Shown: one piece after another, positions 1-64,000 of the stretch
Layout of the letters: each line of letters starts with the position of its first letter
Numbering within the stretch: the stretch's first letter is position 1
Assembly (NCBI GenBank): GCA_050246315.1
Contig: JBFWWG010000001.1
Span: forward strand, 416,001-480,000
Source of the DNA: Nitrospiraceae bacterium
Lineage (GTDB): Bacteria > Nitrospirota > Nitrospiria > Nitrospirales > Nitrospiraceae
DNA: 64,000 nucleotides
Direction of reading: 5' to 3'
Position numbers and translations under genes: made by a program
Notes under the pieces: generated by a model
Databases searched by the model: none
What the model was told of the DNA's origin: nothing
The model's input: only the letters and a program-made list of their open reading frames with translations

Positions 1-974
1 GCTCCCAAACGGACCAGCGATCCCTCCAACTCACGGATGTTGCTCTTCATGTTGTTGGCCAGGAACTGTACGACTTCTTCGGGTAACATCACCCCTTCGT
101 CCTCCGACTTCTTCCGCAAGATCGCGATCCGCGTCTCGACATCGGGCGCCTGGAGATCGGCGATTAAGCCCCATTCAAATCTCGACCGCAGCCGTTCTTC
201 GATGTCCGGCATCTCCTTCGGAAAACGGTCGCTGGTCACGACAATCTGCTTGTGGGCTTCATAGAGGGCGTTGAAGGTGTGAAAGAACTCCTCCTGTGTC
301 CGCTCCTTTCCGGCGAGAAATTGAATGTCGTCGATCAGCAGCATGTCCACATTCCGGTATCGCCGCCGGAGGTCGATCATCTTGTCATAGCGGATAGAGT
401 TGATCACCTCATTCGTGAACTGCTCGGTCGTGACATAGGCGATCCGGAGATCCGTCCGCTCCGCGACATGGTTTCCGATGGCGTTCAGCAGGTGGGTTTT
501 ACCCAGCCCGACTCCTCCGTAAATGAAGAGGGGGTTGTAGGCTCGTGCCGGCTGTTCAGCCACCGCCATACAGGCCGCATGAGCGAATTGATTACTGCCT
601 CCCACGACAAAGGTTCCAAACGTATACTTTGGATTCAGGTGGGCATGCTTCCGACTTCTCGGCCCGGTCGTTCCCTTCGGGGCCATTCCCATGCCTTCAC
701 TACTCTGATCCCGTTCCTCCATCGTGGACTTCTGGATACTAAAACTGACATCGACCTTCGGCCCTCCTCTCACTGTACCGATCGCCTCACCGAGAAGATC
801 TCCATAGTGCTCGCCCAACCAATCGCCAAAGAACTTGTTCGGAACGACAATCCGTGCCCCGCTGTCCTCCAAGGCTTCGAGGCGGATTGGTGCAAACCAT
901 GTTTCAAATACCTGCCTCGGTACGCGCTCGCGCACGTAGGCCAATGTGTCATCCCATAACGTTGTAAGGGTCAT
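1..974 (-). CDS. dnaA: Chromosomal replication initiator DnaA (3' end runs off window)
   Basis: Not in the ORF track. Minus strand reads [27 protein letters not shown]...[22 protein letters not shown]...[30 protein letters not shown]...NIRELEGSL. Confidence 0.97.
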
Positions 975-1310
975 AGGTATCGGGCTTTCCGTACTATACA
1001 CAGAATTATTCACACCTGTGGATATCTGCCCCAGTTCGTCAATCCTGTGTATAGCCTGTAGATAAACACCACCGATCTGTTCACCGTGATGACAGCGGAG
1101 ATTTCCGACGCTATTACCTTGCTTACCATCCCCAAGTTGTCCCGTGACCGTCCACGAGCAGCCCTGATTCCATCCAGATCCTCACCCACAGATGACTGAA
1201 TTCGTAACAGACTGTTTTATTGTGATCGTTTCTCTTTTCACATGATCCACAGGACTTATCTCTACTCCGACTACGACGACTATTTTTTCTTCTTTCTTCA
1301 TAACAAACCG
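975..1310. other. Putative replication origin (oriC)
   Basis: Upstream of dnaA. DnaA-box-like 9-mers at 994-1002, 1006-1014 (TTATTCACA), 1017-1025, 1046-1054, 1057-1065, 1234-1242 and 1243-1251, then trinucleotide repeats and a T-rich tract at 1262-1300. Confidence 0.8.
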
Positions 1311-1580
1311 TCAGAGTGTGATTACCGAATCGGAAGCAAAAATTTTTTCCACAAGATCCTCGTACTCGATCGTCCTTCCCGGAAAGATGACCTGACGCTT
1401 GCTGAGATCTTCCTTGAGAGCCGACACCGGTATTGAGGTCAGCTGACTGTCGAGAGAGATACGAACCGCCTCCTCCAGGAGCACGATCTCCTGCTGAAGA
1501 TCCGGCTCCACCTGCGGTGAAAAGAGAGGATCCTGGGAGAGGTTTGTGTTTCTAGTGACGAGATACAGCACCTTGTGCAT
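1311..1580 (-). CDS. DsrH/TusB-like small protein
   Basis: 89 aa, C-terminus YEDLVEKIFASDSVITL resembles DsrH/TusB; third gene of a DsrE-family triplet. Confidence 0.6.
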   Translation of the reverse strand: MHKVLYLVTRNTNLSQDPLFSPQVEPDLQQEIVLLEEAVRISLDSQLTSIPVSALKEDLSKRQVIFPGRTIEYEDLVEKIFASDSVITL

Positions 1581-1584
1581 GGTT

Positions 1585-1929
1585 TCAAAAGACCAACACG
1601 CGTCGAGAGGTCGTTACATGCCGGTGTAGTTCCACCGGCGCTGCTTCCTTGACACGGAAGCCCGGTTCGATCGAAAAGCTTTGGATGGCTCCGGGAACGA
1701 CGAGGAATTCCGTTTCCAGGTGTCGGAACGATGGGAGATACTTTTCAAGGATGTCGAGATCCATCACATCGTCACGGTCTTCGGAAAGGAGTTTCGGGGC
1801 ATTGTCCAACAGAACGACCTTGAGTGGCCGATCACCGGCTCCAAGCCCCAAGGCGATACGCAATGCCTCGACAGCGCGGCCGGACGTGAGAGGATTTTCG
1901 CGTATGACCACGGTCGTCGTGTCGGACAT
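1585..1929 (-). CDS. DsrF/TusC-like (DsrE family) protein
   Basis: VVIRENP...RAVEALRIALGL...RRVLVF pattern of the DsrE/F fold. Confidence 0.7.
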   Translation of the reverse strand: MSDTTTVVIRENPLTSGRAVEALRIALGLGAGDRPLKVVLLDNAPKLLSEDRDDVMDLDILEKYLPSFRHLETEFLVVPGAIQSFSIEPGFRVKEAAPVELHRHVTTSRRVLVF

Positions 1930-1955
1930 GGAGAAAATTACGGGAAGTGCGCGGC

Positions 1956-2276
1956 TTAATTGAAGGATACGAACTGATCACATGCGTCGACCATATTGGA
2001 CAGAATGACCAATCCACAGAGAGTGATGCGCGGGTCGAGAGACTCTGTTGAAACACCATGGTGCTGGCATCCGTATGCGCAGACAAAGTACTTCATCCCA
2101 AGGCTGGATAACCCGAGAATGCGAGCGTCTCCGAGGTTCTTGACGCCCTCATCGATCAGGTACAGATAGACATCAACACCCTTCCGTGTTGCGGCTTCTG
2201 AAAGAGCAATAGCCGTCTCTACATGGGGGTGGCCAGGGGGTGTGGATAACAAGATACCAAGCTTGCGCTTTTCCAC
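1956..2276 (-). CDS. DsrE/TusD-like sulfur relay protein
   Basis: LGILLSTPP...VYLYLIDEGV...FVCAYGC...CDQFVSF; retains the sulfur-accepting Cys position. Confidence 0.8.
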   Translation of the reverse strand: MEKRKLGILLSTPPGHPHVETAIALSEAATRKGVDVYLYLIDEGVKNLGDARILGLSSLGMKYFVCAYGCQHHGVSTESLDPRITLCGLVILSNMVDACDQFVSFN

Positions 2277-2382
2277 AAAGATTAATGCTGATTAGTATAG
2301 ACTTATCAATAAGTTACATTGTTCATACTTGCGCAAGACTATGCTCTTTCGGATACAAAGTCAATAAGGACTTTTCTAGCAA

Positions 2383-3639
2383 TCAGTCTTTCAATAGACG
2401 AACGGACAGATCGTGAACCACGGAAGAAAGAGGGATCTCTTCCTGAGCTTTCGAGACCATGTTTCGGAGGATCGCCGCTCCTTTCGCGACCTCGTCATCA
2501 CCAATGATCAAGGTGTGGGAGCAATGGAGACGGTCGGACTGGCGAAGATGCGCCTTGAGGGTGGTGGATCTGTAGTCACAGGTGGCCTCAATGCCGGCCT
2601 GGCGGATCGAGTCAAGCAGCGGGTGAGCGGTTGCGATTCCATCTCGGCCGAACCCTGCAACGTACAAGAATAGCGACGGGGGAGGGACGAGGTCATCCTG
2701 CAGCAAGAGGGCGATGCGTTCAAGACCGACGGCAAACCCGATCGCAGGCGTTGGCGCGCCCCCAAGTACCTCAACCAACCCATCGTAACGGCCGCCTGCG
2801 CCGACCGCGTTCTGCGCTCCTAGGTGCGTGCACGTCACTTCGAACGTGGTCAACGTATAATAGTCAAGCCCACGTACAAGTCGAGGGTTGAGCGTAACCG
2901 GGACGGCGATCGCCGACAGTCCTGCCCGCACCGCCTCAAAATGATCCCGTGCTCGTGATGAAATATGATCGACGATCGAGGGGGCTCCGGAAGTCGCCTC
3001 ACGACACCCTGGCACCTTGCAATCGAGGACCCGGAGGGGATTCGTGTCCAGACGACGCTGGCAGTTTGCGCAAAGGGCGGCCTGTTTGGGTTCCAGAAAT
3101 TCGCGAAGGACCTTTTTATACCGCGGCCTGTCTTCTGTTTCCCCAAGAGTATTGAGTTCCAACGTAAGGCCCGGCAGCCGCAATGCGTTGAAGTATCGCC
3201 ACAGAAGGGACACCACCTCCACATCCGCTTCAGGTTCCGCCACCCCTAACAGTTCGACCCCGAATTGATGAAACTGCCGCAGGCGTCCCGCTTGAGGCCG
3301 TTCATGGCGAAACATTGGGCCGAGATAAAACAGCTTTTGCGGCAGGGGCGAAGCACCCAAGTTATGCTCGATATAGGATCGCACGGCGCCGGCGGTCCCC
3401 TCGGGCCGTAAGGTCAGGGAGGACCCGTCGCGGTCCGTGAACGTGTACATCTCCTTTTCCACAATGTCCGTCGTGGCGCCAATCGAGCGGGCGAAGAGTT
3501 CGGTCACCTCGAAGATCGGCAGCCGGATCTCGCGAAATCCGTAGAGCCTCGCATACCGGCGAGCGCTGTTCTCGATGAGAAGCCATCGGTCTATCTGATC
3601 CGGAAGGAGATCCTTGACGCCTTTAATACCCTTGATCAT
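2383..3639 (-). CDS. hisS: Histidyl-tRNA synthetase
   Basis: KEMYTF, LRPEGTA, FRHERPQAGRLRQFHQ, LVRGLDYY, GGRYDGL motifs. Confidence 0.98.
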   Translation of the reverse strand: MIKGIKGVKDLLPDQIDRWLLIENSARRYARLYGFREIRLPIFEVTELFARSIGATTDIVEKEMYTFTDRDGSSLTLRPEGTAGAVRSYIEHNLGASPLPQKLFYLGPMFRHERPQAGRLRQFHQFGVELLGVAEPEADVEVVSLLWRYFNALRLPGLTLELNTLGETEDRPRYKKVLREFLEPKQAALCANCQRRLDTNPLRVLDCKVPGCREATSGAPSIVDHISSRARDHFEAVRAGLSAIAVPVTLNPRLVRGLDYYTLTTFEVTCTHLGAQNAVGAGGRYDGLVEVLGGAPTPAIGFAVGLERIALLLQDDLVPPPSLFLYVAGFGRDGIATAHPLLDSIRQAGIEATCDYRSTTLKAHLRQSDRLHCSHTLIIGDDEVAKGAAILRNMVSKAQEEIPLSSVVHDLSVRLLKD

Positions 3640-3947
3640 GGTGCGCGTTTGCTCGTTAAACCCGTGTCTCTCGTGGTCGATCCTCGGCCCGCGGCATCAT
3701 AGCGCGACGAGGGAGGGACAAGTCAACGCAACCGAGGCGACTCTATGGCGGGCGACCATGGTTAGCGAACGAGGGTCGTCGTATTGACAAGCGTGACGGC
3801 GGTTCTGCATGCTGCGCGGCAGATCGCACAACTCGGCTCTCTGCGCATGAATCGCAACCCAACTGCAACGAGATCGATCGCACGGTGGTCAAGGCACAGG
3901 GCAAACCTGGCCTTCGGGCCGGAGCTGCATGACGGCTGGAGGGCTTC

Positions 3948-5444
3948 ATGATGACCGATGGTCCCGGTAGGCGCGTGGTCGCCGTGGCACCGATGCCCCC
4001 TGAGAAGGCGGCCTATGCGCTCGCGCGGTACAGCCGCTCCCCGGATTCTATCGAGGACAGCATCCGCTGGGTGCACGGCCATTCGTCGGAGAAATTCTGG
4101 GATCAGTATTACTTCGCCTACGGGCACGCTTCCATCGCCGACCTGGGCCATGCCATCGTCTGCTTCGAGCACATCTCCGAGCTCGCCGCTATCCGGATCG
4201 AGGACGAGCCGCTCTGGGACGGCCAAGCGAAATCGAGCCGCTACCAAAATTTCGGTCCCGGCGGGTGCTATACCCCCGACGCCATTCGGGGATCAGAAGT
4301 CGAGGGACTCTATCAGGGTATCCTCGGCAGTTTGGCCAATGCCTACCGCCTCCTTCATGACCCGGTCAAGCGGTTTCTCTCCGAGCGAACTCCGCGTCCG
4401 GCCGAAATGAAAGAAGCGGACTATGACCGGACGATGGCGGCGCGCGCGTTCGATGTGACCCGGTACCTGTTACCGCTCGCGGCCAGGACCAATGTCGGGC
4501 AGGTTGTCAGCGTGCGGACATTGGAGAAGCAGATCACCCGGTTTCTCTCTGCTGCCTTGCCGGAGCTCCAGATGGTCGGGGACGATCTGAGAGACGCTTG
4601 CCTCCGACCACCGGTGAATGTCTGGGGGGAACTGTGTGGTCAGGTGGCGGGCCTCGGCGAGCCGCTGGCCCCAACATTGGCGAGGCATGCCAAGGCTAGC
4701 CCCTATCAGAGCCAGGTCTATCAAGAGATGGGCCGGTACGTGCGGGAGATCCTCAAGCGGGCCGGGCTGGAGGAGCGTTCTTCCTGGGGCGATCCGGAGC
4801 AGGCTTCTTCCGTGGATCTGATCGAGCCGCATGATCCACTGGATGAACTGGCCGCCACCTGGTTGTACCGGGGAGGGCAGGCTCCCTATCGAAAGATTCT
4901 GGAACTGGTCCGAAGCTGGACCGAAAAACAAAAGCAGGAAGTCATCGACCTCGCACTGGCCAAGCGAGGCCCGCATGATGAATTGCCCAAGGAGTTTCGG
5001 AGCGGTTACAGCTTTATCTTCGACATCCTCATGGATATCGGTGCCTGGCGGGACCTGCATCGCCACCGCCGCTGCCAGCAGATCCAACAGAACTTTACGA
5101 CCGCCCACGGCTATGACGTGCCGCCGCTGTTAACCGAAGCCAGACTCGATCACGACTACCGAGATGCGATGGACGCCGTCAAACGGGACATCGAGACCAT
5201 CCGCAAGAACAGCCAGGAAGCGGCCCTCTACGCCATTCCGTTCGGCTTCAAGGTCCGTTGCCTATTCAAGATGGATTATGCGGAAGCGGAATACATCTCC
5301 CGCTTACGGTCCGGCCTCAAGGGCCATTGGTCGTACCGGACTGTCGCCTGGCAAATGCAGCAGGCCATGGCCCAGCGCTATCCGTTCCTTGCCGGCCACA
5401 TTCATGCAACACCTCCCACTGTCGAGGACCGTCTCACCCGCTGA
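3948..5444 (+). CDS. thyX: FAD-dependent thymidylate synthase, long two-domain ThyX-like form
   Basis: ARYSRS, YGHASIADL, KSSRYQ, AFDVTRYLLP, RDLHRHR motifs. Confidence 0.8.
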   Translation: MMTDGPGRRVVAVAPMPPEKAAYALARYSRSPDSIEDSIRWVHGHSSEKFWDQYYFAYGHASIADLGHAIVCFEHISELAAIRIEDEPLWDGQAKSSRYQNFGPGGCYTPDAIRGSEVEGLYQGILGSLANAYRLLHDPVKRFLSERTPRPAEMKEADYDRTMAARAFDVTRYLLPLAARTNVGQVVSVRTLEKQITRFLSAALPELQMVGDDLRDACLRPPVNVWGELCGQVAGLGEPLAPTLARHAKASPYQSQVYQEMGRYVREILKRAGLEERSSWGDPEQASSVDLIEPHDPLDELAATWLYRGGQAPYRKILELVRSWTEKQKQEVIDLALAKRGPHDELPKEFRSGYSFIFDILMDIGAWRDLHRHRRCQQIQQNFTTAHGYDVPPLLTEARLDHDYRDAMDAVKRDIETIRKNSQEAALYAIPFGFKVRCLFKMDYAEAEYISRLRSGLKGHWSYRTVAWQMQQAMAQRYPFLAGHIHATPPTVEDRLTR

Positions 5445-5451
5445 GCTGCCC

Positions 5452-6495
5452 GTGACCATCGAGGATTTTGCGGCAGAGATCGAAGAGGCCCTGGTTGCGG
5501 GAGACTGGTCCGCGGTCGAGCGTGCGGCGACCACGTGGCGACAGGGCTCGGGAGAGCCGAACGGTGATCCGAGGCCCGTCTTCGCGCTGAACGTTGTCCA
5601 CCTGCTGCGCGGCGAGATGGCGCAGGCCTGGGCGCTCCATGCTGAGTCGTTGGCCGAGGCGGAGGATATTGAACGGGTGCGGGAGTGGCTGGAGGAGGTT
5701 CGGGCCCGCCGGGGTGAGAACGGCTCGCTTCACTTGGTGATGGGCCTGTTCCTGTCCCAATCGGGACAATCGGAGGAATCGGTCGCCAGTTTCAAACAGG
5801 CCATGACGCTCCTGCCGACGTCGCCCCTCCCACATTTTTTCTACGGGCAGATCATGGAACGGGCCGGTCGGTCGGACATGGCCATCAAAGCGTATCGTGA
5901 AGCGGTGCGGCTCGGGCCTGAGTTTACGGCCGCGCGCACAGGTTTGGGCGTGCTCTATCAACAGCAGGGGCAGCTGGAGCAGGCGCTCCCGCAGTTCCGT
6001 GAAGTGGTGAAACAGCGCCCGACGGACGCGGTGGCCAGGGCCGCATTGGCTTGTGCGCTGGCCGCGCAGGGCAAATTCGAGCCGGCGCTCACGGAGTACA
6101 AGGAAGCCGTGCGGTTGGACCCGACCAACGCCGAATTGCACTGCGGACTGGGCAGGTTCTATGAAGATCGAGGCCGAAACGAACTGGCCATGCAGGAGTA
6201 CCGGGCGGCGGTCCAAGAGGACCCTGATTTCGCGCCCGGCCATGTCGCGATCGGTTGGCTCTTGCTCAACAAGCGGAAGATGAACGACGCCATGGAATCC
6301 TTCAATCGGGCTCTGCGGGCCGACCCGGATCAAGGCAAGGCTTATCTCGGAATCGGAAAAATCTATGCCGCTCACGGGAAGACGGAAGTGGCTGTGGAGA
6401 ACTATTCCAAGGCGCTTAGACTCGAGAAGGACCCCGATGCCAAGAACCGGATCTTGAACGAACTCTACATGGAAGGCACCACGTGGGACACATAG
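5452..6495 (+). CDS. Tetratricopeptide repeat protein
   Basis: Multiple TPR units (e.g. AIKAYREAVRLGPEFTAARTGLG); GTG start just after the thyX stop. Confidence 0.9.
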   Translation: MTIEDFAAEIEEALVAGDWSAVERAATTWRQGSGEPNGDPRPVFALNVVHLLRGEMAQAWALHAESLAEAEDIERVREWLEEVRARRGENGSLHLVMGLFLSQSGQSEESVASFKQAMTLLPTSPLPHFFYGQIMERAGRSDMAIKAYREAVRLGPEFTAARTGLGVLYQQQGQLEQALPQFREVVKQRPTDAVARAALACALAAQGKFEPALTEYKEAVRLDPTNAELHCGLGRFYEDRGRNELAMQEYRAAVQEDPDFAPGHVAIGWLLLNKRKMNDAMESFNRALRADPDQGKAYLGIGKIYAAHGKTEVAVENYSKALRLEKDPDAKNRILNELYMEGTTWDT

Positions 6496-6964
6496 GGGCG
6501 CGCCGGAGCAGGGTTGCTCTCTCTCGACCGTCAGAAAGCGTCACGCGGCCCTGATCGGAAAATCGCGGCGACGGACGGGCGTCGGCTTCAGACACCCTGG
6601 AATGCACTGATGGTCCGGCAGCCTTTGGCGGTGTACTTTTTAGCCGCCTCTGCCTCTGAGGCCGCGGCCGTTGGCCGCGATGTCGGCACAGGCGGCATCC
6701 GATATGCCTCTCAAAGACAGACACCCACTCCAGGGCCCGCTTCAGCCGTCTGCCCGTCCCGCCGTGCAGTGGGATCGCGGGATGATTATTTGTTGATCAT
6801 GCCTGGGGCTTTGGGGCGTGCCTTTACTTCTCTACCGCCGGAAATGGGGGGAGCCCGGTTCAATGGGAGGTATACATGGGTCTGCGGGAAAATGATGTAC
6901 TGACTAACAGGAAGGTCGGATGGAACAATAGCCTCTTTCCAGATCTTTGGCCAAGGACGCGAGT

Positions 6965-7314
6965 CTCACGCGCTAGGATTTCGAGGGGAATGTCCAACTC
7001 CGATTAATTCGGCGGATCATTTCAAGATATAATCCGCACCTCCTCTATAAGACTTCGGAGACCAGGGCGCGCCCGCCGAGCAGCGCTTCGAGATCCTTTT
7101 GCGTCATGCCGAGTTGTTCCATCCGAAATCTGATTGCATCCACGGGATCGGAGGGGCTCACGGCATGGTGCTTGGCCTCATAGGCTTCGACCAGCGTCGT
7201 AAGGATATCCAGTTCATCTCCGGCCTTGGTACCCGGCCTCGCGTCCATCAAGTGCTCGATGCGAAGCAACGCGCGCTCATAGTCCCGCTTCGTCTTGATG
7301 AGGAAGACGTTCAT
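6965..7314 (-). pseudogene. higA: HigA-type HTH antitoxin, disrupted
   Basis: IKTKRDYERAL...DELDILTTLVEAYE...DPVDAIRFRMEQ...VSEVL, then in-frame TAG (7045-7047), LEMIRR, a frameshift, and ELDIPLEIL. Confidence 0.75.
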
Positions 7315-7484
7315 GGCTTTTCTGGCGCGTACTTAGGTGTCAGCAGATCTTAGGACCCGATCAAGATTTTCTTCAATAAGGCCGCAGGGAGTCTGAGCTC
7401 GAGGAAGGCAACCTGGTCGATGGGCGCACGGGGATCGTGGCGAGGCGTCGCCGCTTGACGAATGACGAACGACCGATGACGCGC

Positions 7485-7754
7485 TTATAACTCGCGCAAG
7501 GCGCCTTGCAGCACCGTGAGCTGCGTGATCGGATCGCCGGCGGTCTTGAGTTCGCCTTGGATCTGGTCGCGGAGATAAGAGGAATAGCCGACCTTGTCGA
7601 GGAGAACGTGAAGGAATCGTTCAGGCGGCAGCAGGCTCTGGGCCTTCAACTCGTCGATCGTCTCGTCGCTGACCGGCACATAGGTGCTCCCGATGTGGAA
7701 CACCACGTTGTAGTGCTGGTCCTTCCTGATGCGTTCGAATCGTAGCCCCTTCAC
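7485..7754 (-). CDS. Hypothetical protein (89 aa)
   Basis: GTG start with GGAGGGAGG RBS; normal codon usage. Confidence 0.75.
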   Translation of the reverse strand: MKGLRFERIRKDQHYNVVFHIGSTYVPVSDETIDELKAQSLLPPERFLHVLLDKVGYSSYLRDQIQGELKTAGDPITQLTVLQGALREL

Positions 7755-7850
7755 CCGACCTCCCTCCGATTCACGGGGAGAGGCGATTGTAGTCAAACGC
7801 GCTCCGGAAGACAAGGTGGGAAAGGCGAGGTAGGGGACCTCCTCCCTGAG

Positions 7851-8192
7851 TCAAGAATGTGCTGATTTCTTCCCGAAATACTCCCGCCGGCTCACGGCCA
7901 CATCTGTCACGAACATCACGCCCGAATGCCGTTCAAACAGAGGCCGTAGCCCAGCCAGGATGGGCTCGACTTTTTCTGCCGGTACGACCGTCATGATCAT
8001 GACCAGGCTTTCCTGCTCGCTGAACATGAAGTGGGCTTCCCGGACCCCATGATGTCCCTTACCGGAAACATTGCCGATGATCGTGTACCCCGAGGCCTGA
8101 ACCTTGTCGAGCAGCTCGGTCACAAATGGACGGTTGTCACCCGAGACAATCACGCGTATCTCCTTCATCGGGTGCAGGGTCAGTGCGCTCAT
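7851..8192 (-). CDS. P-II family signal transduction protein (SbtB-like context)
   Basis: MKEIRVIV...SGYTIIGNVSGKGHHG...GVMFVTDVAVSR; directly downstream of dabA. Confidence 0.85.
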   Translation of the reverse strand: MSALTLHPMKEIRVIVSGDNRPFVTELLDKVQASGYTIIGNVSGKGHHGVREAHFMFSEQESLVMIMTVVPAEKVEPILAGLRPLFERHSGVMFVTDVAVSRREYFGKKSAHS

Positions 8193-8195
8193 GTC

Positions 8196-11100
8196 TCAAC
8201 TCCTTTCGATTCCGGCAGATAGATGCTCCGGCTGAGCACGCTCGACTTTCCGCCACTCCTTCGAGGGCAGATAGCGGTAGCACAGCCCGTCGGCGGGCTC
8301 GATCGCGACCAAGTGAACCCACTCGTTATGATAAAAATGCTGCAACACTTCATGACGGGCGATCAGCTTCTCCAGTTTGGCCAGCGGCGCCTCGACGACC
8401 GTGAGAAGACGCATCGGCTCATGATAGGGGATCTGCCCATTCATCACGGTCTGCCAAGCCAACCCGAGACGAAGATCGGACCAGGGGCCGGACATGATGC
8501 CGAGGCGTCCGACCACGTTATGATAGATCTTACTCCCTCCGCCATACACCTCGTTGTCCACAGTCGAGAAATAGTGCTCCATGTTGATCCACTGGGCCAC
8601 CAATTGCGGCCCCGTCAACAAGATTTCGAGCAAACGGGCTGTCGGATCTTCTCGATAGTCGTAGGAATGGAGGAACACGCGACCACCGAGGTGAAGCCCT
8701 TTCGTCAACGTTCGCCGCCCGATGATGAAGGCCGTATTTCCCGAGAGGCCCCATTCCGGTCGAACCTGGCTCCAATCGGCGCTTCGTTCGCGCACATGGG
8801 CCGCCGCCTCCTCGGCCGGGAGCACGGGGTTGCCATCCGGGAGGCGCGAACACCGTTCCTGGCTGGTCAGGCGTGCAGCTTCGCGGAAATCGGCGACCAG
8901 CCGCGCGATATCTTTGCGGTGGGTCGGCGGCACGTCTTCGAGGTCGAATAGCGTGACCTCATCCGTCGTCGTGTCCATCTGGCCGGCCAGAAAATGGGTG
9001 TCCGGCGGAATTTCGATGCCGCGTTTGGCCAGGCGTTCTCGGACCGGCGGTTTGTTCGCCATCGCAGCCAAGACGCGGGCGTTGGGGTTGCCTTCGTTTC
9101 CTCCACAGGCCCCGCAGTCCAAGGCGGACTCGAAGGGGTTGTTGTCTGACGTGCTGCCGTGCGCACAGAAGACGATCAAGCGGGCGAAATTTCTGGTCAA
9201 CCCCATCATCCGAAGCGTCGTTTCCACGGTCACCACTTGCTCGTCGAGCGTGAACCCGGTGCGGGTGATACGCTCCTTTTGCCGCGAGGCGGCCCGGGGG
9301 TTGATACGATAGTCCCGCCGAAGCTCCTCGACAAATCCGGCCAACTGCTCTCTGGAGAGATCCACCGCCCGGGCGGCCTCGCTGAGAAAGGGCTCGACCG
9401 GCGCGTCCGGGTCCAATGCGCGTCTACGCAGGGCTTCGACGAACTCATGATCCATGCGGGAACCGTGGAGGCCGAATCGATCGCGCAACGCTTTCCAGAT
9501 AAGCGCCCGCTGCTCCGCCACGATCATTTCTTCAGTTTCGGACGGAGGCAATTTGTCCACGGTGACGCTCGTGGCAATCGGTGGGACCAAGAGATGCCGT
9601 AACCATCCGGTCGCGCGCTTGTACAACGCTGGGAGCAGTGTCTTGCCGATGAGTGGAAAGCTGTAGAACCAGCCGAGTGATTCGACCATGACATAGGGGG
9701 TCACGACGTTTTCTTTGAGATCGTGCAAGAGCGTGTGACCCGCGTGGATCAGTTTGGCCCGCGATTCGTGCTTGGAGACGAAATGTTCGAAATAACTACG
9801 AGGAATTTCCCGCACTTCATTCTTCGCCCGCATGATGACCGGGAATTGCTCGGTCTCGTGCTCCTTCCCCCATGCTCGATATTTCATGAACACCGCGAAG
9901 AACCCGGCGAAGCCGTAGGTTTCATTCGCCCCGGTCGATTCCAAATGTCGGCGGAACGGCTCCGACCGCACATCGAGGCAATACACGGATTGAGAGTGCG
10001 GCCGCACGGACGGGCCCGAATCGTGGACCGCCCGGTCCTGATTGGCCGCCGCGCGCAGCAACATGCCGAGCAACTGGTCCTGGTAGGAGGCTTCAAATGA
10101 TCTGAGCCAGACCGGTCCATGGAGAGATTCGGGAAAGGCCTCCATCCAGTCCACGAGCTGACGGAGTTCCGCCGGGGCCGCTTCCAGTAGGACGGTCGGG
10201 ACCATCTCCAGGGCCTGTGCAAGCGTGAGCAACCGTCTAGCCATCGACCGCCTTGCGGCTCGGTCATGAAGAGGCCCGACCTCGGCCTGGTAGCGGTTGG
10301 CCAATTCATGCCACGCCTGTTCGGTTTCGCCGATCTCGACCAGTCGATCCACCTGCGCCGCATAGAATGGGAGAAGCCGGCCGCCAACCCGTTCTTTCCG
10401 CAAGAAATACTCATAGGGCCGTTGTCGCATGTAATCGGATATCACGTCGTAGTTGCCAGCGACTCCGAGGTGGTCCCGGCAGGTTTGTTGGACGAGTTCC
10501 CGTACGTACCAGAGGCGGACGGCGAGGAACTTGACCAACCCGACCTCGTAGGCTTCCTGCCAGGCATAGCCGGTGGTTTCAGCTCGCCATTTGATGAAGC
10601 CGGCCCAGCCTGGGAGGGCCGCGAGCTGCAAGGAGAGGTAGTCGAGCCGAAGGGATTCGGGAATCCCAAGTGCTTCCAAGCTGTCGAGCACGGCGTCTTC
10701 CGGATGATCGGGCAGCGCCGAAATTTTTATCCGGCTGTCCACGATTCCGCAGGGCGACCATTCCCTGGCCGCGAGCGCCTTCCATGCCGCGTAAAAGCCC
10801 GCCTCCCGTCCCGGCATTGGCCAGGTGGCGTGGCCTTCGTCCAGGAAGGCCTCGCACCACTTGATCAGCTCTGCGTTGATCTGCGCCCCGATCTGCGTGC
10901 CGAGGGTCTGATCGCACCAGCCTGACAACGTCCGGTAGCGCCCCAAGACCGCTAGGTCTTTCTGGATGTCTCCCGTCATACGATCCTGGAAAGTCGGGGC
11001 GGTCCAGAGAGCCAGATACTCGGCGATGGCCTCGACCTGTTCTTCGCCCGGTCCCTGATCGAGCAGGGCATCGAGCGGCTCATTGGTCGACGCCGACAGT

Positions 11101-11459
11101 CCATGGGTGAGACAGGCGCGCAGTACCTCGTGGTGCGAGATGCGGCAGGGGCCCAGGGTGAGGGACTGGCGCGACGCCAGGGGGTTCAGAGCCTTATCTA
11201 AGTGGTGGAGCTGGATTCGGCCCGAACGGAGGTAGTCGCGATATTGCTCCCCGGAGAGATAGCCCGTGCCTCCCAGATACTGCCGTCCCCGTTGGACCGT
11301 TTCATCGAAGGGCAAATATTCAAGGCTATGCAGCGGGTTGTGGTGGACGAATGTCCGCATCGGCCAATATTGCCCGATGACTTCGCTGGCCAGGCGAATG
11401 GTCCCGCGCAATTCCATGCGACGGATCTCACGATCCGGAGCCGTATTCAGCGGTTCCAT
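8196..11459 (-). CDS. dabA: Inorganic carbon transporter subunit DabA (DUF2309/MpsB)
   Basis: WPMRTFVHHNPL, CLDVRSE, HGS, LDCGACGG, DWSQVRPEWGL, GRVFLHSY, WINMEHYFS, HEPMRL motifs; start set at MEPLN. Confidence 0.95.
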   Translation of the reverse strand: MEPLNTAPDREIRRMELRGTIRLASEVIGQYWPMRTFVHHNPLHSLEYLPFDETVQRGRQYLGGTGYLSGEQYRDYLRSGRIQLHHLDKALNPLASRQSLTLGPCRISHHEVLRACLTHGLSASTNEPLDALLDQGPGEEQVEAIAEYLALWTAPTFQDRMTGDIQKDLAVLGRYRTLSGWCDQTLGTQIGAQINAELIKWCEAFLDEGHATWPMPGREAGFYAAWKALAAREWSPCGIVDSRIKISALPDHPEDAVLDSLEALGIPESLRLDYLSLQLAALPGWAGFIKWRAETTGYAWQEAYEVGLVKFLAVRLWYVRELVQQTCRDHLGVAGNYDVISDYMRQRPYEYFLRKERVGGRLLPFYAAQVDRLVEIGETEQAWHELANRYQAEVGPLHDRAARRSMARRLLTLAQALEMVPTVLLEAAPAELRQLVDWMEAFPESLHGPVWLRSFEASYQDQLLGMLLRAAANQDRAVHDSGPSVRPHSQSVYCLDVRSEPFRRHLESTGANETYGFAGFFAVFMKYRAWGKEHETEQFPVIMRAKNEVREIPRSYFEHFVSKHESRAKLIHAGHTLLHDLKENVVTPYVMVESLGWFYSFPLIGKTLLPALYKRATGWLRHLLVPPIATSVTVDKLPPSETEEMIVAEQRALIWKALRDRFGLHGSRMDHEFVEALRRRALDPDAPVEPFLSEAARAVDLSREQLAGFVEELRRDYRINPRAASRQKERITRTGFTLDEQVVTVETTLRMMGLTRNFARLIVFCAHGSTSDNNPFESALDCGACGGNEGNPNARVLAAMANKPPVRERLAKRGIEIPPDTHFLAGQMDTTTDEVTLFDLEDVPPTHRKDIARLVADFREAARLTSQERCSRLPDGNPVLPAEEAAAHVRERSADWSQVRPEWGLSGNTAFIIGRRTLTKGLHLGGRVFLHSYDYREDPTARLLEILLTGPQLVAQWINMEHYFSTVDNEVYGGGSKIYHNVVGRLGIMSGPWSDLRLGLAWQTVMNGQIPYHEPMRLLTVVEAPLAKLEKLIARHEVLQHFYHNEWVHLVAIEPADGLCYRYLPSKEWRKVERAQPEHLSAGIERS

Positions 11460-12751
11460 GCCGATGACTCCAACGAAGAGGAGAACCGATCCGGTGCGGT
11501 ACCCGTGTCGAACCACCTGGACGGCATCACGCCTAAGACGGCCAACAGGACAAGCACCAGGACCAGGGACGCCGCTTCTGTCTCCCGGACGTCCTCGTAG
11601 TGAAGATCGGAGCGAGGCCGACCGAAGAGCAGGCGCTGCATGAGGTCGAGGTAGTACCACGAAGCGGCCAGCCAGACGAGTGCGACGACGACAAACGAAC
11701 CCGGAAGTGTCAGATCCGGATGCAGCATCATGCCCATGAATCCGGAGAACACCCCGAAGGGCGGAAACCCCAACGCGGCCAGGGCCAACAGGGAAAACAG
11801 ACTTGCGAAGCGCGGCATCGGTTGAACCAATCCTCCTAGGGCGCGGAGATCGAGATCACCGTACCGGACTCTAATCACATGCCACCCGAGATGGAGTCCG
11901 CCGGTAGTCAGACCCACGGCTGAAACGAAGAGCGCCGCTTGAGACGGGAGGGAGTCCCCGATGGTTACGTACCACCAAAAAATCGAAAAGAACGCCAGGC
12001 TGGCATGGGCGAGGAGGTGCACCGGTCGAGACTGAGTCAGCGACCGCACCGTGCCGTAGAGCATGCCCGCCAGCGCCAACCAACCGATGCTGTCGCGGGC
12101 CGGCTCCGGGAGAGAGGGAAGCACGGTGAGCAGTTCCGGTAATCCGGCAACGGGTAGCGCCAACGAAAGGTAGGCGGACAGATTGCCCGGCAATCTGGTC
12201 AGGCAGGCCACGTAGCCCGCTTGTAACGGAAACAACGGAATGAGGACCAGGGAGACGAACAAAGCGGCCGGCAGCGAAACCGACTCCGGCGCGATCGCGC
12301 TCACCATCGCGGCAACGGCACCGGCTCCATAGGTCGCCATGCCCCAGGTGGGAGAGGGGGCCGAGTCGGTTCGGATCCTGGCAAGCAGCGCCACGATGAG
12401 CGTCAGCAACAGGCCCAGCAGGAACGACTTTACTGGGTTGGAGGCATTCGCGGTCGCCAGCCCGATCCCCATCAGCACGACCGTCATCAGCCAAGCCGGA
12501 CGGTTATCCCGATGGAGCGGCTGCCCCAGCAGCGAGGCGAACGCTGCCACCGGCAGCAGGCAGAGGAGCGGCATGTTCGAAGGCGGTGAGCTCCTCGCCG
12601 CGGCCGCTCCAATGACGGTCAGCAGGCTGGCGGCTATCGTGAGGAGGAGCCCGGTCTTGAACCCTCGGGGCTTCGACCATGCCAGCGTGCTCAAGAGGGC
12701 CCCGGCCGAGGGGACTGCGAGCAGCAGCCACGGCGTCATCCAAGCATCCAT
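11447..12751 (-). CDS. Proton-conducting membrane subunit (NuoM/MrpD-like) of the DAB complex
   Basis: Highly hydrophobic; LIPLFPLQ, LGGLVQPMPRFA, ALGFPPFGVFSG; overlaps the dabA start. Confidence 0.8.
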   Translation of the reverse strand: MDAWMTPWLLLAVPSAGALLSTLAWSKPRGFKTGLLLTIAASLLTVIGAAAARSSPPSNMPLLCLLPVAAFASLLGQPLHRDNRPAWLMTVVLMGIGLATANASNPVKSFLLGLLLTLIVALLARIRTDSAPSPTWGMATYGAGAVAAMVSAIAPESVSLPAALFVSLVLIPLFPLQAGYVACLTRLPGNLSAYLSLALPVAGLPELLTVLPSLPEPARDSIGWLALAGMLYGTVRSLTQSRPVHLLAHASLAFFSIFWWYVTIGDSLPSQAALFVSAVGLTTGGLHLGWHVIRVRYGDLDLRALGGLVQPMPRFASLFSLLALAALGFPPFGVFSGFMGMMLHPDLTLPGSFVVVALVWLAASWYYLDLMQRLLFGRPRSDLHYEDVRETEAASLVLVLVLLAVLGVMPSRWFDTGTAPDRFSSSLESSAWNR

Positions 12752-12768
12752 GACAATCTCAATTCTAG

Positions 12769-12866
12769 GGAAGGTCTGATCAATTCAAAATCCTAGGCCG
12801 CGATCCGCCAGATTTCCCGTCTTTTGTACACCTACCAATCGAAATTGGGAATTATTCAGACCTTCC
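12769..12866. mobile_element. 98-bp MITE with IS5-like ends, copy 1
   Basis: TIRs GGAAGGTCTGATCAATTC / GAATTATTCAGACCTTCC; flanked by CTAG (12765-12768, 12867-12870); identical to 31275-31372. Confidence 0.92.
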
Positions 12867-14567
12867 CTAGCCTCGCCGCCCGGCGGCGAGCCGCTCAAAG
12901 CGGGACGCCGCACGCATGATGGCCTGTCCCAGTTTCATATAGACCAGATCCACATACAGTCGGTTCATGAATATCACGTAGAGCGTCGCGAGGAGGCTTT
13001 CCACCCAGGTCGGCATTCGGATCGTGCGGCCGTGCGCCCGCGCATAGAGATAGCCCCAGCCGGAAATCGTCAGCAGGATCATGCCGACCACCATGAGATC
13101 GAAGAGGCGACCCGGCAGCGCCGCCGCCCTAAAGTAGCCGGCGACCTCGTCCGGGTTCGGATAGAGGAAGTGGGTGAAGCTTTCCGCCGCGAATAGATAG
13201 GTGAAGATGACCAGCACCAGGGTCATCAGCATGGCCAGCGACACCTTCCAAGACGCGACCTCATGAATGCGGGTCAGCGAAAGAATAGCCTGCGACGAGG
13301 TCACCCAGATGAAAAACAGAAAAATGACGGTGCCTTGAGATTCGAGGAGGGGAATGCGCAGGATTCCGTGGGTGCCCAGGAGGATCACCAGGGGGAGGAA
13401 CAATGTCGTGAAGAACCCGGTGGACCAGGTCAAGGTCGAGAACGGCCGGTTCTCTTCCTCCTGAGCGGGGTGAGGGAACGAGGGTTCTTGCCGAGCCTTG
13501 TGAATCACGTTGCCGCAGTTGAGAAACACCGTCGCCTTGAAAATCCCGTGGGCGATGAGATGGAACACGGCCAACGAAAACGCGCCAAGGCCGCATTCCA
13601 TGATCATGTAGCCCATCTGTCCGATCGTGGAAAATCCGAGCGTCTTCTTGATGTCGTTCTGCGTCAGCATCATGGTGGCGCCCAGGATCGCCGTGAGCGT
13701 ACCGATGGCGAAGGCCACGTGCAGCGCCGTCGGACTCAGCCCGTACAGCGGCGCCAGCCGATTCATGAGAAAGCCGCCCGCATTGATGATCCCCGCATGG
13801 AGGAGCGCGTGGACCGGGGTGGGCGCATAGAGGGAACTGGGCAGCCACACGTGGATCGGAAACTGCGCCGACTTGCTCATGCCGCCGATGAGGATGAGCA
13901 AAGTCACGGCGGTGGCGCCACCGACTTCCACACCGGGCCAGAACGAGAGCGTGATCGGTGTGGAGGCGGCGCGGGCGAACAGCTCTTGGAATTCGACCGT
14001 CTCGTACAGAGAATAGGCCAGCACAATCCCCACCAGGAACGCCACGTCGCCCACGCGGAGAAACCAAAAGGTCTTGCAGGCGCCGTCGAGCGTGGCGACA
14101 TGCGCATGATTGTGCGCCAACAGAAAGAGCAGCCACGACAGAATCTGCCAAAAGACGAACAGCATGAGGAGATTGGCGCTGGAGACCATGCAGAGCAGCA
14201 CGAAGGTTGCGAAAGCGATCAGACTCATGTATCGACGATAGTGACGATCCTGATACATGTAGCGGCTCGAATAGAGATAGATGATCGTCGAGACCAAACT
14301 GATCAACGTCATCATGACGGCGCTGAGACGGTCGATGAAGAAGCCCAGCGGGAGCGCAATTCCATCGAGGGCAACCGAATCGTACAATCGGACACTCACA
14401 GGCCCCTGCGAGGACACCAGCGCCAACGCCGTGACCGATCCCAGACAGGCCGCCACGATCGGCAGGGCCCCGAGCCTCACGTGCTGCTCTTCCTGCCCGC
14501 GATCGCTGAGCGCGATCAAGATCGCGGACACCAGAGGCAGGAGCGGAACGACAATCAACCACGACAT
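12867..14567 (-). CDS. dabB: Inorganic carbon transporter membrane subunit DabB (NuoL/ND5-like, MpsA)
   Basis: DRLSAVMM, RVGDVAF, KSAQFPIHVWLP, PTPVHALLHAG, DIKKTLGFSTIGQMG, HGIFKATVFL; upstream of DUF2309. Confidence 0.9.
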   Translation of the reverse strand: MSWLIVVPLLPLVSAILIALSDRGQEEQHVRLGALPIVAACLGSVTALALVSSQGPVSVRLYDSVALDGIALPLGFFIDRLSAVMMTLISLVSTIIYLYSSRYMYQDRHYRRYMSLIAFATFVLLCMVSSANLLMLFVFWQILSWLLFLLAHNHAHVATLDGACKTFWFLRVGDVAFLVGIVLAYSLYETVEFQELFARAASTPITLSFWPGVEVGGATAVTLLILIGGMSKSAQFPIHVWLPSSLYAPTPVHALLHAGIINAGGFLMNRLAPLYGLSPTALHVAFAIGTLTAILGATMMLTQNDIKKTLGFSTIGQMGYMIMECGLGAFSLAVFHLIAHGIFKATVFLNCGNVIHKARQEPSFPHPAQEEENRPFSTLTWSTGFFTTLFLPLVILLGTHGILRIPLLESQGTVIFLFFIWVTSSQAILSLTRIHEVASWKVSLAMLMTLVLVIFTYLFAAESFTHFLYPNPDEVAGYFRAAALPGRLFDLMVVGMILLTISGWGYLYARAHGRTIRMPTWVESLLATLYVIFMNRLYVDLVYMKLGQAIMRAASRFERLAAGRRG

Positions 14568-14902
14568 CGATGGTCCAAGCTCCCGCTCCGATCGTGCGAC
14601 AGGATTGCGCTATGGCGCGTCATCAGTTCCTAGCCACCTAGCCCGCATTCTGCATGACGGTTTGTCGCGAAAGTGCGCAGTCGCCATTCGTTGGACCGAT
14701 TGCGCGGGAAAGAGCAATGGGTACCCCCGCGCGGAGCCGCCAGGAAGGCAGGCAGACTTGAAACAGTCTGTTGACCCCACCGAGCGGCGAGGCCGCCTGC
14801 CACCATACCGTCGAAGCCGCATGGTGGCTTGTCGCAGCGGCGAAACCGCGATGGCAGTAGAAGCGTTCATGGGTCATGCGGACTCCCGAATGCTCGTCCC
14901 GT

Positions 14903-14959
14903 AAAAACACAAAAAGCCAGCTTCCCTCCCCGGTGAAACGGCAGGGCTTGAGCTGGCTT
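14903..14959 (-). terminator. Intrinsic terminator inside the dabB leader
   Basis: AAGCCAGCT (14914-14922) / AGCTGGCTT (14951-14959) with inner CCCT/AGGG and CCG/CGG pairs; UUUUUGUGUUUUU follows on the minus strand. Confidence 0.8.
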
Positions 14960-15110
14960 GTACTGCGACCGGCCTCTTCAGCGATCAGGAGAGCCGGCTG
15001 CCCTACAACCTCATGGCGATCGGCACGTCGCACGGCTCCTTCCGTCTCGCACCCGATTCCGGAAAGCAGGAGATGGATAGCACCGCCGACCCCATCAATC
15101 GGAAACAGGC
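14903..15110 (-). promoter_or_regulatory. Structured leader RNA / putative attenuator of the dab operon
   Basis: Several stems between promoter and terminator; GGUUGUA (15010-15004) can pair with UACAAGCC (14962-14955), which overlaps the terminator 5' arm. Confidence 0.6.
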
Positions 15111-15113
15111 ACC

Positions 15114-15143
15114 GTTATATTCTTCCATCACTTTCATGGTCAA
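15114..15143 (-). promoter_or_regulatory. Sigma70-type promoter for the dab leader
   Basis: Minus strand TTGACC-N18-TATAAC. Confidence 0.55.
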
Positions 15144-15289
15144 GAGAGCCCGCCCTTCCTGTGCCCCGACGTGACGGGGTAGTCGCGAGGTAGGGTGGTC
15201 GATCGCCGGGATGCACCATTGTGCTCTCCGGGACGCCTCTGCATAATGCGCGAGATCTCGATTGCCTATGGATTGGAAGGGGATCGGCC

Positions 15290-15673
15290 ATGTCGAATCA
15301 TCAGAAGGGAAGAGGGACGAAAGGCGAGATGGAGGCGGCCGTCAGGAATGCCATTATCAGATTTGAACAGGAATTCATGGGACGGGGACCGGACGATGTT
15401 CGGGCCTTTATCGTTCGAGATATCCTCCTGGTCCGACTGAAGGGGGTGCTCACGCCGGCGGAGCGGCAGCTCGCGAAGACGTCCGACGGGATCAAGATGG
15501 TGAAACAGATGAGACAGAACCTCATCGCCCAGGGGAGGGACCGTTTGTGCGAGCAAGTCGGCGAGATCACTGGCACCAAGACGGTGGCGCTCTTCACGGA
15601 TATCGACACCTTCGTGGGAGAACGGGTCATCGTCTTCACCCTGGACCGTGATCTCGAAACGTCTTTCCAATAG
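15290..15673 (+). CDS. DUF2294 / MpsC family protein
   Basis: TKGEMEAAV...FEQEFMGRGP...LVRLKGVLTPAERQL...TDIDTFVGERVIVFTL; divergent from dabB. Confidence 0.88.
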   Translation: MSNHQKGRGTKGEMEAAVRNAIIRFEQEFMGRGPDDVRAFIVRDILLVRLKGVLTPAERQLAKTSDGIKMVKQMRQNLIAQGRDRLCEQVGEITGTKTVALFTDIDTFVGERVIVFTLDRDLETSFQ

Positions 15674-15931
15674 GCCTCGACCGGGATACTAGGCTCAAGA
15701 AGCTCCTAGCCCGCGCCCGGATGATTCATGATGATTCGTGACGAAAGGGCGGAGTCGCGTCGCGAGATGGGTGCATGGAGACGTGAAGGTCTGAAGCAGA
15801 CTTGAAATAGTCAGTAGACCGACCGGGCGGCAAGCCCGCCCGGTCGGCTGCCCTTCCGGCGCAGCCAACCGTGTTAATGCGGGTGAGGGCTGCCCGGCCC
15901 GGTTTCGGCAGCGACAAAGCGCGAAGGAGCG

Positions 15932-16191
15932 ATGGGAAAACGCATCCGGGCGTATACTATTTCAAATCGAGATTTTTCAGCAGAAGCAGACGCTATTCAA
16001 GAACTGGCTAAGCATCGGCATCTCCGAGCCCTGGTTATCACCTGCTCAGACTCGCGGACCGTTACTGCCAGACTGCGCAAGGCCTTCCTGCATCTGCACG
16101 ACGAGGTCTATTCGATTGCCACGGCGATATCTGGGCCTACGACGCCAAGCGCGAGATCTTCGCTTCCTTGGACAAGAAGGTGGCGGGCTGA
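15932..16191 (+). pseudogene. Beta-carbonic anhydrase remnant
   Basis: AAGGAG RBS; ELAKHRHLRALVITCSDSR joined directly to a C-terminal-like VTARLRKAFLHLHDEVYSIAT and, after a frameshift, GDIWAYD; central HxxC region missing. Confidence 0.7.
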
Positions 16192-16377
16192 TCGCAGTCG
16201 AGACCCCTTGCACCTGGTTGGATGATGGCGCGGCGTGGTACAACGATCTCGTAGCCGTACTCCTCAAGGGGGAAGACAGGATCGTTGATCATTCCTCCGG
16301 CCGCTTACTCAAGGGCTCGAAGGTTCGTACCAATTTGACACAACGTCGAGCGCAGTCCTGTTTGATCGAACGACACC

Positions 16378-17856
16378 ATGCCGAATTTCCGTACACTCGA
16401 AGCCCTCCGTTTCGACAACACCTATGCGCGGCTGCCGGAGACCTTTTACGCCAAACTTAATCCAACGCCGTTTGCCACGACGCCCCACCTCGTCAGTTTT
16501 AATTCTGCGGCAGCCGCGCTGATCGATCTCGATCCCGAGCAAGCGACCAGACCTGAATTTGCCGGCGTCTTCGGCGGAAGCCTGCTCGTGCCGGGCATGG
16601 AACCGCTCGCGATGTTGTACGCCGGCCATCAGTTCGGGGTATATGTCCCGCAACTCGGCGACGGGCGGGCGATTCTCCTGGGCGAAGCGGTGAGCGACTC
16701 CGGCACGCGGTGGGACTTGCAGCTCAAAGGGGCGGGGTTGACGCCGTTTTCCCGCGACGGGGACGGGCGGGCCGTCCTGCGTTCGACCATCCGCGAGTAC
16801 CTCTGCTGCGAAGCGATGCAGGGACTGGGCATCCCGACCACGCGCGCGCTCTCGATCGTCGGCAGCGACGACCGTGTCTACCGCGAACAGATCGAAACCG
16901 GCGCCATGCTGCTGCGCATGGCCCCGTCCCATGTCCGGTTCGGCACGTTCGAGGTCTTTTACTATCGCCAACAGTATGACCAGCTTAGAATCTTGGTCGA
17001 TTATGTGATCGAGCACTTCTATCCTCATTTGATGTCCCGCTCCGAGAGGTATGCCGAATTCTTCGAGGAGGTCGTCGTTCGGACGGCGGAGCTGATCGCG
17101 CAATGGCAGGCGATCGGGTGGGCGCACGGCGTAATGAACACCGACAATATGTCCATTCTCGGCATCACGCTCGACTACGGTCCCTACGGCTTCATGGACG
17201 ACTATGAGCCGGGATTTATCTGCAACCACTCGGACCACAATGGGCGCTATGCGTTCGACCAGCAGCCATATATCGGCTTGTGGAATCTCAGTTGCCTCGC
17301 GCAGGCGCTGTTGCCGCTCGCGCCGAAGGAGGCTCTGAAGCCGGCACTCGACAGCTATACGCTCGTCTTCGACCGGGCGTGGCTGATGCGCATGCGCCGC
17401 AAGCTGGGTCTGGTACAGGAACGAGCCGACGACGCGGTGCTCGTCTCCGATCTGTTGAGCATGATGGCGGCAAGCCGTACCGACTACACGAGGCTGTTTC
17501 GTTCGCTGTGTGAGTTCTCGTTGAGCGACGACGGCCGCAACGAGACGATACGCGATCAGTTCCTGGATCGGCATGGATTCGACCGCTGGGGAGACCGGTA
17601 CCGGACCCGGTTGCGCGAAGAAGCGAGCCGGGACGAGGATCGCCGCCGCCGGATGCAGCGCGTGAATCCGAAGTACATCCTGCGAAATTATCTGGCGCAG
17701 GCGGCGATCGAGAAAGCGCAACAGAAGGAGTATGCCGAGATCGATCGCCTGCTGGTACTTCTCCATCATCCTTTCGATGACCATTCTGGGATGGAGTCCT
17801 ACGCGCTCCCACCACCCCACTGGGGGAAGCACCTCGTCGTGAGTTGCTCATCCTGA
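16378..17856 (+). CDS. selO: Protein adenylyltransferase SelO (YdiU)
   Basis: YAGHQFG, QLGDGRA, LKGAGLTPFSRDGDGRAVLRS, HGVMNTDNMS, NPKYILRNY; ends in CSS. Confidence 0.96.
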   Translation: MPNFRTLEALRFDNTYARLPETFYAKLNPTPFATTPHLVSFNSAAAALIDLDPEQATRPEFAGVFGGSLLVPGMEPLAMLYAGHQFGVYVPQLGDGRAILLGEAVSDSGTRWDLQLKGAGLTPFSRDGDGRAVLRSTIREYLCCEAMQGLGIPTTRALSIVGSDDRVYREQIETGAMLLRMAPSHVRFGTFEVFYYRQQYDQLRILVDYVIEHFYPHLMSRSERYAEFFEEVVVRTAELIAQWQAIGWAHGVMNTDNMSILGITLDYGPYGFMDDYEPGFICNHSDHNGRYAFDQQPYIGLWNLSCLAQALLPLAPKEALKPALDSYTLVFDRAWLMRMRRKLGLVQERADDAVLVSDLLSMMAASRTDYTRLFRSLCEFSLSDDGRNETIRDQFLDRHGFDRWGDRYRTRLREEASRDEDRRRRMQRVNPKYILRNYLAQAAIEKAQQKEYAEIDRLLVLLHHPFDDHSGMESYALPPPHWGKHLVVSCSS

Positions 17857-18039
17857 TCGCCGTGTGCCCTGCACTCGGCCTCAGCATTCGAATACGATGA
17901 CAACCTGTTTTTCCACGACTTCATCTTCGGGCGCGTCCATCGGCTGTTCTTGGGGGGGTGCGGATTTTCGGAAGTCGGTTCGTCCACGGTGACAAGCCTC
18001 ATGGACCGCTGCACCAGTGGAGTGTTAGGCTCAGCACTC

Positions 18040-18759
18040 ATGCGTCACCGACAGATGGCAGGACTGACGATCCGTCTAACCGGCGGTACGGATGGGAAGG
18101 GGGCAGGCAACGGTCCACTGGTGATCCTGCTCCACGGCTTCGGCGCGCCTGGGGACGACCTGGTGTCCTTAGCCGACGCGATGGAGGCGCCGACCGGCAC
18201 CAGATTTCTCTTCCCCGAAGGGCCGCTCTCGTTGAACTTCGGATTTGGCGATGCTCGTGCCTGGTGGATCATCGACATGAACAAGATCGCTCAGGACCGG
18301 GCGGCCGGTCGCCTTCGTGACCCAAGGGTCGAGGTCCCAAAGGGCCTGGCTCCGGCTCGTGAGCAGGTCTTGGCCTTGTTGGAGGAATTGGACCGGAGGT
18401 TTGAAGTCGATCCGGCCCAGACGGTGATCGGCGGCTTCTCCCAAGGAGCGATGCTGGCCTGCGACACGGTGTTACGGACGCGCCGGCCCTTCGCGGGGCT
18501 GGTCATGTTGTCTGGCACGCTCCTGTGCCGGCAAGATTGGGAGCCGCTCATGCCGGCGCGCCGTGGGCTACCTGTGTTTCAGAGCCACGGCCTGCACGAC
18601 GATCTATTGGCCCATCCATTCGCCGAAGAGCTGCGCGACGGCCTTACGGTGGCCGGCCTCCCCGTGGAGTGGATCTCATTCCGCGGCGGGCATGAGATCC
18701 CGGAGCCGGTCGTGAGACGAATCGGGACCTATCTACACCGGATATTCCTGAATCGATGA
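18040..18759 (+). CDS. Phospholipase/carboxylesterase (alpha/beta hydrolase)
   Basis: LLHGFGA, GGFSQGAM, HGLHDD, GGHEI. Confidence 0.9.
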   Translation: MRHRQMAGLTIRLTGGTDGKGAGNGPLVILLHGFGAPGDDLVSLADAMEAPTGTRFLFPEGPLSLNFGFGDARAWWIIDMNKIAQDRAAGRLRDPRVEVPKGLAPAREQVLALLEELDRRFEVDPAQTVIGGFSQGAMLACDTVLRTRRPFAGLVMLSGTLLCRQDWEPLMPARRGLPVFQSHGLHDDLLAHPFAEELRDGLTVAGLPVEWISFRGGHEIPEPVVRRIGTYLHRIFLNR

Positions 18760-18869
18760 AGCGATTGACTTGATCGCGCCGGCTTTCAACATGATGGGTG
18801 AGCGCGCCAACACCATCACCTCCGAACGACGAGAGTGGTCGCAATCGACCGGCTGGACGGGCTCACCCC

Positions 18870-18906
18870 TCACGGCCTCAACGTACTGGTTCCAGTACGC
18901 CTCAGC
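18870..18906. repeat. Intergenic palindrome (REP-like)
   Basis: CGTACTGG-TT-CCAGTACG hairpin (18882-18899) within CTCAACGTAC...GTACGCCTCA. Confidence 0.45.
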
Positions 18907-19388
18907 CGCTCGGGTCTCCGCACGCCCGTCTCGCAGTCGACTTGGCGGTTTGCCCACGAACCGTCATGAACGATGCGGGGTGGGACGACGCATCCGTTGC
19001 ACAAGGATTGGCCGCTCTCCTGGAAATGGGTTGAGGAGAGCAACCGGTGTTGAGCGGAGACGTTCGCAAAGCTCCAGCGGGTCAAGACCACGATCCTCCA
19101 CGGACTGCAAGACACGGTCATCCCGCCGGCCGGCAGTTGGCGTTTCGCCGAAGAGGTCTTGCGACGAGATCCGAAATTTCCGATTGAGCTGCTGCTCAGG
19201 TTTCCCGCTTCAGTTGTCTGGAGGAAATTACCGACGAATTGAAAGTTAGATTAGTCGAGGAGCTCGGGATCTGATTCTCACCGCCAAGTCGATACGGTTC
19301 TTCCTTCCCGGCTTGTTGTGAAACATCCGAAGCTTTTGTTATCGTGAGAGCTTCCTCCTTTTCCCATTGCTGCCACAACTGAGGAACC

Positions 19389-21071
19389 ATGGGCACAAAC
19401 GATAAACAGGTGATCTTCTCTTTGGTCGGAGTCGGCAAGGTCTATCCGCCGAAAAAACAGGTCCTGCGGGATATCTATCTGGGCTTTTATTACGGCGCGA
19501 AGATCGGTGTACTGGGATTGAACGGTGCCGGCAAGAGCAGTCTGCTTAAGATCATTGCGGGGGTGGATCAGAACTACACTGGCGAAGTGACCCGGTCGAA
19601 GGGATATACGGTCGGGCTGCTCGAACAGGAACCGCAGCTCGATCACAAGAAAACGGTCAAGGAAGTGGTTGAGGAGGGCAAGGCCGAATTGGTGGCGCTG
19701 CTCCATGAATATGAGGCGATCAGCAACAAGATGGGAGACGCCTCGCCGGACGAGATGGAAAAGCTGCTCGATAAGCAAGCTCAGTTGCAGGAGAAGATCG
19801 AAGCGGCCAACGGCTGGGAATTAGAAAACGAGCTGGAGGTCGCGATGGACGCACTCCGCTGTCCGCCGGCGGATCAGAAGGTCGGCGAGCTGTCGGGTGG
19901 TGAGAAGCGTCGGGTGGCGCTCTGTCGCCTGCTCATCCAGGAACCGGACATTCTGTTGCTGGATGAGCCGACCAACCATTTGGACGCGGAATCTGTGCAG
20001 TGGCTTGAACAGCACCTCCAGCAATACAAGGGCACAGTTATCGCCGTGACGCACGATCGCTACTTCCTTGATAATGTCGCGGGCTGGATTCTCGAACTGG
20101 ACCGTGGCCACGGCATTCCGTTCCAAGGTAACTATACGTCCTGGCTTGAACAGAAGCAGGAACGGCTGGAGAAGGAAGAGAAGGCCGAGTCCAAACGCCG
20201 CAAGACTCTGGAGCACGAATTGGAATGGATTCGGATGTCGCCGAAGGCGCGACAATCGAAGGGCAAGGCCCGCCTGAACCGCTACGAGGAACTCGTCAAT
20301 CAGAAGCAGGACGAGCGGACGGAGGATCTGGAAATCTACATTCCGCCCGGCCCGAGACTCGGCGACGTCGTTGTCGAGGCCACGGGTATCAGCAAGGCCT
20401 ACGGGGACAGGCTGCTCTATGAGAATGTGAACTTCAGCCTTCCCAAAGGCGGGATTGTCGGCGTAGTCGGTCCGAACGGGGCAGGCAAGACCACGATGTT
20501 CCGCATGATCATCGGCAAAGAGAAGCCGGACACAGGGACGATCAAGATCGGTGACACGGTCAAGCTCGGCTACGTGGACCAAGATCGGAGCCTCGACGGA
20601 GCCAAGACCGTGTACGAAGTCATTTCCGACGGACAAGAGACGATCAAACTGGGCAAGGTCGAGGTCAATGCGCGGGCCTATTGCGCCCGCTTCAACTTCG
20701 CCGGGACGGACCAGCAAAAGAAGGTCAAGGACCTCTCGGGCGGCGAACGCAACCGGGTGCATCTGGCCCGTATGCTGAAAGAAGGCGCCAACCTTATCAT
20801 TCTCGACGAACCGACCAACGATCTCGATGTGAACACGCTGCGCGCGTTGGAAGAGGGATTGGAAAGTTTCGCGGGCTGCGCCGTGATCAGCAGCCACGAC
20901 CGGTGGTTCCTGGATCGCCTCGCCACCCATATCCTGGCGTTTGAAGGAGAGAGCCGGGTCGTCTGGTTCGAGGGGAACTACAGCGACTACGAAGCGGACC
21001 GAAAGAAGCGCCTTGGCAAGGAAGCCGATCAACCCCATCGGATTCGATACCGCAAGCTGACCCGAGGCTAG
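19389..21071 (+). CDS. ettA: Energy-dependent translational throttle protein EttA (ABC-F)
   Basis: Two ABC domains; [51 protein letters not shown]. Confidence 0.96.
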
Positions 21072-21243
21072 ACATCTCTAATGCCGGTGTAGTAGAGGAT
21101 CGCACATTTTCTGAGGCGATGATCTCCCCTGCCCATTGAGGTCGGCCCGGACGGTAGAGACCGTAAAGACGGTGGAAACGACCGACCAGGGTGCGGTGAC
21201 GCCACGGGAACGCGGAAAAATCAGACAATCAGGAGGTAGGGTC

Positions 21244-22098
21244 ATGTTGGCAGCGCTTGCAAAACTACCGATCCCGTCGTGGCTCAACCGGATATCCATG
21301 GAGCCTCCCTTTCGCTACCTGACCAAGGTACTGCTCAAGAAGGTACCCGTCTCAGTCAGGACGAGGGAACTCTGGGGCATTTCGTCTCGGCCCGGTTATC
21401 TCTTAGGGCTGCTCAACGGGGCGGTGCTGGCTCGGTACTAACAGGTTCCCGAAATCTGCGCGCTGGAATTCGGGGTTGCAGGGGGACAGGGTCTCCTTGC
21501 TCTTCAGTCCGAGGCCGAAGCCATAGAGAAGGAAACCGGCGTTGGGATCAAGGTCTACGGATTCGACCGCGGGAGCGGGCTACCCAACATGATCAACGAT
21601 TATCGGGACCATCCGGACTATTGGAAGCCGGGAGATTTTCCGATGGATGTGAGTCGCCTCCGTCCTCAGCTACAGGCCAGGACCCAGTTGATTTTGGGTG
21701 ATGTAGGGGAGACGGCGCGAGAATTTGTCGAGAGCATTCAGACTTGCCCCATTGGGTTTATCTCGTTCGATCTCGACCTCTATTCTTCCACTACCCATGC
21801 CCTCACAGTTCTTACTCACCCTCAGAAGCGGATGCTCAGGCAGGTTCCACTCTATTTCGACGATGTCATCGAGAGCTTCGTCAGTCACCGATTCGCCGGA
21901 GAGCTTTTGGCCATCGATGAGTTTAATGAGGGGAGTGAGGCCGTCAAGATTGATCAGTGGCGAGGTGTGAAGTGCGGGCGTCCCTTTCCCGGAGAAGCGT
22001 ATCTCGACAAGATGTATATCGCCTATGATCTCGACGCGATCAGCGTGGCGAAATTAGAAAGAGAGGTCCGTCGGCTGCCGCTCGAAGGCATCGTGTGA
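21244..22098 (+). pseudogene. SAM-dependent methyltransferase-like gene (TylF/MycF-like) split by an in-frame TAA
   Basis: AGGAGG RBS; one frame throughout with TAA at 21439-21441; LEFGVAGG, VYGFD and ISFDLDLYSST follow the stop. Confidence 0.65.
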
Positions 22099-22421
22099 CC
22101 GAATCACGGTAGTCCGCTGACGCAGACGCGTCCTCTGAGCAGGCTCGCCGGAGCGGACCGATCAGTCATTCCCCACATTCGGTGATTCTCACCGGTTCGA
22201 CCCAGATATTCGCGGGTCAGGTCAGGCCTCCAATCCTGCGCGCCTGCGAGAAGAGATGAGAGGAGCTTTCCTTGCTAAGAGGGCAGGGTTTCTCAGAGTG
22301 TTGTCTCTCTATTGCAGGTCAGACATCGTCACGGTAAATCAGCGGGCAGAGGTGGTGGTGAGGCGTACCACGATGACGGCGAAGCGAGACTAAAATACAG
22401 GAGACTTGCGTGAGAGGATTG

Positions 22422-22901
22422 ATGGATAGACGAGGCAGATCCCGACTCTGGATCCTGGGCGCGGTGCTGTCGTTGATCGGCGCCGCGATCGATGGATGTT
22501 CACAGATGCCGCAACAGACGATGCCGCCCCCGGCCGCTTCCGTCACGGACGGGGAGGGGGCGTTCACCGCTCTTGCAGGCTCATGGGAATATGAGGAAGG
22601 AACGGCCGTCGTTCCCCTGGAAATCGACCGTAGTGGGATCGGGACCTATCCGTACAAGGGTGGGCGATTGATCACTGACAGGTTGGATGATCATCAGTGG
22701 CGAGGGCGATGGTATCAAGAGGAGAACGACCGGGAAGGAGGATTTGAGGTCATTCTCACACCGGATTTGTCGGAAGGGGAGGGACGTTGGTGGTATACCC
22801 GAATCGGTCGCGACCAATCCCCGACCGAGAAGGGCGGCACCTTTCACCTCATGCGATCCGAAACATCCTCCGGCCCGCCGGTGGCGATGCCCGCCCGGTA
22901 A
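22422..22901 (+). CDS. Hypothetical lipoprotein
   Basis: Signal peptide ending IDGC; beta-rich W/G body. Confidence 0.7.
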   Translation: MDRRGRSRLWILGAVLSLIGAAIDGCSQMPQQTMPPPAASVTDGEGAFTALAGSWEYEEGTAVVPLEIDRSGIGTYPYKGGRLITDRLDDHQWRGRWYQEENDREGGFEVILTPDLSEGEGRWWYTRIGRDQSPTEKGGTFHLMRSETSSGPPVAMPAR

Positions 22902-23048
22902 GTGTTTTCTCCTCCCCACCATTCCGGTATCATCGTGCTGTTCGCCGATCCGCTGGACGATGACAGCCGTTCGGGTTGCTCTTCATCAACAATGCCGACA
23001 GGCGAGACCGCAAATAAGACGACCGGGGAGTGGAGCCAAGGCTGGTTC

Positions 23049-23960
23049 ATGGGCATCACATCATACAACCGTGCCCCCACTGTGGTGGTGACGGGGGCCG
23101 GCGGCCTGATCGGGAGCTACCTGGTTGGAAGTGCGGTCCGATGGATGCCGGACTGGGAGGTCGTCGGTCTCACCAGATACGACCTGGATCTCACGGATCG
23201 GTCCGCCGTGAAGGAGATGTGGCAACGGCTCCAGCCAGGAGCAATCGTCCATTGCGGCGCCATCAGCAAGGCCCTCGCTTGTGACCATGATCCAGAACTG
23301 GCCAGACGGGTGAACGTCGAGGCCACCGGCCACCTGTCGGATCTGGCGTCCGCCGCTGGCGCCCGCTTGGTATTCTTGTCGACCGATCATGTGTTCGACG
23401 GACACCAGGGGTTCTATCGGGAAACCGATCCGGTGAGCCCTCTGACGGTCTATGGAGAAACCAAAGTCGCCGCAGAGCGGGTGGTCCTCGCGCATAAGCA
23501 GCACCTCGTTCTACGTACCTCTCTCAATGCCGGATTGTCGCCGACCGGTGATCGAAGCTTTGTGGAGGAACTGATCCTGGCCTGGCGGGCGCGACGGTCA
23601 CTCACACTGTTTACGGATGAATATCGTTGCCCCATTCCCGCCACCGTGACCGCGCGGGCTATCTGGGAGCTGATCCGCACGGCTCCTGGGGGGCTGTATC
23701 ACCTGGCTGGCCGGGAACGATTGTCGCGATGGGAGCTTGGTCAGTTCATCGCATCGCTCTACCCGGAACTTGAGGCCTCGCTCATGCCCGGTACGCTTCG
23801 CGACTATGTCGGGCCTCGGCGCTCTCCGGACCTCTCGTTGAATTGTGACAAGGTCCAGCGCTGCCTGTCGTTCGAGCTCCCTAGGTTTCAAGCCTGGCTG
23901 CAGAGACAACGGGGGATCCCGACCAAGGATCTCTGGCGTCCCGACAATGAGGCGAACTGA
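23049..23960 (+). CDS. dTDP-4-dehydrorhamnose reductase-like SDR
   Basis: VTGAGGLIG, STDHVFDG, YGETK. Confidence 0.88.
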   Translation: MGITSYNRAPTVVVTGAGGLIGSYLVGSAVRWMPDWEVVGLTRYDLDLTDRSAVKEMWQRLQPGAIVHCGAISKALACDHDPELARRVNVEATGHLSDLASAAGARLVFLSTDHVFDGHQGFYRETDPVSPLTVYGETKVAAERVVLAHKQHLVLRTSLNAGLSPTGDRSFVEELILAWRARRSLTLFTDEYRCPIPATVTARAIWELIRTAPGGLYHLAGRERLSRWELGQFIASLYPELEASLMPGTLRDYVGPRRSPDLSLNCDKVQRCLSFELPRFQAWLQRQRGIPTKDLWRPDNEAN

Positions 23961-24754
23961 TGCCCACGGATCCGCTGGCCCTCATCCTTTGGGCCTACGT
24001 GGTCTCCGTCATCGTCATGACGCTGCTCTGGTGGATGCAACGGATCGTGCGGAATGCGTCGATCGCGGATGTGGGGTGGTGCGTGACGCTATCCGGCGTC
24101 GTCCTGTGGTATGCGGTGCATGTGTCGGGAGCACCGGAGCGCAGGCTGTTACTGGCGCTCTTCGCCGCTGGCTACGGGCTGCGCCTGGGACTGGCCATCC
24201 TGGTCACGCGGGTGCTGGGGCAGCCAGAAGATCCGCGGTACGTACGGTTGAGACAGCAATGGGGAGCCGATAGTGAACGGAACATGTTTCTCTATTTTCA
24301 ATTCCAAGCCGCGGCCGTGCCATGGTTCTCGCTTCCATTCCTTGTGGTCATGCAGAATCCTCAGCCGACCTTCAGCCTGTGGGAGTATGCTGGTGTCGGC
24401 CTATGGCTGGCTGGGGTGATCGGAGAAACCGTCGCGGACGCGCAGTTGGCCAATTTCAAGCGGCAACCGTGGAATCGATCGCACGTTTGCCGGATAGGCC
24501 TGTGGTACTATTCGAGGCATCCCAACTACTTTTTTGATTGGGTGCACTGGTGGAGCTATGTGGTCATGGCCATCGACCTCCCCAATGGATGGCTGACCTG
24601 GGCCGGACCTGCCGCCATGGGATGGGCCTTGCTCAAGGTGACCGGAGTGCCTCATGCGGAGGCGCAGGCGCTGCGCTCGCGGGGCAACGAGTATCGACAC
24701 TATCAGCTCACCACCAATGCCTTCATTCCCTGGTTTCCACGGCGCAACGAATGA
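23960..24754 (+). CDS. DUF1295 membrane protein (steroid 5-alpha-reductase-like)
   Basis: NASIADVGW, EDPRY, GLWYYSRHPNYF, YQLTTNAFIPW. Confidence 0.9.
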   Translation: MPTDPLALILWAYVVSVIVMTLLWWMQRIVRNASIADVGWCVTLSGVVLWYAVHVSGAPERRLLLALFAAGYGLRLGLAILVTRVLGQPEDPRYVRLRQQWGADSERNMFLYFQFQAAAVPWFSLPFLVVMQNPQPTFSLWEYAGVGLWLAGVIGETVADAQLANFKRQPWNRSHVCRIGLWYYSRHPNYFFDWVHWWSYVVMAIDLPNGWLTWAGPAAMGWALLKVTGVPHAEAQALRSRGNEYRHYQLTTNAFIPWFPRRNE

Positions 24755-24788
24755 GATGAGCTGGATGAGAGTGTAATTGGAGCGGTGT

Positions 24789-26252
24789 ATGGGGCAGCCG
24801 AATTGGGATGAATTGGCCGAGTTGGCGCTTGCACGTGTTCGAGCCGCCGGGGCCGAGTACGGGGACATTCGCATCGTGGAGAGTCGGACGGAGACAGTCC
24901 GGGGCGAAGATCGACGGCTTGCCGAGGTTCGCGATAGCCGCGACGGCGGCTTCGGCGTTCGGGTGCTCTATCAGGGTGCTTGGGGGTTCGCCGCGAGTGC
25001 CATCCGTTCGCTCGAAGAGGTTCCACGGGTAGCGGAACTTGCGATCGAGATTGCCAAGGGGTCGGCCAGCTTGACGAGGGAGCCTGCGAAATTGGCGGAG
25101 GAACCGATTCATCGTGATGCCATCGTGACAGCACGTACCATCGATCCGTTTTCGGTTTCACTTGAGCAGAAGGCGGCGACGCTGATGGAGGTGATGGAGT
25201 CGCTGCACCGACAACCCGGGATTGTGAGATGTCGCACGCAGTTGTGGGTGCGTCAGGACATGAAGTTGTTCGTCTCGACGGAAGGCTCACGGATTCACTT
25301 TGATTTATTGGCCGTGCAGGGAGAGTTGGAGGCGACCGCTATCCATGACGGCCGATTCGCTTCCCGGAGCTACAGTACGCCCCATCTTCGGACCGGCTAC
25401 GAATTGATCAACCAGGCCGATCTCGTCGCCGAAGCCCCGCGGGTGGCTGCCGAGGCTGTCGAAAAGGTAAAGGCTCCGACGGTCCAAGCGGGCACGTATG
25501 ACCTGGTGCTCGATCCTGAACATCTGTCGTTGACCATTCACGAATCCTGCGGTCATCCCAGCGAATTGGACCGGGCGCTCGGCTACGAGGCCAATTATGC
25601 GGGCACAAGCTTCTTGACCACCGACAAGCTGGGAACCTTTCGCTACGGATCCCGGCACGTCACGCTCGTGGCGGACAATACCGAGCCGGAAACGCTGGCG
25701 GCGACTGGTTACGACGATGATGGGGTCGCCTGTCAACGGTGGGACATCGTGCGGGATGGTCTGTTCGTGGGCTATTGCACCAACCGTGAGGTTGCGCCGA
25801 AGATCGGGGACCGCCGATCTCGTGGCTCGAACCGGGCTGATAGCTGGGCCAGCGTCCCGATTGTGCGGATTGCCAATGTCGGGCTGCTTCCCGGCCGTGC
25901 CTCGCTCGACGATTTGCTGTCGGACGTCCGGCGTGGCATCTACATCGAAGGCCATGGCTCCTACAGCATCGACCAGCGCCGCTACAATTTCCAGTTCGGC
26001 GGGGATGCATTTTGGCTGATCGAAAATGGGAAGCGAACCCATATGCTGCGCGATGTGGTGTATCACGACATCACCCCTGAATTTTGGCATCGTTGCGACG
26101 GTGTGGCCGATGAGCACTTCCGCCGACGGTACGGGTTCATCACCTGCGGCAAGGGCCAGCCGGGGCAATCCGGATGGATGACGCATGCTGCCTCGCCCGC
26201 TCGGTTTCGGAGAGTAAGCGTGATCCGTGGGGCTGGAGACAAGACGTCATGA
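24789..26252 (+). CDS. tldD: TldD metalloprotease subunit
   Basis: HESCGH motif, ELDRALGYEANYAGTSF, CGKGQPGQ. Confidence 0.92.
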   Translation: MGQPNWDELAELALARVRAAGAEYGDIRIVESRTETVRGEDRRLAEVRDSRDGGFGVRVLYQGAWGFAASAIRSLEEVPRVAELAIEIAKGSASLTREPAKLAEEPIHRDAIVTARTIDPFSVSLEQKAATLMEVMESLHRQPGIVRCRTQLWVRQDMKLFVSTEGSRIHFDLLAVQGELEATAIHDGRFASRSYSTPHLRTGYELINQADLVAEAPRVAAEAVEKVKAPTVQAGTYDLVLDPEHLSLTIHESCGHPSELDRALGYEANYAGTSFLTTDKLGTFRYGSRHVTLVADNTEPETLAATGYDDDGVACQRWDIVRDGLFVGYCTNREVAPKIGDRRSRGSNRADSWASVPIVRIANVGLLPGRASLDDLLSDVRRGIYIEGHGSYSIDQRRYNFQFGGDAFWLIENGKRTHMLRDVVYHDITPEFWHRCDGVADEHFRRRYGFITCGKGQPGQSGWMTHAASPARFRRVSVIRGAGDKTS

Positions 26253-27559
26253 GTTCGGGCCTCACGAGTCGGCAGGAGTTTGAGTTTCTCACCGACCTGG
26301 TGCTGAAGCATTCGTCGGGAGACGATACAGTGGTGTCCCTCTGGGATTCGATCGGCGGGACGACCCGCTTTGCCAACAATCAGGTCATTCAGAATGTCAA
26401 TGCACGGCGAGTCACTTTGACGGTCACGGTGGCGTTCGGCCGCCGGCGGGGAACGGCGAGCACGACCGAGCTCACCGCGGGCGCGGTCCAAGATGCCCTC
26501 AAACGGGCGGAACGCATCGCCAGGGTGTCCCTGGAGGATCCCGAATATCTTCCGTCGCTTCCTCAGCAAACCTATCTGGCGGTGCCGAGCTGGCGGGCGG
26601 AAACTTCTTCCGCTGGACCGGCGCGTCGTCTGGCAGACGCGCGAAGGATAATCGAGATGTGCCAAGGAGAAGGTCTGAACGCCGCGGGTATCGTGGCAAC
26701 CAGTGATGGAATTGCGGCTCTCTCGACGAGCCAGGGGTTACGTGCGTACGAGCCGCGGACGGAGGCCCGTTTCAGCGTTACCGTCATGGACGACGATGCC
26801 AGCGCCTGGGCGTCTAATGCTCATCGATCCTGTGACCAGCTTGCCATCGAAGAACGGACGCGCCTCGCCGTCAGAAGAGTCAAATGTGCCGGAAGTCCCA
26901 GGGCGCTCGCCCCCGGCCGATATACCGTCGTGCTGGAGCCTGCGGCCGTAGCCGGCTTGCTGAGTTGGATGATTTGGCTGCTGGATGCCAAGTCATATGA
27001 GAAAGGCACCAGCCCATTCAGCGGAAAGCTGGGATACCCGCTGATCGACCCTCGATTGAATCTGCACAATTTGCCACTGCATCCGGACTTGTTGGGGATG
27101 AGCTTTGACTCGGATGCGGTGCCAAGTCGCGAGTTGCTGTGGATTCAAGACGGCATGCTGAGGCAGCTCGGCTACGATCGGTTCACAGCCCACACAAAAG
27201 CCGTACCCCCAATCAGTTTACCGGAGGCGCCCTGTCTCTCAGGCGACGGAATCGGTGACGATCTGATTGCGACAACCGAACGGGGTATCTTGGTCAGTAA
27301 CCTCTGGTACCTCCGCGTCGTCAACCTCACGGACCTCACCTTGACGGGCATGACTCGGGACGGGACATTCTTGATCGAAAATGGACAGATTGCAGGTGCG
27401 ATTCACAACTTCCGCTTCCACGACAGTCCCGTACGGGCGTTCTCAAATCTCGAGGAGTGTACTCACCCTGCGGAAGCCGTCACAGCAGAGACAGGAAAAA
27501 TGCTCGTGCCCGCCATGCGGATCCGTGATTTTCATTTTTCCAGTACGACCATTTTCTGA
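26249..27559 (+). CDS. PmbA/TldE family protein
   Basis: TRFANN, PGRYTVVLEPAAV, LTGMTRDGTFLIENG; coupled to tldD. Confidence 0.9.
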   Translation: MSSGLTSRQEFEFLTDLVLKHSSGDDTVVSLWDSIGGTTRFANNQVIQNVNARRVTLTVTVAFGRRRGTASTTELTAGAVQDALKRAERIARVSLEDPEYLPSLPQQTYLAVPSWRAETSSAGPARRLADARRIIEMCQGEGLNAAGIVATSDGIAALSTSQGLRAYEPRTEARFSVTVMDDDASAWASNAHRSCDQLAIEERTRLAVRRVKCAGSPRALAPGRYTVVLEPAAVAGLLSWMIWLLDAKSYEKGTSPFSGKLGYPLIDPRLNLHNLPLHPDLLGMSFDSDAVPSRELLWIQDGMLRQLGYDRFTAHTKAVPPISLPEAPCLSGDGIGDDLIATTERGILVSNLWYLRVVNLTDLTLTGMTRDGTFLIENGQIAGAIHNFRFHDSPVRAFSNLEECTHPAEAVTAETGKMLVPAMRIRDFHFSSTTIF

Positions 27560-27720
27560 CACGTCCGGGTGGCATGTCCAACGAGGTGCAGAGCAGATTG
27601 TTGCAAGGGATCAACGACAGGAGCATGTCAGGGTCTGGTCGCTGACGGAAGCATCATACTCGAAATGATCGATTCCGAGGAAGTTGCGGAGGAGCGCAGG
27701 AGATCATGGCGAGAGAGCGT

Positions 27721-28596
27721 TCATTCCTCTGGACGCGTCAACAGTGTGGAAAGGTTCCGATTCATGGTCTCGCTGGCCTCGTAGAGTGCGTCCTTGAGTG
27801 CGTCGTGAGTTGTCGTCAGGTATTCACGCCCGGAATCCGACTCCAGGAATTCGGCATAGCGCTCCATCTCCGCGTCGGTCAGGGTTTGATAGGTCAGAAG
27901 GAACGTCGCGACGGTGATCCGTTGTGATTGCGACCGAAGCTTCGGGCGGGCTTGATCAATTTGCACACGAAGGCGATCGATCCCCAACCGTTGGTCGACC
28001 GGCCGAGAGGCGTCCAAAACCGTTGCGACTCCAAAGGCCGAAGCCTCAGACAGATCGACCAGCGTCTCCGTCGCGTTGGTCGAATAGTCGAGACGACGGA
28101 CCAGTTTGAGGCGAGCCGCCTGGGGCGAATTCCTCTCCAGTTTGTCGAGGTCGATCTTTTCAAGCTGTGCCACAACCTGTTCAATCTGCTTTACCGACGA
28201 GACCCATCCCCGCTCCTCAAGCGCGCTGATCTTTCTCCCAAGGTCTGTCTGGAGCCACGCTACTATTTTGCCCGCCGTTTCTTTGGATAGATCCTTCGAC
28301 ACCTTGGCTGTCACGCGGCGCTCGATCTGATTGGCATCGAAGGCCTGCACCAGCGCCCGCCGCACGACGGCCTGACGTTTCGTGGCCAAGTTCCTGCTGC
28401 TGCTTCGGTCAAATCCGGCTAGCACATAATTAGGGATGGCATGGATCTGCTGTTGAACTCCCGTAAAACGTAGGACTTTGCTTGCCCGGACGGCACTTCC
28501 CTCAAAAACCTCCGCCGAGCTTGTATAGCCTGAGGTGATCCAAACGGCAGAGAGAGCACTGATTATGGCCACATGCCAGATTCTCATAACTCCCAC
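27721..28596 (-). CDS. Hypothetical secreted protein (DUF2059-like)
   Basis: Signal peptide; WLQTDLGRKI and LTDAEMERYAEFLESDSGR motifs. Confidence 0.7.
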   Translation of the reverse strand: MGVMRIWHVAIISALSAVWITSGYTSSAEVFEGSAVRASKVLRFTGVQQQIHAIPNYVLAGFDRSSSRNLATKRQAVVRRALVQAFDANQIERRVTAKVSKDLSKETAGKIVAWLQTDLGRKISALEERGWVSSVKQIEQVVAQLEKIDLDKLERNSPQAARLKLVRRLDYSTNATETLVDLSEASAFGVATVLDASRPVDQRLGIDRLRVQIDQARPKLRSQSQRITVATFLLTYQTLTDAEMERYAEFLESDSGREYLTTTHDALKDALYEASETMNRNLSTLLTRPEE

Positions 28597-28897
28597 CTCA
28601 GACTCGTAGCTGACGGCTGATTAGCACAGCCACCTGTGGACTAGTTCCAGCCGGTTCATACAATTATAGCCTGCCTTGAGGAGGCGGCAAGCTGCCCGTC
28701 ATCGGCTTCCAGTTCACGGTGTCGACTGAAGTGGGCGATTGATCTCGAAGGCATGGTTATGTCATTTGCTACACTTTCCAGGTTGACCGATTATGCAATC
28801 ACCAGTGGACAATTTATCTGAGGATGACAGGTTGCCATTAGACTCGAACAGAGGCGCGGGTGTCACGATCGACACAGACTGATGGGCGAACACTCAC

Positions 28898-29281
28898 ATG
28901 AGGGAGGAGAACATGCCGCGAAAAGCCACGGCTCAGGCCTCACAGCAGAACATCATTTCGATTGGAGCGGAGAAACGTCGCAATCTTCGGTATCCGGTTC
29001 AGTATCGGCTCCGGTACACCGGCAAGATTGGGAGCAGACATGTACGTGGCGAAGGGGTGTTGGTCGATGTGTCTCTCGAAGGATGCGGAATACAAGGAAG
29101 CTGCCCAGTTGAACAAGGACATCTGTTGACCCTTCAGATTGACCTTCCCCAGAAGAATCTTGTCATGACCTTGGAGCATGCTATTGTCCGATGGGCAAGC
29201 GGAGGCCGTTTTGGGATCGAATCCCCCGAATGTAGTCGACTTGCAGCGCAACTGGGGCTTGTACCCGCGGTGAACGACTGA
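28898..29281 (+). CDS. PilZ domain protein
   Basis: EKRRNLR and DVSLEG c-di-GMP motifs. Confidence 0.85.
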   Translation: MREENMPRKATAQASQQNIISIGAEKRRNLRYPVQYRLRYTGKIGSRHVRGEGVLVDVSLEGCGIQGSCPVEQGHLLTLQIDLPQKNLVMTLEHAIVRWASGGRFGIESPECSRLAAQLGLVPAVND

Positions 29282-29571
29282 TTAGCATGCTTCGCCGCCA
29301 GGTCACTCAACGGAGGGTCATCGGTTACGGAGGTTGTCGGCTCCAGACGAGACCCATTTCCCCTGCTAGAGGCTACCAGCTTTGCTTGTTGAGACACATC
29401 TCTCAGGCCTACCCGCTCCGATAGAGACCAGTTCCTCCTCGGATACTCCCACTAAATAGAGGAGCTTCCTGCTCCTTATGGAGGGTAGCGCTTTTCTGCT
29501 GGTCACATAAGCTTTACTGAGCGTTGGAGAGCGGGACCAGCGAGTGGCGGAGAAGGACAAGGAGGAGGACA

Positions 29572-30009
29572 ATGACGAAGCCAGAATGCTCGCAACAGTC
29601 GGAAGTTGACGCTTGCCAGGTTCAAGCCCTGCCCGAACAGCGTCGCGGTCAGCGTGTCGCTGATCCTTGTTATCTCACCTATTCAGGTGTGTCCGAGGAA
29701 CGAGTCGTTGTCGGGGAGGGAGCCGTAATCGATCTGTCCACCGAGGGATTCGGAGTTGAGGGAAGCCGAGAGGTTCAACCCGGCGCATTGCTGACGCTTT
29801 GCATTTGCCTCCCGGATGGAGAAATGCCGATCCTCATCGAGGAAGTTCGGGTGGCATGGGTGAGCGGGAAGCGATTCGGTGTGCAGTCTCTGGCGATCGG
29901 TCATGAGGAACGAAAGCGACTGATAGGGTTTGTCTGGAAGTACCTCGCACAGGGCGGGAGGAATATGCCGATGAGTATCTCCCTACCATGGGTGGCTGCG
30001 GCTGTGTAG
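29572..30009 (+). CDS. PilZ domain protein
   Basis: EQRRGQR and DLSTEG; AGGAGG RBS. Confidence 0.85.
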   Translation: MTKPECSQQSEVDACQVQALPEQRRGQRVADPCYLTYSGVSEERVVVGEGAVIDLSTEGFGVEGSREVQPGALLTLCICLPDGEMPILIEEVRVAWVSGKRFGVQSLAIGHEERKRLIGFVWKYLAQGGRNMPMSISLPWVAAAV

Positions 30010-30516
30010 ACTTTTTCGGTCCGGTTCGCCACCGCAATTGGTTGGTTGCGATCGAGTGATTGCAGCCAACCCTTGGGTATACTACTCTTCGTCTACACGC
30101 AAACCATGGCCGAATCGGACCCAAGAGCTATTCCATCCGTGACACAGAGTCTAGCCTGGACTGCGGCTCTCTGAGGAGCGATCCCTCACATCCACTTTAG
30201 GGTCGGTGCAAGTCTGTCTTACAACCTCGCTCCGGAATTGGTTCATATTGCGCCTTCTGCGGAAGAGGCGGTTCAGATGATCAAAGATCTACTCTGGCGT
30301 CCAATTTTCCGGTCTTCAAAGTGGACGAAGAAGGCGCATTTGATCGGCTAGCTCGATCCTCTCAACAATCGCTGCAAGCAACCAGCTCGGCCCGGTCCGA
30401 AACCACATATCCGCCACAGGCTATCTCGTTGACCTCCGCGGCCTCGTGGACCTAATGCACGAAACATCGTTGTACTCGATAGTGACGCAAGGAGCCTCCG
30501 TTCGTCAGCGGTCTAG

Positions 30517-30820
30517 TAGGTTATTGAAATCGTGCTTCTTAGGACGCGGACCTCATCATGATCAGGATCTGACTCATGGATTCACGCACATGGGTGCGTC
30601 GCCCGACCCGCTTGGATCTTGCGTGCCGAGCTCTTGCAGTGGCGGCTATCGTCCTCTCATGCCGATGTCGGCCACGGCCTCAGGCGAGTCAGGCGCACCA
30701 GATTGTAGGCCGCGCCGACGAGGTAGGCGACATGCTGTGTGCGCACGACGCTGGCGAATGCCGTCAGCGGCCATTCGAAGATCCCGTCCACCCATTTGCA
30801 GATCCGTTGACTGAGTAGGA
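30517..30820 (-). mobile_element. IS5-family remnant (3' end of transposase plus terminal IR)
   Basis: Minus strand SQRICKWVDGIFEW...AYLVGAAYNLVRLTRL; ends TTTCAATAACCTA next to CTAG (30513-30516). Confidence 0.6.
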
Positions 30821-31274
30821 TGCTGCAGGTGTTGGAGTGACGGTCGGGTCAGGGACCAGTCTTGTCGAAGGCGGAGAGGTGGAGCGTTTGCGGAGGGTAC
30901 ATTCCATGCCGGCAGCAATAGCCGGGATTAACCTGTGGATTTACGAATTGTCTTGTAGCAAGCCCGCTCGCTGTCCTTTCCAGCAACCTCAGAGGTCATC
31001 GTTGATGCTCATCACAACCGATGAGACGCTGTTCGATCGAGCATGGCCTGGTCGAAACCATGCGGAGCGCAGTAGGACCATATCGCCGACTTCAATATTA
31101 CGGATCACGATGGGACACGATGGCGCATTCTCTTCATGCCGGGGGTTAAACTATGTATGATCGTCGATCGCGGGAAGCCCCAAGAGGGTCAGTAATCCGA
31201 ACGTGTTCCAGGAGATCATGACCTGTGGGTTATGTGAGTTGAAGGTATACGTAATCATGCCGTGTATATGCTAG

Positions 31275-31372
31275 GGAAGGTCTGATCAATTCAAAATCCT
31301 AGGCCGCGATCCGCCAGATTTCCCGTCTTTTGTACACCTACCAATCGAAATTGGGAATTATTCAGACCTTCC
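31275..31372. mobile_element. 98-bp MITE, copy 2 (inside the IS481 left IR)
   Basis: Identical to 12769-12866; flanked by CTAG (31271-31274, 31373-31376). Confidence 0.92.
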
Positions 31373-31429
31373 CTAGAACTTAATCTGACAGTCCGGTAGC
31401 GTCCTCCCTTCATCGAAAGGAGTGAGGGC

Positions 31430-31588
31430 ATGACGACTGAGCAGAAGATCATCAAGGCCAAAGTGGGCGTGTTGGAATTGGCGAAACAACTCGGCAATGT
31501 CTCGAAGGCCTGTCAGCTGATGGGCTATAGCCGGGACAGTTTCTATCGCTTCAAGGACCTGTATGAGACGGGAGGTGAGGCGGCCCTG
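31430..31588 (+). pseudogene. IS481 transposase, N-terminal fragment
   Basis: [53 protein letters not shown]; continues in frame at 32936. Confidence 0.88.
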
Positions 31589-32926
31589 GAGGTATAAAAA
31601 GAAGGCGTGGAAATAGGAAAAGGGCGGTGGCAACCTTCCGGGTGACCAAACCCACCGGGCTGATGCCCGGCCATGAAAGGAGGCACCGCCGTGAAGGAGC
31701 AGAGCACAGCAACGGGAGTTGAGTCAAGGAATCTCTGGGACCAGTTGGAGGAGTTTGCACGTGCCCACATCCAACGATTCATCCAGACTCTCTTGGAAGA
31801 AGAAGTCACCATGGGGTTGGGCCGGGGTAAGTCGGTGCGGCGCGAGGCTGCCGATGCACCGGAGGGATATCGCAACGGGTACGGGAAGCCCCGGAAGCTC
31901 GCGCTCACGTGTGGAACGATCACCGTGCGGCGGCCACGGGTCCGCGGCCTGGGGGAGCGATTCGTCAGCCGGCTCCTTCCCCTGTTTAAGCGGCGCACGA
32001 GGGCCGTCGGCGAGCTGTTGCCCCAGTTGTACCTGCACGGATTGGCGCACGGGGACTTCGAGCTGGCCCTGCGCGGGCTGCTGGGTGAGGGGGCGCCGTT
32101 GTCGGCAACCTCCTTGCCACGGCTCAAGGCCCAGTGGCACCAGGAATATACTGACTGGAAACGCCGCCGGCTGGGTGACCTGGACGTCGTGTACGTCTGG
32201 GCCGATGGGCTGTATGTGAAGACCGGGTTGGAAGACAGCAAGGCGGCGCTGGTCGTGCTCGCGGTGGAGAGCGGCCAACGTGAATCGAAGGAGTCCTGGG
32301 GCGCCGTGTTGCGGGATCTGCGGACCCGGGGGCTCAAGCCCTGGCGCTGCACCGTGGCCGATGGCCATCTCGGCATCTGGGCCGCGCTCGCCGAGCAGCA
32401 GCCGGCGGCGGCGGAGCAGCGGTGCTGGAACCATACGATCATCAATGTGCTCGATGCCATCGCAACGAAGCACCAGGCTGAAGCGACGACGCTGTTGAAA
32501 ACCATGCCGTATGCCGAGACACGGCTCGCGTGTGAGCGGGGCCGCGACCAGTTTAGTCGGCAGTACTGCGCGGTGGCCCCGAAGGCCGTTGAGCGCTTAC
32601 ACCAGGACTGGGAGCGCCTGGTCACGTGCTATCAGTTCCCGAAAGACCACTGGCGGTATCTGCGGACCACCAACGTAGTCGAGTCGCCCTTCGCCGCCGT
32701 GCGGCTGCGGACGACGGCGGGCAAGCGGTACAAGCGCGTCGAGTCCGCCACGGCATTGATCTGGAAGCTCCTCCAAGTAGCCGAGGGCCACTTCCGGCGC
32801 CTGAATGCTCCGGAGCTGCTGCCCCTCGTCTACGCCGGCGTCCAGTTTGTCGATGGCGTTCAACAACCGGTTATGCCGAAGGAGGCCGCCGCCTGATTCC
32901 ATTTGCACACCTATTGACAAGACCTC
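31589..32926 (+). mobile_element. IS256-family element
   Basis: IRs GAGGTATAAAAAGAAGGCGTGGAAAT / ATTTGCACACCTATTGACAAGACCTC; 9-bp TSD GCGGCCCTG (31580-31588, 32927-32935). Confidence 0.92.
31673..32896 (+). CDS. IS256 (mutator) transposase
   Basis: YRNGY, YVWADG, VADGHLG, QRCWNH, RTTNVVES. Confidence 0.9.
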   Translation: MKGGTAVKEQSTATGVESRNLWDQLEEFARAHIQRFIQTLLEEEVTMGLGRGKSVRREAADAPEGYRNGYGKPRKLALTCGTITVRRPRVRGLGERFVSRLLPLFKRRTRAVGELLPQLYLHGLAHGDFELALRGLLGEGAPLSATSLPRLKAQWHQEYTDWKRRRLGDLDVVYVWADGLYVKTGLEDSKAALVVLAVESGQRESKESWGAVLRDLRTRGLKPWRCTVADGHLGIWAALAEQQPAAAEQRCWNHTIINVLDAIATKHQAEATTLLKTMPYAETRLACERGRDQFSRQYCAVAPKAVERLHQDWERLVTCYQFPKDHWRYLRTTNVVESPFAAVRLRTTAGKRYKRVESATALIWKLLQVAEGHFRRLNAPELLPLVYAGVQFVDGVQQPVMPKEAAA

Positions 32927-32935
32927 GCGGCCCTG

Positions 32936-33817
32936 CAGGAGAGCTCTCACCAGAAACCGCTGCTGAAGAAGCGGGTGGCACCGGAGGTCGAACGGGCCAT
33001 CGTTGAGCTGGCAATTGCGCAGCCCGCCTGGGGCCAAGTCCGGGTGGCCAACGAATTGCGGAAGCAAGCCGTGGCGATCTCGCCGGCCGGCGTCCGCTGT
33101 ATTTGGCTCCGGCATGATCTCGAAACGATGCACAAGCGGCTGAAGGCATTGGAAGCCAAGGTGGCTCAAGACGGGCGGGTCTTAACGGAAGCCCAAGTGG
33201 TCGCGCTGGAGAAGGCGAAGGCCGACAAGGAGGCACATGGCGAATTCGAGAGTGAGTGTCCTGGCTACTGTGGGGCGCAGGATACCTTCTACGTGGGCAC
33301 GCTCAAGGGCGTGGGCCGGATCTATCAACAGACCTTCATTGACACCTATAGCAATCTTGGGTGTGCGAAGATCTATGATCGGAAGACGCCGGTCACGGCG
33401 GCCGATCTGCTCAATGACCAGGTGTTGCCGTTCTTCGAGCAACATGAGATTCCGCTCAATCGGGTCCTCACGGATCGGGGTACGGAGTACTGCGGGGCGC
33501 CGGACCGACATGAGTATGAACTGTATCTGGCCGTGGAGAATATCGATCATACCCGCACCAAGACCCGGCATCCCCAGACCAACGAGATCGGTGAACGGTT
33601 CCACAAGACGATGCTGAACGAGTTCTATCGCATGGCGTTCCGCAGGAAGATCTATCGGACACTGGAGGAACTGCAAGCCGACATGGAGACCTGGCTCCAG
33701 GAGTACAACGAACTGCGGCCGCATCAGGGCCGCTGGTGCTATGGCCAAACACCCATGCAGACGTTCGTCGACACTGTGCCGTTGGCGAAGGAGAACATGC
33801 TATTGATTCCTGCATAA
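32936..33817 (+). pseudogene. IS481 transposase, catalytic portion
   Basis: [23 protein letters not shown]; the original MLAA* end is displaced to 34907-34915 by IS630. Confidence 0.88.
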
Positions 33818-34904
33818 CTAATGTCCTATTTTAGACGCAATGAGAGAGGACTGTGATGAAGAAAGGATCGCAGGAGGTCCGCGCGGCGTTGAAGGGCTTG
33901 GCTGGAGCGACGGGTCCCCACCACCAACTGCTCGAGATCCAGCGGTGCCCAGTTGGCGCATGGATTCCTTTTGAGATAGCCCCAGGCATATTCGATGGGA
34001 TTCAACTCGGGGGCGTAGGCCGGGAAGAAGACCGGGTGGATTCGCGCCGACGGGGTCAGGAACGCCTGCACCGTCTTGGCGCGGTGAGGCCGAGATCGGT
34101 CCCAGAGCAAAACGAGGGGGCCGTTGAGGTGGCGCTGGAGGAGGCGCAGGAACGCCACCACCTCGGTCGCGGTGATGTTCCGATTGGGATGGAGCCGAAA
34201 ATACATGTGCACGTGGTCCCGCGTGGGCGGCACACACAACGCGGCGACGACGGACACCTTCTGATGAGCGCGGGTGCGGTGCTGGAGGACTGGCGTGTGT
34301 CCTCGGGGACTCCACGTCTGGCGGACCAGGGGAGCCATGAGCACGCCGCTCTCATCGAGAAATGCCAGCCACACTTTCAGGCGCGCGGCTTTTTTTTAAC
34401 GCCCGGCCACGTCTGCTTGGTCCATCCCTGGATGGCTGGCTCATCGCGTTCCACCGCGCGAGGTTGGGGCTTCTGGGCACTCCAGCCCAGAGCGCGGAGC
34501 AGGCGACTCAGATGATCCACATGGTACCGGACGCCAAAGCGATGGGCCATGACCTGCGCAATGCGGGGACAGGTCCACAAATCGGTGCCAAACCCGGCGG
34601 CCTTCGCGCCCTTGAGCAACACCCGTTCGACCTGCTGCAGGTGGCGGGGCGTCAGCTTCGGGGGACGCCCCGACGCCCGGCGGGCGCGCAACGCCTGCGC
34701 GCCGTGGTGGCGATACGCCGCCTTCCAGCGGCGGACACTGCGTCGATCCACGCCGAGCATCCGCGCCACTTCACTGGGGCCATACCCTTTGGCCAGCAGT
34801 GCTACCGCACGATGTCGGCGTCGTTCCAGTTCCCCTGGGCTTCCCGGTGGTCGCATGCGACACCTCCAGCTCAGAGAATAGGACTTTATTTATACAGGAT
34901 TCAA
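33803..34904 (-). mobile_element. IS630-family element
   Basis: Left IR TTGATTCCTGCATAACTAATGTCCTATT matches right IR reverse complement TTGAATCCTGTATAAATAAAGTCCTATT; TA duplication at 33801-33802 and 34905-34906. Confidence 0.92.
33826..34856 (-). CDS. IS630 transposase (orfA+orfB joined by -1 frameshift)
   Basis: HTH orfA 34377-34856 ends GTT AAA AAA AAG; -1 frame continues KAARLKVWLAFLDESG...WDRSRPH...PAYAPELNPIE. Confidence 0.88.
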
Positions 34905-35001
34905 TAGCAGCCTAAACCTGGTGAGGACTCGCTGTCTGTCAGATGGGGTCTTGACTTATACACATGACGGACGGTGTCGTGAACCGCCCGAAGGTCATGA
35001 G

Positions 35002-35547
35002 CTAACTAACGTAGGCATATCGACCTTTCATCAGCTTGACCATGTCCGCCTTCATCGAGTCCGAAACATGTCCTCGAAGGGTAAACTCCTCACCGAACAG
35101 CGGAACTGTCTCCATTTCCGATTTGCGTCGAGCGAGAAAATCTTCGAGGGAACAGATAACCCGCGCCGGATTTCCTGCAACGACTGCACCGGGTGGCACG
35201 TCACCCGTGACGATGCTGCCAGCACCAATGATCACATCTGAGCCGATGGTTACGCCCGGCAAAATCAAAGCCGAGGCTCCAACGAATACGCGGTTACCGA
35301 TCGCCACTTTACCCAGGCGCGTGTAGTTCAGATGACGTTTCGTGCTGGCATCGTGCGCCAAAATATGAACCCTGGGAGCTAATGTGACATCGTCGCCAAT
35401 CGTGATGAGCCAGCAGTGGCTCGGATCGATGATCACATCCTCCAGCATCACGAAGCGTTTTCCAACAATGAGCCCTTGCTTGATCAGGAGAGGAAGTGGG
35501 TCCCGGTGGATATACCGGCGAAGCAGGTTCACGAGAAAATGTCGCAC
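35002..35547 (-). CDS. Hexapeptide-repeat (LbH) acyltransferase
   Basis: IGNRVFVGASALILPGVTIGSDVIIGAGSIVTGDVP...AGNPAR. Confidence 0.9.
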   Translation of the reverse strand: MRHFLVNLLRRYIHRDPLPLLIKQGLIVGKRFVMLEDVIIDPSHCWLITIGDDVTLAPRVHILAHDASTKRHLNYTRLGKVAIGNRVFVGASALILPGVTIGSDVIIGAGSIVTGDVPPGAVVAGNPARVICSLEDFLARRKSEMETVPLFGEEFTLRGHVSDSMKADMVKLMKGRYAYVS

Positions 35548-35761
35548 AAGCCCTGTCCTTTTTGTGCGCTGCCGAAGCCGACTGGATTCCTGTATTCGAC
35601 GTCGGAATAATGGGAATAGATGTGGCGCGAGGCTAGCATAGCCTCGCGTGGCTTGACAACATTGACGCTCTCAGAACGTAGACGGTCGGATACCCTTGGT
35701 CGGCCACCAAGGGTGTTGTGGAATGTTGCCCAGCATCTATTAGGTGTTGTACCGCATCCGA

Positions 35762-36322
35762 TCAGAAGCAGCCGATTGGCACGAACCCGGCTCCGAAGAT
35801 TCTTGCTAATGCGAAATATCGCGCGTTGTCCCAAAATGGGTTCGTCGGTAAGTAGTTTCGTCCAGATGGATCGGTGCCGTACGACGGATCGTTTCCAAAG
35901 AAGAAGCCCCCTCGAGTCCGCTGGACGAGTTGCAGCCATTCAGAATACAGGGAACAGACTTCTGTTTGGACAGACGCGTCCGACGTATTATTCGCATACC
36001 AACCTTTGGCCCAATCAGGCACGTTTCGACTGTGCGCCGGAGTTGGCTGGGAAGGTTGCGGCGCGTGATCGATGTCGGGAGCCTGCACTCTCGGCTGGAA
36101 AGAAGAGGCAGGAAAATCTGGCATGGGAGGCACGATTGAAAGTGGCTTTAGATCAAGCTTTCGGCACCCCTCTCGCTCCCGATTTGTGTAAAGTGTCGCC
36201 GATCCTGTTTGGAGGCACTCCCACATTCCCAAGGGGTCGGCGGGGCGCGGCTCATCGGCGAACGCCGGTATAGTGAGCGTTGCCGTGAGAGCCAGAGCAA
36301 ATACGGACGGTATGGAGCGCAT
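35762..36322 (-). CDS. Hypothetical secreted protein
   Basis: Signal peptide ending AFA; GGAGG RBS; Cys-containing N-domain and Pro-rich linker. Confidence 0.7.
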   Translation of the reverse strand: MRSIPSVFALALTATLTIPAFADEPRPADPLGMWECLQTGSATLYTNREREGCRKLDLKPLSIVPPMPDFPASSFQPRVQAPDIDHAPQPSQPTPAHSRNVPDWAKGWYANNTSDASVQTEVCSLYSEWLQLVQRTRGGFFFGNDPSYGTDPSGRNYLPTNPFWDNARYFALARIFGAGFVPIGCF

Positions 36323-36626
36323 AACGCACCTCCGGGTCACACGTGTGACCAATAGGCTAAGGTGGACAACAGCTTTGCCAACGCGGCTCGGTATCACGGT
36401 ATCAAAGGAGATCGAATGGAATTTCTGCATACATGCGCCACTTTATCCACCGGCCCGATGTCGATACTATTCTTCTTTGGAGGGGCGTGGCACGACAGCT
36501 TGCGGGTCGTCTGATCGTGGAGGACGCAGACTTGTCATGATGAGGAATGGTATTCTCCTTCGTAGGGTCCAGAGTTTCCATTGATTATTCAACAAAGTAC
36601 GCTGACGATCTCGACATGACCCCCTC

Positions 36627-38000
36627 ATGAATCTCCAACACGTCGAACACTTCTTCTCGCATGACCTGTGGGTCCTGGATGTGACCCAATTGCCCAAATG
36701 GCAACGGATTGGCGTGTCGGCGCTTCGCCTCCTGAGCGCCGTGACCTGGGAATTTCGTCGCCGGTTGTTGGATGCGAGAGCCGCGGGTCTGGTCTATACC
36801 ACGCTCTTGTCGTTGGTTCCGTTCCTTGCCGTGACGGTCTCGGTGTTGAAAGCATTTGGTGTTCATCAGCAGATTGAACCTTTGTTGAGTCAGGCTCTTG
36901 AGCCGCTCGGACCGAGCGGACAAGAAATTACCTCCCGAGTCGTGGGGTTTGTAAGCAATCTCAAAGTCGGCGTGCTTGGTATCGTTGGGGTCGCGGGCTT
37001 GTTCTATACGACCTATTCCTTGATTGACAAGATTGAACAGACGTTCAACGCGATTTGGAATGTGCGTCATGGACGCTCCTTGACAAGAAAGTTCGCGGAC
37101 TACCTCAGTGTCGTACTGGTGGGACCCGTATTAATTGTCACGGCGTTCGGTTTGTTGGCCTCCATTCAAAATCATGCACTTGTTCAGCGAATTCTAGACC
37201 TTCAACCATTGGGGTTTATCTTCGTGTGGATCGCCGAGTACCTGCCCTTCCTGATCCTGTGGAGTGTCTTTACATTCTTCTACAAGTTCATACCGCATAC
37301 CGAGGTGCGGGTGTGGTCGGCCTGTGTAGGAGGCGCGACGGCCTCACTCTTGTGGGGATTGGCGGGCGAGGGATTCGCAGCGTTCGTCGCTGACTCTTCC
37401 AAGTACAGCGTCATTTACTCCAGTTTCGCAATCATGATCCTGTTTCTGTTGTGGTTGTATGTGGGGTGGTTGATCATCCTTATCGGAGCACAGGTGGCCT
37501 ATTTTCACCAGCATCCGCACGCATACGAACTACATTTCCTGTGGAGACAAGGAACACATGCGTTTCGCGAACGAACGGCCCTCCGTCTGCTTGCATCCAT
37601 GGCGACTCGAACGATTAGTGGAAAGCCTCCCGCCACGCTCGATGACTTGGCGGCTGATGCTGGCGTCCCCCTCTCAATCATCGACGACCTTATCGATGAA
37701 CTACGGTCATCAGGATTGGTAGAGCGTCTCGAAGACTCGAAGGCACTTGTCCTCCTAAGGCCGCCCGAGCTGATCGGTATTCAGACCGTCTTAGACATCC
37801 TGCGAGAGAAATCAGCGGGGATGTCCAGGGTCTCGACCTCAGGTGATGCTATCGATGACGTCATTCGATGCCGAGACGATGCGGCGGCTCGCGCCCTGTC
37901 CGGACTCACACTCCGAAATCTCGCCGATCAGACCCCTCCCTCAGAGTCAGTTCCAGCTCCCTCCAGCGGGATCGAACGGAGCTTGATCCGTGAGCATTGA
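36627..38000 (+). CDS. YihY/virulence factor BrkB family membrane protein
   Basis: RAAGLVYTTLLSLVP, IEQTFNAIW, FLLWLYVGWLIILIGA; C-terminal HTH-like extension. Confidence 0.9.
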   Translation: MNLQHVEHFFSHDLWVLDVTQLPKWQRIGVSALRLLSAVTWEFRRRLLDARAAGLVYTTLLSLVPFLAVTVSVLKAFGVHQQIEPLLSQALEPLGPSGQEITSRVVGFVSNLKVGVLGIVGVAGLFYTTYSLIDKIEQTFNAIWNVRHGRSLTRKFADYLSVVLVGPVLIVTAFGLLASIQNHALVQRILDLQPLGFIFVWIAEYLPFLILWSVFTFFYKFIPHTEVRVWSACVGGATASLLWGLAGEGFAAFVADSSKYSVIYSSFAIMILFLLWLYVGWLIILIGAQVAYFHQHPHAYELHFLWRQGTHAFRERTALRLLASMATRTISGKPPATLDDLAADAGVPLSIIDDLIDELRSSGLVERLEDSKALVLLRPPELIGIQTVLDILREKSAGMSRVSTSGDAIDDVIRCRDDAAARALSGLTLRNLADQTPPSESVPAPSSGIERSLIREH

Positions 38001-38119
38001 CGGGAAGGCTCACCCCGCACGGAGGCTGGTCCTCGGGCACTCGATGTTTCGCGGTGCCCTTCGTCGAGATTGCCTGAATCGATCGGGTGATCGACGAGCG
38101 CAGCGACCTCCTCCTTTGG

Positions 38120-38857
38120 AGGAGCAGCACGGGCAGCCCTTTCGCAAAGCCGAGCTTGACTTCGTTGCGAGGCTCTCAGGGCGCCACGATGTGGTCCCAG
38201 TGGTGTTCGATCAGTGCGGCGGACCTGATCCATGGGTCGACGAGATGGCGCAGGATATGGAACTTGTCGAACAGAATATGGGCCTGTGGAGCATGCCTCT
38301 GGACCGAGTTGCGGAACGCTTTCCATATGTCCAGCACCGCCAGCCGAATCCGAGACGGCTTCTTGAGGCCCAGATCGTAGAAGAACCGGTCCAGATCGGC
38401 CTCGTTTCGTCCTTGCCCACCGACTCAGATCGGGTGGTCTCGATCGAGATCACTGGCCACGGGGCGATACGTGTGGCCTTTCTTGAGCGACAGATCAGCG
38501 ATGCCGATGGCCTGCGGGGCTGGCTGAGACGTCTTGGCCTGCATGTACAGGGTATCTAAATTCTTGACCGTGTGTTCATGTAGATACAGCAGATGAGCCA
38601 CGGCCTTGTTCGACATGCCTCGACACAAGGGGCCGACTTGTTGGGCGAACCGTTGCGTGTAGCGCGGGTTCTGCGCCAGCCACTTCCCTCTCACCTCCTG
38701 ACAGCGCGCAGGCCACCCGCCGTTGCTCGAATACCAGTTAGATGCGCCGGCCCGCAGTGTCAGTATCACGGATGCGGCGTGTCCGGCGGTCGTAGCTGGA
38801 CGATTCTCTGCATGGCGTCTTCTTCTTCGGAGTGAACAGCTATGACCCGGCGGAGCC
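38120..38857 (-). mobile_element. ISL3-family transposase remnant
   Basis: WLAQNPRYTQRFAQQVG, IGIADLSLKKGHTY, VLDIWKAFRNSVQRHAPQAHILFDKFH across frameshifts; possible GGCTCC end at 38857. Confidence 0.75.
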
Positions 38858-39063
38858 TCATGCTCACGACTCTGTTTGGCGTGCCCGTGGCAACCATCAG
38901 GGAGAAGGAAGCTCCCACGTCATACTTGTGGCGGACTCGCAGTACTCGAGATCGCCGACGTTGACCGGGTCATAGCGCGCAGAGGATCGCGCATGCTCAT
39001 CTTGCGGGGTGAGCGCCTGGCGCTCACGACCACTCGTGAAGAATACGGGTTAGGACTTCTGGA

Positions 39064-40428
39064 CTATGGATGAGAGCCGGCTGATTGGTCACGCGCCGCG
39101 AGTCTACCCATCAGCCAGTACAGAGGCACACCCATCATCACGGTCAGCAAACCCATCAGAGACTCCCATGGGCGGTAGAAGAGACTGTGTGCGAGGAGAG
39201 CTGCCAAGACCAGGATCACGAGGAATGGAAGAAGAGGATACAGAGGTACTCGGAATGGCCTCGCCAATTCCGGACGCCGATGGCGCAACAGCACGACCGC
39301 GCTGACCGTCAGCGCACTGAACCCGGCCAACACGAGGCCGCCATAGACGACGAGTTGTTCGAAGGTGCTCGAAAGGATGAGGAAGGAGACCCATGCGCTT
39401 TGCAGCAGCATTGAACGAATAGGAATTCTTGTACCCCGACGCGTCACGCCAAACCAGGGGAGCAGCGCACCATCGACGGCCATGGCCCAATAGACGCGGG
39501 GGCCGGCCCAGACCATCGCACTGGCCGCTCCTGCGATGGATATGGAAAGCAAGAGTGCTGCGAGAAATGCTCCTGTAGGGCCCAGGAGGGCTGCCGCCGA
39601 CTTTTCCGCCACGGGCAACAACGGAGCCTCGCCGAGTCGATCGACCGGCAGGGCAAAGAAATAGAGCAGGTTGAGGCAAAGGTATACCACCCCGACAAAG
39701 AGCGTCCCACCGATCATGATGCGCGGCAGCGTCCTGATGGGGTCGCGGATTTCTCCTGCAATGTATCCGGCCACATTCCATCCCAGATAGGTATAAAAGA
39801 CAAAGACGAACGAGCCGAGGAGCGCGCCGACGTCCGTGCCAGGTGCGTTGGGCGATCTGCGGAGATGACTCCAGTCCCCCTCTCCGAAGAGCATTCCTCC
39901 CAGGATCAGACCGGCAATCGACAGGATCTTTATGGTGGTCAGTAGTTGCTGGAGCCGCCCGCCCGCTTGAAGGCCGACTCCGTGGACGGCGGTCAGACTC
40001 CATACGAGGGTGAGCGCAATCCCCGGGATCCACCAAGAATCAAGGCCTGACGGTGAGATCGCCCGCATCAGGTACGTCGCGAAGCCGACGGCCGAGGCCG
40101 CGATCGCCGCCCCGAATCCCACGGTGAAGGAAGTCCACCCGCTGAGAAAGGCGGGCAGAGGCCCGTAGGCCTCGCGAAGGTAGACATAGTCGCCGCCGGC
40201 CTGAGGGAACAGGGTACCCAACTCCGCATAACAGAGGGCGCCCGCGAGAGACACCGCGGCCCCTGCCAACCATAGGAAGAGGATGGCCGGCGGATCGCCA
40301 AGGTCCCTGGCTAGGAACCCGCTCGTGGTGAAGATGCCTCCGCCGATGATATTGCTGATCAGCAGGCAAACGGCAGTGAACCAGCCGACTTGTCTATCGT
40401 CAGGTAACGCAGCGGACGGATTGGGCAC
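39064..40428 (-). CDS. APC-family amino acid permease
   Basis: NIIGGGIF, YAELG, GGDYVYLREAYG, GWN...AGEIRDP. Confidence 0.92.
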   Translation of the reverse strand: MPNPSAALPDDRQVGWFTAVCLLISNIIGGGIFTTSGFLARDLGDPPAILFLWLAGAAVSLAGALCYAELGTLFPQAGGDYVYLREAYGPLPAFLSGWTSFTVGFGAAIAASAVGFATYLMRAISPSGLDSWWIPGIALTLVWSLTAVHGVGLQAGGRLQQLLTTIKILSIAGLILGGMLFGEGDWSHLRRSPNAPGTDVGALLGSFVFVFYTYLGWNVAGYIAGEIRDPIRTLPRIMIGGTLFVGVVYLCLNLLYFFALPVDRLGEAPLLPVAEKSAAALLGPTGAFLAALLLSISIAGAASAMVWAGPRVYWAMAVDGALLPWFGVTRRGTRIPIRSMLLQSAWVSFLILSSTFEQLVVYGGLVLAGFSALTVSAVVLLRHRRPELARPFRVPLYPLLPFLVILVLAALLAHSLFYRPWESLMGLLTVMMGVPLYWLMGRLAARDQSAGSHP

Positions 40429-40598
40429 GAGATAGCTTCCGTGATCGAGTGGACAAAGGGGACAGCTTTGCAGAGCGTCCGAAAAGCAACTCGCTTCCGA
40501 TGAACGGTTCCCTCGCGCCGCGCCGGGTGGTAACAGGAGATATCAATGATGACAGGAGCCGTTGATGTCGGCCTGCTTCAGAGCGAAGCAGACCTGGA

Positions 40599-40820
40599 CT
40601 ATTTGGTGATACGTAGTGCTTCCAGACGTTGACGCGCTCGCTGCGCCACCTCGTCTTGTGGGTAATTTCTGATGATCTGTTCATAGAGCTGGACCGCATG
40701 CGCTCGATTGTTCTGCCGCTCCTCAAATTGGGCTGTGGCGAAGAGCTCGCTTGGGTCCTCGCCGGAACAGCCAGCCATGGTCAGCAATACAAGGATGCAC
40801 AGGACGATCGACGATGTCAT
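40599..40820 (-). CDS. Small lipoprotein with TPR-like helix pair
   Basis: GGAGG RBS; lipobox MAGC; AVQLYEQIIRNYP. Confidence 0.7.
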   Translation of the reverse strand: MTSSIVLCILVLLTMAGCSGEDPSELFATAQFEERQNNRAHAVQLYEQIIRNYPQDEVAQRARQRLEALRITK

Positions 40821-40911
40821 TGCGCCTCCCGGATCGGGTGGCAACATTCTAGCTGGTGCAGTCGATCGCTTCCAGTTGAAAGCGAGCGGAAAGGGATCAG
40901 AAGCGTGGGAT

Positions 40912-42474
40912 TCAGGCGGCGCGGTCCCGGATTCGCTTAAAGCGGCCAACCGTTGGAGATCGAGTGCCTGATTGGTGTCGAAGCTGGTCCCAGTCGATCC
41001 ATACGTGACCGCCAGTAGCCTGGTGCAAATTCCGCCAGTTCTCGAGCAAGTTCAGGCAAGCATGATCGATGTGAGCCAGCGAGTCGGTGCGAATGACGAC
41101 ATCTGCGTGAGGAGGAATGATCTCCAAGGCCGAGGCCAGCTTCGGCAGGCCGACAAATGTCGCCACACCTTCCAGATGTAGGGCAAAGCGCCCGTCTTGA
41201 TCATGGGCATAGTAGGTATGCAGATTCTGAGTGGTGTAGATCAGCTTGGCGACGGTCAAGGCAACTCCGACCAGCACACCGGTCAATAAGTTCGTCGTGA
41301 CGATCGTGGCGAGCGTTCCCATATAGATCAATACTTCGTCGCGCCCATGACGGGACAGGTCTCGGATGGCTTGAAGGTTGATCAGCTTATAGCCGGTAAA
41401 TACAAGGACGGCTCCGAGGCTCGCCGTCGGGATCAACCGCAAGACAAACGGGAGGAAGGCCACGAACAACAGCAACCATAGGCCGTGGCATATGGTCGAG
41501 GCGCGCGTCCGAGCACCGGCCTGTACGTTGGCTGCGCTGCGGACGATGACCCCGGTCATGGGCAAAGCGCCTAGGAGGCCACAGAGCATGTTTCCAACTC
41601 CCTGGGCGAACAACTCGCGATTGTATCGAGTTCGCGGTCCCGTATGGATTTGATCTACAGCCGTGGCGGACAGTAAGGTTTCCACGCTGGCGATGACGGC
41701 AAGCGCCAGGGCTTCTGCCAGCATTGAGGTATCCAGCATGTGGGCAAGGTGCCCGGAGGTCGGAAGCTGAATGACCGCCAAGAGATTGTCGCGAACCTTG
41801 ACATGGTTGATGTCGAGGCCCAGCGCGAGGGTTGTGCCGGTCGCGATCGAGACGCCGACGAGCACGGCCGGCAGCGCCCGGAGCGCTCCTCTGGCCATCA
41901 GGTTCCATGCCACCATCCCTGTGATGGTAAGGATGCCGATTCGGGCCGCCAGGTGATGATTCAGGGGCGTCGCATCATCGGCCACGAGGCCTTTCCACAC
42001 GGCCGATGGCAACGTGAGGAGATTCTCAATCCCCGATCCCTTCGGGGAGTCGTCTATCATGACATGAACCTGACTCGCGAAAATCAATACGCCAATCCCA
42101 GCCAACATGCCGTGAATCACCGACGGAGATACGGCGCGGAACCATTGGCCGAGTTGAAGCCACGCCCAGGTAATCTGAAAGATCCCGGCCAGCAAGATGA
42201 CGATCGCCAATCGCTCCATGCCGTGCTCGTGAATCAGCTCCCACACGATTACGGTGAGACCGGCCGCCGGGCCGCTGACCTGAAGCGGGCTGCCGGCTAA
42301 GCACCCGACGATCATTCCGCCGATGATACCCGTAATGACGCCGGTTGCAGGAGGCGCTCCTGACGCCACGGCAATTCCCATGCACAATGGGAGGGCGACA
42401 AGAAAGACGACAACGGAGGCGAACAAATCCCGTTTTACGTCGGTCCAGGATGGACCTAAGAGGTTGAAAGGCAT
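40912..42474 (-). CDS. SulP/SLC26 anion (sulfate/bicarbonate) transporter
   Basis: VVFLVALPLCMGIA, QVSGPAAGL, ELFAQGVGN, PMTGVIVRS. Confidence 0.93.
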   Translation of the reverse strand: MPFNLLGPSWTDVKRDLFASVVVFLVALPLCMGIAVASGAPPATGVITGIIGGMIVGCLAGSPLQVSGPAAGLTVIVWELIHEHGMERLAIVILLAGIFQITWAWLQLGQWFRAVSPSVIHGMLAGIGVLIFASQVHVMIDDSPKGSGIENLLTLPSAVWKGLVADDATPLNHHLAARIGILTITGMVAWNLMARGALRALPAVLVGVSIATGTTLALGLDINHVKVRDNLLAVIQLPTSGHLAHMLDTSMLAEALALAVIASVETLLSATAVDQIHTGPRTRYNRELFAQGVGNMLCGLLGALPMTGVIVRSAANVQAGARTRASTICHGLWLLLFVAFLPFVLRLIPTASLGAVLVFTGYKLINLQAIRDLSRHGRDEVLIYMGTLATIVTTNLLTGVLVGVALTVAKLIYTTQNLHTYYAHDQDGRFALHLEGVATFVGLPKLASALEIIPPHADVVIRTDSLAHIDHACLNLLENWRNLHQATGGHVWIDWDQLRHQSGTRSPTVGRFKRIRDRAA

Positions 42475-42620
42475 TGCGGATCGAAGGCAGTGTGTCTATC
42501 CGATGACCGCTTCAAACTATAGCAAATGCCCGGCTATTCGGCCGGTCCGATACGGGCAGGCAGATGCCGCGTCCTGCTGAGGGAAGGCAGGAGATCGGAG
42601 GGACGAGATCGTCCGAACGG

Positions 42621-42971
42621 TCAATCTCCGCCTGCGTCGCGGCCGGTGGGGGCCTTGCCGCGACGCGCGGTGCGGAGCCGTATGCTATACCGAGGGGCTG
42701 AAATGGATTCGCTCCGGCAGTGGGGGCAGCGGCTTGGCTTCTTGATTTTCCTGCGGTCTCTGAAGACAAACCCGCAGTCCAGACATGCGGAAGGATCCAG
42801 AAGGAAATCCCTTGTGCGGTCTCGAGCCAACGATCGGATCACGTGCTTAAGGTGCTCCTCGACCTGTCGTTCCGGCAGCCCCAACCGTTCCGCAAGTTGA
42901 CGTGAGGACAGGTGTGTTCCGACAAGCAGGACCATCAGCCGCTGACGCGCTGTGAGGTCGTGGGGAGTCAT
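42621..42971 (-). CDS. HTH / Zn-ribbon putative transcriptional regulator
   Basis: HLKHVIRSL, CLDCGFVF, KPSRCPHCRSE. Confidence 0.8.
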   Translation of the reverse strand: MTPHDLTARQRLMVLLVGTHLSSRQLAERLGLPERQVEEHLKHVIRSLARDRTRDFLLDPSACLDCGFVFRDRRKIKKPSRCPHCRSESISAPRYSIRLRTARRGKAPTGRDAGGD

Positions 42972-43064
42972 GAGAATCTGTGAAGTGTACGGTTTGGATT
43001 CAGAACGACGTTCCTCACCAACGGTGCAGGCGGTTCAACTTCTGAGGATGCTATAATCAAACCC

Positions 43065-43553
43065 ATGTCGTGTCATGTTCATCAGACGGTCCGTCTCACG
43101 GTCCTTTTCATTCTGATCGGGATGGGTGCCCCGGGCTGCGCCAAGGATATCTACCAGCAGCGGGCTGACATCATCAAGGATCATACGCAGGCCTTTTATC
43201 GGAGCTTGGAGCAGGGGCGGGTCGCGGCCGCCGTCTCGGAGAACGAACAGATCGAAGGGCTCGCTCGCGAAATGGAACAGGGACTGGTCAAGCGCGCTTC
43301 GTCAATGGACAGTAACCAAAAGCTGCGCGAATGGTCTTTGATCAGAACGGCTAATCAAACCGCGATCGACAATTGGCTCAACCTCGGACGGTATTTGACC
43401 ACGACCAAACGGTATGATCAGGCGAAAGGCACCTATCAGCGTGTGATCGCGACATATGGAGAAAAAGGGAGCGAATATCGACCATGGGTGGATCGTGCGA
43501 GGTTGGGAGCTAAGGATGTGGACCTCATCCTTGATCCCACCCGCTCGGAATAG
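43065..43553 (+). CDS. Hypothetical lipoprotein
   Basis: Signal peptide ending PGC; TPR-like C-terminus. Confidence 0.7.
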   Translation: MSCHVHQTVRLTVLFILIGMGAPGCAKDIYQQRADIIKDHTQAFYRSLEQGRVAAAVSENEQIEGLAREMEQGLVKRASSMDSNQKLREWSLIRTANQTAIDNWLNLGRYLTTTKRYDQAKGTYQRVIATYGEKGSEYRPWVDRARLGAKDVDLILDPTRSE

Positions 43554-43612
43554 CGGAACGCACCACGGATTGAATACCCCCGGACCCTTGGGGCGCGATG
43601 GCTTGGCCGAAA

Positions 43613-44368
43613 CTACTTGAGGAGCTCCTTTACCCCTTGGACGGCCTCCGATAGAGATCGCCCCGCCGACTTTCCAGCCTCCTCGATCACGCTAGTTCCG
43701 TTCTTCGTCGCCGCCCCCGTCACCTCCCTTGCCAAGGCCGTCAGGACCTGGCCCGTAAGGTCTCCAATAGAAGTTGCCTGCGCGCCGTTGCCCAGGTCCT
43801 TCAACGTGATTTCGCCCAAGGAGACTCCCCGTAAGTTTGTCTTGACCGTTCCGGCCCGCAGCAGAACGTTCAATCTGGCGTCGACAATCCGGAGCTTCGT
43901 TACGATCACCTGGACCTGTCGACTCTCCTCGGACGGTTGCATCCCGTTTGGTGCTCGGTCGGAGGGACCGTGCGTCGTCGCCTGGACGTGATCCCGCAGG
44001 ATCGTGAGATTGTTGCGTGAGAGGCTGCCCTCGATCGTCACCTCCGGTCCCTCGATTACGATCTCACGAATCAGAATAGGACGATGCAAGAGGCTCGACC
44101 AATCGAGCGAGACACGAATCGCGCGAACACTCAAGGCGGTTGGTGTCTCATATTCCGACGGATTCCCGACACGCAATTCATTGAGAGCGATCCGACCGGA
44201 GAACAACGACAACTCCACGTTCTGTAGTTGCACCGGCGTCGTTGTCAGTCGAGAGCCGATATCCTCCACGGCTCGACGGAGCAGCGTCTCACCGAGCAGC
44301 GACAGGATGACGATGGTGACGGCAACGACCCCGATGCCGATCAGGGAGGCTATCTTGATCCGCTGCAT
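43613..44368 (-). CDS. AsmA-like protein
   Basis: N-terminal TM helix; LRVGNP, ILIREIVIEGPEV. Confidence 0.7.
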   Translation of the reverse strand: MQRIKIASLIGIGVVAVTIVILSLLGETLLRRAVEDIGSRLTTTPVQLQNVELSLFSGRIALNELRVGNPSEYETPTALSVRAIRVSLDWSSLLHRPILIREIVIEGPEVTIEGSLSRNNLTILRDHVQATTHGPSDRAPNGMQPSEESRQVQVIVTKLRIVDARLNVLLRAGTVKTNLRGVSLGEITLKDLGNGAQATSIGDLTGQVLTALAREVTGAATKNGTSVIEEAGKSAGRSLSEAVQGVKELLK

Positions 44369-45165
44369 GGGGAGGAGGCCGGCGTGAGGGGAGAATAGAG
44401 TTGATGCAACAATTGTTGAACCGCGGGACCCGCGTGTGAGGCGGCGGCAACGGTCCCTTCGAACGTCGGAATGGTCTGATTGAAGCGGAACGGGCGGCCC
44501 CGAGCATCCGAGATACTCCCCCCGGCCTCCTCGATCAGGAGGGTTCCCGCCGCGACATCCCATTCATTCTCCCGTTCGAACGTGATCATCGCGTCGGCGG
44601 CTCCGGTGGCGATCAGCGCCAGACTGTAGGCGATCGAACCGAGCGGCCGGCAATCGACCGTGTCGGCGACTCCCTTGAATCGGCCACGCTCGAATTCATA
44701 GGGATTGACGAGAAGGTTGAGACGGGGGGCAACCGGTGCCTCGGCGCGAACGGCATGACCGTTCAGTCGCGTACCGTCGCCTCTCGCCGCGGTGAAAAGG
44801 TCTCCGGTCGAAGGATTGTAGACGGCTCCTAGGACGACTCGTCCCAGCTCGATGAGTGCGGCGGAGATCACAAAGTGCGGGCGCCCCTTCATGAAGGCCC
44901 TGGTCCCGTCGATCGGATCGACGACCCAAACGCGTGGCTTGGAGAGTCGCGCTGGTGAATCGGGTGACTCCTCCGATAGCCAGCCGTCTTCGGGGAACGC
45001 ATCCAACAGCGCCTGTTCCAGCATTCGGTTGACCTCAAGATCGGCCGAAGTGACCGGCGAGGCATCGGACTTGGTCATGGTCTCGAATCCAGCGCTGGCC
45101 AACTGAAGGGCTCGCTGTCCGGCTTCGACCACGGCTTCGCACAAGACCGCATGCTCACGCTCCAT
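44350..45165 (-). CDS. cysQ: 3'(2'),5'-bisphosphate nucleotidase CysQ / inositol monophosphatase family
   Basis: KSDASPVTSAD, LSEE, WVVDPIDGT, EWDVAAG. Confidence 0.85.
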   Translation of the reverse strand: MEREHAVLCEAVVEAGQRALQLASAGFETMTKSDASPVTSADLEVNRMLEQALLDAFPEDGWLSEESPDSPARLSKPRVWVVDPIDGTRAFMKGRPHFVISAALIELGRVVLGAVYNPSTGDLFTAARGDGTRLNGHAVRAEAPVAPRLNLLVNPYEFERGRFKGVADTVDCRPLGSIAYSLALIATGAADAMITFERENEWDVAAGTLLIEEAGGSISDARGRPFRFNQTIPTFEGTVAAASHAGPAVQQLLHQLYSPLTPASSPCSGSR

Positions 45166-45730
45166 GGATCGCCTTTCGGGTTTGGTTTGGGGGTTGGTCG
45201 CAATGCCCCAGCTTCGCAGCCTCGATGTCAGAATACCAGCCCAGGCGGACGTCAGGGGAGAGAAAACAGAAAAACCATTCCGGCTGGTTGGGAACGTCCG
45301 AGGTATGGTCCACGTAATCCGTGGTTTTGCAAAAACAATTGGTTGGAGCGTCGGGCGGCTTCAGATCGCGCACCACGTGCGCTTCCCCAATCGCGCGGGC
45401 ACTTCATGCGCCACCTTTTCTCCCCATACGGAGAACGTCCAGAGAATGGGCGCGATGCCCGGGGCGGTCGTCATCGCGAGTTCGCCCTCGTCGGCCTTGC
45501 AGAGCCATCCCTTGCAGCAACATTTCTGGAGGTACCGATCCAGTCGCCGCTGGAATAGCTCACACTGAGGACACCAGCGAGGTCGAAGCCCTCACAACCA
45601 ATACGATCGCGAGCAACGAAGCGATCGTCTTCAGCATGGACACGGAGATTGTTGATGGAGATCTGGAGCGTTCCGACTCACCATGATTGGCCGAGGAGCC
45701 TTCTGGTCATGCATCCGTACCAGCTCCTCC

Positions 45731-46348
45731 CTAGAGGTCGGTGAACAACCATGGGGCTTCCGCTTTTCGCCTCGTCTCGTAAGCGGCGATAGCCGTTTCA
45801 TGCTTGAGGCTGAGGCCGATGGCATCGAGCCCATGAAGTAGACAGTCCTTGCGAAAGGGATCGATGTCGAACTGATATCGGTTGCCGTGAGGGGTCGACA
45901 CAGACTGCGTCGCGAGATTGACGGTGAGTTGATAGCCGGTCGATTCGGCCGCCTCCCTGAACAGCGCCTGCACCTCTGTCGGCTTGAGCACGACCGGGAG
46001 CACCCCGTTCTGGAAACAATTGTTGAAGAAGATGTCGGCGAAGCTGGGTGCGATCAGGCACCGGAATCCCTGGTCGAGCAGGGCCCAGGGCGCATGTTCG
46101 CGGGAAGAGCCGCAGCCGAAATTGTCGCGTGTCAATAGGATCGCGGCGCCCTCGTACCGCGGTTGGTTCAGGAAAAAACCGGGGTCGGGCGAGCCGTCGG
46201 CCCGGCGTCGCCAATCGTAGAACAGACCTTCCTTGAGGCCTGTCCGCTTGATGGTCTTGAGAAACTGCTTGGGGATGATCTGATCGGTGTCGACGTTGAC
46301 CCGATCGAGCGGGGCAACCAATCCGGTCAGGGTCGTGAAAGGTTGCAT
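45731..46348 (-). CDS. leuD: 3-isopropylmalate dehydratase small subunit
   Basis: [31 protein letters not shown] overlaps the leuC TGA. Confidence 0.97.
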
Positions 46349-47772
46349 CAGTTCCTCATTATGGGCGACGACGGCCAATAACGAATGTCCACGAAATGGC
46401 CTTCCACGGCCGCTGCCACCGCCATGGCCGGGGACACCAGATGCGTCCGGCCGCCGGCACCTTGACGGCCTTCGAAGTTTCGGTTGCTGGTGGAGGCACA
46501 TCGCTCACCGGGCTGGAGCACGTCCGCGTTCATCGCCAGACACATGCTGCATCCCGGCTCCCTCCATTCGAACCCCGCCTCCTTGAAGATTCGGTCCAGA
46601 CCCTCGTCCTCTGCCTGTTGCTTGACCAAGCCGGAGCCGGGTACGACCATCGCCCGGACCGTCTTCGCTACCTGCTTGCCCTTTGCAAACTGCGCGGCTA
46701 GACGAAGGTCTTCGATCCGTGAGTTCGTGCACGAACCGATAAAGACTCGATCGATCATGATCTCAGACAATGGGGTTCCCGGCGTGAGGCCCATGTATTC
46801 CAGTGCCCGCTTGGTCGAGTCACGTGATTTCTCGTCCGGCATGTCGCGCGGGTCCGGGACCTTCGTGTCGACGCCCGCCACCATGCCGGGGCTCGTGCCC
46901 CAGGTGATTTGAGGAGCAATCTCCTCGGCCCTCAGTTCAACCCGACGGTCAAACTGAGCGTCCGAGTCGGATGGCAATTCCTTCCAGGCATGCACGGCCT
47001 GCTCGAAGAGGGTGTCCTTGGGGGTCAGGGGGCGACCCTTGAGGTAGTCAACGGTTTGACGATCGGGGGCCACGAGCCCGGCCCGTGCGCCCGCTTCGAT
47101 CGACATATTGCACAGGGTCATGCGCCCTTCCATCGAAAGACCACGAATGGCCGACCCGGTATATTCGACGACGTAGCCCGTGCCTCCGGCCGCGCCGATC
47201 TTGCCGATGATGGCCAGGATGATGTCCTTGGCCGAACAGTGCCGCGAAAGTAGTCCTTCGACGCGGACCTCCATGGTTCTGGGTCGCTTTTGGATGAGAC
47301 ATTGGGTGGCAAGCACATGCTCCACCTCGCTCGTGCCGATGCCAAAGGCCAGCGCTCCAAAGGCTCCGTGCGTGGAGGTATGCGAGTCGCCGCAGACGAT
47401 GGTCATGCCGGGCAAGGTGAAGCCCTGCTCCGGTCCGATCACGTGGACGATTCCTTGGCGAGGATCGTTCATCTTATAGAGGGTGATGCCGAAATCGCGG
47501 CAGTTCTCTTCGAGCGTCGCAATCTGTTTGGCGCTGATGGGGTCTGCGATCCCCAGGCGACGGTCGGTGGTTGGAACATTATGATCGGGTACGGCCAAGA
47601 CGGAGCCGGGGCGACGCGACCTTCGTCCGGCCAGCTTGAGTCCTTCGAATGCCTGTGGAGAGGTTACCTCGTGCACCAGGTGGCGGTCGATATACAGCAA
47701 CGTCGTGCCATCGGGCTCCTGGCGGACCACATGGGCGTCCCAAATCTTTTCGAACATGGTCTTGCCAGCCAT
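46348..47772 (-). CDS. leuC: 3-isopropylmalate dehydratase large subunit
   Basis: [47 protein letters not shown]. Confidence 0.98.
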
Positions 47773-47921
47773 CCTGAAATCCTTGAGTTCGGTCTTGACG
47801 TGATGAACAGCGTGCTACACTTAGGCCCAGCATTATACATGTGTCGTGGGCCGGAGAGGCAAGGGGCATCTGACCGGCATCAGCGCTTCAGTGTCGAGCG
47901 CGAGAAACCGAAAGAGCATTT

Positions 47922-48149
47922 ATGAAATCACGATCCGTCGAGGCCGGACGCATCAGAATTCCACGGTGGACCATCTGGCGCCAGGCCGAACCGCTGGGCT
48001 GCCCCCACTGCGGCTCGATCATCGTATCGATTAAGGCAGACGCTCGGCAGGTCTCCTTTTGCGAATGTCGAATGATCGAGGATCGGCAAGCGGCTTCCTC
48101 ACGGAAGCGAACGAGACAAGCAGAAGAGCACAACGACCAGCGCGAGTAA
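47922..48149 (+). CDS. Possible small Cys-motif protein
   Basis: CPHC...CEC; fills the gap before the next gene. Confidence 0.35.
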   Translation: MKSRSVEAGRIRIPRWTIWRQAEPLGCPHCGSIIVSIKADARQVSFCECRMIEDRQAASSRKRTRQAEEHNDQRE

Positions 48150-48158
48150 ATCCATCCC

Positions 48159-48752
48159 ATGCGACCATGGCCGTTGTGGTTTGTCCGTCCGCCCCTTCTC
48201 ATTGCCTGGTTGGGGCTCCTGAGCCTTGATGCCGAATGGCAGCTCGGCTGGGCGGACGACCGCCCATCGAAACCGACGGCGCTCCATTCCATCGTTGAGG
48301 CAGCCGAATCCGATCCCTTTGCAACCCGTTCTTGCCGCCGAGTAGATCTGCTGGGCACTTGGGAGTTGGTCACATTTACGGCCAGGTTTCGAGCCAAAGA
48401 TCCGACCGCAGCCTACCTCTATCCGCATCAGGTCTTTCAATTCTCTGTGGATGGGTCGATGAAATCTGCGCACTCCCCCAAGGCGTTCGTTGGGTCGCCC
48501 GGTCACATCCTGGACAAGGTTCCGTCGGTGCTCAGATACGAGATGGACGCTGACTATCCCGGACGGATCACGGTGAGATCGAACGGCTCCGGAACCGCAG
48601 CGGAGACGTGGCAATGTCTCACGATCACCTCCGACCAAACTGGGCGGAATCGCCCTGTTCCTGCATCACCTGGCGACCTGGTGATGACCCTTGTGGGAAA
48701 GAATGGAGAACCGCTGTTTGTTCGCTACCTCCGCAAGCCCTCACGCCGCTGA
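48159..48752 (+). CDS. Hypothetical secreted protein (lipocalin-like GTW motif)
   Basis: Hydrophobic N-terminus; DLLGTWELV. Confidence 0.6.
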   Translation: MRPWPLWFVRPPLLIAWLGLLSLDAEWQLGWADDRPSKPTALHSIVEAAESDPFATRSCRRVDLLGTWELVTFTARFRAKDPTAAYLYPHQVFQFSVDGSMKSAHSPKAFVGSPGHILDKVPSVLRYEMDADYPGRITVRSNGSGTAAETWQCLTITSDQTGRNRPVPASPGDLVMTLVGKNGEPLFVRYLRKPSRR

Positions 48753-48858
48753 CGATTGAGCCTCATCCCTGATCCGTGCTAACTAAGTCGTGCAGACGGC
48801 GTTGCCGCCTCGACTGAGATGAACCCTAGCAGTCGATCCTAATTTGAGGCCACGCGGA

Positions 48859-49362
48859 ATGGATTCACGATCCGTACAGATGCCTTGGTTGGAACCCGGC
48901 CTCGTCGAGTGGGTGCAGTGGTTGCTGGACAGCTTTCGGGACTTGACGGGGAAAGAGTTGTGCGCTCGGGAAGGGTCAGAAGCAGCGCAGGCCGCGGCAC
49001 TCTTTTCCGCACCATGTGTCGTGGTCTCGCATGGAATGGAAGCCGATCCGGTCCTCAATTATGGGAATCGACAGGCCCTCATCCTGTGGGAGATGACATG
49101 GGCGGACCTCACCCGCACGCCATCGCGTCTGACAGCGGAACCGGTCGACCAAGCTAAGCGGGAACAGATGCTCATGCGCGCTGTGAGTCAGGGATATATC
49201 GACGACTATCGTGGCATCCGTATCTCACGGACGGGACGTCGATTTCTGGTGGAGGGTGCGACGGTGTGGAATGTGCAGGATCTGCAGAGGCAGCGGCGAG
49301 GACAGGCGGCGACCTTCACGACGTGGACGTTTCTAGATGCCGATCAGCGCGTACCCAGGTAG
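48859..49362 (+). CDS. MEKHLA domain protein
   Basis: VVSHG...DPVLNYGN...PSRLTAEP...YRGIRISRTGRRF...GQAATF. Confidence 0.92.
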   Translation: MDSRSVQMPWLEPGLVEWVQWLLDSFRDLTGKELCAREGSEAAQAAALFSAPCVVVSHGMEADPVLNYGNRQALILWEMTWADLTRTPSRLTAEPVDQAKREQMLMRAVSQGYIDDYRGIRISRTGRRFLVEGATVWNVQDLQRQRRGQAATFTTWTFLDADQRVPR

Positions 49363-49562
49363 GTAAATCGGGGGACACTTTTGCCATTGACGGTGGCGGG
49401 CTCCACAAACTTCGTTTTGGGCCGCACCCACAAGTCGAAATTTCCGTATAACGCTCGATAGACCACTAATTCTTCTTCCGTTTCCGTGTGTTTCGCACAG
49501 GCGATGACGCGATACTCCTTCCCTTTGTAGTGGCGATATCGTCCTGGTCGCACGGTGACCAT
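49344..49562 (-). CDS. DUF1653 domain protein
   Basis: GRYRHYKG, HTETEEELVVYRALYG, LWVRP. Confidence 0.9.
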   Translation of the reverse strand: MVTVRPGRYRHYKGKEYRVIACAKHTETEEELVVYRALYGNFDLWVRPKTKFVEPATVNGKSVPRFTYLGTR

Positions 49563-50094
49563 GGTGGTCGATCCTCCCGACATGGCCCTAGTATACCTCA
49601 TGGGATGGACCGGCCGATCGAAATGTGATCATCTCGTCGGCTTACGGCAGGTTCCAGGGAAGGAGCATCACGGAGGCGATCGTGAAGGGCAGGAGACGCA
49701 AGACACGTAACGGAAGCGACGAGCGCTCAGAACCGGAGGCGATATTGGGAGCGGCGGTTTCGGGATCAGGCCTCGGGCTGATGCCTCGGGAGCGGAGTTG
49801 ACGGTCTCGCTTTCTACCCATGGTGGTGAACTCTAGCAAAGGGATCAGCCTCCTCACAACCGACATCGACACGGAACCGGGTCGCCGGGGTCAACAGTGC
49901 CGAAATATGAAGAGGGGGTTCTCCTTCGTTCGAGGAGCCGGCAAAAGCCTGGGGCCAAGCCGCGACAGTACATCGATTCGGTCGGTTCTAAGCAAGAAAG
50001 GCCTTCGCCAACCCGCACGGGACTTCGTTACAATACAATTAGGGTGCGTCGCCGAGCCTGTAGGCGACGCTCTCCTTGAGAACAGGACAGATCC

Positions 50095-51498
50095 ATGACT
50101 CACGATGTCATCGTCATCGGCGGCGGATCGGCGGGCTATGCGGCGGCGAGAACGGCTCGCGACGCGGGAGCCACAGTCGGAATCGTCGACCATGGTCCTC
50201 TCGGCGGGCTCTGTATCCTGCGAGGTTGTATGCCGAGCAAGGCGATTCTGCGGTCGGCGGAGATCGCAGCGCTGATGAGGCGGGCTAAGGAATTCGGGTT
50301 GGAACCGGTCCCGGTGCGCGCGGATCTGAGCGCCATTGTGGACCGTAAGAATCGCCTCGTGCAGGAATTTGCGAAGGACCGAATCGAAGCCCTGAAAGAT
50401 CGCCGCTTCATGCTCTATCAAGAACGTGCGATGTTTACGTCTCCCCATGAAGTTCGGGCCGGGGGACATGTCCTGACGGCGCGGTCGTTCATTATCGCAA
50501 CCGGGTCGATGTCGTGCGACGTGCTCATCCCCGGCCTGGAGGAGTCGGGCTATGAAACCAGCGATAGCATCCTCGATCTTCGCGAGCAGCCCGCCTCGTT
50601 GGTCATCCTCGGGGGCGGCGCCGTCGCCACGGAGTTCGGGCAATTCTTTGCGCGAATCGGCACTCGGGTCACGATCCTCCAAAGAGGTGAACATCTTCTG
50701 TCCGACTTTGACAGCGAGGTTGGACGCACCGTGGAAACGGCGTTTCGGCATGAAGGCATCGAGGTGCACCTGGGTTGCGAAGTCACGCGTGTGACCCGTC
50801 AAGGTGGAGCGAGCCTGATCGAATTCGAACAGGCTGGGCGAGTCCGAAGCGTCACCGGTGAGCGAATCCTCCAAGCCCTCGGGCGCAAGGCGAATATTGC
50901 CGGGCTGAATCTGGAGGCGGCAGGGGTGGCTGTCCGGGAGGGTCGCCTGGTCTTGGATGAGGAAATGCGGACTTCGCAGCCACACATTTTCGCGGTCGGT
51001 GATGTCAACGATCTCAACCCCATCGTGCATATCGCAATCCAGCAAGGAGAGATCGCTGGCTACAACGCCACCCATCCAACGGCCGTCCCGAAGCGGGTGG
51101 ACAACCGGCTCAACTCCGACGTGATCTTTACCGATCCGCAGGTGGCGGCCGTAGGGTTGAGTGAGACGGCATGCCGCCGAAGCGGCATCTCGTACCTCGT
51201 TGCCTCCCATCCATTTGCGGATCATGGGAAGGCCCTCTGTTCCGGCCAGACCCAGGGATTTGTGAAGCTGCTCTGCCAACCTCGGAGCGGGCAGGTCCTC
51301 GGTGCACAGATCGTCGGACCAGAGGCGGGGGAACTTGTTCACGAACTGGCGGCTGTCATGTATTACCGCGGAACCGTGCATGATCTGTTGCGGATCCCGC
51401 ACTACCATCCGACATTGGCCGAGATTGTCACCTATCCTGCCGAAGAACTGGTGGGTCGGCTTCAGTCTGAGGTCCATTCGGGTAGCCAACCGGAATGA
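50095..51498 (+). CDS. Pyridine nucleotide-disulfide oxidoreductase (Lpd/MerA family)
   Basis: IGGGSAG, GGLCILRGCMPSK, HYHPTLAE. Confidence 0.92.
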   Translation: MTHDVIVIGGGSAGYAAARTARDAGATVGIVDHGPLGGLCILRGCMPSKAILRSAEIAALMRRAKEFGLEPVPVRADLSAIVDRKNRLVQEFAKDRIEALKDRRFMLYQERAMFTSPHEVRAGGHVLTARSFIIATGSMSCDVLIPGLEESGYETSDSILDLREQPASLVILGGGAVATEFGQFFARIGTRVTILQRGEHLLSDFDSEVGRTVETAFRHEGIEVHLGCEVTRVTRQGGASLIEFEQAGRVRSVTGERILQALGRKANIAGLNLEAAGVAVREGRLVLDEEMRTSQPHIFAVGDVNDLNPIVHIAIQQGEIAGYNATHPTAVPKRVDNRLNSDVIFTDPQVAAVGLSETACRRSGISYLVASHPFADHGKALCSGQTQGFVKLLCQPRSGQVLGAQIVGPEAGELVHELAAVMYYRGTVHDLLRIPHYHPTLAEIVTYPAEELVGRLQSEVHSGSQPE

Positions 51499-52241
51499 CG
51501 AAGGTCGGCCGAACTGTGATGCCGCTGATTCCTATCCGGAGCTTCATTCTGTCCTGTGTGGCCGTGCTGGTGGTTGGACCGCTGGCGATGTCATGCAGCA
51601 GCGAGTCATGGGAGGAGACCATGGCGGCGGGGCAGCGGGCGCTTCAACAGCGAGACTACGCAAGTGCCGAGCGGCGGTTTCTGACTGCGGTGAAGCAGGC
51701 AGAGGCCTTTGGGCGGGAAGATCGGCGTGTAGCCGTCTCGCTCTCGCAGTTGGCGGAGGTCTACGCCGTCCAACGGCGGTATGTCGAGGCGGAGCCGGTC
51801 TATGGACGGGCGTTGGTGGTCTATCAGGCGGTATACGGTGAGGACCATCCAGATGTTGCAGCGGTGCTCAACAATTTGGGCGTGATGCATCGCCTTCACG
51901 GGCAGTTCAGCGAAGCGGAGCCGCTTCTGAAGCGTGCGTTGGCCACTAAGGAGAAGGTCTACGGGCCCGATCATGTGGAAGTGGCCATCACTCTCGGCAA
52001 CCTGGCGCAACTCTACGCTGCGCAAGGACGATTCAACGACGCCGAACCGTATTATCGGCGCGCGCTGTCTGTGCGGGAGAAGGTCCTGGGTGACAGGCAT
52101 CCGGAGGTTGCCAAGAGTCTCGAGGATTATGCAGTCCTGCTCCGGACGATGGGACGCGAGAAGGAGGCGCTGCCACTCGAATCTCGTGCCCAAGGCATTC
52201 GGGTGCAGGGAGCGCCTCGTCCAACGACCTCACCGCGTTGA
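51495..52241 (+). CDS. TPR lipoprotein
   Basis: Repeats of HPDVAAVLNNLG...AEPLLKRAL. Confidence 0.88.
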   Translation: MTKVGRTVMPLIPIRSFILSCVAVLVVGPLAMSCSSESWEETMAAGQRALQQRDYASAERRFLTAVKQAEAFGREDRRVAVSLSQLAEVYAVQRRYVEAEPVYGRALVVYQAVYGEDHPDVAAVLNNLGVMHRLHGQFSEAEPLLKRALATKEKVYGPDHVEVAITLGNLAQLYAAQGRFNDAEPYYRRALSVREKVLGDRHPEVAKSLEDYAVLLRTMGREKEALPLESRAQGIRVQGAPRPTTSPR

Positions 52242-52294
52242 GTTACGGCGAGACTATATGGACAGTCGCGGCGCAGTCGGTGTAGCGTGAGGCT

Positions 52295-52534
52295 ATGCTA
52301 GATCGAGAACAGGTGGTCCGCCGCTCCAGATTCAGCGCCATGATTGCCCGCACAGCAGGAGTCGTGGCTATCGCCGGAGGATTCATCGGGGGAATGTACG
52401 GGCTGGAGCATCCCGAGACCATCTGGTTGCGCACCTCGCTCGGCTTGATCGTCACCGGACTCTTGGCTCAAGGGTATGCGCTGGTCTGCACCGCGCGGCG
52501 GTTGTGGGAACGTGAGGAATCCGATCGCCAGTAA
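52295..52534 (+). CDS. Small membrane protein
   Basis: Two hydrophobic helices; operon-like spacing. Confidence 0.6.
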   Translation: MLDREQVVRRSRFSAMIARTAGVVAIAGGFIGGMYGLEHPETIWLRTSLGLIVTGLLAQGYALVCTARRLWEREESDRQ

Positions 52535-52539
52535 CCAAA

Positions 52540-53004
52540 ATGGAACCGATCCGCCAAGTGTCCTCTCGATGCGCTGCTTCTGCCTTGACGATGTTCTCCA
52601 TCGGGCTCGTCCTGACCCTCATCCTGAGCGGCTGTAGTCGGCCTTGGCGAGACCAATACTTTGACAAGGGCCTGAACAAGGCGACGCAGGCGGAGATTGA
52701 GCAAATGCTCGGGCCGCCCCATACGGCGAAGACCTCGTTTCTCGATGAGGAATCCATCTGGACGTACCGCTACGCTATGACCGAAGATGAAATCGATCCC
52801 TGGGGCCGATTCGGACGGACGGCTGCCAGCGCCAAGGATACCGCCGCCTCGGCTGTCGGGCAGGGGAAGGACGGCGCCTCTCATCAGCGGCTCCTCTGCA
52901 TGAAGTACACGCTCAAGTTCAACAGGGGGAAGGTGCTTCAGGATTGGAAACGCCAACCCTGTGTGTCTCCGACTCAGACCGCCACGTCCCCCTTAGCGCC
53001 GTGA
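52540..53004 (+). CDS. Lipoprotein, BamE/SmpA-like motif
   Basis: Lipobox LSGC; TQAEIEQMLGPP...WTYRY. Confidence 0.7.
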   Translation: MEPIRQVSSRCAASALTMFSIGLVLTLILSGCSRPWRDQYFDKGLNKATQAEIEQMLGPPHTAKTSFLDEESIWTYRYAMTEDEIDPWGRFGRTAASAKDTAASAVGQGKDGASHQRLLCMKYTLKFNRGKVLQDWKRQPCVSPTQTATSPLAP

Positions 53005-53095
53005 TCCCTCGCCCGATGACATTCCGATATCTTTCTGTTATCACGCGTCGACGAGCATCCGATCGACCGATGTTCCACTCGGCGGAGTGGTCCCG

Positions 53096-53923
53096 ATGAC
53101 AGCCTGGGTTCCCTCGCTCGACAGCTCCCTCTTCGTCGACGGCGTCACATCGCTGACCTTGCTCCTTGGGGTGCTGGTCCTCCGCGCGCTGCTGGTCCGA
53201 TGGGTGAGCAGCCAGAAGGGGTTAACTGTCGAGCAACGCCGACGATGGATCATCAACATCCGAAACGGGATGGTGTTCGGCTTCACGGTGGGGTTGGTGT
53301 CGATCTGGGCCCATGAACTCCAGGCCTTTGCCGTATCGTTGATCGCGCTTGCCGCGGCGCTGGTGCTGGCGACCAAGGAATTGATCCTCTGCATGAGCGG
53401 AGCGGCTTTGCGCGCGGGCGCGCGGTTTTTCTCCATCGGCGACCGCATTCAGATCAGTGCCCATCGCGGCATCGTGCTGGATCATGATTTGTTTGCGACC
53501 ACGCTGCTCGAAATTGGTCCTGGCCAGGCCTCGCACCTGACCACCGGCCGCGTCGTGGTGCTCCCGAACAGTTTGTTTTTCACGACCCCTCTGGTGAACG
53601 AAACGTTCTCGAAGGATTATGTGTACCATGTGACGGTCGTGCCTCTGCCGGCCGGGGACGATTGGCGTCGAGCTGAGCGGTTCTTGCTGGAGGCTGCCCG
53701 GACGGAGTGCGCGGAGTATATTCAAGGAGCCGCCCAATATCTCCATGATTTGGAGGAGCGAAATCTCCTCGAGGCGCCTAATCCAGAGCCCAAGGTCACG
53801 CTCCAACTCGACCAGCCGGGTCGGGTCAATCTGGTGCTGCGATTTCCGGTTCCGGTACGGGGCCGTGCCCGAACGGAACAGGCGATTCTGCGCCGGTATC
53901 TGACGGCCATGAGCAACGGGTGA
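53096..53923 (+). CDS. Small-conductance mechanosensitive channel (MscS family)
   Basis: FSIGDRIQI, VVVLPNSLF. Confidence 0.88.
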   Translation: MTAWVPSLDSSLFVDGVTSLTLLLGVLVLRALLVRWVSSQKGLTVEQRRRWIINIRNGMVFGFTVGLVSIWAHELQAFAVSLIALAAALVLATKELILCMSGAALRAGARFFSIGDRIQISAHRGIVLDHDLFATTLLEIGPGQASHLTTGRVVVLPNSLFFTTPLVNETFSKDYVYHVTVVPLPAGDDWRRAERFLLEAARTECAEYIQGAAQYLHDLEERNLLEAPNPEPKVTLQLDQPGRVNLVLRFPVPVRGRARTEQAILRRYLTAMSNG

Positions 53924-53994
53924 TTCGAGAGGCCGACAGGGGCATAGTCCTGCCGCTCATCACAGCGGAGGGGTAGGGAAAGGGACATCAGGTA

Positions 53995-54768
53995 ATGAAG
54001 CTCGCCACGTTCAATGTCAATTCGCTACGAAAGCGGCTGCCGATCGTGCTGGAATGGCTGGAGGGACATCACCCGGATGTCCTCTGTCTGCAGGAGACCA
54101 AGGTTCAAGACAATGACTTTCCCTTGCTCGCGTTTGAGCGAACGGGCTATCACGTGACATTTCGTGGCATGAAGTCCTACAACGGGGTGGCGATCCTGAG
54201 CCGTTCAAAACCGGAGGAGGTGTTTCACGGGTTCCACGACGGAGACGAGCTTGATGACTCACGCCTGTTGCGCGTGGTCGTTGCTGGTCTGCCGATCGTG
54301 AATACCTACGTGCCGCAGGGGTTCGAGATCGATTCGCCTAAGTATCAATACAAGCTGGCGTGGTACGAACGCCTCCGGAAATATTTCGACACGTATCTCT
54401 CCCCCGATCAACCAGCCATCTGGTGTGGGGACATGAATGTCGCCCCGAGGCCAATCGATGTCCATAGCCCGGAAAAGCACCTGAAACATGTTTGCTATCA
54501 CGAGGCGGCGCGAAAAGCGTACGAGGAAACAGTCCGGTGGGGATTCGAGGACGTCTTTTGTAAGCTGCACCCGGATCTTAGGCGATATACGTTTTGGGAT
54601 TATCGGGCACCGAACTCACTGGAAGCCAACAAAGGTTGGAGAATCGATCATATCCTGGCGACTCAACCTTTAGCTGCACGCTGTCGGACGGTAGAGGTGG
54701 ACGTCGGGCCGAGGCGAGCGAAAGACCCATCAGACCATACGTTTCTCTGGGCGGAGTTTTCGATCTAA
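53995..54768 (+). CDS. xth: Exodeoxyribonuclease III
   Basis: TFNVNS, CLQETK, GDMNVAP, WRIDHIL, SDH. Confidence 0.96.
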   Translation: MKLATFNVNSLRKRLPIVLEWLEGHHPDVLCLQETKVQDNDFPLLAFERTGYHVTFRGMKSYNGVAILSRSKPEEVFHGFHDGDELDDSRLLRVVVAGLPIVNTYVPQGFEIDSPKYQYKLAWYERLRKYFDTYLSPDQPAIWCGDMNVAPRPIDVHSPEKHLKHVCYHEAARKAYEETVRWGFEDVFCKLHPDLRRYTFWDYRAPNSLEANKGWRIDHILATQPLAARCRTVEVDVGPRRAKDPSDHTFLWAEFSI

Positions 54769-54861
54769 CCTCGTGCGCGACGTCCACAATCTCATTGACC
54801 TCTAGAGACTTATCATCCGTCTGTCAGCCGGGACGGAACAACAGAGGGCAGGGAGGAGCTG

Positions 54862-55032
54862 TTACGCTGCCTTGCCCACCGGCTCCTTGCCCTGCTCCTG
54901 GAGGAGGCGGTTCCGTGTGATCAGCGCATCCTCGATGAGTCCGCAGTTGATACAACGCGAAATATAGGTCTCCGGAGAAAAATCAGGCCGCCATTCCTCT
55001 ACCATGAAGCCTTGGCATTTGCGACACCTCAT
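54862..55032 (-). CDS. Small Zn-ribbon protein
   Basis: MRCRKCQGFM...RCINCG; GGAGG RBS. Confidence 0.7.
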   Translation of the reverse strand: MRCRKCQGFMVEEWRPDFSPETYISRCINCGLIEDALITRNRLLQEQGKEPVGKAA

Positions 55033-55153
55033 CCTCCACCTCCTCTCCATCCTCATTGATCCGACCCGTCAGGATCAACTTCGCTGGCGAGATGGTAAGA
55101 CGGAAACATTAGTCGTCCATTAAGGCTAGGTTAGAAAGTGTTAATGTGCGGGC

Positions 55154-56467
55154 ATGGAAGAAAAAGTGCCGCAAAATCCATCTGATCTGATTGTCATTGG
55201 GGCAGGGGCCGCAGGGTTGTCCGGGGCTATTTTCACGGCAGAGGCCTTATCTGGAACGACTTGTCGCGTGGTGGTGTTGGATGGGGCCGCGATGATCGGG
55301 GCCAAGATTCTGGTCTCAGGTGGGGGGCGATGTAACGTCACCCATCGTGAGGTACATCCTGAGGACTTTCATGGGCCGCGCGTGTTGATCCGCAATGTGC
55401 TGGCTGCATTTCCCGTCCAAGCCACGATCGATTGGTTTGCCTCGCTCGGGGTTCCGTTGAAGCAGGAGGAAACAGGCAAGCTCTTTCCCGTCACTGATCG
55501 ATCCCGGACGGTCTTGGATGCGCTGGTTCGCCGGTGCCGCGACCTGGATGTCACCATTCTGGCCGGCCATCGAGTCCTTGAGGTCACGGACACTCAGTCG
55601 GATGGGTCGGTTGAACGGACCTTTCTCGTCCGGCACCAACGCGGAACGATACGGGCTCGATCTGTCCTCTTGGCGACAGGTGGGCGTTCTTTGCCGAGAA
55701 GTGGAAGCGATGGTTCCGGCTGGACGATCGCCCGTTCGTTCGGGCACAGCGTGACGCCCACCGCTCCAGCACTGGTGCCGCTGGTCTTGGCAGACACGTT
55801 TTTTCATCCGGCCCTATCCGGCGTTTCGATGATGGTCGAACTCGTGGTGCTTGTAAACGGTGCTCTGATCGATCGGCGGACCGGGAGTCTCCTCTGGACG
55901 CATTTCGGCATCAGTGGGCCGGTCGTGATGGATGCGAGCCGGTTCTATTCGCTCGCGAAGCAGGCCGGAGAGGCGGTGGAACTACGGTGCAGTTTAGTGC
56001 CGGGGGCCGATGCGCAGGCTGTGGACCGTGAATTGGTACGACGAATGAATTCCTCACCGCGGCTCTCTATCAAGAAACTTGTTGCTGCCTATGTGCCCGA
56101 GCGTGTGGCAGAGGCGCTCTGCACGCTGTGCAAGCTCGATACGATGACGACGGGCGGTCGGTTGACGAGAGAGCGTCGGACCGCGTTGGTCCAGGCGCTG
56201 ACGGGCTTGACGCTTCCTGTGGTGCGGGATCGAGGCTGGAACTTTGCGGAAGTCACCGCGGGCGGTGTCCCGCTCGTGGAAGTGAATTTCCGCACAATGG
56301 AATCCAAGCTGGTACCGGGACTGTATCTGGTCGGCGAACTGCTGGATTGCGATGGCCGAATCGGAGGGTTCAATTTTCAATGGGCCTGGGCCACGGGATT
56401 TATCGCCGGACGTGCGGCGGCGGCGGCTCTGACCGGCCGGAACCAGAAGAAGATGGGCGTGAACTGA
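55154..56467 (+). CDS. HI0933/BaiN-family flavoprotein
   Basis: GAKILVSGGGRCNVT, LLWTHFGISGP, AEVTAGGV, GGFNFQWAW. Confidence 0.93.
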   Translation: MEEKVPQNPSDLIVIGAGAAGLSGAIFTAEALSGTTCRVVVLDGAAMIGAKILVSGGGRCNVTHREVHPEDFHGPRVLIRNVLAAFPVQATIDWFASLGVPLKQEETGKLFPVTDRSRTVLDALVRRCRDLDVTILAGHRVLEVTDTQSDGSVERTFLVRHQRGTIRARSVLLATGGRSLPRSGSDGSGWTIARSFGHSVTPTAPALVPLVLADTFFHPALSGVSMMVELVVLVNGALIDRRTGSLLWTHFGISGPVVMDASRFYSLAKQAGEAVELRCSLVPGADAQAVDRELVRRMNSSPRLSIKKLVAAYVPERVAEALCTLCKLDTMTTGGRLTRERRTALVQALTGLTLPVVRDRGWNFAEVTAGGVPLVEVNFRTMESKLVPGLYLVGELLDCDGRIGGFNFQWAWATGFIAGRAAAAALTGRNQKKMGVN

Positions 56468-56894
56468 CGTCAGGTTCGAGGACCAACGTGCCGCTCATTC
56501 CAGGGTGGCCCTTACGCGCGCAGTAGAACACATGGGTTCCTGGAGGAGCCGTGATGCGGATGGACAGTCTGTCTCCCGGATTCAGGCGCCAGGGTCGATG
56601 GTTTCCACGCTCTGGCGGGTCAATGGCGAGTATTCTGGTCGATGTGCCTGTGAACAGTTGACTGTCGAACTCATGGACTTCGCGACCTTCGTTGACGAGC
56701 GTGAGGCTGACCGGGCTATCGCTGGCGAAGGTCAAGTGATCCGGGACAAAACGATTGTCTTGAACGGCGATGTGTACAGATTGCACACCCCGATCGCAGC
56801 CGGCCGGGAGGCAGGCCATCAGCAAGACAAATGGAGCCAACGGGCAATAGGAGGGACGGTTGCGGCGCAAGCCCGAATCCGTCGAAGGACCCAT
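56400..56894 (-). CDS. Cupredoxin domain protein
   Basis: RFVPDHL, NEGREVHEF, FYCARKGHPGMSGTL; start uncertain. Confidence 0.75.
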   Translation of the reverse strand: MGPSTDSGLRRNRPSYCPLAPFVLLMACLPAGCDRGVQSVHIAVQDNRFVPDHLTFASDSPVSLTLVNEGREVHEFDSQLFTGTSTRILAIDPPERGNHRPWRLNPGDRLSIRITAPPGTHVFYCARKGHPGMSGTLVLEPDVSSRPSSSGSGRSEPPPPHVRR

Positions 56895-57511
56895 GGCTGA
56901 CTTCTACCCTGTTTGACTTCCCGCCTCAAGAGGAGGCATGCGATGTGAGTCGCCGGGGTCGTTGGGTGTCGGGGCGACTGGATCGCGGTATTGGTTGATC
57001 TCGATGCTTCCCGCATCAAGCGGGCGGCGGGCTCTTCGGCTGATCGGCTTGTCGAGATCATAGCAGGGTGTTGAAAATGTCCGCCCGCTTTGTTGGGGGT
57101 ACCCGTTGCTCCGAACATGCAGCGGGTGAAACGTCACGAATCGTCATGAATCATATGGGCCACCATGGGAGAGCAGGACCGCAGAGATCGGTTGTGGGAA
57201 TGGCGGAGAGGCTTTACCTGGAAAGGCGATCTGGTATCTTTACTATTTGGCTCGCGGGACCCCTGAATGAGCCGAAGGAACGTGTGGCGATGCTCTGTGG
57301 ATGCGGCGGTGAGGTCACCGAAAGTTTCATGACCGAAGGGTGTGGCGAATCATGCAAGGCCTGCCGGCAGGTCGTGCAGGAGCGGTCGCAGCCCAAACCG
57401 ACTCGACGGACCGCAAGGCGGGAGCATCTTGAGATGAGTTCAACGATGATCGTGAACGGTTGGTAAGAGCCCAATGGGCTCGCGACCTCGTGCGGGAATG
57501 ACCGGGAGTCT

Positions 57512-58030
57512 GTGATGTCCAAGCCGCTGCGCTGCCCCCTGTGCGGCAAGAACGTGATCTTACGAGCCCAGACGCGCACGCTGTCTGAATCGTTCCTGAC
57601 CTGGCTTTTCATCGCTCCGTTCCGATGCCAGTCTTGTCATCATCGATTCTTCCGGCTCCGGTTGGGCGTTGAGTATCCGTCCAGCCTCATCGATCGTCGA
57701 GAACATCTCCGCATTCCCGTCCGACTGTTCCTGTCTTTCTCGGGAGGACGCATCAAAGGGGAGGGTTTTGTGACCGATATGTCCATGGGAGGCTGCATGA
57801 TCCAAAGCTCCACCCACGTCAAGGTGGACGACATCTTCTATCTTCATATCACCCTGCCCAATCAGGAGAAGTCTCTGGAACTGGCCGCGATCGTCCGATC
57901 CGTCACTTCGCGGGGGGTGTCCTTTCAGTTCTTGCGACAGGCGCAGGAAAGCAAATCCCTCCTCTCGTTCATTCAGGCGCAAGCACGTGGCGGCGGCTCG
58001 GGAACCTGCAAGACGGACCAGGCGGCTTAG
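57512..58030 (+). CDS. PilZ domain protein with N-terminal Zn ribbon
   Basis: CPLC...FRCQSC; DRREHLR and DMSMGG. Confidence 0.85.
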   Translation: MMSKPLRCPLCGKNVILRAQTRTLSESFLTWLFIAPFRCQSCHHRFFRLRLGVEYPSSLIDRREHLRIPVRLFLSFSGGRIKGEGFVTDMSMGGCMIQSSTHVKVDDIFYLHITLPNQEKSLELAAIVRSVTSRGVSFQFLRQAQESKSLLSFIQAQARGGGSGTCKTDQAA

Positions 58031-58123
58031 CGCGGCCAGGGACGTACGGAGCACCGCAAGAGATCCAACAGGCTGCTGGAAGATCGTGGACGCTCCGCGC
58101 TCGTTTCGCTAAAATCCGCCTCG

Positions 58124-59731
58124 ATGACGGCCGATCCCGCACCCGCCGATTCACGCATGCCGGTTCAACAGGACAATCATTCGGTGGTGAAAGCCGCCGG
58201 GCTCATCGGTGTCGCTACCTTTTCGAGCCGAATTCTGGGCTTTCTCCGCGACATGGTATTGGCCCGTCTGTTCGGTGCGACCCCCGCTGCGGATGCATTC
58301 TTTATAGCCTACCGCATTCCGAATCTGCTCCGAGAACTCTTTGCGGAAGGGAGCATGTCGTCTGCATTCATCCCCGTGTTCACCGAGTATCACTCGCTCA
58401 GATCCAAGTCAGACGCTTGGGGACTCGCAAGCGCAGCTTTCACAACGCTCCTCACGCTTGTGACGGCTGTAACGATCGCCGGCATCGCGGCCTCTCCAGC
58501 ACTGGTCTGGCTGATCGCGCCTGGATTTCGAGATGATCCGGCTTCATTGGCCTTAACCACGCTTCTGACGCGCCTGATGTTTCCGTATCTGATCTTCATC
58601 AGCTTGGCGGCGCTGGCTATGGGGATTCTGAATTCGTTGCGTGCGTTCGCCGCTCCGGCCTTCTCGCCGGTGTGTTTCAACCTCGTTATCATTGCCTGTG
58701 CGGTATTCCTCTCCCCGCTGGTGGAGGAGCCGATTCTGGCCGTTGCGGCCGGGGTCGTGGCAGGCGGCGCCGCGCAGTTTGCCATGCAGATTCCGGGGCT
58801 GCGGCGGCGCGGCATGCTGTTCGGATGGCGGTTTGATCCGAGACACCCGGGGGTGCGCAAGATCGGGTGGCTCATGGTTCCCTCGCTGCTCGGATTGTCG
58901 GTCACGCAGATCAACATTACGGTCAGCACGATTATGGCGTCGTTTTTTCATGGCGGCCCCGCGTACCTCTTTTACGGGATGCGGTTGATCCAGTTTCCAC
59001 TCGGAATATTCGGTGTCGCACTTGCGACAGCGATTCTGCCGACGCTCTCGACACAGGCGTCTAAGGGAGCGCTGGACGAACTGCGGGCCACGATGGACTT
59101 CGGGCTGCGGTTGATCCTGTTCATCATCATTCCGGCCATGGTCGGCTTGATCCTGCTGCGCGTGCCGATTGTCCATCTGTTTTTTGAGCATGGGACGTTT
59201 CGAGCGGCCGATACGGTGGCCACTGCGACGGCGGTGCTCTGTTATGCGGTGGGGCTGTGGGCCTTTGCCGGTGTGCGGATCATTGTCGCGGCCTTTTACT
59301 CGCTCAAAGATACGACCACGCCGGCCGTGACGGCTGCGGCGGCAGTCGTGGCGAATCTGCTCTTCTCGCTGCTGTTGATGGGACCGTTGGAACATGCCGG
59401 CCTGGCCTTGGCGACGGCTCTAGCGTCGATGCTGAACGGAGCGGTACTGGTCTTCGTGTTACATCGACGACTTGGCGGGATGGCCTGGCTATCGGTACTA
59501 CGATCCGCCGGACGGTCCCTTCTCGCCACGATCCCAGTGGCCGTGGCCTGCCTGTGGATCGCTGGGTTGGCCGTCTGGCAGCGTCCCGAGGCCTGGATCG
59601 CAAAATCGATCATGCTGGCAGTCGGGATCGGCTTGAGCATCAGTGGGTATCTGGCGGTCCAGGCGCTCTTTCGGTCGGCGGAGTTGGACCTGCTGTGGGA
59701 GTTGGTGAAGAAAAAGACGACGCGGAGATGA
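58124..59731 (+). CDS. murJ: Lipid II flippase MurJ (MviN)
   Basis: SRILGFLRD, IPNLLRELFAEG, RLIQFPLGIFGVA. Confidence 0.96.
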   Translation: MTADPAPADSRMPVQQDNHSVVKAAGLIGVATFSSRILGFLRDMVLARLFGATPAADAFFIAYRIPNLLRELFAEGSMSSAFIPVFTEYHSLRSKSDAWGLASAAFTTLLTLVTAVTIAGIAASPALVWLIAPGFRDDPASLALTTLLTRLMFPYLIFISLAALAMGILNSLRAFAAPAFSPVCFNLVIIACAVFLSPLVEEPILAVAAGVVAGGAAQFAMQIPGLRRRGMLFGWRFDPRHPGVRKIGWLMVPSLLGLSVTQINITVSTIMASFFHGGPAYLFYGMRLIQFPLGIFGVALATAILPTLSTQASKGALDELRATMDFGLRLILFIIIPAMVGLILLRVPIVHLFFEHGTFRAADTVATATAVLCYAVGLWAFAGVRIIVAAFYSLKDTTTPAVTAAAAVVANLLFSLLLMGPLEHAGLALATALASMLNGAVLVFVLHRRLGGMAWLSVLRSAGRSLLATIPVAVACLWIAGLAVWQRPEAWIAKSIMLAVGIGLSISGYLAVQALFRSAELDLLWELVKKKTTRR

Positions 59732-60288
59732 ACAAGGTCATACCGGCCGTTTCTCGGACGTTCGAGTCCCGCTGGGGATGGGCAGGCGTGGCGGCAACCG
59801 ATCAGGGACTCTGCCTGGTCATCCTGCCTCGCCGGTCCAGAGAGGAGGCTCAGCGCGCCCTTGTGCGGGAGTTGCGCCAGGGAGGGTTTGCAGAAGAGTT
59901 CCCGAAGGCGGATGCCCGACGATCGGGCGCCGAACGCTCGGCGAAGGAGGCGGTCGAACAGGTGAGACGGTATTTGAATGGGACCGCTCGAACCATCGAT
60001 CTTCGCCTGGATCTTCGAAAGGGGACACCGTTTCAACAGAAAGTCTGGCGCCTCGCCACCGAGATTCCCTACGGGTGCGTCCGCTCCTATGGATGGCTGG
60101 CGGCCCGGCTCGGTGGGCGACGGTATGCTAGGGCGGTCGGCATGGCATTGGGGGCGAACCCCGTGCCCCTCATCGTGCCCTGCCACCGCATCGTCTCACA
60201 TGACGGGTCCTTGGGAGGGTTTTCCGGAGGCCTGCCGATCAAGCGAAAACTTCTTGCGCTCGAAGGATCGTTGGCGCAGGTGCATTGA
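59728..60288 (+). CDS. ogt: Methylated-DNA--protein-cysteine methyltransferase
   Basis: GTPFQQKVW, ARAVG, NPVPLIVPCHRIV. Confidence 0.93.
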   Translation: MNKVIPAVSRTFESRWGWAGVAATDQGLCLVILPRRSREEAQRALVRELRQGGFAEEFPKADARRSGAERSAKEAVEQVRRYLNGTARTIDLRLDLRKGTPFQQKVWRLATEIPYGCVRSYGWLAARLGGRRYARAVGMALGANPVPLIVPCHRIVSHDGSLGGFSGGLPIKRKLLALEGSLAQVH

Positions 60289-60320
60289 TCGGGAACGATG
60301 CATCGGTTGACGCCTTTACC

Positions 60321-60818
60321 ATGAAAGCGGTCATTCAGCGCGTGACAAGCGCTTCCGTTTCGGTCGATGGCGAGCAGATCGGCTCCATCGGCCATGGATT
60401 GGTGCTGTTGCTTGGCATCGCCAAAGGAGATATCGGGCAGGATCTCGATTATGTGGTCGATCGGGTCGTCAATTTGCGGATATTCTCCGACGCAGCCGGC
60501 AGGATGAACCGCTCCCTGTTGGACGTGCAGGGGGCTCTGTTGGTGATCTCCCAGTTCACGCTGCTGGGTAGCACCAGCGGAGGACGCAGGCCCGGCTTTG
60601 AGCAGGCCGCGCCTCCCGATGAGGCTCGGAAGCTGTATGAGCAGGTGATAGAACGGTTACACGCTTTCGTGCCTCGGGTCGAGAACGGCCGATTCGGCGC
60701 GCATATGGTTGTGACCTTGAGCAATGACGGTCCGGTCACCTTTGCGCTGGATAGTCGGGATCGCCGACCAGGGACTCAAGCGTCCCATCAAGAGGCCGAT
60801 ACAGCAGATAGCAGCTAA
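60321..60818 (+). CDS. dtd: D-aminoacyl-tRNA deacylase
   Basis: MKAVIQRV, SQFTL, NDGPVT. Confidence 0.96.
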   Translation: MKAVIQRVTSASVSVDGEQIGSIGHGLVLLLGIAKGDIGQDLDYVVDRVVNLRIFSDAAGRMNRSLLDVQGALLVISQFTLLGSTSGGRRPGFEQAAPPDEARKLYEQVIERLHAFVPRVENGRFGAHMVVTLSNDGPVTFALDSRDRRPGTQASHQEADTADSS

Positions 60819-60892
60819 CGAAACAGGAGCCACGGCTGGCCGATCTTTGCTATACTTCAGACGACGGAACCGGAGGTCAATCGGAGGCTCGC

Positions 60893-61459
60893 ATGGGGCT
60901 TCGCATTCCCGACCATCATCCGTTACGCCAATTGTTCGGAGCCCTCACCGAACGCAGCTTTGCGGACAAGCTCGGCTGGACGGATCTGACCGTAACCGAG
61001 TATGTGTCCAATCTCCTGGTCGATTTCGCACACGTGGACGGACTGTATAAGATTCGTGACGCCCGCAACCAACGGGTGGAGACGGTCGTCGAACTCCTGT
61101 ATGAATCGGAGATCTTGCTCGCCGCGCAATCCTTCGACCGAGAATGTGAAGTGCATCGGCAGATCGGCGATTTCACGTTGTTCATGGCCGGCTTGTTTCC
61201 AGAATATCTCAAGCGGCTCAAGACGGCCGGCCAGATCCACCATCCGGATTTTCTTGTGGATTACGTCAAGACCGGAAAGCGATCCTACGGGATCGTGGCG
61301 CAATCATTGGCGGTTGAATCCGAGCCGACCTCGCCGGTCTTTCGCAGCCTCTCCGAGAATTTCGAGTGGTGCGTCACGGGTCTAGGGTTTGTGCGAACCG
61401 ATCTCGAACGTCTGCAGGATCCATCCTACCGACGCGCCAAAGATATCCTCCTGAATTGA
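60893..61459 (+). CDS. Conserved hypothetical protein
   Basis: GGAGG RBS; HRQIGDFTLFMAGLFPE...GKRSY. Confidence 0.75.
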   Translation: MGLRIPDHHPLRQLFGALTERSFADKLGWTDLTVTEYVSNLLVDFAHVDGLYKIRDARNQRVETVVELLYESEILLAAQSFDRECEVHRQIGDFTLFMAGLFPEYLKRLKTAGQIHHPDFLVDYVKTGKRSYGIVAQSLAVESEPTSPVFRSLSENFEWCVTGLGFVRTDLERLQDPSYRRAKDILLN

Positions 61460-62397
61460 ACGAACACCGTCCGATTTTGCTGATCCATGGAGGGGCCGGA
61501 ACCCGCGCCCTCTCGCGCGCGCAACGGCGCTGGCTCGAACAGGCGCTCGTGGAAGGGCACAGCACGCTTCGGCGGGGTGCTGCGGCTCTCGACGCGGTGG
61601 AGACCAGCATCCGGATCCTCGAGGGATCAGGGGTCTTTAACGCCGGTCTGGGTTCCAACCACCAATTGGACGGTGAGACGCGAATGGATGCCTCGATTAT
61701 GGAGGGGCTGACGCTTCGCGCTGGAGCGGTCGCATCGATTGAGGATGTGGCGCACCCCATTGCTGCGGCGCATCTGGTGCTCAAAGAGACCGCGCATGTG
61801 CTGCTGGTCGGCCCACCAGCGACGGAGTTGGCCCGGTATTTCAAGCTGGCGCAGCGGCCGCTTGCGCTCGAACAGGCTCGCAGGCGATCGAGACGGAGAC
61901 CACTGACTGAACGTGCCCTGCGAACCGCCAAACTCTTTGAGGCCATGTCGAGGGCCAACCTCGGATTGAGGGAGAGGCACGGGCGCGAGACGGTTGGGGC
62001 CGTCGCACTCGACCGTGGTGGGACCCTTGCCGCAGGGGCGTCGACAGGAGGGATCGATCTCATGTTGCCGGGCCGCGTCGGCGATACCCCCTTGATCGGG
62101 TGCGGGATTTATGCGGACAATTGGGCCGGGGCCGTCTCGATGACCGGGTGGGGGGAAAGTATTATGAGGGTGGCGGTCGCGAAGGCCATCGTGGACTGGA
62201 TGAGCAGCGGCGCCAATCCCGGCAAGGCTGCCCGAGCCGTGTTGACCCAACTGACTACACGTATAAGGGGCGAGGCTGGCGCGTTAGTACTGGCGCCGGA
62301 TGGCAGGTTCGCGATCAGGCACACGACTCCCCGGATGGCCGCAGGCTACTGGGATGGCCGAGGTAAACCGGTCATTCGGGATCGGTTCGAGAAGTGA
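61456..62397 (+). CDS. iaaA: Isoaspartyl peptidase/L-asparaginase (Ntn hydrolase)
   Basis: IHGGAG, FNAGLGS, ETVGAVA, STGG, GRVGDTP. Confidence 0.9.
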   Translation: MNEHRPILLIHGGAGTRALSRAQRRWLEQALVEGHSTLRRGAAALDAVETSIRILEGSGVFNAGLGSNHQLDGETRMDASIMEGLTLRAGAVASIEDVAHPIAAAHLVLKETAHVLLVGPPATELARYFKLAQRPLALEQARRRSRRRPLTERALRTAKLFEAMSRANLGLRERHGRETVGAVALDRGGTLAAGASTGGIDLMLPGRVGDTPLIGCGIYADNWAGAVSMTGWGESIMRVAVAKAIVDWMSSGANPGKAARAVLTQLTTRIRGEAGALVLAPDGRFAIRHTTPRMAAGYWDGRGKPVIRDRFEK

Positions 62398-62400
62398 ACG

Positions 62401-62832
62401 ATGGAGCGCATCCTCTTTCATCTGGCGTTTCCTGTCACGGACATCGAATCCACGAAGCAGTTCTATGTGGATGGTCTGGGCTGTACCCTGGGCCGGGAAT
62501 CCGCATCCGCCCTCACCTTGGGGCTCTACGGGCACCAACTGGTTGGACATCTCATCAAGGAGTCGATCCCGGCACAGAAGGGCATTTACCCTCGCCATTT
62601 TGGGCTGGTGTTTACCGAGCAGTCGGATTGGCAGGCGCTGGCCGACCGAGCGAAGCGCAAGGGCCTGACGTTCTACCAACAGCCACGTGTGCGCTATCCC
62701 GCGACTAGGATCGAGCACCGAACGTTTTTCCTTGAAGATCCATCCGGCAATCTGCTCGAATTTAAGCACTATACCCACGAATCAGCCATCTTCGGCGAGC
62801 GAGACCATGCAAAAGTGGGTGATACGGATTAG
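62401..62832 (+). CDS. VOC/glyoxalase family protein
   Basis: FHLAFPV, PRHFGLV, FLEDPSGNLLEFK. Confidence 0.9.
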   Translation: MERILFHLAFPVTDIESTKQFYVDGLGCTLGRESASALTLGLYGHQLVGHLIKESIPAQKGIYPRHFGLVFTEQSDWQALADRAKRKGLTFYQQPRVRYPATRIEHRTFFLEDPSGNLLEFKHYTHESAIFGERDHAKVGDTD

Positions 62833-62866
62833 CGTCCGGCCAGTGTGGTTTCACGGCGGATCCCGA

Positions 62867-63610
62867 TTACGAAGACGACGTCGTCGATACGCGAGTTCGC
62901 ACCTTGTCCATGTTGCGGAGGATTGTCCGCTGGCGGGCCGCCACGTGGCGGGTGATCCGGAGCGGGTCATAGCGGCGCGGAGACGGGAGGATTGCGGCCA
63001 AGGTGGCGGCTTCTTCCTCCGTCAATTCTAGCGCGCTCTTGTGAAAATGATGCTGAGCCGCCGCTTCGGCTCCGTACACCCCCCGGCCCCATTCCGCGAC
63101 ATTGAGGTAGAGCTCCAGGATTCGACGTTTTGACAGATGATGCTCCAGACTCCGGGTAATGAGCGCCTCGCGAGCCTTGCGGAGGAGAGACCGTTCCGAT
63201 GAAAGGTAAAGATTTTTGGCGAGCTGCTGGGTGATGGTGCTGCCGCCATGGACGACCTTTCCGGCCTCGAGATTCTTGATCGCCGCCTCCCTGACGCCCT
63301 CCCAATCGAACCCTTCGTGAGAGAAGAACTGGGCGTCCTCCGCGGCAATGACCGCGCGCTGAAGATGCGTCGAGATGCGGGCCAGGGGCACCCAGGTCCA
63401 GCGTGGGACCGAGTGTTGCCCGGCCGCTCTGGCCTGCGCCGACCGCGCATCCATCAGTGCCGTGGTATGGGGATTCGCCGTCCTCAAGGCCGTCACATCG
63501 GGAATCGTGATCAGCCAGTAGAAGCCGACCAGGGTGGTCGCGATCAGCGCCGCCAGCGCCGCCGTGCCGAGGAGGCGACCGGTCGACCATCTTCCCGTTG
63601 ACTTCGCCAT
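62867..63610 (-). CDS. mtgA: Monofunctional peptidoglycan transglycosylase
   Basis: AAEDAQF, GGSTITQQLAKNL, RKAREA, LELYLNVAEWG. Confidence 0.93.
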   Translation of the reverse strand: MAKSTGRWSTGRLLGTAALAALIATTLVGFYWLITIPDVTALRTANPHTTALMDARSAQARAAGQHSVPRWTWVPLARISTHLQRAVIAAEDAQFFSHEGFDWEGVREAAIKNLEAGKVVHGGSTITQQLAKNLYLSSERSLLRKAREALITRSLEHHLSKRRILELYLNVAEWGRGVYGAEAAAQHHFHKSALELTEEEAATLAAILPSPRRYDPLRITRHVAARQRTILRNMDKVRTRVSTTSSS

Positions 63611-63650
63611 GCCCGGATGTTACGGGGTGAAGAGCTGGGAGAAGGATCTC

Positions 63651-64000
63651 ATGCGCATCGTCGGGGCAGAGTTTACCAGAAGTTGTGTCGCGGTCGAACA
63701 ATTTCCCGCGGATCAGGGCGTCGAGTTTGCGATCGTCGGCCGGTCCAATGTCGGGAAATCCTCGCTGATTAATCGCCTGGTCCAACAGAAACGACTGGCC
63801 CACGTCAGCCGAACGCCGGGGAAGACCCAGGCGGTGAACTTCTTCGACCTGCAGACCACCGATCGGGCGTTCTCACCATTCCGCATGGTCGACCTCCCCG
63901 GATACGGCTATGCTCGAGTATCGAAGGCACTGCGCGCTCAGTGGGGGCCGCTGATCCATCGGTATCTACACGAACGCCGGTCGCTGGCCTGCCTCCTGTT
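63651..64000 (+). CDS. engB: Ribosome biogenesis GTPase YihA/EngB (partial)
   Basis: Not in the ORF track. Reads MRIVGAEFTRS...EFAIVGRSNVGKSSLIN...SRTPGKTQ...VDLPGYGYA. Confidence 0.93.
   Translation, partial: MRIVGAEFTRSCVAVEQFPADQGVEFAIVGRSNVGKSSLINRLVQQKRLAHVSRTPGKTQAVNFFDLQTTDRAFSPFRMVDLPGYGYARVSKALRAQWGPLIHRYLHERRSLACLL

Follow-up and report, generated by a model that had tools for sequence, protein, structure and literature searches.

Ion-responsive riboswitches of the terminator type precede transporter genes, among them the fluoride crcB, Na+ DUF1646 and Li+ nhaA-I motifs. In protein-dependent attenuation, LicT/BglG proteins stabilise RAT hairpins against terminators. Cyanobacterial carbon-concentrating genes are controlled by the LysR regulators CmpR and CcmR and by the P-II-like protein SbtB. 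Nitrospira and its relatives, which oxidise nitrite in soils, waters and wastewater plants, also fix CO2; to our knowledge, no regulation of carbon uptake has been described in Nitrospira. Literature listings and abstracts yielded no RNA-based control of DAB/MpsAB systems and nothing relevant on Nitrospira riboswitches or terminators, or on riboswitches in combination with bicarbonate or DabA.

Excerpts of the report on mpsABC of Staphylococcus aureus (PMC6689103) state that mpsA transcription is lower at 5% CO2, that mpsC lies downstream of mpsAB behind a weak terminator and that the two do not share a locus outside the staphylococci. According to the same excerpts, deletion of mpsC caused no growth defect and the gene is dispensable for transport; they describe no leader RNA. 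A preprint on MpsAB of Bacillus subtilis, searched for these terms, makes no mention of ybcI, MpsC, a riboswitch or a terminator, and listings and abstracts on DUF2294 contained nothing relevant. We examined a window of 64,000 nucleotides from a Nitrospiraceae bacterium, for which an earlier note had proposed that a structured leader RNA before dabB acts as an attenuator responsive to inorganic carbon, with the product of a neighbouring DUF2294 gene as a candidate RNA-binding partner.

Results

The genes downstream of the leader comprised a predicted DAB inorganic-carbon pump operon (7851..14567), with a DabA (PF10070) match of 872 bits and a Proton_antipo_M match of 159 bits (Table 1). The last gene of this operon encodes a P-II-like protein, both here and in a relative (G147). 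The gene divergent from the leader belonged to the MpsC/DUF2294 family (PF10057), scoring 120.7 bits against a curated cut-off of 23, and the block containing its candidate promoter was unchanged in all four same-genus loci.

Table 1. Features of the dab leader and neighbouring genes (coordinates of the window)
Feature	Position	Strand	Remarks
P-II-like gene	7851-8192	-	Pfam P-II 1.4e-22
Rest of dab operon after dabB	7851..12751	-	Pfam matches
dabA	8196-11660	-	As listed from upstream GTG; Pfam DabA 4.1e-262
Second antiporter-like ORF of dab operon	11447-12751	-	Pfam Proton_antipo_M 1.8e-06
dabB, first gene of operon	12867..14567	-	NuoL/Mrp-like membrane subunit; ATG at 14567; Pfam Proton_antipo_M 1.6e-46, Proton_antipo_N 1.2e-12
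MITE-like dispersed repeat	14637..14884	-	248 nt, between terminator and dabB
Leader RNA (predicted)	14903..15107	-	~205 nt, from putative start ~7 nt past the -10 hexamer to end of U-tract
Intrinsic terminator	14903..14959	-	AAGCCAGCU 14959-14951 / AGCUGGCUU 14922-14914, then UUUGUGUUUUU to 14903; inner CCCU..CCG/CGG..AGGG stem
P3 hairpin	14960..15006	-	GUA-GG-GC-A-GCCGGCUCUCC ... loop ... GAAGAGGCCGG-UC-GC-AG-UAC; conserved GG/AG internal loop
Variable linker (P2 region)	15007..15032	-	Ends in GGUU 15010-15007
P1, long imperfect hairpin	15033..15088	-	5' strand ~15088-15070, 3' strand ~15048-15033; asymmetric internal loop near base
Leader promoter	15114..15143	-	-35 TTGACC 15143-15138, 18-nt spacer, -10 TATAAC 15119-15114
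Candidate mpsC promoter	15219..15247	+	TTGTGC-N17-CATAAT, read from sequence
mpsC (DUF2294)	15290..15673	+	Pfam MpsC 4e-35; ATG at 15290; divergent from leader

The minus-strand promoter drawn in the earlier note was present as described, and its hexamers were identical in all four loci of the genus; at the equivalent site in other genera, TTGACG-N17-TATTAT or TTGTGC-N17-TATGGT was seen by eye. Simple consensus scans of positions 14300-16000 called neither a promoter nor a terminator and so spoke neither for nor against the leader; the -10 hexamer has a final C, and the terminator was missed because its loop has more than 8 nt. Transcription would start about 7 nt downstream of the -10 hexamer. 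The claim that a leader of about 200 nt ends in an intrinsic terminator before dabB was borne out, with a conserved promoter, leader and terminator spanning 15143-14903. Contigs from RNA libraries of four studies covered the leader and spanned the terminator (X2, 14738-15119; X3, 14622-15091); such contigs give no information on transcript ends, strand or level, may derive from DNA and are uninformative where they leave stretches uncovered.

The distance from the terminator to the dabB ATG, put at about 335 nt in the earlier note, was 336 nt in the window, and 248 nt of this gap proved to be an inserted repeat. A further 75 BLAST pieces of the repeat were detected elsewhere in the genome, and copies were present in 26 of 42 sampled genera. 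Alignment of 11 copies revealed inverted repeats at the two ends, some 20 nt long and of the form CCCACATTATTCATGAACG / CGTCATGAATAATGTGGG, and the ORFs overlapping the repeat had no Pfam family. The element is therefore MITE-like, being short, non-coding, multi-copy and flanked by terminal inverted repeats. It was missing at the equivalent site in two loci of the same genus (G001 and G003). The copy in the window may have its own promoter, which bears on the earlier note's view that the gap before dabB contains no other clear promoter.

The promoter, leader and terminator were kept in four of four genomes of the genus, as the proposal of a functional leader had required of its relatives. DNA BLAST of 61 relatives detected no leader beyond the genus, and a profile and a covariance model (CM) were needed for further reach. 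Of 30 family intergenic regions of the MpsC-dabB type, a set selected by the MpsC gene alone, 29 contained the leader core according to an nhmmer profile. The CM R1 search detected a single copy in this genome (G000:C1:430907-431020, equivalent to window positions 14907-15020; E = 2.2e-21). Of the 121 family genomes, 84 matched the CM; in a sample of the phylum, two families had matches in 16 of 18 and in 6 of 7 genomes, respectively. Weak matches (17 to 28 bits) in other Nitrospirota families were rejected, the two inspected (L189 and L190) being terminator-like and having neither GUAGGG nor P3. When 185,579 species genomes were scanned with an exact pattern, at least 119 loci were returned; the 80 matches listed had Nitrospira-type titles, except for two MAG contigs with odd labels. 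As judged by these searches, the leader RNA is restricted to two families of the Nitrospirales.

The earlier note had been unable to assign the leader to a known riboswitch class. A scan of positions 14000-16500 against the 4227 models of Rfam 15, which include those of the crcB, DUF1646 and nhaA-I motifs, with E values up to 10, likewise gave no relevant match; chance-level matches to PyrR206 (18.9 bits) and ctRNA_pGA1 (18.7 bits) lay outside the leader. Scanning of eight other leaders with E values up to 1 gave three sub-threshold matches, to unrelated families only. By this comparison, the leader RNA matches no catalogued RNA family.

The locus stood above chance because the leader is conserved and not because of its single-sequence fold, which for 209 nt was no more stable than shuffled sequences (z = -0.18); a value of -1.75 for 541 nt was not counted as evidence of structure. 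In the centroid structure, nothing remained but the terminator and the inner portion of the long hairpin. The 5' stems proposed earlier (CCGAUU/AAUCGG and GAUGG/CCAUC) could be found in the sequence but did not appear in the minimum free energy fold and were lost in same-genus sequences. In place of the multi-stem domain drawn from them, the conserved 5' element was another helix, P1, which was placed on the window by eye from the similarity of its strands (GGCGGUGCU.. / ..GGAGCCG). In the largest lineage, 7 of 11 pairs of the P1 homologue had changes on both sides and 93.8% of cells were paired, and the covariation score was reached by none of 500 shuffles. The linker that follows P1 differed in length and sequence between lineages.

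The long hairpin GUAGGG...CAGUAC of the earlier note was found at 15006-14960, and both it and the terminator were supported by covariation. Changes on both sides were present in 8 of 12 P3 pairs among 131 sequences; in the 28 sequences collected by gene context, the pair beside the internal loop was UA in 14, CG in 11 and UG in 3. GUAGGG and CAGU.C were invariant in these 28 sequences, which were collected without a pattern; for loci numbered L053 and above, the search pattern itself fixed GUAGGG, CAGURC, GCCAR and GYUGGCYUU. Core variants such as GUGUGG and GUGGAG do exist among the CM matches. The terminator consisted of a 9-bp outer stem and an inner stem followed by UUUGUGUUUUU. Two of its stem pairs covaried in the 131 sequences (AU 92 and GC 34; AU 115 and GC 11), and within the genus a T-to-C change was compensated by an A-to-G change. 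For P3 and the terminator together, 93.5% of cells were paired and 15 of 25 pairs had changed on both sides; none of 500 shuffles equalled this score and slid controls were only 22% to 48% paired. Overall, these comparisons indicated a conserved, structured 5'-leader domain with covariation in P1 and P3, as is generally looked for in a riboswitch. A leader peptide was considered and rejected: there was no conserved ORF, and by eye the indels among same-genus leaders were not multiples of three.

Competition between the long hairpin and the terminator, as drawn in the original proposal, would be feasible in the majority of sequences. P3 abuts the 5' arm of the terminator and an overlap is possible, whereas covariation in the shared pairs was absent because both sides are invariant. 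A GG(C/U) element located 1 to 2 bases 5' of GUAGGG was nearly invariant and was pairable with GCC in 128, 104 and 117 of the 131 sequences for the three pairs. In the window, GG at 15010-15009 could pair with CC of AAGCC in the terminator 5' arm. When transcripts were cut before the terminator 3' arm, the 5' arm paired with GG(C) in 75 of 131 folds. The antiterminating extension comprised only 2 to 3 G-C pairs in most lineages. A switch by extension of P3 is compatible with these data and is put forward as a proposal.

Among the 80 pattern matches listed, with flanks of 1.5 kb, the gene downstream was dabB in 62, and the first downstream gene among the remainder was MnhE in 9, SulP in 2 and DabA in 1; a second DabA-type leader was seen in addition to this last case. 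One genome (G052) had three leader copies within 10 kb, preceding SulP, DabA-HtrA and an MnhE-Mrp-like cluster. The proposed link to inorganic carbon became firmer because SulP, DabA and Mrp-like genes of relatives also carry the common core upstream, and the core looks, from these contexts, like the mark of an inorganic-carbon uptake regulon. At four loci (L032, L040, L043 and L044) the element ended about 20 to 28 nt before the dabB start, a spacing too short to accommodate a separate promoter and hence pointing to attenuation in cis. Where HtrA and MnhE share a strand, some cores lay between these two genes, with no divergent gene present, and in G147 a LysR gene lay directly upstream of one DabA leader.

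The 5' domains differed strongly between gene contexts, and one DabA leader had only about 40 nt before GUAGGG. The core common to dab, SulP and Mrp-like contexts was a single hairpin of about 60 nt with a conserved internal loop; protein-binding hairpins are also of this size. In some MnhE-type leaders, an upstream GUGCCC complementary to the 3' strand of P3 was noticed by eye, with one apparent compensatory variant.

At 27 of 30 loci in the family, the mpsC gene adjoined the leader in divergent orientation, and it was located within 1.5 kb upstream in 55 of the 62 dabB-type pattern matches listed. It was also divergent where the downstream gene was SulP (L088) or an unassigned ORF of 352 amino acids (L086), and for MnhE-type leaders it was present 4 to 14 kb from the motif in four of five genomes. 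Of 121 family genomes, 80 had both the RNA and MpsC, 30 had neither, 4 had the RNA only and 7 had MpsC only. A 99%-complete genome (G089) with a START-domain gene upstream of its dabB leader, and a genome consisting of a single 2.1-Mb chromosome (G145), had kept the leader with no PF10057 match. Beyond the range of the RNA, 1,487 MpsC cluster representatives were detected at E values up to 0.001, and Atlas clusters were labelled Actinomycetota and Cyanobacteriota. An AlphaFold2 model of MpsC was alpha/beta with a mean pLDDT of 93.6. There was no sequence relative in the PDB at E values up to 1, and the ESM Atlas search returned MpsC's own family only and no model. Foldseek found nothing at E values up to 0.001, its best matches being YslB, Bet3/TPC6 and H-NOX (E = 4e-3 to 2e-2; TM, 0.38 to 0.51), and the best Z score in a wide VIA-align search was 6.9, to unrelated alpha/beta proteins and under the level that the tool regards as meaningful. 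The predicted fold of MpsC thus contains no recognisable RNA-binding fold. The suggestion that DUF2294 is the RNA-binding partner therefore retained the support of its usual position beside the leader, but was weakened by the two MpsC-free genomes and by the modelled fold.

Discussion

The leader is best explained as a cis-acting transcription attenuator of a new, Nitrospirales-confined RNA class that gates inorganic-carbon uptake operons, a reading to which we give about an even chance of being correct. A strong promoter would drive a leader of about 200 nt composed of P1 with its conserved asymmetric internal loop, the variable linker, P3 with its conserved GUA-GG-G / C-AG-UAC loop and, directly 3' of P3, the terminator. 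By default, the terminator would form and RNA synthesis would halt before dabB, a polarity that we infer. For read-through, P3 would grow downward as GG(C) upstream of GUAGGG paired with GCC of the terminator arm, and the extended P3 would unzip the base of the terminator beside the U-tract. Our leading guess for the signal is an ion or small ligand indicative of carbon status and bound directly by the RNA, which would then be a riboswitch. Against this reading stand the 5' domains that differ between gene contexts: given the short DabA leader, with its ~40 nt before GUAGGG, a shared sensor would have to be the ~60-nt P3 core, whose size would equally suit a protein-binding hairpin. More tentatively, the leader may represent the first riboswitch class to read inorganic-carbon status, switching the DAB, SulP and DabA-Mrp-like uptake set of nitrite-oxidising Nitrospirales by means of a P3 core that extends into the terminator. 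The candidate ligand would be bicarbonate, held through metal ions as fluoride is, or a metabolite signalling carbon limitation; we consider this fuller version possible, though on the doubtful side.

The hairpin could instead be read by a protein. MpsC might bind the loops of P3, and perhaps P1, and so favour the extended P3 over the terminator; RAT elements, likewise, are internal-loop hairpins that share a few bases with a terminator. The divergent position of mpsC at dabB, SulP and 352-aa-ORF loci, its proximity to MnhE-type leaders and its co-occurrence with the RNA all favour such a factor, and its dispensability for transport in S. aureus would fit a regulatory role (excerpts of PMC6689103). 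This co-occurrence is confounded, however, by the location of both in one locus, and survival of the leader in G089 and G145, the wide distribution of MpsC compared with an RNA limited to two families and the weak fold matches of a confident model make antitermination by MpsC unlikely. Attenuation by another protein acting at the P3 loop, such as a P-II-like partner, a LysR-linked system or an RNA chaperone, would account for a shared core that is a single hairpin whereas the 5' domains differ. The P-II gene that closes the dab operon here and in G147, and the LysR gene beside a G147 leader, offer candidates, but we know of no RNA binding by P-II or LysR proteins and regard this account, too, as improbable.

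Two further readings dispense with sensing by a leader. Having its own strong promoter and strong terminator, and separated from dabB by 336 nt in the window, the unit should accumulate as a discrete RNA of about 200 nt, as would be expected of a trans-acting small RNA gene or of a constitutive "speed bump" terminator that lowers dab expression. Yet the unit always faces and directly precedes carbon-uptake genes (dabB in 62 of the 80 matches listed, and MnhE, SulP or DabA in others), stops 20 to 28 nt short of the start codon in a number of genera and occurs in up to three copies per genome, each before a related operon; its unpaired loop nucleotides are also kept beyond the needs of a plain terminator. 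We hold this explanation to be quite improbable. The divergent intergenic location, and a conserved block at 15212-15250 that overlaps the candidate mpsC promoter, could alternatively reflect a DNA-level operator for the mpsC and dab promoters, with the RNA structure incidental. A strand-specific U-tract and compensatory changes in three helices would be unexpected for protein-binding DNA, and the core also occurs with no divergent gene, between HtrA and MnhE on one strand, so that an operator is very improbable indeed.

As a conserved, folded leader that ends in a terminator, is common to nitrite-oxidising Nitrospira relatives and belongs to no catalogued family, the proposed attenuator is a promising candidate for a new switch of carbon-uptake genes. 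Being common to DAB, SulP and Mrp-like DabA clusters, it would define a carbon-uptake regulon from sequence alone. An RNA of about 60 to 200 nt is a compact target for direct ligand or protein binding, and the leader could yield a genetic part responsive to CO2 or bicarbonate. For DUF2294/MpsC, the strong synteny suggests a functional link, an idea limited by the two MpsC-free leader genomes.

In comparison with the crcB, DUF1646 and nhaA-I riboswitches, the leader likewise follows a constitutive-looking promoter, has conserved internal loops and a terminator platform and occurs in several copies per genome before membrane-transport operons, including those of the Mrp/Mnh type. It differs from them in matching none of the 4227 Rfam models, in its restriction to two Nitrospirales families and in genes that centre on DabA/DabB and SulP, and so on inorganic carbon and not a metal cation. 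As in RAT elements with LicT, SacY or BglG, the basal pairs of an internal-loop hairpin would overlap the terminator 5' arm by a few nucleotides, and stabilisation of the hairpin would block termination; in contrast to those systems, no CAT-PRD protein was encoded in the neighbourhood of the leader, and the MpsC model is an unrelated alpha/beta protein. Control by CmpR, CcmR and SbtB in cyanobacteria shares the task of switching bicarbonate/CO2 uptake, and the Nitrospirales clusters include a gene for a P-II-like protein and, in relatives, one for a LysR protein, whereas the conserved Nitrospirales element is a terminator-bearing RNA leader and not an operator. The S. aureus mpsABC locus has the same combination of a DabB/DabA-type pair with an adjoining DUF2294 gene, from which the Nitrospira-type arrangement differs in that mpsC is both divergent and co-located, as seen at 27 of 30 loci.

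Layout of the locus

The features of the locus are collected in the table below. The mpsC and dabB start codons were separated by a spacer of 722 nt. An earlier note had proposed a carbon-responsive attenuator in this spacer, and its promoter hexamers (TTGACC and TATAAC, 18 nt apart), hairpin and terminator could all be read in the window sequence, with the terminator lying 336 nt before the dabB ATG as claimed. Its 5' stems (CCGAUU/AAUCGG and GAUGG/CCAUC) were missing from the MFE fold of the leader and lost in same-genus sequences. Consensus scans of positions 14300-16000 called no promoters and no terminators, and the fold of the 209-nt leader showed no extra stability compared to its own shuffles (z = -0.18). 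The window sequence on its own proves nothing, and the case for the leader therefore depends on comparison with relatives.

Features of the mpsC-dabB locus (window coordinates)
Feature	Position	Strand	Basis or remark
P-II-like gene	7851-8192	minus	Pfam
dabA, 1154 aa as listed	8196-11660	minus	Pfam
Second antiporter-like ORF, 434 aa	11447-12751, between dabB and dabA	minus	weak Proton_antipo_M match, 1.8e-06
dabB	12867-14567	minus	Pfam
MITE or MITE-like repeat	14637-14884	minus	spacer positions 407-654
MITE pieces of high contig depth	14730-14776 and 14813-14852		RNA-library contigs
Leader	15107-14903	minus	P1, linker (P2 region), P3, terminator
Putative P1 counterpart	about 15088-15033	minus	judged by eye
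Candidate mpsC promoter	15219-15247	plus	TTGTGC-N17-CATAAT
mpsC (DUF2294)	ATG at 15290	plus, divergent from dabB	PF10057, 4e-35
String resembling part of the MITE	~15800-15890		3' of mpsC

The block holding the candidate mpsC promoter was invariant in 4/4 genomes of the genus. The DabA of the window was unusually long, its Pfam match covering residues 89-1115 against a 747-position profile. A 460-aa ORF without a Pfam family occupied the position of the 434-aa ORF in another genome, G147.

Conservation and range of the leader

Within the genus, the promoter, leader and terminator aligned at 74-92% identity, and the terminator stem had one compensatory change (UA to CG). A wider collection of loci was made by the MpsC protein alone. 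MpsC was present in 87 of 121 family genomes, and dabB was its divergent neighbor in 27/30 fetched loci. An iterated nhmmer profile detected the leader core in 29 of the 30 MpsC-linked spacers, one of these 29 (L031) matching in its 5' part only. With R1, a covariance model built on the 3' core, one copy was found in the window's genome and matches in 84/121 family genomes. Across 151 genomes sampled from the phylum, matches were obtained in 16/18 and 6/7 genomes of two families, and outside these the matches were weak only. Two loci from other Nitrospirota families (L189 in G211 and L190 in G173; 23-28 bits) were rejected as terminator look-alikes without P3; their terminators closely resemble that of the leader (AAGCCAG..CUGGCUUUUUU). 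An exact-pattern scan with one genome per species over 185,579 species detected at least 119 loci, and the 80 titles among the matches listed were Nitrospira, Nitrospiraceae, Nitrospirales or Nitrospirota, bar two oddly labelled MAG contigs.

Three genomes were flagged as unpublished. G078 (row L051) and G100 (row L045) entered both leader alignments and the MpsC and R1 tallies of 121 genomes, G009 entered a 61-genome DNA search only, and no claim depends on these genomes alone. Judged from the sequence comparisons, the leader RNA with its intrinsic terminator is real, conserved in Nitrospirales and uncatalogued.

A repeat between the terminator and dabB

The 61-genome search, performed on related genomes, gave many matches per genome to part of the spacer in 26 of 42 genera, and BLAST detected 75 further pieces elsewhere in the window's genome. 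Terminal inverted repeats of ~20 nt were visible across 11 aligned copies, each overlapped by one long ORF or none. This repeat of ~250 bp is a MITE or MITE-like element. A short form of ~155 bp and modular pieces were also observed. Within the genus, the MITE was present at the dabB site of the window's genome and G002 and missing from that site in G001 and G003, where the terminator lay ~90 nt before the dabB ATG.

Two MITE pieces, with the hairpin CAGACUGUUUCAAGUCUG, had very high depth in RNA-library contig sets (489 in X3; 195 and 51 in X5) and loose ends on both sides; other MITE copies, or an abundant RNA bearing that piece, must be strongly represented in these libraries. The string 3' of mpsC resembled the MITE's TTTCAAGTCTGC and may be a decayed repeat copy; the same stretch gave a chance-level Rfam match to ctRNA_pGA1 (18.7 bits, E = 1.5).

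Structure of the leader RNA

Among 28 leader sequences gathered without a motif pattern (alignment A3), GUAGGG, CAGU.C, GCCA and GG.UGGC were invariant. RNAalifold drew P3 as GUA / GG / GY ... RC / AG / UAC, with the terminator beginning at the very next base; the P3 pair adjoining the internal loop was UA in 14 sequences, CG in 11 and UG in 3. In A4, a set of 131 distinct sequences, 93.5% of cells in P3 and the terminator were paired and both-side changes occurred in 15 of 25 pairs, the letters of the scan pattern being forced in loci from that scan and the covarying columns free. None of 500 shuffles reached the observed values, and sliding the partner by 1-3 columns reduced pairing to 22-48%.

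The 5' half varied by lineage and retained the long hairpin P1, which read GGCG-(C/A)UG-stem ... stem-GA-CGCC in the largest lineage. There, both-side changes were found in 7/11 pairs; the covariation score was reached by 0/500 shuffles and the count of both-side pairs by 3/500. The window strands GGCGGUGCU... and ...GGAGCCG appear by eye to be the counterpart of P1. A short P2 hairpin was present in some lineages and missing from others.

Gene contexts

In 1.5-kb flanks, dabB was directly downstream in 62 of the 80 pattern loci listed, and mpsC lay within 1.5 kb upstream in 55 of those 62. For the other 18 listed loci, the first downstream gene was MnhE (PF01899) in 9, SulP (PF00916) in 2 and DabA in 1. 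On a larger stretch (L172), L121 was seen to precede a second DabA and L120 an MnhE gene. L086 preceded a 352-aa ORF without a Pfam family, the only dabB match of L091 was upstream on the opposite strand, L073 was cut by the contig end, and L075 and L109 had no downstream gene assigned.

In a small-genome Nitrospirales family, the MnhE genes lead Mrp-like clusters located after DabA-HtrA. One genome, G052, had three leader copies within 10 kb, before SulP, DabA-HtrA and MnhE-MbhD/E-antiporter subunits. The full order, CitMHS - leader - SulP - leader - DabA - HtrA-like protease - leader - MnhE - MbhD/E - three antiporter-like subunits, was seen in L187 (G052:C1:1206000-1223000), L172 (G147) and L173 (G145). 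DabA may work there with an Mrp-like membrane module in place of a single DabB. The Mrp-like genes were not taken as general sodium genes, since they occur inside DabA clusters. The theme shared by these contexts is, on gene content, inorganic-carbon uptake, and the leader is predicted to control carbon-uptake operons in Nitrospirales.

Mode of action and possible partners

In four loci (L032, L040, L043 and L044), the element ended 20-28 nt before the dabB start, so dabB must be transcribed through the terminator. This spacing makes an independent small RNA gene less likely and, in those genomes, speaks against a separate dabB promoter; the window is excepted, as the MITE intervenes. The leader is probably a cis-acting attenuator. 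RNA-library contigs from four studies gave low-depth cover of the leader, MITE and dabB, with some of them spanning the terminator; being contigs, they give neither transcript ends nor levels.

P3 and the terminator are adjacent and not mutually exclusive. A conserved GG(C), located 1-2 bases 5' of GUAGGG, is complementary to GCC of the terminator 5' arm; pairing of the two would lengthen P3 and open the bottom five terminator pairs beside the U-tract. The three extension pairs were possible in 128, 104 and 117 of the 131 sequences, and they lack covariation because both sides are invariant. Each leader was also folded after truncation before the terminator 3' arm: GG(C) paired with the 5' arm in 75/131, sequence farther upstream did so in 37, and the arm stayed unpaired in 7. 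Since the extension is weak relative to the terminator, termination would be the default state; under carbon scarcity, a bound factor would stabilize the extended P3.

That the RNA itself directly senses a small ligand has about an even chance. The earlier note had proposed MpsC as an RNA-binding partner. Adjacency in most loci stood, in both the family loci and the dabB-type pattern loci; mpsC was also divergent beside leaders preceding SulP (L088) or the 352-aa ORF (L086), and lay 4-14 kb from the motif in 4/5 genomes with MnhE-type leaders. Against MpsC being an indispensable partner, the leader was kept in G089 (99% complete; dabB leader) and G145 (a single 2.1-Mb chromosome), both of which lacked matches to PF10057 (E up to 0.01), and MpsC is widespread in other phyla. 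Lists compared by hand for the 121 genomes gave 80 with leader and MpsC, 30 with neither, 4 with the RNA only and 7 with MpsC only, a table that cannot tell function from linkage because both features share one locus. The AlphaFold2 model of MpsC (pLDDT 93.6; helix-strand-strand-helix-helix-strand-strand) had YslB, Bet3/TPC6 and H-NOX domains as best Foldseek matches (E 4e-3 to 2e-2, TM 0.38-0.51), a wide structural search gave unrelated alpha/beta proteins (top Z 6.9), and no sequence relatives were found in the PDB; the modeled fold neither favors nor rules out RNA binding. A requirement for MpsC is improbable, and one for some other protein equally so.

The dabB leader of G089 (L192; G089:C5:178500-184500) reads GUGGAG instead of GUAGGG, with a START/polyketide-cyclase-domain gene upstream, and provides a natural variant for probing the role of the loop nucleotides.

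Comparison with known systems

According to PMC6689103, growth of Staphylococcus aureus was unaffected by deletion of mpsC, and expression of mpsA is reported to be lower at 5% CO2. The same paper holds that outside the staphylococci mpsC does not sit together with mpsAB homologues, whereas in Nitrospiraceae it was the divergent neighbor of dabB in most fetched loci (L023-L052).

The Rfam scan suggested by the earlier note matched no known family to the window's leader or to eight others, and listings, abstracts and term searches of the literature yielded no account of RNA control of DAB/MpsAB genes. In regulatory logic, the leader is similar to those terminator-type riboswitches whose targets are ion transporters. 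RAT hairpins, bound by LicT-type proteins, overlap terminators by a few bases, and their likeness to the leader is equal to that of the riboswitches.
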